Assembly: GCA_964106915.2 (NCBI GenBank)
Contig: OZ066929.1
DNA from: Podarcis gaigeae
Taxonomy: Eukaryota
DNA length: 64,000 nt
Reading direction: 5' to 3' (one strand)
Shown here: piece after piece, positions 1 to 64,000 of the stretch
How the letters are laid out: every line of letters starts with the position of its first letter
Numbering within the stretch: position 1 is the stretch's first letter
Program-made: the position numbers and the translations under genes
Notes under the pieces: generated by a model
What the model saw: only the letters and a program-made list of their open reading frames with translations
What the model was told of the DNA's origin: nothing
Database searches by the model: none

Positions 1-260
1 CTCTGACCCCCCTCCCCCTCCAAGCAACCACTTTCACTGAAGGGGGGGCACAGTCATGGGTGGCAGAGCGAGACCCACCTCCCTGCTGGTGCTGGGTCTT
101 CTCACGGCCATGCTGGCCTGCAGCAACCGGGGATGCCGAGTTTCAGTGGCACAGCACAAGGTCAGAGACAAACCCTGAGGCCAGCCCTGTGCCAGGCAGC
201 CCCTTGGAAGACAGGTGCCCCTCCTCTTCCTCCACCTGGGCAGGAGCCAGGAAAACCCAC

Positions 261-346
261 CTGTTGTGCTGGAAAACCTCGAAGCCGTAGATGTCGAGCA
301 GCCCCAGGACGGAGGCGCTGCTTCTCCAGCCCAGGCGCTCCGTCTC
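261..346 (-). CDS. MYO1C: MYO1C exon 11 ([29 protein letters not shown])
   Basis: Acceptor TTTTGGCAG, donor GTGGGT, 86 nt, switch II motif DIYGFE. Confidence 0.95.
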
Positions 347-3300
347 CTGCCAAAAGGCACAGGGGAGTGAGAGCCCCCCTGGGAACGGCACCCTCCCCTT
401 GCCCCTTGCCCTGCCTGCCTGGAAAACGGGGACTTTGCTCCTGTCCCAGCAAAGCCACCCTTGCAGAAGGAGGCCTGCTCCTTGGGGGCCCCTTTTCCGA
501 AGCAGGGCCTCCTCCACGGAGGGTGCCGCCCAGAACCCAGCGGCCGTCATGGGGAGAAGAGCCTGCTGACCTTGTAGGCGAGGGACTTGTTGATCTTGCC
601 CACGAGCCAGGAGAAGGTGCGCCCGTAGATGGCCTTGGCGAGGGCGTCCCGTGCATAAGCCGCCTGCTCTAGGTTGAGGGGGCTGACCAGCTGCAAGGAA
701 GGAGCTGCCGTCAGCCTCTCTCCGGCCAGCGGACTCGGGAGGGAGGGCAAGCAGGTACCCGAACCACCTCCCATGGATATGGCCACAGTGACCATCACCA
801 GGAAACACCCCTGGGTTGGCCTGGCCGCCTCCCCCCACTCTCCGCGGCAGTCAGCCGGCCAACCCTCTTACCTCTTCCCCCTTGGCGATGATCTTCTTGT
901 GGGTCAGAGCCTCTCGAAGCAAAGTCCCTTCAACCCCCAGGAGCTGCAAGGCAGAAAAAGGAGAGCCACGGCTGAAGAGCCACAGCCAGAGCAGGCTCTG
1001 CCCACGGCAGAGGAAAAGGCTCCTTCTCAGCCCTGAGAGGAGCAGGAAGGCAGAGACCCAAACTGGGGGAGGAGGGATGGGTGCAGTGCAGCCGGGAGAG
1101 AAGAGAAGGTGCCACCTGCCCCACCTCTGCTTAGCATCAGAGAAAGGGTGTCATTATTTCTCCTCACTTTAGAAGAGAATGGAAGTCTGAGGGACGGTTT
1201 GGCCTCTTCTCTTCCAGCAGCTGTGACTAATCCTCACCCCCAAAATATACTGAAGGCCTTATTCACACTTTTCAAGTACTCCAAAGTCATTTCCTCTAGC
1301 ATTCCGTCTTCTGACTCCAAGAGCTGCAGGAATAAAACTGTGGCCTGCCTTCGTATTCACTGGACGTTGATTCCCCCAATGTTACTTGGCCATCTCTCAG
1401 ATTCATTCCTTTCTTTGATCCCTTCTAGAATAGAACCCTTTCTCTAGACTTCATGACACACATGTCCCCCCTAAAAAACAGCCTCCAAGTGATGCAGCTC
1501 AGGCCCATTTCCGAAGGTACCTGGGGGGCTTTCGCTCCTCTCCACACCCCGCGCCCACTGCCCCCTCCCTGCCAGCTCTGCTACTCACCCTGGCCAAGTA
1601 CTTGATCTGGTTCTCTGTGGTCACTTGTGCGCTGCCCTCTTCGTCGGCAGCAAACTGCACGTTGCCCAAGTGCAAGACACTGGCCACAATGCTCAGGAGG
1701 TCCTGGGAAGGGAAGAGGGGAGGGCCAGGGAGGGTCTCTAGCAGAAGAACACCACAGAAGGGGACGCAGGACCAGCCCCCTCCCTCCCAAACACAGGGAG
1801 GCAGCAGCAGCAGCAGCCGCAGGAGCAAACGGGGCCTCCTACCTCCACTTCGTTGTCGCTGAAGTTAATGACGGACAGGGCCCTGCGCACGCCCTTCCAG
1901 TCGCTCTTGTCGTTGATGGAGCTGACTTTTGCACACTGGCCCTGGCAAGAGAGATGGGGAACGTGGGGAGGAGATCCTCAGCAGCAGAGAGGGGGGATGC
2001 ATTGGCTGCCCCCAAAATGGACAGGCAGCAGGCAGGCAGGCAGGCGGTCCTCAGCTACCGCTCAGCCCCACTGCAGGCCCCAGAAAAGCTTCTGCTGGGT
2101 GTGTGTGTGTGCAGCGCTTTACCTTCACCAGGTACTGGTACTGGTGGGGGCTCTTCTCCAGGCCCAGCCTCCGCAGCAGGTCCTCCTCGCCCCCTTCCAG
2201 CAGCTGGTAGAAGATGTGGAAGTTCCTCTCGCCGTGGTTCTGGTGCACCACCCGTGACTTCTCAAGGAGGTAGTTCAGGATGTGGCCCCCAATGGGAGCC
2301 CCCTAAGGCAAAGAAGGCAGCAGCTGTGGCTGGCGAGGGCAGAAAGGGAGCCAGCTGCTCAGGACCCCTTTGCAGAGGGGCAGAGGGAGTCCGCAGCCAA
2401 GCAAGAAGGCTGCTGCCAGAGCTCTCAGGGTTTCCCCACCAAGCACCAGCAGACCGTCCACCAGGGGTCAGCCCTGCATGCAGAGCCGCCTTGGAGCGCC
2501 CTACTGCTGGAGCTCTGTCCTCCTCCTCATCTCAGTAACCGGAGCCCACCCCTTCCGGGCCGGTCTTTCCTCTCCAAAGAGCTCAGAAGAGCTCACGTGC
2601 ATTTTCCACAGGGGACATGATGAAAAGCTTTGGGGGCTGGGGGAAACCTGGCTCCACATGAGGACAGAGAGAGGGGCTCCCCCTACTCCTCCACAGCTCA
2701 GAAGATGGGGGTTTCATTGGCCCAGTGTGCACATTGCAAAGCAGAAGGGTCCAGTTTCAGCCCCCGACGTCACCAGGCGAGGCGGGGAGAGCAGGACGGA
2801 CCAGGAGGCTAACTCGGTTTGCCCTCCTATGGACTCACCTTATAATCGAACTGGACATCCATGTATTTCCCAAAGCGGCTGGAGTTGTCGTTGCGAAGGG
2901 TCTTGGCATTTCCAAACGCCTGTAGAGGAAGAAGAGGACAACAACTGATCTCCAGGCGTGGGGAAAGGACTCTGGCTCAGGCACAGCCCCTCGGACTGCA
3001 GGCCTTGCCTGGCTTGGCTTTCTAGCCTGGTCCCCAGCTGGCCTCGACTTAGACTCAAGTGCTGACCACTGCAGCGCCTCTCCTGCCTCCACACAGGCAT
3101 CCTGGGCCCGGGGCTGGCATATGGGCTCCCTTGGTTGTTGGCACCCAGCAGAGCAAACCAGGCCACAAAGATGGGGCAGGTCCACTGGGGAGGAGCGGCT
3201 GTGCTGTGCTGTGTCCACCTCTCTTCCAGGCCCAAAAGCCACAGAGGGGAAGGAGCAGCCGCAGCCCCGGCACCTTCTGAACTGGGCCTCGTGCTCTTAC

Positions 3301-6300
3301 CTCCAGGACTGGGTTGGACTGCAGGAGCCGGTCCTTGATGGTCTCCACCTGCTCGCTGGCTGGGCAGGTGACGGCGTAGTACTGCAGCACCTTCTTGGTG
3401 GCTTCCGTCTTGCCAGCCCCGCTTTCCCCCGAGATGAGGATGCACTGGTCCTTCCTCTCCGTGCGCAGAGAGCGGTAGGCATTGTCTGCAATGGCGTAGC
3501 TGAGGAGGAGGAGAGGAGCAAAGGGCCACAGTCATCACCACTCGGCCAGCGCCACCATCCGGCGCTCCCGGGGCCTGCAGGGGGTGGGGGAAGGAGGCCT
3601 CCCTAGGGGGCACCTGTGCCAGAGTTTTGCTTCTACGTCTTCTCTCTTCACCTGCCTGTGCCTTAAAGAGCTTCTGCTGAGGCTCTTTCTCCAGGCACCT
3701 CCCTCCTTTATTTCCAAAATATCTACCGTAAACCCAGTATGCATTGCCATTAAAACAAAATGTAAAAAACGAGTGTAAAAGCTGGTTAAAACAGGGACTG
3801 AGACTGATATTGGGTCGGATCCCATCTGGCCAGGGAAAGGCTGTGGCAGCATCTGATTCCCGTGATGCGGCCGCGAGGGGCTGCTTGGCTGTGGTGCCCC
3901 AGCTGGGGAAGGACGCCCCCAAAGAGCCTTGCCCAGGGCCCACAGGGCAAATGTTTGGGCACTCAGGGAGGCACTTTCCACTGCTAGAAATCCTCATCGA
4001 CGTTTCAAGGATTTTGTCTGCTGGGTCATAATTGAGAATTTGTACCTTTTTGCTGTATGCTGCCCTGGGTGGTATATGGAGAGCAAACTATTTTAATAAA
4101 TAAATTTAAAAAATTTGATAGGGTTTGGGAGAGACTAAATCCCGATTTTAGCATTCTTTCCCACTCCCTCCCTTCTTTGCTTTCCCTCATCTGAAGGAGG
4201 CTGAAGCTTGTGATCAAGAGCCTGGCAGATCCCACAAGTGGGAAGTTGGGAGGCAGCTTGTCCATCTAAAAGACAGCGCTCCGCCCACTCAGCATTTCCC
4301 TTGGGCCAAATCCCAGTTAACATGGGTAGGGGGGCAGAATGTGACCCGGGATATCCCCTCCTCCCCTCTCTTCCTCCCTCCCATCTCCCAAAGGCACTCC
4401 CTAGATTTTGTACACACACGCCCTGCAAGCCGTGCGGCCGCCGGGTGTTTCGCACACGAAGGGCTCTTTTGTCTTACGAACCCTCCAAAATTGTGCTCAG
4501 AATCAGCACTCCGTTCTCTAAATGAGGAGTGTTCACCCAGCTATGCAAACAAAGATACTGGTCTCTTAGCAACGTGGGAAATGTTGGGCAGAGGGAGCAG
4601 GAAAAATCCCACCCTCTGCCCTCTCCTGTACACACACACACACAGATTTTCCTATCCTTTGGGTGTGGCTGGCGGCCGGCGGCCCCAGAGGCCCAGGACA
4701 AGCAAGAGGGGGAGGGGGCCTGGCTTGACCCCTGGCGTTACCCACAGGTGAGGAGAGACCTCGTAGAAGCTGACGCCCCGGTAGCGCTCCATGTGCTGCT
4801 TGGTGTAGATCTCCAGGTCCTTGTAGGGATTGACGGAGACCAGGACAGAGCCGATGTACGTCTGCAGAGCAAAGGAGGGAGGGGAGGTCAGGAGGCACAG
4901 GGAGGGGGAGAGAGCAGCCTCTGGGACACCTGGTGATCCCTCATAGTGACGCTCTTCTTCTTTGCCTTGAAATCTTCCTCCAAGAAACGTTTCCTGCATC
5001 CCTCAAAGAACTTTGCTTTCAGCTTAGGAGGGGAGGCTTTCTCAGGGGGTTATTACTGGATGTCGTGGGAAACTGGGGGCGGGGGCAGAATGGTCTGCCT
5101 TCCTCAATGTTTGCCTGCGGGGCTGAGGGCAGCTGCACCTCAGTCTGCCCTCCTGGACCCTCTGCTCCAGAACATGCAGTGGGACCGCCCTGCTGGGGCC
5201 CAGCACCCAAGGAGAGGGGCTCTGTGGGGCCACGGCTCCCGTCAGGTAGAGCCCCACAGGGAAAGAGGAGGCTGCTGGATGAAGGGGGCTGCCCCACCCG
5301 CTCCACTCACGTAGATGAGGTTCTCCTTGAACCGCTTGCGCAGATTCTCGATGAAAGCCGCTTCGCTGGTGAAGTTCTCCAGCAGGACAAAGTCCTGGAC
5401 TCCCACGCGGTCGCGAGCCGTCAGGGCGCTCTCCATGGCTGCTAGCCGGACCCCGTCACTGCCGACAGGCTGCAAGGAGCAACAAGAGGGGAGGTTGAGC
5501 CAGGCGGCCAGAGGTGGACAGAGAGGGAAGCCTCGTCCTGCCTGGGCTGGCTGTCAAGGAAGGGCCAAAGGACGGAGGCCAGAGCGAGGGCTGGTGGGGC
5601 TCAGGGAGAGGCATGTCCACAACAAGGAGGGGACGGAAGTCCACACGACCCACTCCAGCCCAGCCAACGCCCCTCAGCTGGTTCACTACCAAAGTTTTAA
5701 CATCTCCTAGAGTAAATGAGTCCAGGTCTCAGAAGCCACAAACGGCAATGCAAATCAGGATCCTTCCCAGGAAGGCTGCGAGGCAGAAGGGAGCAGCTTT
5801 CCCCAACACACACACACACTCCACTGGCATCCCGTCCAGGCCTCCAGGTCCTGCCCTTGGCCAGCAACACCCTGCACATGCCATGGGCGCTCACCAAATG
5901 GTTGGCCAGGTGGAAGCCCATGGGGATGAGAGACCTCTTCTGCTGGATCTGGGCCAACAAGCCCTCGACGTTCATGGCTGGCGTGAGAGGGAACACAGCG
6001 TCCCACGTCCTTCGCTTGCTGGGAGTGGAGCGGAGTGAGCCTGCCGGCCTCTCCCCAGCACTGCGCAGAGCCCCCCCCCCCCATGGAGGAAACTTTCCAT
6101 GCCAACAGGAACATTTCCTCCCCTAGCAAATCCCCAGGAGGCGAGAGGGAGAAAGGAGGTGCACCTGCGCTCCTCAAGAACCCTCTTAACCTCTCCCTGC
6201 CACTCCCCTGCTCAGGCCCCGCAGGGAGCCTTTGGGGGTTGGCTACTGGGAGGGGCTCTTCCAAGGGGGGAAGACCTGGAGTTTGGGGGGGCAGAGTGGG

Positions 6301-9300
6301 GAGAGAAAGGCGGATGCCTCAGAGGCAGCTGAGCATCTCTCTCTCTCTTCCCCCCCCCCATGCCTGCAGGGGCTCCTGGCACTAGCCAGTCCCATCCCAC
6401 CGGCCAAAAACTCCAGCCCCCTCAGCCCCAGCAGCAAAGGGAGCCCAGAGGTCTTCCTCCAAACACTGGCTGGCCAAGAAGGGTAAAGCGGCAGCAAGAG
6501 GTCACATCCAAGCCGGACACAGAGACCTCTGAGTGAAGGACACCTCTCCGCCCCGGTCTCCCCAGGTGCCACAGGTACAGTTGGGGGACAAAGTGGTGGC
6601 TCTGTGGGGAGGAGAGCACTGGGTTACGGTCACCTCAACGGAACGCCTGCTCGCCAGGGGGTTGGACTAGATGACCCCCAGGATCCCTCCCAGCGCTACA
6701 TTTCTACGATCCTATGATCTCAACTGCACTGCCTGATTGTACTTGCTCTTACAACACTTCACTAATCCCAGCATGCAAGGAGGAGAAACACACACACACA
6801 GGGGAAACTATGGATTTTCAAACTGTGTTTGCCAACCTGGCGCCCAGAAATCTCACACAATCACCATTGGACCTGCGTCAGTAGCAAAACGCACCTGGGG
6901 AATTTTGGACACTGGAGGGGAGGGCAGTGTGGGAGGTGGGAGGGGACTCACCACAAACCAAGGGAGACTAAGCCACAGTGATGCCCACCCCATGGGAGGG
7001 TGGAAGGAGGGGGAGAAGCAGGACCCTCATGGGACCCTCACCCCCACATAAATCCTGAAGGCTCATCCCTGGCAGGCAGCCCCCTTGGCCAGCCAGATCA
7101 GCTGATGGGCCTGTCTGGGACCAGCCAGCAATGCTCTGCACTGGCTGGCTGCCTTCCCTGGGATGAGGAGGTGGAGGCAAAGGCCCCAGGGCTGGCGGGG
7201 AGTGGGCAGCCTCCCCTTCCTCCAGGACACGTGGCTGGCATGGCTGGCCCACCTGCAGCTTGTCTGCAGACGGGACTGAATCTGCCCATGGTCCTGAGGG
7301 TCCTGAGCCTCTGTCCACCGGAGGGAAGTGCTAGATACGGGAAGCGGAAGGCAGGCAGGGTGGTTTTTTGACTGCCTGGTGATGCAGGCAGTCAAATTCT
7401 GGTGCAATTCTGGTGCTAAACATGATGCAGACGTGTTCACTGTTTACCCCCCCCTCTCTCTCTCTCTCACACACACATATGTTTTGTGCCAGGATCTTAC
7501 ATGCCTTTCCGTTAGGCGTCTTTCTGAAGCAAACAAGTGTAAATTCTGCAGTATTTATTCAAACAAGAATTATAAACATCCCCATCATCTGAGGCAGAGC
7601 TGTGAGGCCCAAAGGCCACCCAAAGGCACATTGCTTTGTTGGGGTGGGGTGGAGAGATATGGGGAAGGAAGGAAGGATGGCCTTTTGGACACACACACCC
7701 CGGGTTTCCCTTTCCAAAGTAGAAGGAACTTGGGCATATAGAGAAGAAGTTCAGGCTGCTGCAGCCTCAGGAATTTCCTTGCCTGCCTCTGCTGGACCAC
7801 AAGCAGTGATGCCGGGCAGAGGAGAGCTTGCCTGTGTCTGGGACCCCCTTCCACACCCCATAGAAAGGGGTCCTGCTTTCCACCAACCCCAGAGGCAATT
7901 TCCTCCAGAGGCAGAATTGACAACAGAGATGGAGGAGGCTGAGCCTCTCCCCATACTCCAGAAGACCCTCACCCCCTTCAGAGGATAGGCTGGCTGGCTC
8001 CACTGCTCCAGTCAAACCACTCGCTGGCCTTTTGAAATCTCTACAGGGTCCCTCCCTCACCCAGACAGACACCCCCTCCTCAGCTGCCAGGAGTTTCACG
8101 GGGCGTGGCAATGGCACCATTGCCCCAGGGGGTCCCTGCCCTGGCTGGCAAAGGGGCCCCACGTCACTCTTGCCTGGCTGGGGCAGCCTAGCCACCCTGC
8201 TCCCTCCCTCCCTGCTTGTTGCTCTGGCCGCCCACTAGGCAAAGCTCCCCTTCTGACTGCAAGACTGAGCATGTCTCACGAGTCAACTTCCTCCTGGTGC
8301 GCAAGCCCAGGCCGAGAGCAAAGAGGAAAGGCAGCAGCAAGGTTTCTCCAGGCCAGCTTCCCCATTGACTCGCGAGCGCTTCTGCTTCCAGCTTCCCTTG
8401 TCTTGCTGCCCTGCCCCTTGGGCTGGGACTTAGGAGGGGGGCTGTGGGTGTCGCTCAGCTGCTCCCCTGTAGGCTCAGCCCCCCAAAGGCACCTGAAGGT
8501 GTGAAGCCCCAGTGCCCCCAGAGGGTCCTCCTTCGACACCCTTCGGAAGGCTTTTTCAACTGTTTAATGGATTCACAATACCCCCCCCCCCTCTTGTGAC
8601 ACACACAGAGCAAGGAGACGGGGCAACCCAGAACCGTCCCAGGGGCTGCAGCTGAACAAATGGCTCAGCCCTGTTTGTAAGGGCAGGGCTAGCTTCCTCT
8701 GAGGTAGGCTGTGTCTGGGGAGACTCAGGGGCAAGGCTCCTGTGAAGGAGGAACATTGCCTGAGGCAGAGTCCATGGCCCAGGATAGAGAGGGGGGCCAC
8801 CTGAGGATGATGAAGGCTCCCCCTCCACACCAGTTCACCCAGGAGGGGCCCTGGAGGCACGTCAGGCCTAGCTTTCCTGGGTCACTGCAGGACTGGGGGG
8901 GACAGGACAACACCAGAGCCTCACTGCTTGTGGGCTCCCCTCCCCATGTCCTGATCCAGCCAAGAAATAGGCTCCCTCCCCACACCAGATCCAGGAGCCC
9001 CACAGAGAAAACCTCCTGAGCTTTGTGGCCACATTGACACCTCCTCCCAAGTCCAGGTCTGCCCCTGCAGGACAGGGCCACAGGGAGGGGAATCAGCTGG
9101 AGGCCAAGATCAACCCCCAGGAGACCCATGGAGGAATTTCCTGCCCCTCCTCGCCCTCTCCCCACCGCAGAAGAGCCTTACCACAGCCCTGAACTTCATG
9201 GCTGGCCCTCGCCAGAGTCACGGGCCTTGCTTCTCAAAGCAGGGATCCAAAGGATGTTGCCGCTACTCTCTGCCGCCTCTCTCCTCCCGGCAGCATCGCC

Positions 9301-10343
9301 CTGGGCCCTCCAGAAGGCCTTCCCTCATCGCCAGCAGCAGGAGCCGCCACTGCAGGAGCCCCCCTCCTGGCTCCACGGGGAGCAATGGGCAGCAGAGGCA
9401 GGCGGGCAGGCAGTGGGCACACCCTAAATCACAAGCTGCAGCAAAAGCCTCTGCCGGCTGCCTTGGATGAATAGTTCCCTCTCAGCAAGCAAGAGGGAGA
9501 AAAAAGGAATCCAAGTGGCTGGGAAAGTTGGGCCCGAGCCCAGCACTCCTCATAAAAAGCCACAAGGAAGGGGGAGGGAGGGAGGGAGGGAGGATGGCGG
9601 GCCCAACTTGGCTCCCAGAGGAGGACGGCAATTGGGAGATGCCCAGCCAAGGTAGCCCAGGAGGGAGGAGCAGGCGGCCACCAGACCAGATCCACCGGGC
9701 AGTGTGAGAAACACAAATATACAAGCTAGGGGCTAATGGCGCCTTGAATTCTGGGCACCCAGAAATCTCCACATAGTCGCAAACTGACCCGCAGCAGGAG
9801 CAAAAGGGGCCTAGTCCACAATGTCCTGCACACACTTTCCTACATCTTGGCCCTCTGGGCAACAACACCCTGTGAGCATCACACGCTCACCAAGAGGCTG
9901 GGGGAGATCTGGGGCCCAGCCTGCCAGATGGGGGGCTGTGCTGGCTCTCCTGCTGCACCGTCACACGGCCCAACCTCCTCTGGATCTCCACATGGCCAAG
10001 CCTCTGGGAAACGGGGGGGGGGGGGGGGGGGAAGGGCGGCAAAGGCAACTGAGGGGGTCTTCTTCAGCAGTCTCTTCCTTGCCCGGGGGGGGGGGAGGAC
10101 GGGGGAGGACAGCTGCACGGTTCCCCTTGGCAGTGCTCGGATCCTGGCCTTCCTGGCCAGACTTGCTCCACTCACAGCTGATAAGCACCTGTTTCCCAGC
10201 AGGCCTGGAAGGGGCCAGGTGGAATCTCTCCCTGGGCTGGGCGAGGGGGCGAGGCTCTGCCAGCTGTGCCACCAGCCAAGCACCTCATGTTGCAGGCCAC
10301 AAAGGGCAGGATTCAGAAGGGGCAGAAGGGCCTTGGGATCCTC

Positions 10344-10382
<39 letters not shown>

Positions 10383-13300
10383 CCAACGCAGGACTGCCAC
10401 GCTCACACCTGAGAGATCAATCGATCAACTGGTCGTCCCCCCCCCCACTGCTTTGCCAGGATAAGCCCTTTGTATCCTAACCCCACAGCTGCTTGAGAAA
10501 TGGAGGCCACAAGGGAAGGGAGGGGTGGCATCCTTAGGTGGGGTGGGACAGACAAAAGCAGCCCGGGAGCCCCCAGGAGGGTGAGCAGGAGCCCCTCAGT
10601 CACCCTGGGCCTCCCTCCCAGGCACAGGCAGCGAGTGGAGGCAGAATGTCTCTCCACAGGGAGCTTTGGGAGGAGAAGCGCCCCAAACAGGCCAGTCGAA
10701 GGGGTTTGCTGGCTCTCAGCTGCCCCGTTCCCTGAGGCCTGTGGGCAGGCATACACATCCGGATCAAAGTTAGCCCTGCTTCCATATACAACAGAGGAGC
10801 ACAGCATCTGGTGCCAAAAGGCCCTCAGAGTGAGGAAGACCGGGGACAGGCGGGTGGTGGGGTCCAGAGCCCATGCGGAACAAGATGTCACATTGGTGCC
10901 CCCTGCACCGGACCCTGCTTTGCTGTTGTGCCTTGATCCCCCTCGCCACCCCCAGCACCCGGAGCGCAGCAGCCACGCAGACCCCCGGCTCAGCCCAGTC
11001 GCCTGCGGAGCTTCTCCCTCTCCTGCCAGATGTGGCACTGAGGAGAAAGAGCTGGATTCTGCTCAGCCAAAGCCTCTCCTCCTCCCAGCAGCCAGACCGT
11101 CATCTTCCTTTTAAGGAGAAAATATGTTTTCACTGGGAAAGTTCAGTGTCCAGAGCCTGCGGTTGCTGGAATCCTCCCCTGCTGGAAATGCCTCCTCCCT
11201 CAAGAGGCTCAGGGCAGCGGAAAGACTCTGGGGTCCCCTCCTGCGCCCCCCTTGATGCGTTGGGCTGATCCAGGCCCTGGTCCTGAGCTGCAGCAGTGGG
11301 GCAAGAAGGCCCTGCAGATGGGGCCTCCCCAAGCTTGAGAAGGCTCTGCTCCTCTGCCCAAAGTCAAAAAGCAAGTCTGCTCCCTGGCTGCTCTGTGGAG
11401 GCTGCTGCAAAGGACGTAAGGTGGGGAGGACGGGCAGGGCCTGCCCCCTCCATCCAGGGTCCCCTCGGGGACACCAGATAGGAAGTGAGAGAAGTGCCGC
11501 TTGCAGCCCTCCATTTTTCAACGGAGGAAACAGGATTTCCTCTGGATGACTCCCCCAGCACAATCCCAGGGAAAAGCTTCTAAGAATAGGAAATGACTGT
11601 ATAAGGGCAGATTTGCACTGGGTGCCTGGCAGTTTGGGAGGGGAACTGAGGAGAGCAGCAGAGCAGCTTCGCTGCTGCAACACAAACACACACACAGAGA
11701 GAGAGGCAGGATCTGTCCAGGAGGGAGGAACTGGCCACTTTTCAGCAGCCTCTTCGCTTTGCACACTCTTTTCCTCCCACTCAGCAATGCTTTTGTCTAG
11801 GGCTAAGCACCTTGCTCTGACCCCCTGCAAAGCCAGGATGCTTCCTGACATCTTTCCCTTGGGCCTCTTCCACACCTGCTCCACATGCCAAAGGTCCCCG
11901 ATGGCAGAGCCAACCCTCCCTCTCCACCACACACACACACACCACACTCCCAGCAAAAGTTGAAAGAGGACGCCTCTCCCACAGAGCACTGGGGCCAGGG
12001 GAGTCCTCCTGGGGGCCCAGTGGGGCAGAGGAGGAGGATCAGTTGCCCCCCAACAACAGGCTACCCTTTTCCCTGACAGAGACTCAGTACCTGCAGCCCT
12101 GTTCAAAAGAGCAGTCCCAGCTGCTGCTGCTGCTGCTCAGAGCCAGTCTGCGAGAACTAATTAATTGGAAGGGAAAAAGCCCTTGCCCAACCCGTCCTGG
12201 GGGGGCCCTGACAATGAACAGAGAGCGCTGATCAGGCGTCCCTCGTGGCTCCTGGCAGGTTGGCACAACGTCCCAGCTCTGCCGCCTGCCCTGTTGATGC
12301 CTGACGCCCAGCCCCAGGAGGCGCTTAACGGCTTGTTTGTTCAGCTCCAGACACAGGCCTCTCCCCACACAGAGGGGGGCGGCATGGTCGTGCCACCCCC
12401 AGCCTCACGCCCAGGGAGGGGCGCCCCAGGAAGGCTCGGGCTTCTCTGCTTCTCTGGCTACTTGCTGCAAGGAACGACAACGAGGTCCAGATCCTGCTGC
12501 TCCAAGGGGCTCCCCGGAGCCATTGGGGGCTCCTGGAGGAGCAGAGGCAGGCAGGCAGCTGGGAGGCAGCTGGGAGATGCCACTGACAGACCAGGGCCAA
12601 TTATTGATTTGCTGCCGATTCCCACACAAGGCCCCTGGGAATTAAGGGAACGGGAAAGCCTGTGGAGGAGGCAGGGAGGTGGCAAAACGCAGCAGCCGCT
12701 CCTACTCCCCTTCCTGTGGCCCCCGAGGACCTCCTTCCCCAAGAGCAGCCATGGGGAGAAGGGGCTCTATTGGGGGTTGGGTGGGACCAGGGGGCCAAAA
12801 TAAGCCACCCTTCAAATTGTCTGATCGCCAGGTCATTTCCAGGCCCCCTTCAAGGGGTTTGCATGGCGTTTGAAGCGGTGAAAGACTTGGGCCTTTAATA
12901 TCTGAGAGGCCACCTCCAGCCCTCCTGACCCTCTTGGGGAGGAGTAAGATCAGGGGAGGGGGGGCCTTCTTGGTAACTCCACTGCCCTTGGATGTTGGGG
13001 GGGGGGGCTGGAAAAAGGCATCTGTCCTGCATGCAGAAGGCACCAGGTTCTGCCCCCAGAGGCATCTCCAGGGAGGGCTGGGAGAGGGAGTCCTGCCTGA
13101 AGCACTAGTGATGGCGCCACGGCTACCAGTCAGTGCAGGTAATACTGAGCTGGGTGGCCCGCTTCCCTTGCTCCCTCCCCGCAGAGGTGCAGATATCTGG
13201 CGCCTTCATTGCACAGTGTGCGGAAGATGCACCTCTGCACCCTGGCCTTGAACACTCGAGATGCGTATTTTTAGAACCCGGCCTATTCTTGCGATTGTAA

Positions 13301-16300
13301 TTTGTTTTAATCTGTTTTTAATCTTGTGTTTTAAATTCTTGTAGCCCACCCTGGGACCTCAGAAGAACACAAGAGCCTTCTGGACCAGGGCGGCGGCCCA
13401 TCCAGCTGGATGCCCCAATGGGAAGCCCACAAAGAGGCCCTGAGAGCAAGAGCCCTCCCCTGCCAAGGTTTCTAGCCCACAGGACTCAGGCGAAGCACTG
13501 CTGCCTCCCTCTGTGGAGGAAGAGCACAGCCACCAATAGCCTTTACCCCCTTGTATTCCTCTAATCCTCCTTTAAGGCTGTTTGTCTAATCCTCTTTTAA
13601 AGAGCAGGTAATAAAGTGAATAAACAATAAGCTACAGAAATGTTCATCCCATAGGGAACAGTCAGGGGAGCCAAGGAGAACGGCCCCAACCTCTCCCAGC
13701 AGATGGGTGTGGAAAACGCAGCTTGAAACAGCCCAGATCCTCCCCTCCTCCCCTTTGCCTTTTCTGGTAAGCAAACATGGATGGCTCACCCAGGCCCCCC
13801 TGGCTCTTGCTTCTCTGAGGAGACGCCACCTTTGCACGCCCTGAAGTTTGGAGGAGTTCCCCTCTCTCTGTCTCTCTCTCCGCAACCTGTGACTGCTCAG
13901 CACCTGCCCGTGAAGCGAGGCCTGCCGCCAGAGCTCTCCAAATTCCTCTTCCGAGGAAGGCTCCACTTAGTGGTGCTGCTGGCCAAACACTCGTGACTCA
14001 TTCTTTATTGCAGGATCCCAGCCAAGGCACACGGAGCAGAACAAACACGTCTCTGGGGACCAGAGTGCCAAGGCGGTGCCCCACCCAGACAAGGGCAGGC
14101 GAGGTTCGCCCGGCCGTCTTGTCAACTCTGAAATGCTGAAACGTCCTCAGAACAAGCACCACCAAGTCCTGCAGGGGCTTACTCAACGTGGCTCGGCGGG
14201 AAGCGTCTGCTTGCCGTGCAAAAGGTCCAGGCCCAGTGGCGTCCTGGAGAGCCACCAGGCGGCCAGCCAGAGGGACCAAAGGTCTGACCAGGGCAGCTTC
14301 CTGCCCTCAGCAGCTGGGGTGTGGCTGCAGATCTGCTCCACCATGCCAGCCTCTTTCCATCATCATTCCTTTCAGATTGTGAGTCTGCTTGACTTTAAGT
14401 CCCAGATGAAGAACCAAGCTGAGCTGTTCGGCTGCCTTGCTGCCAGCCCTGTCTGGCCAAATAAAACCAGGTCCCCTTCTGATTCTGCTTGTGTGTGTCC
14501 CCCCCCCCCACCATCTCGCATTACACAAAATGCAGAAACCAAAATTATCTCAGGCAACCATCACACGTCCCCTGCTAAATCAGGGATGGGGAATCGGCAG
14601 ACTGTCAGATGTTGCTGGACTCCAACTCACATCACGGCCAAAGATGATGGGAACTGTAATCCAACCAGCATTCAAAACTTGCCAGGCGCTGGGCGCACTT
14701 TGCCCCTGGCTGCTGGCCACTTGCACTGAAGTGAAGATGCCTGGGCGCCAGGATGACACCTGACGTCTTCTCCATCTGGAGGTGCCTGCCTGGGGATCCT
14801 TGGGTCTGGACTGTTTTCACACACTAGCAATGCAACCTGTTAAGATTCTATCTGTGATATTTTACCTGCACAATCAGAATGAATTTCAGGAATCAAAAAG
14901 TCATATTGAAAAATATGACTTTCAAGGCATCTGGTGCCCAAATGGCAACTAGGCATTTAGTTTTGGTGACTTTAACCCTGGTTTAAGGAGCCATTTCGAG
15001 CCTAGCGTATACATCTGAGTTTCTGACAGAGTCCAGTGTTATCCGGAGGACCACTCAGGCAGTGTTCAAAATCCCCCAGGCGCAAGGCGCATTTTGTGCC
15101 TGGCGCAGGACCAATTGCAAACAAGTGAAGATGCCTTGTTGCCAGGTTTCATGGCTGACATTGCCACCATCTGACTGGCGTGCAGCAGTTTTCTGTTCCT
15201 GCATGCTCACGCATCAAAAGACATTGCTGCATGCCAGCCAGCCTGCCAATCTGTGGCGATGTCTTGTTGCTATAATAAACTTCATTCGGGGAAAAGGCAA
15301 CTGGACAGTGCATTGTGGTGACTGTAACCAGGGTTTGAAATTAGCAGAGTGCCAGGCGCATTTTGCGTCTAAAAATTCTCCATTTGAGAGCACCTCAAAA
15401 AGTCTGGGTGCCATTTTTGCACCTGGATGACACTCCAGGATTCCTGAAATGTAGGTGCTTTGAAGCCTTGAAGCAGGTGTTAAGAATAGACAATACGTTA
15501 AGGAGTTTAACAATGGAGTAGAGTGTTTTGAAAACTCAAGTATGGTACCAATATTTATATCGTCAACACCAAATTAAACATGCATTAACAGTGTTGCTGA
15601 CTCCCCCAGTGGTGACTAGACATTCTGTTTTAACACCCACAACCCAGGTCTCAGAAACCATTTGGCTCCTAGCTTTCGTATCCCAGTTTCTCACACTGAC
15701 CGTAACTTAGATTCAAGGTGCCATTTGGCGATAAGCTTATCTACCTGAGTTTCTAATACTGCACCCCGACACTACAGATCTGCTTTACACCCACAATATA
15801 TACACACATGAAAGGCTCAGGGAGCTATGGACACTTCTGATCCCAGAGGCTGGACCCACAATTGCAACAGCCACCTGCACCTTTGCCGCTGTCCTTACAG
15901 AGGCGCTGGGGAGTGGGGCAATCCTGCAGCGCCTTCTCCAGGAAGCGTTATGGGGCAAGGCAGGGGGAGCCCTGCCTGGGCTGCAGACTGAGATGGCAGC
16001 TCTGCTTCCAGCCTGTCATGGCAAGCCCCCCCTCCGCACAAGTCAGGCCCATGGAATGAATGGAATGCAGTTTGTGTCGAGATCTGGCGAGGGTGGGAAA
16101 GGGGGAGAGAGCTGACTTCAGTCCTACTTTCCACAGTGGGGAGGAGTGGCAATGCCAGCGTGTGGAGAATCTTGCTGAAATTCCTCTCTTGCACGGGACC
16201 CAAGTGTGGGAGAGGGAAGCAGAGGAGAGGAGCAAGGGAGGGAAGAAAGAAAGAGCGCAGGGCCCTCTGCAACAATGCTGGCAATGAGAGGAGAGCAGGA

Positions 16301-19300
16301 AGCACCCAGGGACAAAATGTCAGGAGGGAGGCTTTCGTGCTCCCAGAGCCCTGAGTGCCTGGAACAAGACGCAGCTGCTGGTTCTTCCTGCCATCCCCAC
16401 ATGGGTGGAGAAAGCTGGAAACCTCCTTTGTCCAAGGAAGAGCACAGGAACCCCCCAGCCTCACAAGTCCCAAGCCCTGAATCCCTACAATTCAAACTCC
16501 AGATGAAGGTGATGGACTATATGGGATTGGCAGAAATGACTGGCAGAATCCGAGACCAGGGAGAAGAGTCGGCGGAAGAAGACTGGAAGAAATTTAAAGA
16601 CTATTTACAGAAATATTGCAAAATTAATGAATGTTAGAATGATGTCGGATAGAAACTAAGTGGTTTCCAGCTGTAATGTTTTAAGAGAATATGGAAAAAA
16701 AGCTTTAGAAGCAGGTTACAATTTATTGATAAGGATTTGCTGAACTAATAATCTGAATTGGAATACAAAAAAGGGAGGTATGAGGAGGTCTGGGAAATAA
16801 GTTAACGGAAAATAAGTAATGGAAACTTTGTGTGTTTTTAATTATTTTTATTTTTGTATTTTTGTTACTTTTTCTTTTTCCTTTTCTTTCTTTTTGATTT
16901 TTATTGTATTAATACTGAAAACTTCAATAAATATCTTTAAAAAAAAATACAATTCAAACTCCAAGGCAGTAAGTGGGACCCAATTCCCAGGGCTGCGCTG
17001 AGTTGCAGGCCTGGAAAAGGCTGGGATTTGGAATGTTTTATGTCCTGTACGTAAATGATTTCTATTCTTAGCAGCCTTTCCCCTCAAGAACCTTCTTTCT
17101 CTCTCAGCAGAAGAATCTCCCTTGCCAAATATAAAAGTGTCTCAAGTGCTCTTGTTCCAGAGGACTTCAGCCCCCCACCCAGGAATTTCCCATGCCCCCT
17201 TCAGCTGCCACTCCCAGCAAACAACCCACAGATGTGGGTCCAAGCCCCACCCCGGAGGGCAGATGGTCCTTCTCTCTCTGACATGCCGCATTCTCATCCC
17301 ACAAGCGGGGGGAGAGGGGGGCAAGGCCAGCCAGGGACAGGCGACTTCCTAAGGAGCCACTCAAGCCAGCTGGAGGGTTTGCTCTTGACAGAGCACACAC
17401 AGGGATCCCAGCAACCTTCCTGAGCATAATGATGGCGATGGTGAGGGAAAAGACACATTCAGGCACCTTCAGTTTGCAGCATATTCATGCTTATCGCCTG
17501 GAGTAAACAATGTCCTGTTTTGCTTCTCAAAGGCACCAGAGGAGAAGAACAGAAGGAGAGTCTGCTGGGCCAGGCCAACAGCCCACCTAGTCCAACAAAC
17601 TGCTCTCATAGGGGGCCAACCAGATGCCCATTGGGGGAAGCCCGCAAGCAAGATCCAAACACAAAACCCTCTCCCTTCCCACAATTTCCAGCAACTGGTA
17701 TTCAGAAGCATCACTGCCTCTGACCGTGGAGGAAGAACACAGCCCTCCTGGCTAGTGGACATCGATAGCCTCCTTCTCCTCCTCCATGCATCTGTCCAAG
17801 CCTCTTTTAAAGCCGCCCACACTGGTGGCTACCCCTGCCTCCTGCAGGAGCGAGTTCCACAGGTTAAACATGTGGCTTGTGAAGGACTTTCTTTTGTCTT
17901 CCCCAATTCACTGGATGTCCACAAGTCCTTGTGCCACGGGGGAGAAAACCCTCTTTTGCCAATATGCAAAACTCCCTATCATGTCCTGCCTCACTCACTT
18001 ACCTAAACCAAAAAGGCCCCCCAAAGTTGTAACCTGCCCTGATAGAGGAGTCTCTCCACACACACCCTGTTCACTTTGGTGCCCCCCTCTCCTTTTAAAA
18101 TCACTATTCATTGTTATTACCTGCAGTCCTGCACAGCAGCTTGAGCCCACAGCATTTCACAACAAAACATCCCCCTGGCCTTCAGTTTTGGAGACCCCAG
18201 TGAGAGGCTAGCACTTCCCTGACCGCAGGAGCAGATTGCTTTGTGACAGAAGGCAAAAAAACAAACACAGGTGATCATTTGTTGCACTATCCACAAGTTG
18301 GCAGATTCCTTTGGGAGGGGGTCCCTCATTTCCAGGGCTGTGTTCATAATAAAAGTTCTCCATAATAAACACCATTCTCCACCAAATGTGTTTGGCTACC
18401 TTCTTCTGAACCCTTTCCAGCTTGAAAAGACCCTTTTTAAGGCAGGGCAACCAGAACTGTACACCATATTCCAAATGTTTTGTATAATGGTACTGGGAAA
18501 GCGGGAGTTTCATTTTCAATCTCTTTCCTAATGGCCCAGGCATGGCATTTGCCTTGTTCACGGCTGATGCAGCACACTGAGTCAACATCTTCACAGAGCT
18601 ATTTGCTATGTCCCAAGGTTTCATTGCTGGTCAGTCGTTGCCAGTTCAGACGCCGTAAGAGTAGATGTGAAATTTAGATTATTATTTTTTTGCCCCAACA
18701 TGCATCACCTTCCATTTGCTTACAAGGAATTGCATTTCCCATTTTACATCCCACTTGCTCAGTTGCGGGGAGGGGGGTGGGAATTAGTGGGAAAGAAAAG
18801 TAGGAGAGAGGACTCTGCCTTGCACATCCTGCACAGAGAGAGAGATGGACCTGAAGGCTGAAGCACTCTGCATTTGAATCCCCGCGCAGCCAGGTGAACA
18901 TGAACCAGGTGCCTCCTCTCAGTCTAATCTACTCCACAGGATTGTTGTGAGAATAGGATAAGCCTCTGCCTGCTCACGCACACACTTATTGAAGGAAGAG
19001 CAGGCTGAATGAAAAAGCACCTGAGTTCAAGGAAGGGAGTGTTCACCAAGCTTTGTGTACAACCAGCCAGCGGGCTGCCCCTCCTTGTGGGAGATTTTGG
19101 CTCTGTTGTGACAAGCACTAGACAAGGATGCAAATAAATGTTAGGCTCCATCTGTTTAACCTGGGGAGGAAGGGAGGCTGGGAGGGCAGAGAGACCTGCA
19201 GAACTGCATCTGAATACGCACCAGCCTCTTTCCAGGATTAGAACGGCACCCTCCCTCTTGCATGAAGTGCTAACACTTCACTCTGCATTGTCTCAGGGAT

Positions 19301-21409
19301 CCCTCAGTGGTTCTTCATTGGGTGAGACTCAGACAAGTGAAGAGAGGAAAGAGAATTGACTCAAAGGGCTCCAAAAGTGGTCATCCCCCCCCCCCACCTT
19401 CAAAATGGCAGGGGGGCAGGAGGCTCTGGGCGGGGAGAGGGGGCAGGAGGGAGGAGAAAGGATGCCCTGTGCTTTTGAGGAAAGCTCTGCCCAGGCCCAG
19501 CCAAATGCCACCAAGAAGCCGAGAAGGACCTGAGATGCAGCAGGTGGTGTGGGAGCAAAGCACACAGCCCAGGATATAAAAGGCAGTTCAATCTAAAACC
19601 AATAATCCACTCCCTTGGAAAAGCCACCAGGCAGGACTCCTGCCAGGCCCTCTAGGGAGGCAAGGGGAGGGGCTGGCTCCAGGATGCGGGGAGGCCCCAT
19701 GGAAGCCCTTTACCTGTCAACAGGATAAGGGCTTCCACCCAGAAGCTGCTCAACTGGCCCCATGGGCAGCCAGCGCTGCCTGTTTAAACGACAGAAGCCA
19801 GGAAATTAGCCAGGCTGCAGCTAAGCGAGTTAGAGGCATTGTAAGCTTGCTCTTATGTTATTAAACCAAGCTGGCCAGGGAAACAAAGGCTCAGAATGTG
19901 CAGGGCAGGCATGATTTCGAGGACACCAAGTCTGGCCAACAAAATGCATTTTTCCTGCACAAAGAATGGCTCAGAACTGACTGCACCGCACCAGCAGCAT
20001 CAGCCACTGGTGGCGAAGGAAGCCCACCCAGAACATCCAGCAAAGGCTTCCTGCTGGAACCACAGCAGAACAGGCTGCAGCTGAGACAGTCCCTCCCGCT
20101 GTGTCTCACTAGCAAAGAGTCACAGCTCCAAAGTCCTCCTGGGATCATCCATGAGCACCACGGAAGTGGACAAGGCCTTCCTCTCTCAGCAGCAGCAGCA
20201 GCAGCAGCAGCGCTGCACCCAGGTGCCCCTCCCTCCCTCAGAGGCACCACAGAAAGCAGAATCCACTTCTCCCAGCACTTCCGGACAGGCCTGAGAAAAG
20301 AGTTCCATTGCTCTGCTCCCCTCCATCGCATCCCGAGAAGCCAGCCATGGTAGTTTAGGTACCAGCTCTTCAGACCTGCAAGCTGGCACCAGCATCCTAT
20401 CTGCAAATGTTCTGGCAACCTGACATATGGGGTTTTTTCCCAGCCCAACTCACAAATGTAAGATAAGGGTTTTTTCAAGTGCAGTGAATTCAAAAGCTGC
20501 AATCGGGAACCAATACTGCTCTCCTCCATGGCACCCAATTTCTGGGGGGGGGGGGACTCTGCAGATCTCATCCGCTTATCCAAGGCACAAATGGGCAGGG
20601 GTGAGGTGGAGAGAACCCATGTCTAAGAGCTTGTCAGGCAGACACAGACTGCCATGCCCTTATCACACCTCCTTGGCTGAGACCCCCCAACCCTCCGTTC
20701 CACTGCGCTGCAACTGGGAGCCAGGAGACCTTCAAGCAGCCTCTGCAGAGGTCACCTGCTATGCTTCCTTTCCTCTTTGCATCAAGCCACTCTTGGCAAT
20801 GCTGCTTGTGACTAAGAGCTTCCATAACACTCATAAGCAACAGGAAATAAGAGCCCAGCAGCTCAGCCCAGAAAGATTAGGTAGCCCACCCTGAGAACAA
20901 AAAAATCCCCTTTGGGGCAGTTCTTGACTTTCCGCTCAGAGTCCAGCTTCCCTGACCCAGCAGCCACTTCTGTAAGTCAGGTCAAAACCCTGGGGAAGGG
21001 GGGAGAGTGTGTCTGTGTGACTCCTCCTAAGGCCACAGGGTTTCCCTGCAATCACCCAGCACTGGAATGCAAAACGGAATATGAAAATGTACACGCCTAA
21101 ACCCTGAGCAGAGCAAGAATACCTTCCCCTCTCCCAGGACGCCCACTAAGTAAGCATCCCGCCTGCCCTTGCAGCTGTGGATTTGCTGACCTCAGGTCAC
21201 TTTTAATTAATGCCAAATTCACTCCAAGGGCTCGGGCTGCTAACAACCTTGACAGAGACACAAGTTGCAAGACACCCATACAAAGGTGGCAGAGTCCAAC
21301 TCATTTTCCTTCCCAAGGTCACCGGAGGTTTCATCCCTTCTGGCCGACCCTCACCCTCACTCCCACTGCACTGAACAGCGACCCCAACTCTCACCAGGCA
21401 CTTGGAAAG

Positions 21410-21445
<36 letters not shown>

Positions 21446-24400
21446 ATCTCCACTCCCTCAACAACACAACTGCAAGCCTGGTCAGCAGGATATACCTGCC
21501 CATTATGGGACCTCGCCTGGAGTTGAGTCCCAAGATAATCAAAGAAACACACAAACATAACACAGTATAGGAATCCTCCTGGCCTGCATCTGGGATTTGA
21601 TGTTCCCATACACTGTTATATACTGCTTATACATATTTGTACTATATATGGCTCCATTCACATAACAAAAACTATCATAGAGATATCAAAGTTTTCAAAA
21701 GTAGGAGGTCCATGGCTTGGCTTTTGAAAAGTATGTTACTTTGGAATCACTTATAATGAGATTTTTTTTTTTAAAAAAAGAAATATTATTAAAGTGACTT
21801 GCCCAGTGGAAAGTTAAACATGGAAGTATAATATGCTACATATGGGAGCAGAGTGCTGCTTGCCTGTTTCCCACAGGCATCTGGTTGGGAGAAGGTGCTG
21901 GACCGGATGGGCCATGGGCCTGATCCAGAAGGCAGCCTGAGTGGCTACCCAGGAGAAAGTCCAGTTGAGGCTGAATCTGCCAGGTTGCCTTGCCTTGTCT
22001 TTTAACACACCCAGAGGCCCCTGCTGCACCCAGAAGGGAGGTGGGCTTCACACCTGAGCTCTGAGTGGGGCGTATTCACGTGTAGCTGCTGCCTGGCATA
22101 CAGGACCGGGGTGGGGGTGGGGGGTGGCAGCAAGTGGGTATGCCGTGCCATGGCCTGCTTCTCCAGAGCCACCATCCCCCTGTGCCTCAGTTTCCCCGCC
22201 TTCCCTCCGGGAGAGCAGCCTCTGCTGCCTCGTCTTCTCCCCAGGGGAAGGCGCGCGTCTTCGGCGAGGAAGCGGCTGGCTGGCAGCAGACGGATTAGGC
22301 TGAGGAGCAAGAGCCACGCTTCGCCGCGGGCAGCCCAGATGCCCTTCCGCTTTCGGGCGGCGGCGGCGGCGCCCTCGCAGACCCGCCCCGCCCCGGGGCA
22401 GCCGCCTCCCTCCTGCTCCGGCGCAGCCAACTCCGGCGCCGAAGCGAAGTTGTTGTCGTCAGCGCCAGAGCGGGGCCTCCTCGGGAGAAAGCGAGACCCG
22501 CCGCCCCCCGGGACACCGGCCCAGCCCTCGCCGCGGGGAGCCCACCGGGGGGGGCGCATTCACAAGGGACACGCGGACACGGGACTCCTCCTCTGCACGT
22601 GGAGACCTAGCTCCTCAGGGTCGGAGGAGGCGGGGCTGCGGGCGGGAGGCGAAGAGGAGCCCCGCCCCCTCAGCCCCTCCGGGGGTCGCCGCGCGCGAGA
22701 AGGTCCCGCAGCTCCGCCGGGCTGCCTTCGCCCCCGTGGGAGACCCAGTCCAGCGGGCGGCGGGAGAGGCGCTCTGCCCATGCTCAGAGGTCCGCCTCGC
22801 CGCTCCCTCCTGGCCTACCTTGCTGAGTAAGCTGCTGCCGCCTGGCCCTCCCGCTCCGCCGCGCCCTCCTCGTGCCCCGTCGGCGACGGTCGCTCCAGCC
22901 GCTCGATCGGATCGGCGGCGGCGGCGGCGGCAATTGGGGCTCCCGTCACGGGCCGGGCGGAGCCGTGGCAAGGGCGGAGTGCGCCTGCGCGGCGGGGCTG
23001 GCGAACCGGCCTGGCTCGGGCCCTCCCGGGGGGGGCGGGGGCAGGAGGGCAGGAGAGCGGCCTGGCCACGCCCCTCCGCGCCTGCGCGACCCTCTCTGCT
23101 CCCCCGCCCCCGCGGGCCCGTTTGCGCGGGAAAGGCGCGCGCGCGAGAGAGAGAAGCCACCTCGGGACGGGGCGCCTCGGTGTCCCTGAGGGAACTTCCT
23201 CCGCCGCCCCGCTAGGTGAGGCGTTTCCTCGCCTCGGTCGCGCTCGAGGGGCCCTGGGGGACCATCCGTGGTGGAGCTGGAGGGCCTCTCGGCGGCGCTT
23301 GGGCCTGACACCCGCCCTCAGAGCCGCCCCCACTGCTGCCCGTCCGAGTGGGCAGCGCTGAGCGAGGCCTGAGCGGGTCCGAGGCGGCTCCCCGCGCAGT
23401 GAGAGGGATCCGGGCGAAGGCCTCCTCGCCCTGCTTTGGGCCGGCCGGCTCTTTCCAGAAGAGCCTCGTCCTTGTTGCCGGAGGGCCTCTCTGGGGCACG
23501 GCAAGCGGCGGAAAGGCCAGGCCTTTAATGCCGGCGGTGACTTTTAAATACAAGTTCTAACATTTGTCAACTCTTGGAGGGGGAAGAGAGCTTGGGATCT
23601 GCTCTGCTCACATGAAGAAAGCAGGAGAGCATTGCAATTCGCTGCAGCCCTTCCCAGGCGCCCACTGCAAGGAGAGCAAACGCCGACCTAGAAAATAGAT
23701 GAGGGCTCTGCCATGCAGAAGACCCAAGGAGACTTTCAGTGGGATTTAGCCATATTCTGCGGGTTGCACAGCACATACACTCAGTGGCGTAGCGTGGGGG
23801 GTGAAGGGGGGCCCGGCCGCACTAGGCGCAACATCTGGGGGGGCACGCGCTCACACTTGCAGCTCTCTGCCCCTACTAAAATCCACGGGTTAGGGGGTGC
23901 AAATTACTTTCCTTGCCCCGGGTGCTGACAACCCACGCTACGCCACTGCATACACTATACTTAGGGGCAAAGTGGAAGGGTGAAAATTGCCTTTTGCAGT
24001 TCCCCGCCACCAGCAGTCTTTGCCTTTGCCTTGTGGTTCATTTGAGCCTAGCCCTGCTTGCAAATCTGACCAGTTTACAACGTGTCAGGCTCTGGCAGTT
24101 GGCAAGTCCACGGTTTGTTTGTAAAAGGTTGTGGGTTAAGGCTCTGACTTCTCCAATGAAAGGTCTCAGGTAACAGAACTGTAAGAGACACCTGTCTGGA
24201 GAGTTGCTGCCAGTTAATGTGCCCAGTGTTGGGGCAGATGCAGCTTTAGCCTGTAAGGGAGCACCTTGTAACACCTATTTGCTCACTTTGCCTGAAGCTC
24301 TGGCAAATTTCTAACAATGATGGGGGATAGCGAGGGCGAGGACAGTACTGCACTGGAAGGATAAGACAGCTTAGGATAAGACAGCTTCCAATGTAAGGGT

Positions 24401-27291
24401 AGCTGACAGGCTTCTGATAGGGTTGAGTCTTGCCTGTTTTCAGATGCTCCCAAGTGAGCTGTTGGCAGCTAATAGAGCAGTAGAGGGTTATTTTAGTAAT
24501 AAAACATTTCAAGTTTCTTATTTTGAAGCATCTGGAGACAGGACATTTAAAAGTGCATTTATGCTCACAATGACAGGCTCTTCAAACTACACAGCTCTTA
24601 TTCCCCAAGAATCTCGAGTGTCGTATTCAGAATAGTAGAAGACTGTTTGTGGGTTCCTGTCAGAGCTATCTGCAGCACTTCAGCTAAGAGGTAAATTCTG
24701 TGTTGCTGACCTGGTAAGGATTTCTCCCCCCCCCCCCCCGAAGTCACCAACAGTTGCACATTTCTGTTATTTTTAGAAGGACCTAAAGTAGAGACATCAC
24801 CTTGCCAACAAAGGTCCGTATAGTAAAAGCTATGGTTTTCCCAGTAGGAAGTGAGAGCTGGACCATAAAGAAGGCTGATCGCCAAAGAATGGATGCTTTT
24901 GAATTATGGTGCTGGAGGATACTCAAGAGAGAGTCCCATGGACTGCAAGAAGAACAAACCTCTCCATTCTTAATGAAATCAGCCCTGAGTGCTCACTGGA
25001 AGGACAGATCCTGAAGCTGAGGCTCCAGTACTTTGGCTACCTCATGAGAAGAGAAGACTCCCTGGAAAAGACCCTGATGTTGGGAAAGATGAAGGGCACA
25101 AGGAGAAGGGGGTGACAGAGGACGAGATGGTGGGGCAGTGTTCTTGAAGCTACCAGCATGAGTTTGACCAAACTGCGGGAGGCAGTGGAAGACAGGAGTG
25201 CCTGGCGTGCTCTGGTCCAGGAGTCACGAAGAGTCGGACACGACTAAACGACTAAACAACAACAATGGACTCAAAAAAGCTGTGCTGCATCAAAGCCTTG
25301 CAGAGAATTCCAGCCCCCCCAACCCACAAAACAGATATGTCACCCAGGTCCCACATGAAGCAAGAAGTAAGAGTGCATGTAGACCCCATTACTCTGAACC
25401 CCACCACATCAAGTCACATCGCACACAAGATCACATGTATAACACAAACAGCAGTGCAGCACCATATCAGCTAAAGGAGAGATAGGCATTCTAGGGAACG
25501 TGCCTATTTTATAGATGGGGAACACTGAGGCTGAGGAAGTAAGCATGTAGAAGACATTTACCCCAGTTAATCTCATATTTAACCAATCCATAAAGGCAGT
25601 CAGGGCGGGGGGTGAGGAGGAAGGCAGAATAGAAGATGGCCTGGTGCTAGGGGAGAACGCAAGAGATTCATAAGAGAGAGTGGGTGCAGGGAGAGGGAAC
25701 CAGGAGCTCAAAAGAATGCACAGGCTCCAGCATGTGGGGGTGGGGAGTCTGATCTACATGGCATTCTCCCAGCTACTCCCAGATTAAGTCTTCCAAGGTT
25801 GCCACAAGTGTCCTTCCAGCAGCAGCCTCCAGCCTTTTCATGAGTGGAACTGTTGCCATTGGACTACAGTGGTACCTCGGGTTAAGTAGTTAATTCGTTC
25901 CAGAGGTCCATTCTTAACCTGAAACTGTTCTTAACCTGAAGCACCATTTTAGCTAATGGGGCCTCCTGCTGCTGCTGTGCCACCGGAGCACGATTTCTGT
26001 TCTCATCCTGAAGCAAAGTACTTAACCCGAGGTACTATTTCTGGGTTAGCGGAGTCTGTAACCTGAAGCATCTGTAACCTGAAGCGTATGTAACCCAGTA
26101 CAGTACTGGCAAGCCAACCCTGCTGCTGTCACCACAAGCTCCATCAGCAGGCTGTGGCAGCCCAGAATGTTACCCGCCCTCTGAGTCCTCTTCCCCACAA
26201 CCATTGTCATTTCACATTGGCGCATTGGCTGGTACCACATGGGCACAAGAGCTGTCTGAGAGGGCAGAGATAAACAACCACAGCAGAGCCAAAGGGGGGG
26301 GGGGGAGAGAAATCCTGCCGTTATGACAGGGCCTAGCCCTTGTTACTAGGAACATCCTGGAGAGTGGGGAAAGAGTCCCAGGGTAACTTGAGAGCCAAAT
26401 CTTGTCGCCAGAGAGCACAGGGCAAGGAAGACTTTCCCCTGTGGCTCCCACATTGGGTATAGCCACTAGTGCCCCACAGCCCAGCCCATGGTCCACCACA
26501 ATAGACACTGGAGAAGACCAACTGCAGGCAGAGCAATAATCATTCATCTGGACTGTATAAAGCTAAGAGCCAACATCCTTTGGCAATGCAGGCTGTTAGC
26601 TTTTGGAGGTCCCAATAAAGCCAGAAACGTCCACTCCAACCTTTGTGACCTCTTGAATTTGGAATCCTTCCTATGTCACCTGTACAAAGAGTTAGAAACC
26701 TGCAGGCAACCTTAATTTAAAGCAACAGAGCAGATATTGGGAGAGATGTGTAAAGCCCAAACCAACAAATGCCTCCTCTTCACCCGTATGGTATTCCAGA
26801 TCCAATCATTCACCAACATAGAGACTGCCTGAAGCCCAGCTAATTTTACACAGCTCTTGGAGCCTTTTCCTTTATGCCCCCGCCCCTGATACTTGACCAG
26901 CTTGACAGATTTCACTGTGTTTGCTTTTAACTTGCTATAGCATCAGTCCAGTGGTCTGAAATATGGACACCGTTGTCTCCTCCTTCCTCTGGCCTTGCAA
27001 GGGCCAGTTTTCTCAAAGCTTGAAGTTGTCACTGGGTATTGTCCTCATTCTCTTCACAAGCCATGCTAGACTGCCCCTTTCCATAAATGCAGCAGTTCCC
27101 TCGCACTGGTAGAACCCTTCCTGAATCGTGCCTCCCTCTTCAGGTTTGTCTGCGCCAAGTTACCAAAACAAGAAAAGGAAAGCAGGTTTAGGCAGCACAA
27201 GAAGAGTCATGCTTACAGGCTTAGCCCCTCGATCCTGACCAACCTGGCAAATCATTTCTCCGGTGGCGATAAGCTTGGTCCGCAGCTCCAT
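261..27291 (-). CDS. MYO1C: Unconventional myosin-Ic gene, 5' part (alternative first exons plus common exons 2-11); continues beyond window start
   Basis: Spliced exons give [43 protein letters not shown]-loop GESGAGKT, switch [10 protein letters not shown] and switch [10 protein letters not shown]. Common exons 2-11 are joined by GT-AG introns with consistent phase. Confidence 0.97.
571..690 (-). CDS. MYO1C: MYO1C exon 10 ([40 protein letters not shown])
   Basis: Acceptor TTCCTTGCAG, donor GTCAGC, 120 nt, myosin RDALAKAIY motif. Confidence 0.95.
872..943 (-). CDS. MYO1C: MYO1C exon 9 ([24 protein letters not shown])
   Basis: Acceptor CTTGCAG, donor GTAAGA, 72 nt. Confidence 0.95.
1589..1702 (-). 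CDS. MYO1C: MYO1C exon 8 ([38 protein letters not shown])
   Basis: Acceptor CTTCCCAG, donor GTGAGT, 114 nt, LHLGN motif. Confidence 0.95.
1843..1941 (-). CDS. MYO1C: MYO1C exon 7 ([33 protein letters not shown])
   Basis: Acceptor TCTTGCCAG, donor GTAGGA, 99 nt. Confidence 0.95.
2123..2302 (-). CDS. MYO1C: MYO1C exon 6 ([35 protein letters not shown]...YLVK)
   Basis: Acceptor TGCCTTAG, donor GTAAAG, 180 nt, YLLEKSRV and [10 protein letters not shown] motifs. Confidence 0.96.
2839..2919 (-). CDS. MYO1C: MYO1C exon 5 ([27 protein letters not shown])
   Basis: Acceptor TTCCTCTACAG, donor GTGAGT, 81 nt, switch I motif. Confidence 0.96.
3301..3499 (-). CDS. MYO1C: MYO1C exon 4 ([36 protein letters not shown]...SNPVLE)
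   Basis: Acceptor CTCCTCCTCAG, donor GTAAGA, 199 nt, P-loop GESGAGKT. Confidence 0.96.
4746..4861 (-). CDS. MYO1C: MYO1C exon 3 ([39 protein letters not shown])
   Basis: Acceptor GCTCTGCAG, donor GTGGGT, 116 nt, VNPY motif. Confidence 0.95.
5311..5469 (-). CDS. MYO1C: MYO1C common exon 2 ([23 protein letters not shown]...NLIY); isoform C ATG at 5436
   Basis: Acceptor TTGCAG, donor GTGAGT, 159 nt, phase 0 at both ends; GCC ATG G context at 5436. Confidence 0.96.
5820..5975 (-). CDS. MYO1C: Candidate additional MYO1C coding first exon ([27 protein letters not shown][[25 protein letters not shown]])
   Basis: ATG in GCCAGCCATGA context; two phase-0 donors (TTG|GTGAGC after 5895, GGA|GTGTGT after 5820), both in frame with exon 2. 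Confidence 0.45.
6655..6718 (+). mobile_element. SINE/CR1-type 3' tail fragment
   Basis: GGGGGTTGGACTAGATGACC...TTCTACGATCCTATGAT, similar to the tail at 40464-40518. Confidence 0.55.
9182..9199 (-). CDS. MYO1C: MYO1C isoform B (nuclear myosin I-type) first exon, coding part MKFRAV
   Basis: GCCAGCC ATG AAG TTC AGG GCT GTG|GTAAGG; 6 codons, phase 0; resembles mammalian MRYRAS. Confidence 0.8.
10345..10381. repeat. (CTGT)n microsatellite
   Basis: Perfect tandem TCTG units. Confidence 0.95.
13160..13580. mobile_element. Degraded LINE relics (L2-like 3' end followed by an inverted CR1-like 3' end)
   Basis: T-rich TGTTTTAATC...TGTAGCCCACCCTGGGACC tail; AGAACACAAGAGCCTTCTGGACCAGG resembles the copy at ~44265. 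Confidence 0.45.
16502..16947 (+). mobile_element. 5'-truncated L1-like LINE 3' end with poly(A) tail and 16-bp TSD
   Basis: ORF end (MKVMDYM...[18 protein letters not shown]), U-rich 3' UTR, AATAAA and A-tail; TACAATTCAAACTCCA at 16486-16501 and 16948-16963. Confidence 0.85.
18385..18760 (-). mobile_element. CR1 LINE ORF2 C-terminal relic
   Basis: Translation [13 protein letters not shown]...[12 protein letters not shown]...LERVQKK is typical of CR1 ORF2; degraded. Confidence 0.8.
21412..21443. repeat. (CA)n microsatellite
   Basis: Tandem CA units. Confidence 0.95.
22240..23540. promoter_or_regulatory. CpG island, MYO1C main promoter
   Basis: Very high GC and CpG density with GC boxes (GGGGCGGGG, CCCCGCCCC). 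Confidence 0.85.
22819..22960 (-). other. MYO1C: Probable non-coding first exon of MYO1C isoform C (5' boundary approximate)
   Basis: AAG|GTAGGC donor inside the CpG island; no nearby upstream ATG; GCC-rich leader. Confidence 0.6.
23782..23948. mobile_element. hAT-type MITE with 17-bp TIRs and perfect 8-bp TSD
   Basis: CAGTGGCGTAGCGTGGG...CCCACGCTACGCCACTG; CATACACT at 23774-23781 and 23949-23956. Confidence 0.9.
24788..25265 (+). mobile_element. RTE/BovB-like LINE 3' fragment
   Basis: Frameshifted [59 protein letters not shown]; tail ACGACTAAACAACAACAA. Confidence 0.88.
25867..26100. mobile_element. Tc1/mariner(Tigger)-type MITE with degraded right end
   Basis: TA followed by CAGTGGTACCTCGGGTTAAG; internal inverted CTTAACCCGAGGTAC; repeated TAACCTGAA units. 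Confidence 0.75.
27217..27291 (-). CDS. MYO1C: MYO1C isoform A first exon ([25 protein letters not shown])
   Basis: ATG at 27291, 25 codons, CCT|GTAAGC phase-0 donor; same length as and similar to mammalian [25 protein letters not shown]. Confidence 0.85.
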
Positions 27292-28014
27292 CCTCCCAGG
27301 GTTCGGTCTCTGGTTTTCACCATCCCTCTGCAGCCGGCGGACCTCGAACAGTCCTGGCATTCTCTGAAGGAGCAGCAGCACAATAAACAGCCTCCTTGGC
27401 CCAGCAGCGGAAGAACTGGAGGCCTGTGTTTGTACAAGCTCTAGGTGTGAGCTCAAGCAACAATGCAGTTCAAGCACTTGTTTCCACGTCCTTTCAGTCG
27501 TTCCAAGAGCCTTTAATTTATGTCTTTGCTTATTGCTTTTAACTCCAGTGTTTCTTCTCTCAGACCCAGGGGACTCTGGAGACCTAGATGGACATCTGCA
27601 ATTTTTGGCACCACCTTTGTGACCTTGGCTGTTCTGCCCTGAGAAGCTGCAGCGGAAGGGCTCTTTTCCTCCCTGGGTACATTAGCCCTCCTGGTCCCCC
27701 TTGCCCAGCCGGCGCCAGGTGTGTCTTTCTTTCTGTCAGACCTCTTCCTAAGGGGCAAAGCTTTGTTTGTGTGCTAATTTGGTAAATTATATGCACAACT
27801 TTTCACCCAAAGGCTCCTGAAGTCAGCAAGCCGTTTTATTCATAAAAAACAGCGGAAACATCATAAAAAGAGCTGCAAACACATAGTATATAAAAAAAGG
27901 CCACCACTGGCAGTAGGCAAATACATGACAGCGATAATCCAATCTGAACACCTGCATGACAGTCTTTACCAGTCTGTGAAATGGCCAGGGAGAAGAGAGG
28001 CTGCGCCCAAAGGA

Positions 28015-28290
28015 AGGAGGACCAGAGTCTGCACTGGTGCTACAGCCAAAAAAGACCCTCCCTGCATGTGAACAGCCTCAAGGTCTATGGATGAAGGACG
28101 ATATACAAATTTAATAAATAATAATAATGTGGCCCCCTCCATGTTTCTGCTGGAGGGGAAGGAGGGATATGGAGCAGGGCCTCCTCAGCAGATCTCGGAA
28201 CGGCAGGCGGGATAACCCGGTTTAACAACATTTGGGACTAGAGATGATAACCAGCACTTTGAACTGGGCTCAGAAAGAAATTAGGAACTG
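28015..28290 (-). mobile_element. Degraded L2-like relic interrupted by an (AAT)-tailed fragment
   Basis: ACCAGCACTTTGAACTGGGCTCAGAAA resembles the copy at ~34396; tail TACAAATTTAATAAATAATAATAAT ~28104-28128. Confidence 0.4.
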
Positions 28291-29184
28291 ATTAAGAGGG
28301 AACAACAATTTGTCCTCTCCTTATCTGAGAGGTCTTCTATGTCATCAGCCGTTCCATGACAGGCATAAATTCTATATGCTCACATTTTGCCTGCCACCAC
28401 ATCTCAATGCTAACAAAACAAAACAAAAAAGCATTTTGAATTTCTGCCTGTTTTTATGTAAACCACCTTGGGAATTTATTCTGGAGGACATTATATTGAT
28501 ATCTATAAATAGATAGAGAGGAACAGAGGAAATCCTAAATCTCCACCAGCTGCAAAGCCCTTGTCAAAGATAGAGTGGTTTACAGTAGTTGAAATATGTG
28601 ACCAAGACATCATGGGTGATGAAAGTGGCCAGATTTGCCTTCTCCAGGGCAGACACAGCAGCCAAAGCCCAGCTACTGCCAGCACCTGACCCCAGCCAGG
28701 CTCAAAAGAAGGAACACTTCCCCTTCCAGAACAGACTGTGTCACCGCTTCTGAGTCTGCTTATGTCTTTTCCAGAATAAGTTTCCCATTTCCAAAGCAAA
28801 TTCCTTGGTGGAAAGTACTTGCCAACAGTTTCTCCTATTCCTAAAAACATGGAGCAGACTTGAATCTCTCTTTTCCTTCAGAAGTGGTTTAATGGATGTG
28901 CCTTAAGACCCAGGCTGAAACAAAATATAAGAACAGGTTTTAAGAAATAGATGTAAAATGGTGGAGGGGGGGACCAGGAACTAAACGAAGGTGGAAAGGA
29001 GCCAAAGAGCACACTGAGGAGAAAGGGAGGCTGGGACACAGCTGTCCAAATATATTCCCCGGAGATAAACAATCCAAAAATAAGACTAGTTTATTTTTGT
29101 TTGGAAAAATGTAATTTTAAGTAATTTATTTGCTGAAACTTTAAATGTTGAGGGGTGACGAGCATACCCAGAAATACATATGTA

Positions 29185-29363
29185 CCGTATTTACTTGAAT
29201 CTAATGCTCACGTTTTTTGGCCAAATTACGTTGCAAAAATCAAGGTGCATTAGATTCGATGGCACATTTACATTCGCCAGCAATTCCTTTTTTTTTATTT
29301 CAAGGTTCTGAAAATTGAGGTGTGCATTAGATTCAGTGGTGCTTTAGACCCGAGTAAATATGG
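29185..29363. mobile_element. Tc1/mariner-type MITE
   Basis: TA-flanked imperfect TIRs CCGTATTTACTTGAATCTAA and TTAGACCCGAGTAAATATGG. Confidence 0.75.
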
Positions 29364-32300
29364 TATATGAAAAAGAAAAACTCTCAGCTGTTACTCTTGG
29401 CTTTTGCTACCCATCTGCAGCCTTTGCTGATAAAATTGAGCTTATATTAGTGATAGAATCACTCCTGCTAAGGGTTCAAGGTGGAGTTAGGGTTAATTGG
29501 TCTGATTAATCAACTGAATCCTTCATCAGAGATTGAAATCCCACCTCTCTTAAAAATAGACTGGTATCAGAAGCTCAGCTGTCATGTACACTACCCAAAC
29601 CTGGGTGGGAAGAGGCACCCTCCCCAGGTATCAAACTTGTGTTGAAAGAGAAAAGTTGCCTTCTAGTATAAAATAACAGTGTCCTTTCAAAGACTCCATG
29701 TTTTCCAAGATGTCTCACAGTTCTGAAGAATCTTATATTTATTTATGGAGCCACCTTGGCTCTGGTGTGTCACTGGCTGTAAGAGAGAGTGGCATAATCC
29801 CAAATGCAATGGGACAGTGAGGAGGAGGAAGAAAGGGAAAGGTTTTGAACTTGGTGGACTTAGGTAGGAAACCTATACAGAGGTTTGTTTGCAGAAATCA
29901 GTTAGTTTGGCATCCAGTGAAATAGCTAAATATACTTCAATTGTTGACAGTGCAGTTGAGAATGCAAGGGTGTCACAACTATGCTGCAGCCTCCCTCCAC
30001 CTCTTGGTGGGGTGCCTGGTCAGTCCCCATTCAGGTTTTGAAGGAAGAGAGAATGAAGGAATGATCTGGTGGACATACACTACTGATTTCCTCCCACGCT
30101 GCAGTGTTACCCTGCAACTGCTTCCTGATGGGGAGTGCTCTGGAAATTCACCCGCAAGGGCTGTAACTGCCTCTTGGTGATGAGTCCCACCAGCCTCCGT
30201 GAACTTTGTCTCCTGCCCTTCAGAGAAACTGCCTTGCTTGGTCCACGTTCCAGGATAATCAGGTAAGACAGGAGACAATGTTCTGGGACTCTAAGGCTGG
30301 GCCGTTTCAAGGAAATCATAATTTAGTTTGCAGGAAGCAGTGGGGAAAGAAACAATGGCTCTTATCAGTGGATATTTTAGGGTCCAGAAAACATGCGAAA
30401 TATCTTGGAAACATTTCCTGTTTACATAAAGCTGTGCTATGTAAATGCAGAGGTTCACTATTTATCCCCAAGAGAGGGGGTGACCATTGATGGCTCCTGC
30501 CTGCGTTAAGGGATGGAGAGGGGGGAGCAAGCTGCCTGAAGAAACCTGCAATGTTTCACTTGCTACCCCTCTGGCTGAATTGTCCTCAAGTGATTTCACT
30601 TAGGCAACTTGAAAGCAGACAAATGTTTTCTTTGAGAAACAGCCTATGGAAGACTGATGGAGCCAGCAGCTGCCAAGTATCTGACAAATGGGCGGCGGGG
30701 GGGGGGGGGGAGGCAGGGAAGGGTCATCTGGCAGGAGCTCTTCCTGCCCAAGAGAGAGCTTGGCCTTCCTCATCCACACTGGCAGTTGCAGCATGTTGGC
30801 CTCAGCAGGTATTTGTCTTTCTTTCATGCCATTGCTTGGGACACACATACACACACACTGGGGGTCCCCTTGCCATAGCATTTTACCCACATTCGGAAGC
30901 CACCAATCAGAATGCAAGGACTTAATTGTAGAGCCAGAGTCTCCAGCACCCCAGCCTGTCTACCCCTAACAAGGAGAAGCTTGAAGGAGCCTGCAGATTT
31001 TGAATTGTTGGAAGACGGGTGACTCAACCTCCTTGCCTAAGAGGAGTAAAAAGAGCAGGGACTGATTTCGAACGAAGGTTTGAACAGCCACAATCATGTG
31101 AAAGCCTCCCAACGCAGCACCGTCAAATTTGACCCACTTTAAAAGAAAGGTTGCTCCCAACTCTGCTAACATCATTAAGTCACATTACTTTTCCTGGTCA
31201 CCCAAAGTTCCCTTGGAGTCTAGTTTTTCTGCTGCTCTTAGCTGAAAATGGGTGTATTCCCCCCACACCCTGCCACATGATGATTTTGGCTGTCTTTGGT
31301 TCTGAGGATTTCACCAAATAGCTGATAGTTAAGTTAGCAAAAACTCTTATTACAAGTCATTCCTAATGGTGGCTGGTGCCCCCACCCTCAGGCTCCCATT
31401 CCCTACTTGCTCCTGCTCCAATTCTTCCCAGCAAACAACACCAGCTACTTCTCATCAGAGTGAGGAGAAATGGCTGGCCCAAAGCCAGAAAGCAAGCCTA
31501 TGGCAATTGGAAAAAAGAAAACCCTTGGACACAATCAGTCCATGACTTCTTGTTACTTCCCTAGTACAGCTTGGTACCTAAGACTTAAACAAAAGACAGT
31601 TATGAGTCTGTGGCTGTCTGATGCAGTGCCAGAAAAAGGACTCCTAGGCCTTAAGCAGTTGTGCAAAAAAGTTGCAGATTGATGTCGGTGCTGGGTGTTT
31701 ACAGAGGAGCTGCAGCTTGGGTGAGAGAAAATCAGAAACACTTTGGGAAGAAATCCTTGAAAGATCATTCTGCTCTGTCCCAGGAGGAAAGACTCCCTCT
31801 GCCCCCTCTACACACACACATCCCTGCCCAACCCTCTAGCCTCTTTCCAGGCCCATGCTGGGAATTAAAACCCCACAAGTCACCTCATAGACTGCTCTCG
31901 TGCCTCTAACATGCAGCAGCCAGGCGAGGCAACTTTACCTGTGCTGCTGCCCACAGACAACAGTTCAGGAAGCTGAGAGCAGAGGAACCCTCACCCTCGC
32001 TGCAAAATCTTTCCCTGGCTCTAAAACCAGGAGGTTGGGAGCGGAAGAGAACTTGCAGAAATACTGTCTCATCGCTCTCAACACTGATGGCCCACTTTGC
32101 TGCCTCCAGGGCATGTGTAGTTGTCTGTCAATCATTCGGGTCAGGGGCCAACCGTCTTCTTGGCAGGCAGCCATAACTGGCTTCTAGGGCAGGGCTTTGT
32201 AGGAAGATTTCTGCAGGCAAGGAAGGAGGAAGCGAAGCAGTGTGGAAGCAGCTGTATCTGGAGGGTGTGTTGAGTGGGGGGGGGGCAATAAGGAGCTGCT

Positions 32301-34129
32301 GCCGCCTGCTAGTCCCGTGTCCCATTGTGCCAGGGAAGAGCTGCCTGCTGCTCCCCCATGCAGTCGGGTGGACGAACCAAAGGCAATGGGACAGGAACAA
32401 GCAGCAGCTTCTGCCACCACCTGCCCGCCCCCCCCTCAGCAGCGCAAGAGGTGGGAATCAATGGCCTCCACTTCAAGGGGTGGGAGGCTGATGGTGCCGC
32501 AAGGCAAAGGGCAGGCCATGGGGGTTGCTGCTCCAGCATCTCTGGGGCAGTGAATTGGGTTAGGTTTTGGGGCCTTGGCAGCTGTCCCAGAATGCGAACC
32601 CTGCCAGAAGTTTTATCTCCCGATGCTTCTGCTTGTTTTAAGTATACTGTACTTCGTTTCAGTAGCAACCCAGATTCAGCTTTTTTAAACACACACATCA
32701 AAACTCTTCCTCTTTGCATTGTGAACCTCAGTGGTGATTTCTCCTCCCTCCTACTTGCTTTGCATTGGCGATCCTGCAGTGCTACTAGTGGGGGGGGGGA
32801 GAGAGCTGAGCCAGGCCAAGGAGTTCACAGCATCTTACTAGACCACAAAATAACAAAAAAAAATTTTAGCCACCTTTGCCAGCCGGTGCCCTCCCGATGC
32901 CTGGTGCTGAGAGCTGCAGGCCATCCTATCCTGAGGGTGCCAGGTCCCAGAAGGCTGTGGCGAAGCAAATCTTTCCTACCACTGTAGCACTGCTTTTAGA
33001 GGAAACCATGAACAGGATTGTTTCAATTCATTAACCAGTGAACAACAGTGCTGGGAGGGGGGAGGACAGATGTGAGAACTCCTCCCAGTTTTCTTGTATG
33101 CCTAGCAGATTTTTTAAAAGTTGCCTAGTTGTTTCCATGTTCAAGCCTCTCCTCAAATACTTTCCAGCCTCCCTCCCCTCCGCCTCTGGCTCAGTCATCC
33201 CTTCCCTCTCAGGCTCCCTGCGCCTGCCCTGTGGAGCCAGCCGCTCCCTGCCTGGTTATCTGCTTCCATCCGCAGCACAGGCCCTCTTCCTCCTCCCACC
33301 CCAGGTTGCACTCTGCCACAAAGGCATGGAAAAGCCACAAGCTGGGAAGATTTAATTAGACGACTTTCCACCGGTGGTGGTAGCAGCAGCAGCATTGTTC
33401 TGCCAAGAGATTAGCTTACTAAAGACAGATCCACCCCCTCAGTTCAAAAGTGTCAGCAGTTTTCCCTGGCACATTTCTGAACTGGCATTTCTGAAGCAAG
33501 TGATCAATTCCGGTCTTGTTTTGTGGTCTCGAGGATCTGTTCTCCCTCTGCCAATAGGAGCCAAAACAGCAGGCGCTTTTGAGCTGTGAAAAAACTTTTC
33601 GTGAAAAAATATTCCCACTTCCTTTGAAGCGGGGAGTGGGGGGAACCTTCCCAGATAGGCGTCCCCTGCCAATGGCAGTGAGCAGGGCCATCTCTTTTCA
33701 CGCTAACAATCTCCACGTCTCCCCAGCAACCCCCTTGTGCAACGGCATGCACCAGGGTTCAGGACACACACAAGCCTCATTTAAAGGCAGGCGCACCCTA
33801 CTGATGGTGAAGACGTCTGCACTGCCATCACTCAGAAGAGCTTCCAGAGGAGAGACCACGCCCGAAAAACAGCTGGAACCCTTTCAGCAGACTCTGCGTC
33901 CTCTGCAGTGCCCCCTTGTGGCTCAGAGACAACAGCAACAACTGGGAGGCAGAGTAACTATCAGAGTTAACATTTATTTTAACATTTCTTCTTTAAACCA
34001 TTTGTGATTCACCTCAAGGACTGCAAGACAAGTTACCATCTAAAATAAAATAGTATAGAAGCACAATACAAACTAAGCAGTGAAGACAAATAGCAGCAGC
34101 AGCAAAATACAGCAAATAACAGGTGAGGG

Positions 34130-34430
34130 GTTGGGGGAAATACAGTTGTTACTTGGTACCTAAAACATGATTTAAAAAAAAAGTTGATGCACTTGAAAGT
34201 GTATCACAAAAGCAAGGCACCAGCACAGAAAACACCCTGTCCCAAATCACCACCTGCCTGACCTGTGACACAGTGAGGTGCCAGGAGCTGGACCTTAAGA
34301 CAGTGGTCTGCAGGAACCAGCAGATTCATATGGGAGGAAGCAGAGCTCCTTCAGGTACCCTTTAAGGAATTAGGCTTTAAAAAACAGTAGGAGAAGCACC
34401 TTGAACTGCACCCAGAAACCAACAGCAACC
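34130..34430 (-). mobile_element. Degraded L2-like LINE relic
   Basis: CATATGGGAGGAAG...CTTCAGGTACC...AGCACCTTGAACTGCACCCAGAAAC pattern. Confidence 0.4.
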
Positions 34431-37054
34431 CAGTGGTAGTCTTGTAAGCATTGCCGATACATATTCAGTAGCTTGGACATTCTTCCTAGGCAGCCCCCCC
34501 CCCCCCAATTCTTGGATGTTATCAACTGCAGATGTGGCCATGTAATTACTCAAGAGGAGATGCACACTAGTAAACCAATCAAAGCTGATGAGAAGTGTTT
34601 CCTACCACTTGGGTGTCAACACCAGGACTAGATTTAATGGCAGATTTAACTGTGAACCAGTTTGGTATGGAGAAGTGTGACCCCTAGGCCACAAGACTCT
34701 TTGGCACAGTGAAAGGGTGGAACACCTGCTTTGCCACATCTTGTTCTGTGTTGACAGAGCATACCTGACTACCAAACAATTTTCGGGGTGAATCTCTCTC
34801 ACACACAAAAATGATGTCATGATCCAATGACACAAATACGATGCTTATCTTAAATTCGCACAGCAAAGAACAAAGGAAGTGGATGGCCAGGATGCTTAAA
34901 AGAGGAGAAAATGAAATTCCACTGAGGAAGCTGCCTTATACCACTGGTCCATCTAGCTTAGTACTGTTTACACTGCCCGGGTTTCAGACTCTCCCAGCCC
35001 TACCTGCCGATTGAACCAGCAGCCTTCTGCATGCAAGGCAGGTGCTCTGAGCTATGGCCCTTCCTGAAGAGAGTCTTTTCCCAGGGTGCGACAGAGCTCT
35101 CAAACAGAAAGATTAAAACAAAAAATATGTCCGTCACAGCAATGACCCCAGACAGTATCTCGAGGGTGTTTACCGGAAAGACAATAAAAAACCGCTCTCA
35201 ATATATCTTCACGCATGTAACAAAGTGACATACAGAAAAGCACCTGCCACCACTGGCTCCCAAGGATGTTCCTGCCCCAGCTAGAATGCCAAGGCTCAAG
35301 CGAAGAGTCAGCCTTTGCCAGACAGGGCACCCTTTTTGTGGGCCAATTTACATAAGAATCCTGCTGTCCATCTGCCACAATTTAACTTTAAATCCATTAG
35401 GCAGTGGCTGAAGCTCACCTGCTAACAGGCACGGGGAAATCTGCCCCATTCAAAAACCTCCCATACTTACACTTGGTCTGGGTCTAGAAGAGAGCAAGAT
35501 GGCCACCTTCTCGGAAACAGAAACTGCATTGGGAGAAATGGAAACTAGTCCCGATGCAACAGGAGTAATTCAGACAAGACAAAGTGAAAGTGCTTGTACA
35601 TAAGGATTTTGGTGGGTGCCTCTGCCTTATCTCAGAGCTCAGAGGCTGCCCACCATGACAACACCCACCACTAATTATTTCAGCCCAGGTTTCTCCTGTT
35701 CTCTTGGCAGTTTGGTACCTTTTCTCCATGGAAAACCTTTGAGTCACAGGAGCAGCTGACAAGTGCCCAGAGGGCAGGTGCATCCATATTCCTCTCCCTC
35801 CCTTGTGAGTGCAAAGGATGGGCATGAGCAGCAAAGGGAATCCCTGCAGCGGCCAAGTCATATCCACACACAACATGCTGCCCACAGCAGCCTCCACATC
35901 ACTTGCATGCAGAGGAGAACTAGCCGGCTTTGCTTTATGAGCTTGGGGGCTGCAGAGAGTGCAGCACAGCAGCCCATCCTGACAGGGGCCTTGAGTGCTG
36001 AGTGGAGCCAGAAACTGCAGAAAAATGGGCTGAAGGAGACAGGCCAGTTCCACAGAAATTGTGCAAAGGTGCAGGAAATCCGCATCCCGATGAGGACTGG
36101 CCCCAGGAAGGTGCCAGCAAGGCTGTCTTACTGTGGAGCTTGATCCAGAAGGGGAAGGGGGAGATAAGACCTGCCCCTGTTCTTTCCTGACCTTTGGCCA
36201 TGCTGGCTGTGGCTGATGGGAGTTGGGGGACCAACAACATCTGGATGGCACCACATTGGCTTCCCTTGTTGTACAGCTCAAAATAACCCCAGGTGGAATC
36301 ACCAGCATGGCTGGGGTTTTTTATGCAACAGGCCATCAAGAACTCCCACATTCCAAGCAAAAGTCAGCTGGTTGGTTGGTTGGTTGGTTGGATGGATAGA
36401 TGTAGATTTACCTCCAGAATTTCAAGCACTGAAATCTTGGAGATTAAAACTACCACAGGAAGTGGGGCAGCTGGAAGTAAAGATAACAGAAGCCATGAGC
36501 TGCTCACGTCCCTCCCTCTTCACTGCTCTGTCATGACTGCTCATTTCCAACCAACCAAAATGTCACAACTGATGGCATACTCTCTTCATCTATGATATAA
36601 AGTGTATTTCAGCTCCCAAGTAAATTCTAAGTGCATTTCATAAAAATAGGGAGCTGAATCCTGGAATGCTGGTTTTTTAAAAACAGGACCAACCGTTGAC
36701 TACTTAATATTGCAGTGTATTGCCTGGGTCCTAAAATAACCCCTGGGAAAAGGAAGCAGCAGCAGGCCTCAGGAATAAGTGCCCCCTGCCCTGCGCTAGG
36801 CCACTGGAAGGTGGGTCCTCTTGGGAAAGCTACAATTAGTCAAGGTTCTTTAGTTGCTGAAGGCAGGCACAGCCTTGTTCCAGCTTCCTGGGACAGCAAT
36901 AGAACTATTTATTTCCTAGGAAATGATGCTCTGGGCTGCTCAAACTCACATGCCCATCTGTGTTTCTAGCCTTCTTGAGAGAGAGGCCTGTTTCTAAGGC
37001 AGAGGAAGGAGGTTCCCTCCTCACAGACCCCGCTGCAGGGGCACGTGGCACAGT

Positions 37055-37156
37055 TCAAAAGTCACACAGTGGTTTCTCATCACAGAGCTGCTCCGGCATC
37101 CTGCTGACTCCGTCCCAGGCCAGGTCCTTCTCTGCTAACATTCTCCTTGGCTGAAT
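37055..37156 (-). CDS. INPP5K: INPP5K exon 12 ([33 protein letters not shown])
   Basis: Acceptor CTCTCCTTTCAG; TGA stop at 37055-37057. Confidence 0.8.
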   Translation of the reverse strand: MQPRRMLAEKDLAWDGVSRMPEQLCDEKPLCDF

Positions 37157-40100
37157 CTGAAAGGAGAGATCAGTCTTTGTTTTTTATTATTTATTACAGT
37201 TCTCTCCCACTTTTCCTCCAAGGAGCTCAGGGCTGCATATACGGTTCTCTTCCCCTCTCTATTTTGTCCTCACAACAACCCTGTGAGGTAGGCTAGGTAA
37301 TCCAGAGAGGAGAACCATTTCCCCAGGTGATTCCAGGAACATTGGGAAGAGCTCCCTGGGGGTTCTAGGAACCTAGGAAGCTGGCTTGTATTGAGTCAGC
37401 CCATCAGCCCCATACCTGAAAGGGCTGACTGATGCCAACCAGGGATTGCATTGTGTTGCTGTAATAACCCAGGAGAAACTCTCCTCCCGTTGCTGGAAGC
37501 TCCTCAGCACTGAGATAGACCTGGGAAAGATAAAGCAAAGGCAGTCAGCATTCAGCAAAACATCTGGAATGAAGCAGCCAGCAGTGATAACCTCTCTTCC
37601 CCCTCACCTGCTTGGCATCCTCCTCTGAGGAAATCTCGTTGTCTTGCACCCAGGCGTACATCACGTAGTCATTTGCATGCTTGAAGGTCACCTGCAAGGG
37701 GGGAGAGATGCCTTGAGCACAACTTGGTTGCCAGGGGAGTGAACACCTGTCTAATAAGTGAGAGCTTTTTGCTCTGGTTAGCTAAGGAAATGGGATGCAA
37801 ACTCTGAACTGTTTCACACTTCAGTATTGCTAAGAGTGATACAAGGTTTTAGAAATGAGGAAATAGGATGACAAAAGCAAGATTAAGCCAAGGCCACACA
37901 ATGATTTATCACAAAGTTTGTAACCTTTTCTCTAAGGAAATTATGGCAACACATAGAGGCTGAGACACAGACAGAAGAACTGGCCTAAATAATCCAAAAG
38001 ATTCCCATAACAAAGACCAAGTCTCTCGTCAGTTTCCTGGCTTTTGACAGCTTCCATCAAAATGAGAATTTTCAGGCGCAAGGAGGTTTGCCACTCACAA
38101 GCCTCCTCTTGTCTCTGAGCCTTGTCTTTGTTTCTGCAGCCTGTTCTTTCCCCCAAGGGAACCCTCCTACCCTGATACCTCGGCTTCACACAACCCACCA
38201 CCGCCTCCTTTTAGTCATTCTTGGCTGCAGGATGCCAAAAATCCTCTTGGAACTGTGGGCACTCTGGGCAGGAGGAAATCTCTGGCACTGTCAGGAGGGA
38301 CCAGGAGAACCTCTCCTTCACACGGAGAAAATGGCACAGTTTTTCTCATGCCCACAGCACACCTTACCCTCAAAGGAGCAGAGGAAATGGAAGCCAGGCC
38401 ATTGGTATGTTGGCTGTGTGCTGTCTACAACAGGCATCTCCAACCTGCGGCCCTCCAGATGTTTTGGCCTACAACTCCCATGATCCCTAGCTAACAGGAC
38501 CAGTGGTCAGAGATGATGGGAATTGTAGTCCAAATCATCTGGAGGGCCAAAGGTTGGGGATGCCTGGTCTACACTGCAATAGATCTCCAGGGTTTCAGGC
38601 AGGGGTCTTTCCCAGTTCAAGAGGCCAGGAGTTCAACTAAGGACTCTTCTGCATGTCTCTGCTGTTGAGCTACTATCCTGCCCCCCTCAGTACACATCTG
38701 TGGCAATGTCACCTTGTAGAGACCAATCCAATCCCAGGCACTGCTTGGAAATTCAGGAGCTGTGGAGTAGCGGACGGTGGCATCTTGCTCAGCATCCCAG
38801 TTGCCCACAGGATGCAGCCTGACCAGTGGGACAGGGGGCAGAGGCTTCATCTGGAAGAAAGGAAAGAAGTTGTATCCCATTGCCACCCATTCAGCAGCAG
38901 TCAAAAGCCGCTCTTCAGGCTCCCAGCTCTGAAAATGTTAATAATCCTCAAGTGCTGCCACTTAAAGGTAAAGGGACCTCTGACCATTAGGTCCAGCTGT
39001 GGCCGACTCTGGGGTTGCGGCGCTCATCTCGCTTTATTGGCCGAGGGAGCCGGTGTACAGCTTCTGGGTCATGTGGCCAGCATGACTAAGCCGCTTCTGG
39101 CGAACCAGAGCAGCGCACGGAAATGCCATTTACCTTCCCACCGGAGCGGTACCTATTTATCTACTTGCACTTGGCGTGCTTTTGAACTGCTAGGTTGGCA
39201 GGAGCAGGGTCCGAGCAATGGGAGCTCACCCCGTCACGGGGATTCGAACCGCGACCTTCTGATCGGCAAGTCCTAGGCTCTGTGGTTTAACCCACAGCGC
39301 CACCCACGTCTCGTGCTGCCACTTAAGCTATTCTAAAAAGGTTGTAGAGTGACCCTCAAAAAAAAATGTGGGGGGTGCAGCAGCTTCATAGGAGACCTTC
39401 CCAAATCAGTAGGCAGACGCAGTTACAGTTTGAAAGCACCTACACGAGAGAAGAGTTTAAACGGGCCTGGAAATCAAAGGCAGAGTCAATCCTGTTTATC
39501 TGCTTAGGGTGCAAGGGCTCTCTCTCCACCAGCCATAAGATGGTTCGTGATCTGTCATTGAGACACAGAGCAAGACTGCAAAGCGTCCATCAGAAAATGC
39601 ACCTTGGGTAGCTGGAAAGATTGTAAAGGCTTCCCAGGTCTTCTGTGGCAGGGCTTCATCGTCCAGCCATTTCTCTGATGGAAGGGACCAGAGTCCCTTT
39701 TCCTAGAGCCAGTTCTGCACTCAGGGAGAGGAGAAGATTACCTCAAGCACAAAGGTCCCGGTGACAGGTTTGTGGTCGCTGATGCCATAACTCATGTGGC
39801 TGATGTAGCTGTGCAGGGACACAGAAATGGCCTCCTCTTCTGGCATCTCTCCTGCTTCCGAGGCCAACTGCAAAAGGTGCTTCACCCTCCAGAGGATCCG
39901 GTCCGTCCATGCAGGCTTCCGCTTCTTCCCACTGCAAAAGGGGAGGCAGTGAGGACACACCAAGGAAGCAAAGCACCCATGGCAGCAGCAGAGGCATTAT
40001 GGGGACAAAGCAACCCAATGCACACACTGCCCCCCCCCCACCGCCTCCATTTTACAGCTCAATCAAACAACATCTGTACGTTAGCAGATCTAACAGAAAG

Positions 40101-43100
40101 GCAGGCGAAGGAGGAGGGAGGTTAATCAACTTCGTATCAGAAAACAACAGGAACTAGCAGCAACCAAGTGTTAACCAGGCTGCATCAGCTACATTTAGAG
40201 TGGCCCATGTGGTAAGTCGTGAAAACGTCAAGTGCTCAGGAGAGGTTTGCCCACATCGAAGTTTGTGCTACCTGCATTTCTGGCCCTGATCCTGGGTAGT
40301 TTTTCAAAAACTCTGCTGTCTCTTCAGAGTGAAATGGTCATAACCCCAGGAGACAAATACAGCCTGGGCTCCCTGGTCATTCGCAGAGGACTCAGAGCAT
40401 GAGGCTTTTAATCTCACGGTCATGGATTCGAGCCCCACTTTGGGCAAAGGATTCCTGCACTGCAGGGGGTTGGGCTAGATGGCCCTTCAGATCCCTTCCA
40501 ACTCTATAATTCTATGATAGAAAGATGTGGGAAGAAGACAGTTTGCTCGGCAGCACTAAACTCTTATTGCCACCGGAGTTATCAGTAGCTTAAGATCTGA
40601 CCTGTTCACTCCATTCCCCACCTGGGTCTCTTTGAAGGGATTAAGCTACCCAAGGGGCAGCTGAGCAACCTACGAATCCTGTTTTAAGCTGCTGACCTGA
40701 CTAAATAGCAGCCAGCAGAGCCCTTTTGTGCCTTGTAGAAGCAAGTGCAGCAGAAGCATTTCCTATCCTGACTTCTGAGGAGCCCCAGCAGGCAGGCAAG
40801 AAAGCAAACCTAGTGAGCCAACAAAATTGAATCCACAAGGGCTATCATGCTGGAGAACAGCTGCTTCCTTCATCCCCATTGATCACTGTGGGGGAAACTC
40901 TCCCTTGCACCCAGATGCAAGAGGCTCTTTTTTATTTCAGGTCCATCGTGCCAATTAGCAGGTTAGGATCAAGCCTCCAGCAGCTGGAGAGAATAGAGCA
41001 GCAACAGTTTGAAATGCTAATAGTCTAATAGTCTAAAATGCTGAAGATTTGGAAAGGAGGGCATCAAAATCTCCTTACTTAAACCAAAAGAGCGTCTTCT
41101 GCCCCCTGAAATAGAAACAGACATTAGTGCAAAAATCCCAAACACCAATTCCACTGGAGCTCTTTTGGAGGACTGGGCCAAGACACTGATGAAGCTCTCT
41201 CCTTCCCCAAACAGCCTCCCGCTTTCTTCTCAGGTGGGCTGCTTATTCACTTTCACCAGCCTGGTCATACATCCAAGATGGGTGTGTTGGGGGGGTAACC
41301 CGCATTTACCTGGTGTCATAGTCATTTGAGTACAGGTCAAACTTGTAGGTGGGTTTGAACTTCAGGGGGCCCTCCATGAATTCTTGAAGAATGGGTTCCT
41401 TCTTCTTAGCGATGTTAAGCTGCATAAATAAAAAGAAAGGAATAACAGAAACGCAAAGCAGCAACCAGGCCCAACTAAAAGAATCCTACATAGGAGAAGT
41501 TCTGCAGCCTCCTCTTCAAGGCTTCTTTCTTTCTTTCTTTCTTTCTTTCTTTCAGAAAGGAGATCCACATGAAGGTCATTTTACTCCACAGAAATCAATA
41601 TGAATGGGACAGGCAAGTTTCACAACTTCCCAGGAGGAAATTTAGAGCCAATTGTGAAATAGATACGGATCAGGAATAAGGCAAAAAATTATGGGAACAA
41701 AATGTAAATATTCACAGATCTGTTGCCAAGTGACATTTGGGGGGGGGTGAGTCATGGGTGGGTGGAATCAGCAGGAGAAATTGTAGGGTCTTCCATCAGG
41801 GGAAGCCAAAAGAGAGAAGAAAGCAGAAGATCCTGCTGGTGGCACAGGAATGAAGAGAACAGAACTTGGAGGTGGTACCTGGTCCTTTTCCCACAAAAGG
41901 CTGAATCGGCTGTTATTGATTGATTCTCGAATGAAATGCAGGCCGTAATCTTCAATCCGGAAGTTCAAGTCACCAAACCAGAAGAGAACGCTTTACAGAG
42001 AAGAAACGAGAAATAACTGCTTAAGAAAAAACAGGAGAAAGCTGCAAGGCAGACATCAGACGTAGCAGATTCATATCTCAGGAGCACATTTACTCTGTAG
42101 CTCTCCATTACCTTTCACCACTGTGCAAAGTTATCTGTCCTCTTGCTCGCTTTGGACTGCATGGTTTTTCCCCATTAGGAAGCATCACTTAGTCTTGAAA
42201 GTGACACAACGGGAGACGGGGGGCGGAGGGCGGAGTCAGACTCACTACTTACAGTGGCTCCCAAAAGAGCTGCCAGAACAATGCTCAAAATGGTCCTCCC
42301 TCTCTGGTCCAGGCACCTTACCTCCCTCCCTTCACAGAACCAGGTGCTTCAGAGCAAAAGGGAAGACTGCCAAGCTTGAGGACCTCCTCTTCTTCCAGGA
42401 ATTTTGTTCCCTTGAACGGACTTCTGTGGAGCTCTGAATAAACCCTAAACTACAAAATTCCACAACCGCTATCTCTTTTTAGGAGTTGGGCAAAAAAATA
42501 GTTTTTTCCCTGGGAATTTGGAGCATCAAGTAAGTTTGTGGCCTTCCGCTCAGCTTTTTATTAGGATAAGTTGAATTGAATCCACATTTTATTGATCAGC
42601 ATTTTAGATTGTTTTTAACGTTCATTTTTGTAAACCACTTTGAGTTGCTTTTGTGGAAACAGCAACAAATTAATCACCACCACCATCTTAATGAAATAAC
42701 CGTCTTCCGGATGCTCTCACTTTGGGTTCAGAGCTATCAGAGAGGCTCCCTAAACTAAATGGACAATGACATATGTAGCAGAGGCCAAGCCAAGCTGGAT
42801 CCTCTTTTCCTAGAAGCAAGACAGCAGCCTCGACCAGATTCAGTTGCCACTCACTCGTGATCCAGGACATTGGGAATCTTTTCGCCTTCAAACTGCTGCA
42901 TCTCCAAGATACGCTCAAAGTCATCCAACCGCTGTCCTGCATTCTCCATGTGGGCTGGCAGGTGGCAGTTCAGGAAACAGATGGTATGTCCATAGACAGA
43001 CATGCGAGTGGTGACACCCCCCTTGTTTCCCTACAAGACATAAGAAGCCAAGGGACCGACGGATCAGGTCCCCCAGATCACACAACAACAGCGCTTGAGG

Positions 43101-46100
43101 CTGTTTTGAGACTTGTTTCCATTGAACTTGTTTCCATTTACAGTTACATTTCAGAAGCAACACCTACCATTCATAAATATCAAACACAGTGCTATTTTTC
43201 TAGAAAAAGAGGTGTCAGAATTTACCAGGAATACCTCCTTTGTTCTCTTATAATAGCAACGGCACCCACCTGAGATGTGTCGGAACTGAGTTCCGGTGAA
43301 TTTCAGCTAAGAAAAGCCCTGGTCAATCCCAAAACTTGTTTGAAGGCAAGAAAGAGACTGGAATGCTCAAGACAACAGAGAAGTAAGCCACCATGGGTGT
43401 TAATTAGGTAGCCAGGAATCAGACTGTTCTTTGGGTACAGAACCGAGGAGCAAATTTGCTAGCACCAGGGATGGCAGCACTTTTTGCTCTGATGTGGTCC
43501 AATCCTGCATCATCATACAGATTAATCTCTGTAGCCCTTGACAAGTTTATAACTTCAGACAAAATGTTTTAAAACTTTGCTAAAAGGAGTAAAATTCTAT
43601 GCGTTCTTTTATTCCTCACTGAAGCCACCGCTGACAACATGCAGAAGTCAAGACTAAGTTGCAATTTGAAAAAGCCATTAAAATGTCTGGAAAACACGGT
43701 GAGCTGCTTACCCAATATCCGTAGAGACCCGTGCGAGTGAACTGGCTCTGAATGTCCCATATGAAGGGGACGTGAGGCTGCTTTGCAAAGACCAGGAGGA
43801 GGAGGCCCTGCATGCGTATGGAAGATACCTGCAAGCAGAAGAGATTTTTTTAAAAACAAACACTAGCGACCCGCCAGAAAAGGTTAGGATGCCCCAGGAA
43901 ATTCCAGGCCTGGGAAGGGAGTCCAAGCACTGCTCAGTTGGCTAAAGAAAGGCGACTGCATCTCCTCTGAGGGCCAAGGAAAGCTTCTGCTTCCTCCATT
44001 CTTGATGGAATTTGAGATAAATGGAAGACAGGCAGCATCAAGAATCTCTTTCTGCCCAGCTCTGATAAAGGCACTGGGGAGCATCTGACCAAAGCCAGTG
44101 CAATGCTCAACAGAACTCTGGCCGTGGAGTGTCTGAGGACCAAGTACAGGAAATATCCAAATTGTAGCCTTGTCTTATTTAATTTAATGCACAGCCACTG
44201 CAATTCTAGGTGGTTGGTAGGCCTTTTGGAATCGAACCAGACTAGAACATTCTTGAAATCAAAAGAACATAAGAAGGTCCTTCAGCAACTGGATCAGGCC
44301 AAAGGGGTCCTCTAGCCCACTGCCCTGCTTCCCATAGTGGCCAACCTGCTCCCCATGAGCAGGACCTGAAAACAGCATAAATACTCTCCACACTTGTAAT
44401 TCACCGTATTCAGAGGCCCTTATTGCCTCCAGACCAGTGGAGGGAGCACAGAGCCACTGTGACTACATTACTTCTTGCATCAGAGACAATTCTAGAACAC
44501 TTAATTCCAAAAGCCAGCCTTGAATGGTTTCTGCTTTGGTGAGTCCCTGGGAGGAGTGGGTAGTCACTGAGAATGCCTCCCCAACGTGCCCTTCCTATGC
44601 TGAATGCAAACTCTGGAACACTTGCAGAAGATCTAGGACTGTCTGCTGGTCAGGAAGGAGGCAGGGCCACACCCAAATGACAAGACACCTCACATGAGAG
44701 AATATTCATCAGGAGAATGTAAGCCAGAGACCACCAATAGACAAATCAACAGGATTACCTTGACATAGCGCAGAGGAGAAAGAACATTCATGAAGAAAAT
44801 ACTCCAAGGATCATCAAAGGCCATGTCGGATAGGAAATTCACAATCTTGGAGTTCACCTCCTGTAAACTGAACACTCCAGGGTTAACTCAGGTAATCTTA
44901 CACCTCATTTTGACAAAAAGTACCCAGACCTATTGGGAAACACTAAGAGCAGAAGCAGCTGCTGTCCAATAAAATGTTTGTTAATCTTTTAACCCATCGC
45001 CTGCATCCACATGAAAGCAGAGGAAGGGAGGGGGCATCACTAAACGGTGGCACAATTCTGGATACCATCTTAGCACACTGAGTACTGACTACTCAGTACT
45101 ACTCCGTGAAATCACACACCAAGAGCATTCTTTCTCGAAGTCCACACAATCCTGAATGGCTGCCCCTTTTCTTGAATGAGTTCTCTCACCTGTGCCACAT
45201 TCCCCCTATGTCCAGAGACCTGCAAAGACCTTCTGCAAAAGATCTCAAGAAGCACCATGCTCGTGAAGGCCGCCTCCTCACTTCTGCAGATGGCATGACC
45301 AGGATGATATCCCCAAGAGGAGCCCCAGCTCTAGTTCCCAAAATACCTACCCAATGACATACATGTCCATTTCCTGGTCTTGCAAGTTGAGCTGCAGCAA
45401 AGAGGTGACATCAGGAGGGGGAGAAGCTGTGCCCACGTTCCAAGTCACCAAGTGCAACCTTCAGAGACAGACAAAAGGCAGCGCAGCTGAAGTACAAACA
45501 GGTGGGGACAGGCTACCTCGTCATCCCATTCACCTCTCCCCTCCTCGTGCCTTATTATCTGTAATCCTGCCCTAAAAACACCAAAGCCCCGCTGGAGAGA
45601 GCCTGTCTGCCTGGGAAGGGCACCTGATCCCTAGAAGCTTCTGCTTCTGCATCTTCCCACAGATCAGAAAAGCCTCGTCGATGGTGCGTGAGACTTCCTC
45701 GTGGATCTCGTCATCGGAGCTGACGTCCTCCACGCAAGCCATGAGCTGTGCCACTCGCTGCCGCAGCTGCAGCCGCCCGCTGGAGCCCGTGCTGCTCACA
45801 CTGGCCGAGCGGCTGCGCAAGGCAGAGGGGGTGCCCTCCAGGTCCAGCAAGGAGACGGAGAGCAAGTCCTGAAGCGGCTCTTCAGGCTGCAAAGATGCCA
45901 TGGGGCCAGCAGGAGAGGGGCATGCCCCACTCCTCACCCAAGGCGCCCCCCAGCCAGAGAAGTGTCAATGTAGGCAGAATTAAGCCTTGCTTCTGGCACA
46001 AGCTAAGCAAGGAAGCCGTCAACCGCACCAGAAGGCAACTCTGAGGCAGGCAGGAAGGGAGGTCCTCTTCCTCTCCTTGCAAGCACTCAAGGTGCACCCC

Positions 46101-47288
46101 CACACCCATGCCACGCGCCAAGATTTAATGCCACTGGAGCCTGGAGATTTATGAAAAGCTATTGTTAACTGAGGCCAATCACATGTTTCTGCCACTGTGT
46201 CATGGAGGTATAATCACTGGTTTTGAGGCACGTGCCCCACATGGAGGGATTGCCAAGCCAGGGACCAAATCTGACAAGTGACCCCCTCAGGAGGCTTTTA
46301 TTAACACAGCTTCTGGCTAGGAAGGGGTTTGGGGGTTCAGAGGTGGCTGTTGGAGCTTAGCTTGTGGTCAGAGAAGTGTGGGGAATCGAAAACATATTTG
46401 GCCTGTTTCCGCACCCAAGTCAGCCCTCCAGAAGGCACAGGGTGTAGCCCAGAGACAGGTGGCCTTGCAAATGCTGCCAGACTACAGCTCCCATCACCCC
46501 TGAGCACTGACTCCGCTGCTTGCTGGGAACTAGAGCCCAACATCTATTGGAGGTTCTCCGCAAATACAGGAGCTGCAAAGGCAGAACGCGGATGTGCCGC
46601 GCAGGGCCGCGGTTAGGAAGACCTGGCTGGGACTTAAGCGCAAGACCCCCGTCCCGCGGGAGGAGGGAGAAGCGCCACCGGCAGGCAGCCCGGCAGCCCC
46701 CGATCCTGGACGTGTTCCCGGCCGCCTGCCTGCCTTTCCGCGGGTGCGCCTCATCACCGCCCCCGGAGGATGTGGAAAGTGCGGGCCGGAGAGCCCCTTT
46801 GGCAGCGGGCGCAGCACCTGCTAAATAAGCGGCCCACGAAGGACTCAAATCCCAGCCGGTGCTTTGCAAGCCGAAATCGGCTTTCGCGCTTCCCGCGGCG
46901 ATTAGCATAACTCCCGCTCCGGAGCCTCGGCGCCGCATCCGGGGGCTTTGCTGTAAGAAGGAGCGCCTGTCCGCGGGCGGAGGCCGGTCACGGGGCCCCG
47001 AAATCCTTCGGGAGGGGTCGCTGCCTCCTCGCAGGAAACCCCAAGGGGGCGGACGAGCCTCGAGGGAGCAGCCCTCGCCTCCCCAACAACGGGAGTGGGG
47101 GCGCCACTTGGGGCAGGAAGGCTCGGGCGCACTCTGCACATGCCCAGGGACTCCCTTGACTCCGCCGGGGGCACGTGGGCCAAAGGGGAGTTTTCCCAAG
47201 ACGGGTCCCCCGCGCGCATGTGCAGGCGCAGCAGGAGGCCCCCTCCGCTTCCTCACCTGAGATGCTGCGGTTCTTCCTCCGGCTCCAT
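37055..47288 (-). CDS. INPP5K: Inositol polyphosphate 5-phosphatase K (SKIP), 12 coding exons
   Basis: Catalytic motifs [38 protein letters not shown] and SDHKPV, plus C-terminal SKICH domain (WDWIGLYK); consistent splice phases; position between PITPNA and MYO1C. Confidence 0.97.
37416..37520 (-). CDS. INPP5K: INPP5K exon 11 ([35 protein letters not shown])
   Basis: Acceptor TTTCCCAG, donor GTATGG, 105 nt, SKICH C-terminal part. Confidence 0.94.
37608..37691 (-). CDS. INPP5K: INPP5K exon 10 ([28 protein letters not shown])
   Basis: Acceptor CCCTTGCAG, donor GTGAGG, 84 nt. Confidence 0.94.
38431..38566. mobile_element. Palindromic hAT-type MITE
   Basis: TIRs CAGGCATCTCCAACCT and AGGTTGGGGATGCCTG; internal inverted CTACAACTCCCAT / ATGGGAATTGTAG; TSD GTCTACAA/GTCTACAC (7 of 8). 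Confidence 0.85.
38713..38850 (-). CDS. INPP5K: INPP5K exon 9 ([18 protein letters not shown]...WDWIGLYK)
   Basis: Acceptor TTTCTTCCAG, donor GTGACA, 138 nt, SKICH DWIGLY. Confidence 0.94.
38966..39312 (-). mobile_element. Apparently full-length Sauria-type SINE with 14-bp TSD
   Basis: tRNA-like head with B box (GGTTCGAATCC on the minus strand), ACCTTT-type tail; GTGCTGCCACTTAA at 38952-38965 and 39313-39326. Confidence 0.88.
39742..39931 (-). CDS. INPP5K: INPP5K exon 8 ([16 protein letters not shown]...[13 protein letters not shown])
   Basis: Acceptor CTTTTGCAG, donor GTAATC, 190 nt, catalytic motifs. Confidence 0.96.
40394..40518 (+). mobile_element. tRNA-derived SINE with CR1-like tail
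   Basis: tRNA(Lys)-like AGAGCATGAGGCTTTTAATCTCACGGTCATGGATTCGAGCCCCAC followed by GGGGGTTGGGCTAGATG...TTCTATGAT. Confidence 0.7.
41310..41419 (-). CDS. INPP5K: INPP5K exon 7 ([37 protein letters not shown])
   Basis: Acceptor TTATGCAG, donor GTAAAT, 110 nt, PTYKF motif. Confidence 0.95.
41523..41553. repeat. (TTTC)n microsatellite
   Basis: Tandem TTTC units. Confidence 0.9.
41879..41990 (-). CDS. INPP5K: INPP5K exon 6 ([37 protein letters not shown])
   Basis: Acceptor CTCTGTAAAG, donor GTACCA, 112 nt, GDLNFR motif. Confidence 0.95.
42855..43030 (-). CDS. INPP5K: INPP5K exon 5 ([30 protein letters not shown]...VLDHD)
   Basis: Acceptor TCTTGTAG, donor GTGAGT, 176 nt. Confidence 0.95.
43187..43321. 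mobile_element. Degenerate hAT-like MITE
   Basis: Imperfect ends CAGTGCTATTTTTCTAG and CTAAGAAAAGCCCTG; internal CGGAACTGAGTTCCG palindrome. Confidence 0.5.
43712..43828 (-). CDS. INPP5K: INPP5K exon 4 ([16 protein letters not shown]...TRTGLYGYW)
   Basis: Acceptor CTGCTTGCAG, donor GTAAGC, 117 nt. Confidence 0.95.
44264..44460 (-). mobile_element. CR1-like 3' end relic
   Basis: AGAACATAAGAAG...CTGGATCAGGCCAAAGG...CTAGCCCA pattern. Confidence 0.5.
44759..44867 (-). CDS. INPP5K: INPP5K exon 3 ([36 protein letters not shown])
   Basis: Acceptor GTGTTCAG, donor GTAATC, 109 nt. Confidence 0.94.
45351..45458 (-). CDS. INPP5K: INPP5K exon 2 ([36 protein letters not shown])
   Basis: Acceptor CTGTCTCTGAAG, donor GTAGGT, 108 nt, phase 2 at both ends, TWNV motif. 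Confidence 0.95.
45624..45901 (-). CDS. INPP5K: Candidate alternative INPP5K first coding exon (92-aa N-terminal extension)
   Basis: ATG at 45901, open for 278 nt, AG|GTGCCC phase-2 donor in frame with exon 2; protein-like composition and local CpG retention. Confidence 0.65.
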
Positions 47289-47600
47289 CGCGGCTGCCCG
47301 AGAAAGAAGGAGGGCGAGACGAGCGAGACCGGAGGAAAGAGCTCGCTCCGCTCTTGTGACCGCTGTGGCCAATCGGGGCAGGGGACGAGGTCGGCGCGCC
47401 TCCTGATTGGCTGGAATGCCAAGAGGCCGCGTCGTTCTGAGCACGTGATGCAAACAACGGGTAGCGAACGCAGAGCTACGCAAAAAGGGTAGAGTGTCAT
47501 ATCCCTTGCACTTCCGGATAGAAACAAGAAGCTGTCCAGAGAAGTCAATGGGGTTTTGAGGGTCGCTGCGCCGGAAGATGCGACCCTGGTGCCTGCTGCT
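46560..47600. promoter_or_regulatory. CpG island, INPP5K promoter
   Basis: CpG-dense; CCAAT boxes (~47369 and inverted ~47406), E-box CACGTG (47442-47447), ETS-like ACTTCCGG (~47510). Confidence 0.85.
47257..47288 (-). CDS. INPP5K: INPP5K exon 1 coding part ([11 protein letters not shown])
   Basis: GCG ATG G context inside CpG island; CAG|GTGAGG phase-2 donor matching exon 2. Confidence 0.85.
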
Positions 47601-47703
47601 GTTCATGATTTGAATAAATTTTATAATGAAATGATTTTAGAATGTTGTATTATTTTATTGTTGTTAGCCGCCCCGAGCCAGGCTTCGGCTGGGGAGGGCA
47701 GGA

Positions 47704-47767
<64 letters not shown>
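47704..47767. repeat. (TAT)n microsatellite, probably a retroposon tail
   Basis: About 21 tandem TAT units preceded by TTAGCCGCCCCGAGCC...GGGGAGGGCAGGATA. Confidence 0.95.
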
Positions 47768-47779
47768 GGGCCTGACCCC

Positions 47780-48560
47780 AACCCGCAATATCTGCGCGAG
47801 GTTACCCTGCAAGGCTGTTGCAAGCGGTTCTCTTCCGCGCAGAGGACTCTCCGCTCTGCTGCAGCGATGGCCGGCGCAGTAAAATTAACGTATTTCTCGC
47901 AAAATAAAAACCTGCACTTGGATTGGTTGACGTGCCTGTGGCGTTTTGTGCGTGTGCTTCTTTTGCGGGGAGGGGGGCGCTGCCACTGTTTTCTGCATGC
48001 TGCTCTCACTTGAGGGAGGAAGATTCAAACATGGTTTCTCAATTGGATCCAGGGAGTGACCCATCTCGGAAAGCAAAATGGTCCCCTCTATGTATTTCAT
48101 ATCTCTGGGGGAGCGCGGCCCCGACGGAGTCCCTTCGAGAGCGGGCCGTGACGTCCCGCAGCTGCCTTCCGGGTCGGCTTCGGGCCCGGGAGGCTTCGCG
48201 CTCCGCTTCCTGGCGCCGCAGCCCAGGAGCGCAGCAGCGGGGCTTTCATAAATACAACCTCGATGTGTCTCTTTCGGGAGCGGAAAGTCTCTTTCGGGAG
48301 CCTCAAAGTCCAGAGGAGCTCACAAGAATGCAGGGAGCCTCGCCTTGTATTCGCTTTATATATAAATTAGGGCTGTCCCACTAGAAAAGGCCGGACGCCC
48401 AAGCGCGAGTGCAAATGCGGAATAAGGGAGACCCAAGAACATGTGCCGAGCACCCCTTCTGCGGCAGGAAGGCACTAGGGGCTCCTGTCTTGCCTCCGGG
48501 AAACTGCAGGCTAGGAGACGCTTCTCCCGTCGCTCCTTCGGCTCCTGCCGCCTTCCCAGC
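47780..48560. promoter_or_regulatory. Second CpG-rich promoter-like block upstream of INPP5K
   Basis: CpG-rich; inverted CCAAT ~47922, CRE-like TGACGTC ~48149, CTTCCGG, TATA-like TTTATATATAAA ~48355. Confidence 0.5.
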
Positions 48561-48689
48561 GTCTTCTGGGAGGGGATTCATTCACTCACTCCCCAAGTCC
48601 CACCCCCGGCTGTCACCAACTCTACTGAAATCATGGTTTCCACTGTAGCCTTCTAAGAGGACAACCAGGGAAGCCCACCCACTCCCTAT

Positions 48690-48827
48690 CAGCCTCTTTC
48701 AACTTGTGGGTACCCAGATGTTGTTGAACTACAACTCCCATCAACCCTAGCTAGCAAGGCCAGAGCTCAGGGATGATGGGAGTTGTAGTCCAACAACATC
48801 TGGAGACCCACAGGTTGAGAACCGCTG
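48690..48827. mobile_element. Palindromic MITE, same family as 38431-38566
   Basis: CCAGATGTTGTTGAACTACAACTCCCATCA...TGATGGGAGTTGTAGTCCAACAACATCTGG; partial copies at ~36200, ~56960 and ~60590. Confidence 0.8.
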
Positions 48828-49002
48828 CAAGCACTGCTGTGTTGTCCTTAGAGATTTCCCCCTGGTTACTGGAGTCCAGCTGCTCAGTAAGCACAGCAGC
48901 TGTCACAGCTTTCCTGTCTGCTTCCCTCCTCCAGTTAAAGAGAAGTCATTCACACTGGCTGACCCTAAAAGATATCAGGGGTGGGGGAGAGGCAAAACAA
49001 CC

Positions 49003-49056
49003 CCTTCCTTCCTTCCTTCCTTCCTTCCTTCCTTCCTTCCTTCCTTCCTTCCTTCC
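49003..49056. repeat. (CTTC)n microsatellite
   Basis: Tandem CCTT units. Confidence 0.95.
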
Positions 49057-49105
49057 CACCCACCCAAGAAAAAGCCAGACTGCAGGCCAATGCTCTGTCT
49101 ATGAT

Positions 49106-51488
49106 TTTATTAGATTTGTTTCCAATATGCCTGTATTGGAAGATTGGGAGACAAAAAAAGGCACAAACTCACATTAAAGAAACAATAAGATCATCTAATC
49201 AAGTCTACAAAGTGTTTGCCATAAAAAGGAGTTGCACTAGGAACCAACCAAAACAGATCAGGGAGTCCCTGCAGAGGCCAGCAGAGGATGAGCCCAGAAA
49301 GGCAAGAGCATGCTGGTGGGGTGGGGGGCTTCTCTCCCCCCCACTGGGCTCCAAAGATGGAAGCCCAGGCAGGTGTTGGGAGAAAGCAGCTCAGCTCAGC
49401 AACCATACCCACCCTCCTCCAAGCCAACAGGGTGGGGTCTGGGTGGTGAAGCCAAATGCAACATGTTACGCAGTGCCTCCGCAGCACCCTCTCTGCTCCC
49501 ATTGCTGGGCTCCCCCCTCCTCCCAGGAAGGAACAAAGAGGTCAGTCATCACGGGGTGGGGTGGGGTAGGGGAGGCAGAGAGAAGGCTCAGAAGATGTGC
49601 CTCAGCTACAGTTCAGCAGGAGGCGAACTCTAAAAAAACGCAACACGCAAAGAGCAGAACAAAGAACACACAGAGTGGAAGTTTGCTGCATTTTTCTCGC
49701 TCTTACTGCTAAGCAGGAAAGCTTTGTGTTTTAATGAGAGCTTTCACCTTCGTACCACAATCTTCCCTTGATTTTCTCCCCCGCCCTTCAAAATGTCACC
49801 GTCTGTTTCCATAGAGATGTGGTGTCACCAGCTACAAAGCCTCTCAGCTAAAAAACAAATCTTTAAGCAGCAGGAGTGATAAGAACAGCCATAGAAACAG
49901 TTAACACATTCAAGCATAAGAATCCTCTTACACTTCATTACCAAAAGAAAAAAGGAAAAAAAATGTTCAGTGTTTTAATTCCCAATTCTCAGTATTTTAC
50001 AGTACAGGAAGATTAACCAGGGGGCCTCCTTGCCCTGGAGGGGAGGGAGGAGGGAGCACCCGACACATTCCTGGTCCCAACAGACTTTGCCCCAACCCCT
50101 GGGCTTCTCTTTCTCAGGCAGGCAAGGCAGGCCCAGTGCTGAGCCATGTCTCCCGCTCCGCCTGGGGGACTTGCTAAAAGCCCCTTTCCCCCAAAGCCCC
50201 TCAAGTCACCTGTCAAGAGAGCGCGACCAGAACGGATCAAGCTTGCTTATTGCACTTGGACATCAATAAGGCAAAAAATGGACAAAACAAGAGGACAAGA
50301 GGGATAAACTGCCTCCTCTCAAGGCAAAGCTGCCCGTCGTCACCCTGCTTGTCTCCCACCCTCTCTGTCTGGCAAGGGCCACTGCTTCAGACGCAGAGAA
50401 AGGGAGGAGACCCGGCTACAGAGGCTGCCACACCAAGGCATGGCCTCAGCTCTGCTCCCACCAGCTCCTGAGTGAAGCCAGCAGTGTTTGTTCAACCCGC
50501 TCTTTCTCCTGTGATTGTCTTAAGCAGCTGCCAGCCCACAGGCAAGTGGGCTTCAGAAGCCCCTCCTCAGCAGCAAAGAGCTCAGCCAGCTTTTGGCCAT
50601 GACCCCTGCAGCTCCTGGCAACCGAGAGAGACAGATCATCCCCTCTGCAGTGCCACTGCTCCGTGCTACGGGCCTTATTGCTCAGGAGCAGCACAAACGC
50701 CCAACACAAGCAGCGCCTGAGCAGGAAACAACCAAAGAACGGGATTCTGCTTGTGCAATTTGTTTGGTGGTCGGGTTAAGAGACCATTCAGCTCGTCTAC
50801 TGTAGTAAAGGGGAAGGTGGAGGAGACCCAGGACTGTTTTCTTAGCAGGCCAACTAAGTCACCTGCTCCCACCACCCCACAAGCGGCAATGTGGACCTTG
50901 AGGACCACACTGGAAGGGGCTCAGCAGGCAGAACCTGGGCAAGGAGCAGAGGCTGATGCAGGAGCAATCTTCCCTGCTCCTTGTGGCCAGGAGCCCTGCC
51001 CATCACCGTGATATTCAGGGAGCAAAAAGGTTGGCCTGACACCCTCTAATACTGAGTTCCCATCTCCACAAATGGACAAAGAAAGGTGAAGGAACAAAGG
51101 CAGCAGTTTATCCCAGTGTTTCAAAGGAAAAATATAGATATATACATACATATGAAATCTAAATCACCACATCACAAGACTATTTCAGCTAAAACGGTCA
51201 CTTGGAAATCAAAGAGCCACGTGGGAATCGGGCTGAACACTCTTCTGGGGAAGGCGGCTGTGTCACAGATGCAGCCATCCCCCAGGAAGTGCCTCCAGCC
51301 CAGGTGCCAAGGCCAGAGCGCTCAGGACCAGAGGACTGTCTATTTGCTCACAATAGTAAGGGCCACTAGAGTTAGCTAGGGGAGGTTGGAAGTTGCCTGC
51401 TGACTGGATAGAGGAGGGCTTGATCCAGAGATGGTCCGTTGGTCAAGAGGGTGGAGTTCCTGGGCCTTCCTGCTGGCTGTTTTGCAAA
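49106..51488 (-). other. PITPNA: PITPNA terminal non-coding exon (3' UTR) ending near AATAAA at 49106-49111
   Basis: Acceptor TTTCTCTCTTTCTTTCCTTAAG immediately before 51488; AATAAA on the minus strand; ATTAAA variants at ~49730 and ~49974. Confidence 0.7.
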
Positions 51489-51979
51489 CTTAAGGAAAGA
51501 AAGAGAGAAACTGGGTTACTTCAGTGGCTTGAAAGCGATCTTCCAAGTGGGGAAACTGCTGGGTAGCTGGATTTATTAAACACTCCTGAGTATCTTGGCA
51601 GTCATTTTTGAAGGAGGGGGAACGCAGAGTGCCTTTTCTGTCAGGGATGACACTGCATGGTTTCAACAGTGAGGGTACAGTCAACTGTGCAATCCCGGAG
51701 AGCCAGCAGCAGACTTATTCCATGTCAGACACCCCACGCACACACCAAAAGCCTCCTGCAGCCGAGCCCACAAAGAACATTTGCACCAGGAATTTATTGC
51801 ACTTGGCACAGATGTTTCTCTTGATATTTATGCTTGGAGCCAATGCAGGATCCTTAAGAAGGGGCAACACAGCTCATGTCAGAAGCACCCTGTCCCCATA
51901 TTTGTGGCATCGCCTCTTTTCTAACCTTTGAAGGCAGCCCCGAAGATGTGGACATACCGTGCAAAGAGAGGAATCCACG

Positions 51980-60480
<8,501 letters not shown>

Positions 60481-60711
60481 TCAACTGGTGGGTCAGGAAT
60501 GATGCAAGGTGGCTTGCAACAGGAGCTTGAGCACCATGCAAAGATACCGCAAATAATCGGAGACATCCTGCATAGGGCAGTGGGCCCCCAGATGCTGCTG
60601 GACTACAACTCCCATCATCCCTGACCACTGGCTGTGCTATAAGCATAGACCCAGCCCTACAGGCAACCCAAAACTGGACAGAGGAAGGTCTGAGCAGCCC
60701 TGCATTGGAAG

Positions 60712-60836
60712 GCTTTTAACGCTTGATGTTTTATGTTTTTAGATATGCTGTAAACTGACCAGAGTGGCTGGGGAAATCCAGCCAGATGGGTGGGGTATAA
60801 ATAATAATATTATTATTAATTATTACTATTATTATT
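60712..60836 (+). mobile_element. LINE/SINE 3' tail relic ending in (TTA)n
   Basis: CCAGAGTGGCTGGGGAAATCCAGCCAGATGGGTGGGGTATAAATAATAAT... Confidence 0.55.
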
Positions 60837-63800
60837 GAGCCTGTGTCAGGCAGCTTCCTATGTTCCTGACTGCTTTACACTGTGCAGACCCTTAGCCTCT
60901 TTTTTACCTGGCAATGCTGCCAGGGACTGAACCTGGGTCAGGTGCTGGGCACCCAAGCTGTTTTTCTGCCTATGTGCTGCATTTGCTGCCAGGACTTTGC
61001 AGAGCCTGTGAGGAGCCCTGGGTCATTCCACCGGCCGGAAGCAGGGCCTGCTCTGCAGAGTCCTTGGAACAGGGGTTGACCCAGCCCTCCAAAGTGCCCA
61101 GCGCCCCCCATTTCACCCTAGAAAGGATTAGGCCGCTAAGAGGAAGCAGCACTAGGTGCTTAGGGGGATTTGAGCCTGGCTCTACCCAGTCCTAGTCCAA
61201 CACTAAACCTCCACGCTGTGCAAGCGTTTTAGGCCATCTGCCCCATAATTGTGAGCACAGTTGTGAAGCCCCTCCAGTGCACGGCTGGCATTCACATGCA
61301 CACAGAGAGAGAGCAATTACTGGGGCAGACCAAGTGGCTTTGTCCCAGGGGGTGGGTGGGGTCTCCCAGACAGGGTCCCCTGGGGACAGAGAGCAGCGTG
61401 TCCCCAGCGCTGACGCACTCTCCGGTCACTCTCCCTCTCCTGCATCCTCTCGCTCCACAAGTTAGAGTTCAGGCACTAAGAGGATCAGGCTGCTGGACTG
61501 CCATCTTCACCCCTTAATCTTCCCTGTTATTTCTGATCCCCTAATCCCATTGGAACAAGGAAGCAGGCCCAGATAAATTGCTGTGTTAAATAAGAGCAGG
61601 CCCCGGGGGAATCCACCAGAGAAAGTGTCCAAGAGGGCAAGAGGCCCCGTGCCCAGGAAGGAGGGTGGTGGGGTGGCTGGAAGGAGCCGCTCAGCTCAGG
61701 TGCTCAGTCCAGCAGGAACAGCTCAGCGCTTTGGGAGGCCTGGCGGTCAGTGGCCCCGTGCTCTGCTGGGGCTAAAACTTCAGACTCAGTGCCATGCTCA
61801 GGGAGACATGATCCTGTAGTGAAAGCACCCCTCTTCCTTTCCACCCCTCAGCCAGGCTCCTCCTGGAAGCAGCTTTGCATTCAGCTGGGAAAGGCAGATC
61901 CTCCAGCTCATAAGCAGGAGGGGGGATGGTTTGGGGGGGCACACAGAGAGTGGGTACAAATGATGGCACCATGTTAGAAGTAACAGCTGAGAACACACCC
62001 ACACATCCTGCCAAAAAACACCAAGCAACTGATATTTGGGGGAGGGGGAGGGGTTAGATCCAATCCTAAATTGCCTCTGGATATTAAAGATGGCCCATCT
62101 TGTTTATATTCTACAAAGGTCCCCCTCCCCCACTGAGGCTCTTGCAGATGCCCCTACAGAATACAGAGTACAGACACCTACAAGCCCCCCAAGGAACTTT
62201 GGCCATTGGGCTGTAGGACTGTGATGCATTGGATTTTTAATCTGCCTGAGCTGCCTCATTGGGAGGAAGGTTCCTGCCTTTCTCCCCTTTGCCACCATTG
62301 CTTTCCTTTGGGGGGGGGGGGGAGGAATGCTGAGGGCTTCTGTAGGCTCAAGAGAGAGCACAGCTGGCACCCAGCCCGCTCAAAACAAATCCTGCTCTGC
62401 AGCTCCCCCTCTTGGCGTCCCTTTACACAGCTCTGGAGAACTTGCTGCTGCCCAGGCCCACCCCCTTCCCCGTCCCAGTAGCCTCAGGGCTTTGGCTTCT
62501 GCCTGCAACACCTTTCTAGGTCCTCTGGCTTTCTGGTCTCTTTAATGGAAACGGCACCTGCCTGCATTGGTTGAGTTGTGCTTTGGGACCAGCCGGACCT
62601 TGCCAAAGCCACAAGCCAGGAATGGGAGTCTCCAAGAGAGCTTGACCCAGGGGGCTCCCTGTCAGGCCCCGTCCAGGGAGACAGGAAGCCAGGCTGCCCA
62701 AGGGGTGCAGCCTCAGAAGCGGCAAGAGGCCAAGCTGCACTTGCAAGCTGTCAGGAGCCTCCTTCTCCCTTCAAGGCGCTCTGTAACCCGAACTCTGGGA
62801 AACATGAACCCAACTCTGCTTTGCCCCAATTCTGACAAGGCAGCACCGGACAGGACTCAGGACCCCAGCAGGTGCAGAGCCCGAGGCAGCCAGGCCAGCT
62901 CTTGCTCAAGAGGAGCCACCCGGGCGCCAGAGCAGGCTAGCGGGCAGCCGTGGGGATTTCAAGCAGACAGATTTACTTCACCCATATTGTCTCAGTTACC
63001 TCTGCAGCAACCGTACAGGGTTGGCCGGCATTACTCTCCAAATATTCCACATGGGGAACCCAAGCAGAGAGCGAGCCAGTGCCCCAGGAGTGCCATGTCA
63101 GAAGACCAGGATGAGCCCCGTCCAATCCAGGCTGGAGGAAGGGCAGCACCCAAAGACTGGCCAGGAGCAAGGAACACTTCCAGCAAGGCTCCCCCGCTGG
63201 GTCTCCTTCCGTGGGTGAAGCTGATACAGAAGACACACGTGTGTGCTTCAGGCCACTTGGGCTGACCTACATTCTCCTAGCTCTGCCTCCATTGTCCTTT
63301 GTTGCTGCCATCACCAGGGTTGGGGGAGCAGAAAAATGGACCTGGAAGGAAAGTCAACCAGAGCTCTCTGCTCAAGCTGGCGGCCCCCTCCACACTTGTG
63401 CTTCAAAACAAATAGTTGGGGGAAATGACACACGCTTTTGTGCAATGTGCACATTTGCCACAGACACCCAGGAATGCCCCCAGTGAGGGCCTGACACTTC
63501 CCTGGAGCGCAAAGCGCTGAGAGAGAGCAAGGGGAATAACAAGCTATGCATCCTAGGGATGTCTCCACCTCCACTCAAAAGCCCCTGGCAGCCAGGCTGA
63601 AGCTTATGGCACGGTGGGAGTTAGGCCCTCACACAACGCTCACTAATCTTGCTGCAAATGCAGGAACATTCTTTAGTCAGCAGCTTGTTGCAAATAATTC
63701 AGATAGTCTTAAGAAGGAGGGTAGGCAGGCAACAGAGCCCAGGAGCCCGGATAAATCTTATAGATTCTTCCATCCATAACTGATGCCAAGAGTGGAGCAG

Positions 63801-64000
63801 GGAACTGGGTTGGAGGAAAGATCCGCCACACACTTGAGACTTGTGGGTGCTCTGACCATGAGTGTTTAAACAGTGAGAAGAACATTAGAAAGCCTGCAGA
63901 CAAATGCCAGGCCCTCACACCTTAAGGAGAGTCCCAGAAACTTGTCCAATGTCACTCAACCCCTTGCAGAACTGGTGACAAGTTCCTCTCCACAGCACTA

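What the first reader, a model, noticed from the sequence alone, without database searches (positions are those of the whole stretch)
45624..45901. Hidden 92-aa alternative N-terminal exon of INPP5K with an Akt-type site and an acidic helix
Seen: within intron 1, 165 nt upstream of exon 2, a 278-nt ORF starts at ATG 45901 and ends at AG|GT in phase 2, the same phase as canonical exon 1. It encodes [92 protein letters not shown]. It has G/C-ending codons and retains CpGs, unlike the flanking intron. Established: RSRSAS fits the RxRxxS Akt consensus, SSDDE fits CK2, INPP5K dampens PI3K/Akt signalling, and the canonical mammalian protein has only a short N-terminus. Inference: a long isoform from a separate promoter, carrying a helical regulatory module that could put the phosphatase under Akt phospho-feedback. 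The donor (GTGCCC) is weak.
Basis: partly seen in the sequence, partly recalled or inferred. Interest (0 to 1): 0.75.

Follow-up and report, generated by a model that had tools for sequence, protein, structure and literature searches.

The report
Ancient alternative first exon of INPP5K
An intron of the lipid phosphatase gene INPP5K in this lizard holds a second start exon, conserved from fish to marsupials and detected as phosphorylated protein in zebrafish, that likely adds a predicted two-helix docking module to the enzyme; databases already list it as a predicted isoform, and its function is untested.

Summary
The exon is real. ATG 45901 to the phase-2 donor at 45624 and the 165-nt intron are as described. 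It is not hidden: database protein records of lizards, turtles, birds, amphibians, marsupials and ray-finned fish carry it, joined to exon 2 at the same point. A zebrafish paper mentions the predicted exon (PMC10239392). No placental record appeared, which is weak evidence of loss. New here: a zebrafish phosphoproteome table holds a peptide unique to the long form, phosphorylated on both serines of SSDDE (3 of 16 runs). AlphaFold gives a disordered lead and two helices with those serines in the turn. There is no Pfam or specific fold match. The Akt-feedback idea is unshown. RxRSxS is kept in 119 of 122 N-termini, but is missing in 4 of 6 marsupials and was not found phosphorylated. Four lizard-type RNA assemblies showed no spliced junction among the 15 of 84 joints listed. 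Best reading: a phospho-tuned docking or targeting module on a minor long isoform.

The parts
47257..47288 (-). Canonical INPP5K coding exon 1 (10 codons + 2 nt, phase 2), inside a CpG-rich stretch
   Evidence: joint to exon 2 seen in 2 of 4 runs laid (X10, X15)
45882..45923 (-). Out-of-frame upstream ATG opening a 13-codon frame that overlaps the alternative start; possible brake on translation (untested)
45624..45901 (-). Alternative first coding exon, 92 codons + 2 nt, phase-2 donor CAG|GTGCCC
45800..45817 (-). Basophilic RxRSxS motif (aa 29-34) in the predicted disordered lead
   Evidence: 119 of 122 N-termini; absent in 4 of 6 marsupials; pLDDT under 50
45725..45781 (-). Predicted helix 1 (aa 41-59) with near-invariant L46, R47, R49, L53, C56, E58, D59
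45710..45724 (-). Predicted turn (aa 60-64) holding S61 and S62; the matching zebrafish serines S44/S45 are phosphorylated
45632..45709 (-). Predicted amphipathic helix 2 (aa 65-90 alone; to about aa 84 in the full-length model) with conserved D75, A77, F78
45459..45623 (-). 165-nt intron between the alternative exon and exon 2; in frame but with stops, so retention would end the product at 109 aa
45351..45458 (-). INPP5K exon 2, start of the 5-phosphatase domain, shared by both forms
37058..44867 (-). Remaining INPP5K coding exons (phosphatase and SKICH domains)
   Evidence: tblastn with a lizard long isoform; splice joints

Best explanation
The stretch is a conserved coding exon in INPP5K intron 1 that likely serves as an alternative first exon, replacing the 10-residue N-terminus with a 92-residue one whose predicted two-helix core likely docks the phosphatase on a partner or membrane site, tuned by phosphorylation. 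Shown: reading frame and splice phase; conservation from bichir to marsupials; the same junction in orthologous records; translation and double phosphorylation of the turn serines in zebrafish. Inferred: an internal promoter; low or tissue-restricted use in lizards; CK2 as the turn kinase (consensus recalled); an AGC-family kinase (Akt, S6K, RSK or SGK share RxRxxS, recalled) as a second, dispensable input; docking as the role of the helices; loss in placental mammals. Odds: coding exon about 0.95; docking or targeting as its main role about 0.5.
For: 72 hits at 57-85% identity over the aligned part in lizards, turtles and birds, 70 of 72 with the phosphatase and SKICH Pfam hits. The profile extends to amphibians, marsupials, sturgeon, bichir and teleosts (120 of 157 hits listed). 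The distance from the CG/WG pair to the junction Arg equals this lizard's in Elgaria, Pogona and turtle. In 45 of 45 unspliced read-through ORFs the residue after the junction Arg fits a codon starting with T, as AG|GT in phase 2 requires; 19 of 61 sense codons give such residues (52 examined, 7 set aside, 2 placed by eye, 8 are cluster mates). P0220, a 564-aa assembly-only protein on a 3,592-nt contig, joins the module to exon 2 and runs to the C-terminus, so it comes from spliced sequence. Zebrafish embryo table: inpp5kb long-form peptide with S44 and S45 phosphorylated; the stretch lies in 4 of 4 long and 0 of 5 short Danio proteins checked, and maps to lizard S61/S62. In run X1, a related organism, the exon has at most 2 differences in 278 nt against 52 in 1,754 intron nt, p=0.03, and the one listed is synonymous. 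Column conservation of the core is 0.82 against 0.77 for the phosphatase domain in 74 long forms (hits were picked by likeness to the module). AlphaFold: helices 41-59 and 65-90, pLDDT 85-91 over residues 41-80. Both helices persist in 17 divergent teleost sequences that have lost SSDDE (0 of 17) and keep RxRxxS/T in 11 of 17, so the helices are the steadiest part.
Against: No 45624-to-45458 joint among the 15 of 84 joints shown for four lizard-type runs. In X1 one contig runs unbroken over exon 2, the intron and the exon, X5 looks the same, and X10 has no depth on 45684-46024 (contigs drop rare forms and RNA status is a guess). The zebrafish peptide is one row, quantified in 3 of 16 runs, and belongs to the teleost paralogue inpp5kb. 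No partner is identified; docking rests on conservation and shape alone. The donor is weak and an overlapping upstream ATG precedes the start. Orthologous isoforms are predicted models, none curated among the long forms listed.
Confidence: 0.55

Rival explanations
1. The two helices fold back on the enzyme's own phosphatase domain and act as a built-in activator or brake, released or tightened by phosphorylation.
For: The module ends about 10 residues before the first catalytic strand. Short zebrafish Inpp5kb was nearly inactive in vitro and only the short form was assayed (PMC10239392), and Inpp5kb is the paralogue whose long-form peptide was detected. Human INPP5K has an allosteric pocket (PMC13047053).
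Against: The helices score lower in the full-length model (pLDDT 56-68) than alone (85-91), which gives no sign of packing; the two models used different alignments and no inter-domain error was returned. Short human INPP5K and short Inpp5ka are active without the module.
Confidence: 0.2
2. One reading: the exon's main job is to put INPP5K under Akt feedback through RSRSAS.
For: RxRSxS in 119 of 122 N-termini, in a predicted disordered stretch, followed by a hydrophobic residue in most tetrapods. INPP5K is described as down-regulating PI3K/AKT signalling (PMC13047053 and PMC6168264 passages).
Against: The site is missing in opossum, antechinus, devil and dunnart while the helices stay (4 of 6 marsupials) and in 6 of 17 divergent teleost sequences. 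No peptide for it in the zebrafish table that shows the SSDDE phosphopeptide (file cut). RxRxxS does not single out Akt (recalled). One assay found no PIP3 activity for any INPP5K form, and muscle lysosome defects were reported as Akt-independent (PMC10239392).
Confidence: 0.15
3. In this lizard lineage the exon is a recent relic, or is only read as retained intron giving a 109-aa product or a decayed RNA.
For: Unspliced contigs across the exon in X1 and X5 at about intron-level depth, estimated 12-15; weak donor.
Against: Intact frame, 86% identity to Elgaria, lower divergence than introns in a related organism, conserved donor across vertebrates.
Confidence: 0.04
4. The module is a copy or relative of the RPRD1B (CREPT) coiled coil and would dimerise the enzyme.
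For: Best solved-structure sequence match: RPRD1B 4FLA/4NAD, E=0.0009 over profile positions 38-81.
Against: The match weakens to E=0.02 with a broader profile. No Pfam family for the window protein, and no CREPT family among the 13 weak families seen for 27 members.
Confidence: 0.04
5. LxxCxE followed by acidic and phosphorylated residues is a docking site for the B56 subunit of phosphatase PP2A.
For: LxxCxED in 122 of 122 N-termini; acidic or phosphorylated residues after the motif strengthen B56 binding (PMC10970375).
Against: The review's consensus is [LMFI]xx[ILV]xE, without Cys at position 4. The stretch is predicted helical. Most divergent teleost sequences replace the Glu.
Confidence: 0.04

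Closest known systems
Predicted long INPP5K isoforms in RefSeq/UniRef (e.g. Elgaria XP_063002497.1, Chelonia XP_037736078.1, Xenopus XP_018101770.1, wombat XP_027717656.1, Danio XP_005155333.2 / A0A2R8QKI3)
   Same: Orthologous exon, same junction to exon 2, short form listed alongside in the same species.
   Different: These are automatic models without functional description. This window's own long form was not seen in the hit lists.
Zebrafish inpp5ka/inpp5kb alternative exon 1 (PMC10239392, Shukla et al. 2023; author name recalled)
   Same: The paper notes predicted transcripts with an alternative exon 1 'not found in humans'. The Danio inpp5kb long form is 34 of 61 identical to the lizard module.
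   Different: The paper does not link it to tetrapods, describe its motifs or assay it. It gives +48 aa for Inpp5kb, whereas the records give 517 against 459 aa, +58 (pairing of accessions inferred).
Human INPP5K/SKIP (448 aa; PDB 22MJ)
   Same: Same phosphatase and SKICH body; best fold match of the long-form model, 55% identity.
   Different: Described as a two-domain protein whose phosphatase domain starts at residue 16; no record with the module from a placental mammal.
INPP5J/PIPP long and short N-terminal isoforms
   Same: The paralogue also has isoforms with and without an N-terminal extension (PMC6168264); its RSxSxx 14-3-3-type motifs are recalled, not checked.
   Different: Its extension is proline-rich; no record named INPP5J among the listed hits (one fish record bears INPP5J's older enzyme name but clusters with INPP5K).
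RPRD1B (CREPT) coiled-coil domain
   Same: Weak sequence likeness over both helices.
   Different: Signal falls with a broader profile; no Pfam support; unrelated function.

Membership tests
Alternative first coding exon of INPP5K | Open frame from an ATG to a donor in phase with exon 2 | tested here: met
Alternative first coding exon of INPP5K | Protein-level conservation and conserved donor in orthologues | tested here: met
Alternative first coding exon of INPP5K | Spliced transcript and protein in an orthologue | tested here: met
   P0220; zebrafish phosphopeptide
Alternative first coding exon of INPP5K | Splice junction in this lizard or close kin | tested here: inconclusive
   not among 15 of 84 joints shown; contigs only
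Alternative first coding exon of INPP5K | Own promoter and start site (first exon, not cassette) | not testable with these tools
   No CAGE or raw reads. In-frame AGs upstream of the ATG have poor pyrimidine tracts, 6-8 of 20; one at 45813 has 15 of 20. Orthologous models start at their own Met.
Akt substrate (RxRxxS/T) | Consensus present and conserved | tested here: met
   119 of 122; 2 of 6 marsupials; consensus itself recalled
Akt substrate (RxRxxS/T) | Site phosphorylated in cells | tested here: inconclusive
   No peptide in supplements of 7 papers searched, several cut, empty or unreadable
Akt substrate (RxRxxS/T) | Phosphorylation depends on Akt | not testable with these tools
   needs inhibitor or kinase assay
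CK2-type site (S-x-x-D/E) | Serines phosphorylated in vivo | tested here: met
   zebrafish S44/S45, one row, 3 of 16 runs
CK2-type site (S-x-x-D/E) | CK2 is the kinase | not testable with these tools
   consensus only (recalled)
CREPT/RPRD1B coiled coil | Significant profile match | tested here: inconclusive
   E=0.0009, E=0.02, no Pfam hit
CREPT/RPRD1B coiled coil | Structural match and dimerisation | tested here: inconclusive
PP2A-B56 LxxIxE docking motif | [LMFI]xx[ILV]xE | tested here: not met
   position 4 is Cys

The most novel reading that the evidence does not exclude
Bony vertebrates ancestrally make a long INPP5K with an unnamed, phospho-switched two-helix domain that controls the enzyme's activity or location, and placental mammals lost it. 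The domain is what the 'nearly inactive' short zebrafish Inpp5kb lacks, so the long form is the working enzyme in retina and pineal.
Probability: 0.15. Interest if true: 0.65.

Novelty: new variant of a known kind. Interest (0 to 1): 0.42.

Why it matters
INPP5K mutations cause a congenital muscular dystrophy with cataracts, and zebrafish is used to model it. The enzyme is treated as a plain two-domain protein. If fish, amphibians, reptiles, birds and marsupials also make a long form with a domain as conserved as the catalytic one, then reagents aimed at the short start codon would likely miss it, and the claim that Inpp5kb lost activity rests on the short form only. It also offers a case of an old regulatory exon probably lost in placental mammals. 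The isoform itself is already in databases, which limits the surprise.

Tried and rejected
RNA: one search listed no holder on record as RNA; 4 of the 24 listed runs were laid, all as contigs, and only 15 of 84 joints were shown, so the missing junction is not evidence of absence. Pfam: nothing for the window protein; only weak scattered families for 27 members. ESM Atlas: no usable hit. Foldseek on the module: no match. VIA-align wide search: best Z 7.4 (rmsd 5.6, 60 aligned), generic helical pairs, RPRD1B not among the 50 rows shown, which does not exclude it. No whole genome is held for the window, so paralogues in this lizard were not searched. Placental mammals, monotremes, sharks, crocodilians and snakes were not among the named hits (120 of 157 shown; 3 hits of 147 candidates); clusters show one representative and most hits are unnamed, so this is weak. 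Supplements with no module peptide: PMC12315934 (3.6 kb of text held), PMC12270485 (files cut), PMC9993608 (unreadable PDF), PMC13010897 (137 characters), PMC10562473 (2 files not searched), PMC12873371 (78 kb). Four repeat-like hits (P0143, P0160, P0161, P0164) were judged spurious. No direct repeats around the exon. Literature searches for a description of the long isoform found only the passing mention in PMC10239392; subscription journals and bioRxiv supplements are not covered. Earlier scan notes: nothing on INPP5K.

Full report
Observation. On the minus strand an ATG at 45901 opens 92 codons plus two bases to 45624, followed by GTGCCC; the exon-2 acceptor lies 165 nt further, and canonical exon 1 (47288-47257) ends in the same phase. 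GC3 is 0.80 and CpG observed/expected 0.68, against 0.18 to 0.33 in the adjoining intron. Of 87 ATG-started frames of this length in the window it has the strongest third-position bias (threshold chosen after the fact). The remaining INPP5K exons map down to 37058.

It is a conserved coding exon, already in databases. The 92 residues found 72 proteins of lizards, turtles and birds, 70 of them with the phosphatase and SKICH Pfam hits (family names for PF22669 and PF17751 recalled). A profile of 10 sequences found 157, of which 120 were listed, adding frogs, salamanders, marsupials, sturgeon, paddlefish, bichir and many teleosts including zebrafish. In the species examined a short form is listed beside the long one. 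The junction to exon 2 is colinear with this lizard's predicted one. An annotation-free check agrees: among 52 hits examined, 45 are unspliced read-through ORFs, and in all 45 the residue after the junction Arg fits a T-starting codon, as a phase-2 AG|GT donor demands. Seven were set aside (4 spurious, 1 unparsed, 2 spliced), two were misplaced by the script and read by eye, and eight are cluster mates. In run X1, from a related organism, the exon differs at no more than 2 of 278 positions against 52 of 1,754 in introns (p=0.03), the listed change being synonymous.

Expression. For: P0220, known only from an assembly, encodes the module joined to the whole enzyme on a 3,592-nt contig in the opossum cluster. 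A supplement table of a zebrafish embryo phosphoproteome (PMC12713336; I saw one table row and text passages) lists an inpp5kb peptide of A0A2R8QKI3 phosphorylated on S44 and S45, quantified in 3 of 16 runs. The stretch is in 4 of 4 long and 0 of 5 short Danio proteins held, and the serines map to lizard S61 and S62 (I tested a 23-residue stretch shifted by one from the peptide). Against: in four lizard-type assemblies the canonical joint was seen in two, and the alternative joint was not among the 15 of 84 joints shown. In X1 a single contig crosses exon 2, the intron and the exon, X5 appears to do the same, and X10 has no depth there. A rough estimate puts depth on the exon at intron level. 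These are contigs of unknown tissue whose RNA status is a guess. They suggest a minor or tissue-restricted form and cannot show absence.

Anatomy. AlphaFold on the module with 27 sequences gives disorder for residues 1-37, helix 41-59, a turn at 60-64 and helix 65-90, pLDDT 85-91 over 41-80. In a full-length lizard long form the same two helices appear at pLDDT 56-68. The phosphorylated serines sit in the turn. The core is as conserved as the catalytic domain in 74 long forms (0.82 against 0.77; biased upward because hits were chosen by the module). RxRSxS is in 119 and LxxCxED in 122 of 122 N-termini (3 records starting at the internal Met and 40 without the exon-2 motif were left out). The two phospho-motifs can each be lost: RxRxxS is missing in 4 of 6 marsupials, and a divergent teleost type has lost SSDDE in 17 of 17 sequences while keeping the helix residues (includes cluster mates; probably the other teleost paralogue, not verified).

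How it likely works. An internal promoter would yield a transcript starting at this exon, giving an enzyme about 80 residues longer. The helix pair, the most constant part, likely binds a partner or membrane site and so sends this form elsewhere than the ER-bound short form (ER targeting through ARL6IP1: PMC6168264, passages). Phosphorylation of the turn, likely by CK2, and of the basophilic site by an AGC kinase would tune it. I put the coding exon at about 0.95 and the docking role at about 0.5. The main rival is a built-in regulator of catalysis: only the short Inpp5kb was assayed and it was nearly inactive (PMC10239392; passages and Discussion), and the human enzyme has an allosteric pocket (PMC13047053, passages). 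Akt feedback remains possible but unshown: no peptide for that site appeared in the supplements of seven papers, most of them cut, tiny or unreadable.

Comparison with known families. No Pfam family, Atlas hit or specific fold. A sequence likeness to the RPRD1B coiled coil (E=0.0009) fell to E=0.02 with a broader profile and is probably chance. The B56 docking consensus is not met at position 4 (PMC10970375, passages). No placental record carried the module, in line with the zebrafish paper's remark that these transcripts are not found in humans; cluster representatives hide members, so loss in placentals is likely, not shown.

Novelty and score. The isoform is annotated automatically in many genomes and mentioned once in print for zebrafish. 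Six searches of the held library (listings only, apart from the papers named) found no account of its conservation across vertebrates, its structure, its phosphorylation or its function; subscription journals were not searchable. It is an uncharacterised variant of a known enzyme with an unnamed small domain. Interest 0.42: real, old and directly testable, relevant to a disease-gene model, but an ordinary kind of mechanism.

Noticed in passing
P0078, P0184, P0187, P0190 (Xenopus records): The short Xenopus form shares its first 20 residues with the long form, so frogs may make the short form from an internal donor or use the module as a cassette, unlike the two separate first exons of this lizard.
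   Followed up: no
window 45923-45882 (-): Out-of-frame upstream ATG whose 13-codon frame overlaps the alternative start. Turtle, Anolis and partridge records start at the internal Met54 instead.
   Followed up: partly
window 45813 (-): An AG with 15 of 20 pyrimidines before it, in phase with canonical exon 1, lies inside the RSRSAS codons; use as an acceptor would drop the first Arg of the motif. No read evidence.
   Followed up: no
relatives' isoforms X1 against X2; window intron near 39934-41309: A 27-nt, 9-residue cassette exon in the phosphatase domain is shared by lizard, turtle, bird and zebrafish models; I did not look for it in the window.
   Followed up: no
P0194 and P0196: Zebrafish Inpp5kb long and short records differ by 58 residues, not the 48 given in PMC10239392.
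   Followed up: partly
window about 38460-39310 and 40480-40520: Very high contig depth and many loose ends in INPP5K introns, marking high-copy repeats.
   Followed up: no
window 5242-5553 (-) and 54188-54520 (-): Frames that read like MYO1C and PITPNA exons flank INPP5K (names recalled), the same neighbourhood as human 17p13.3 (recalled).
   Followed up: no
window about 47680-47750: A long trinucleotide microsatellite just upstream of the INPP5K CpG-rich start region (poly-Ile and poly-Leu frames).
   Followed up: no
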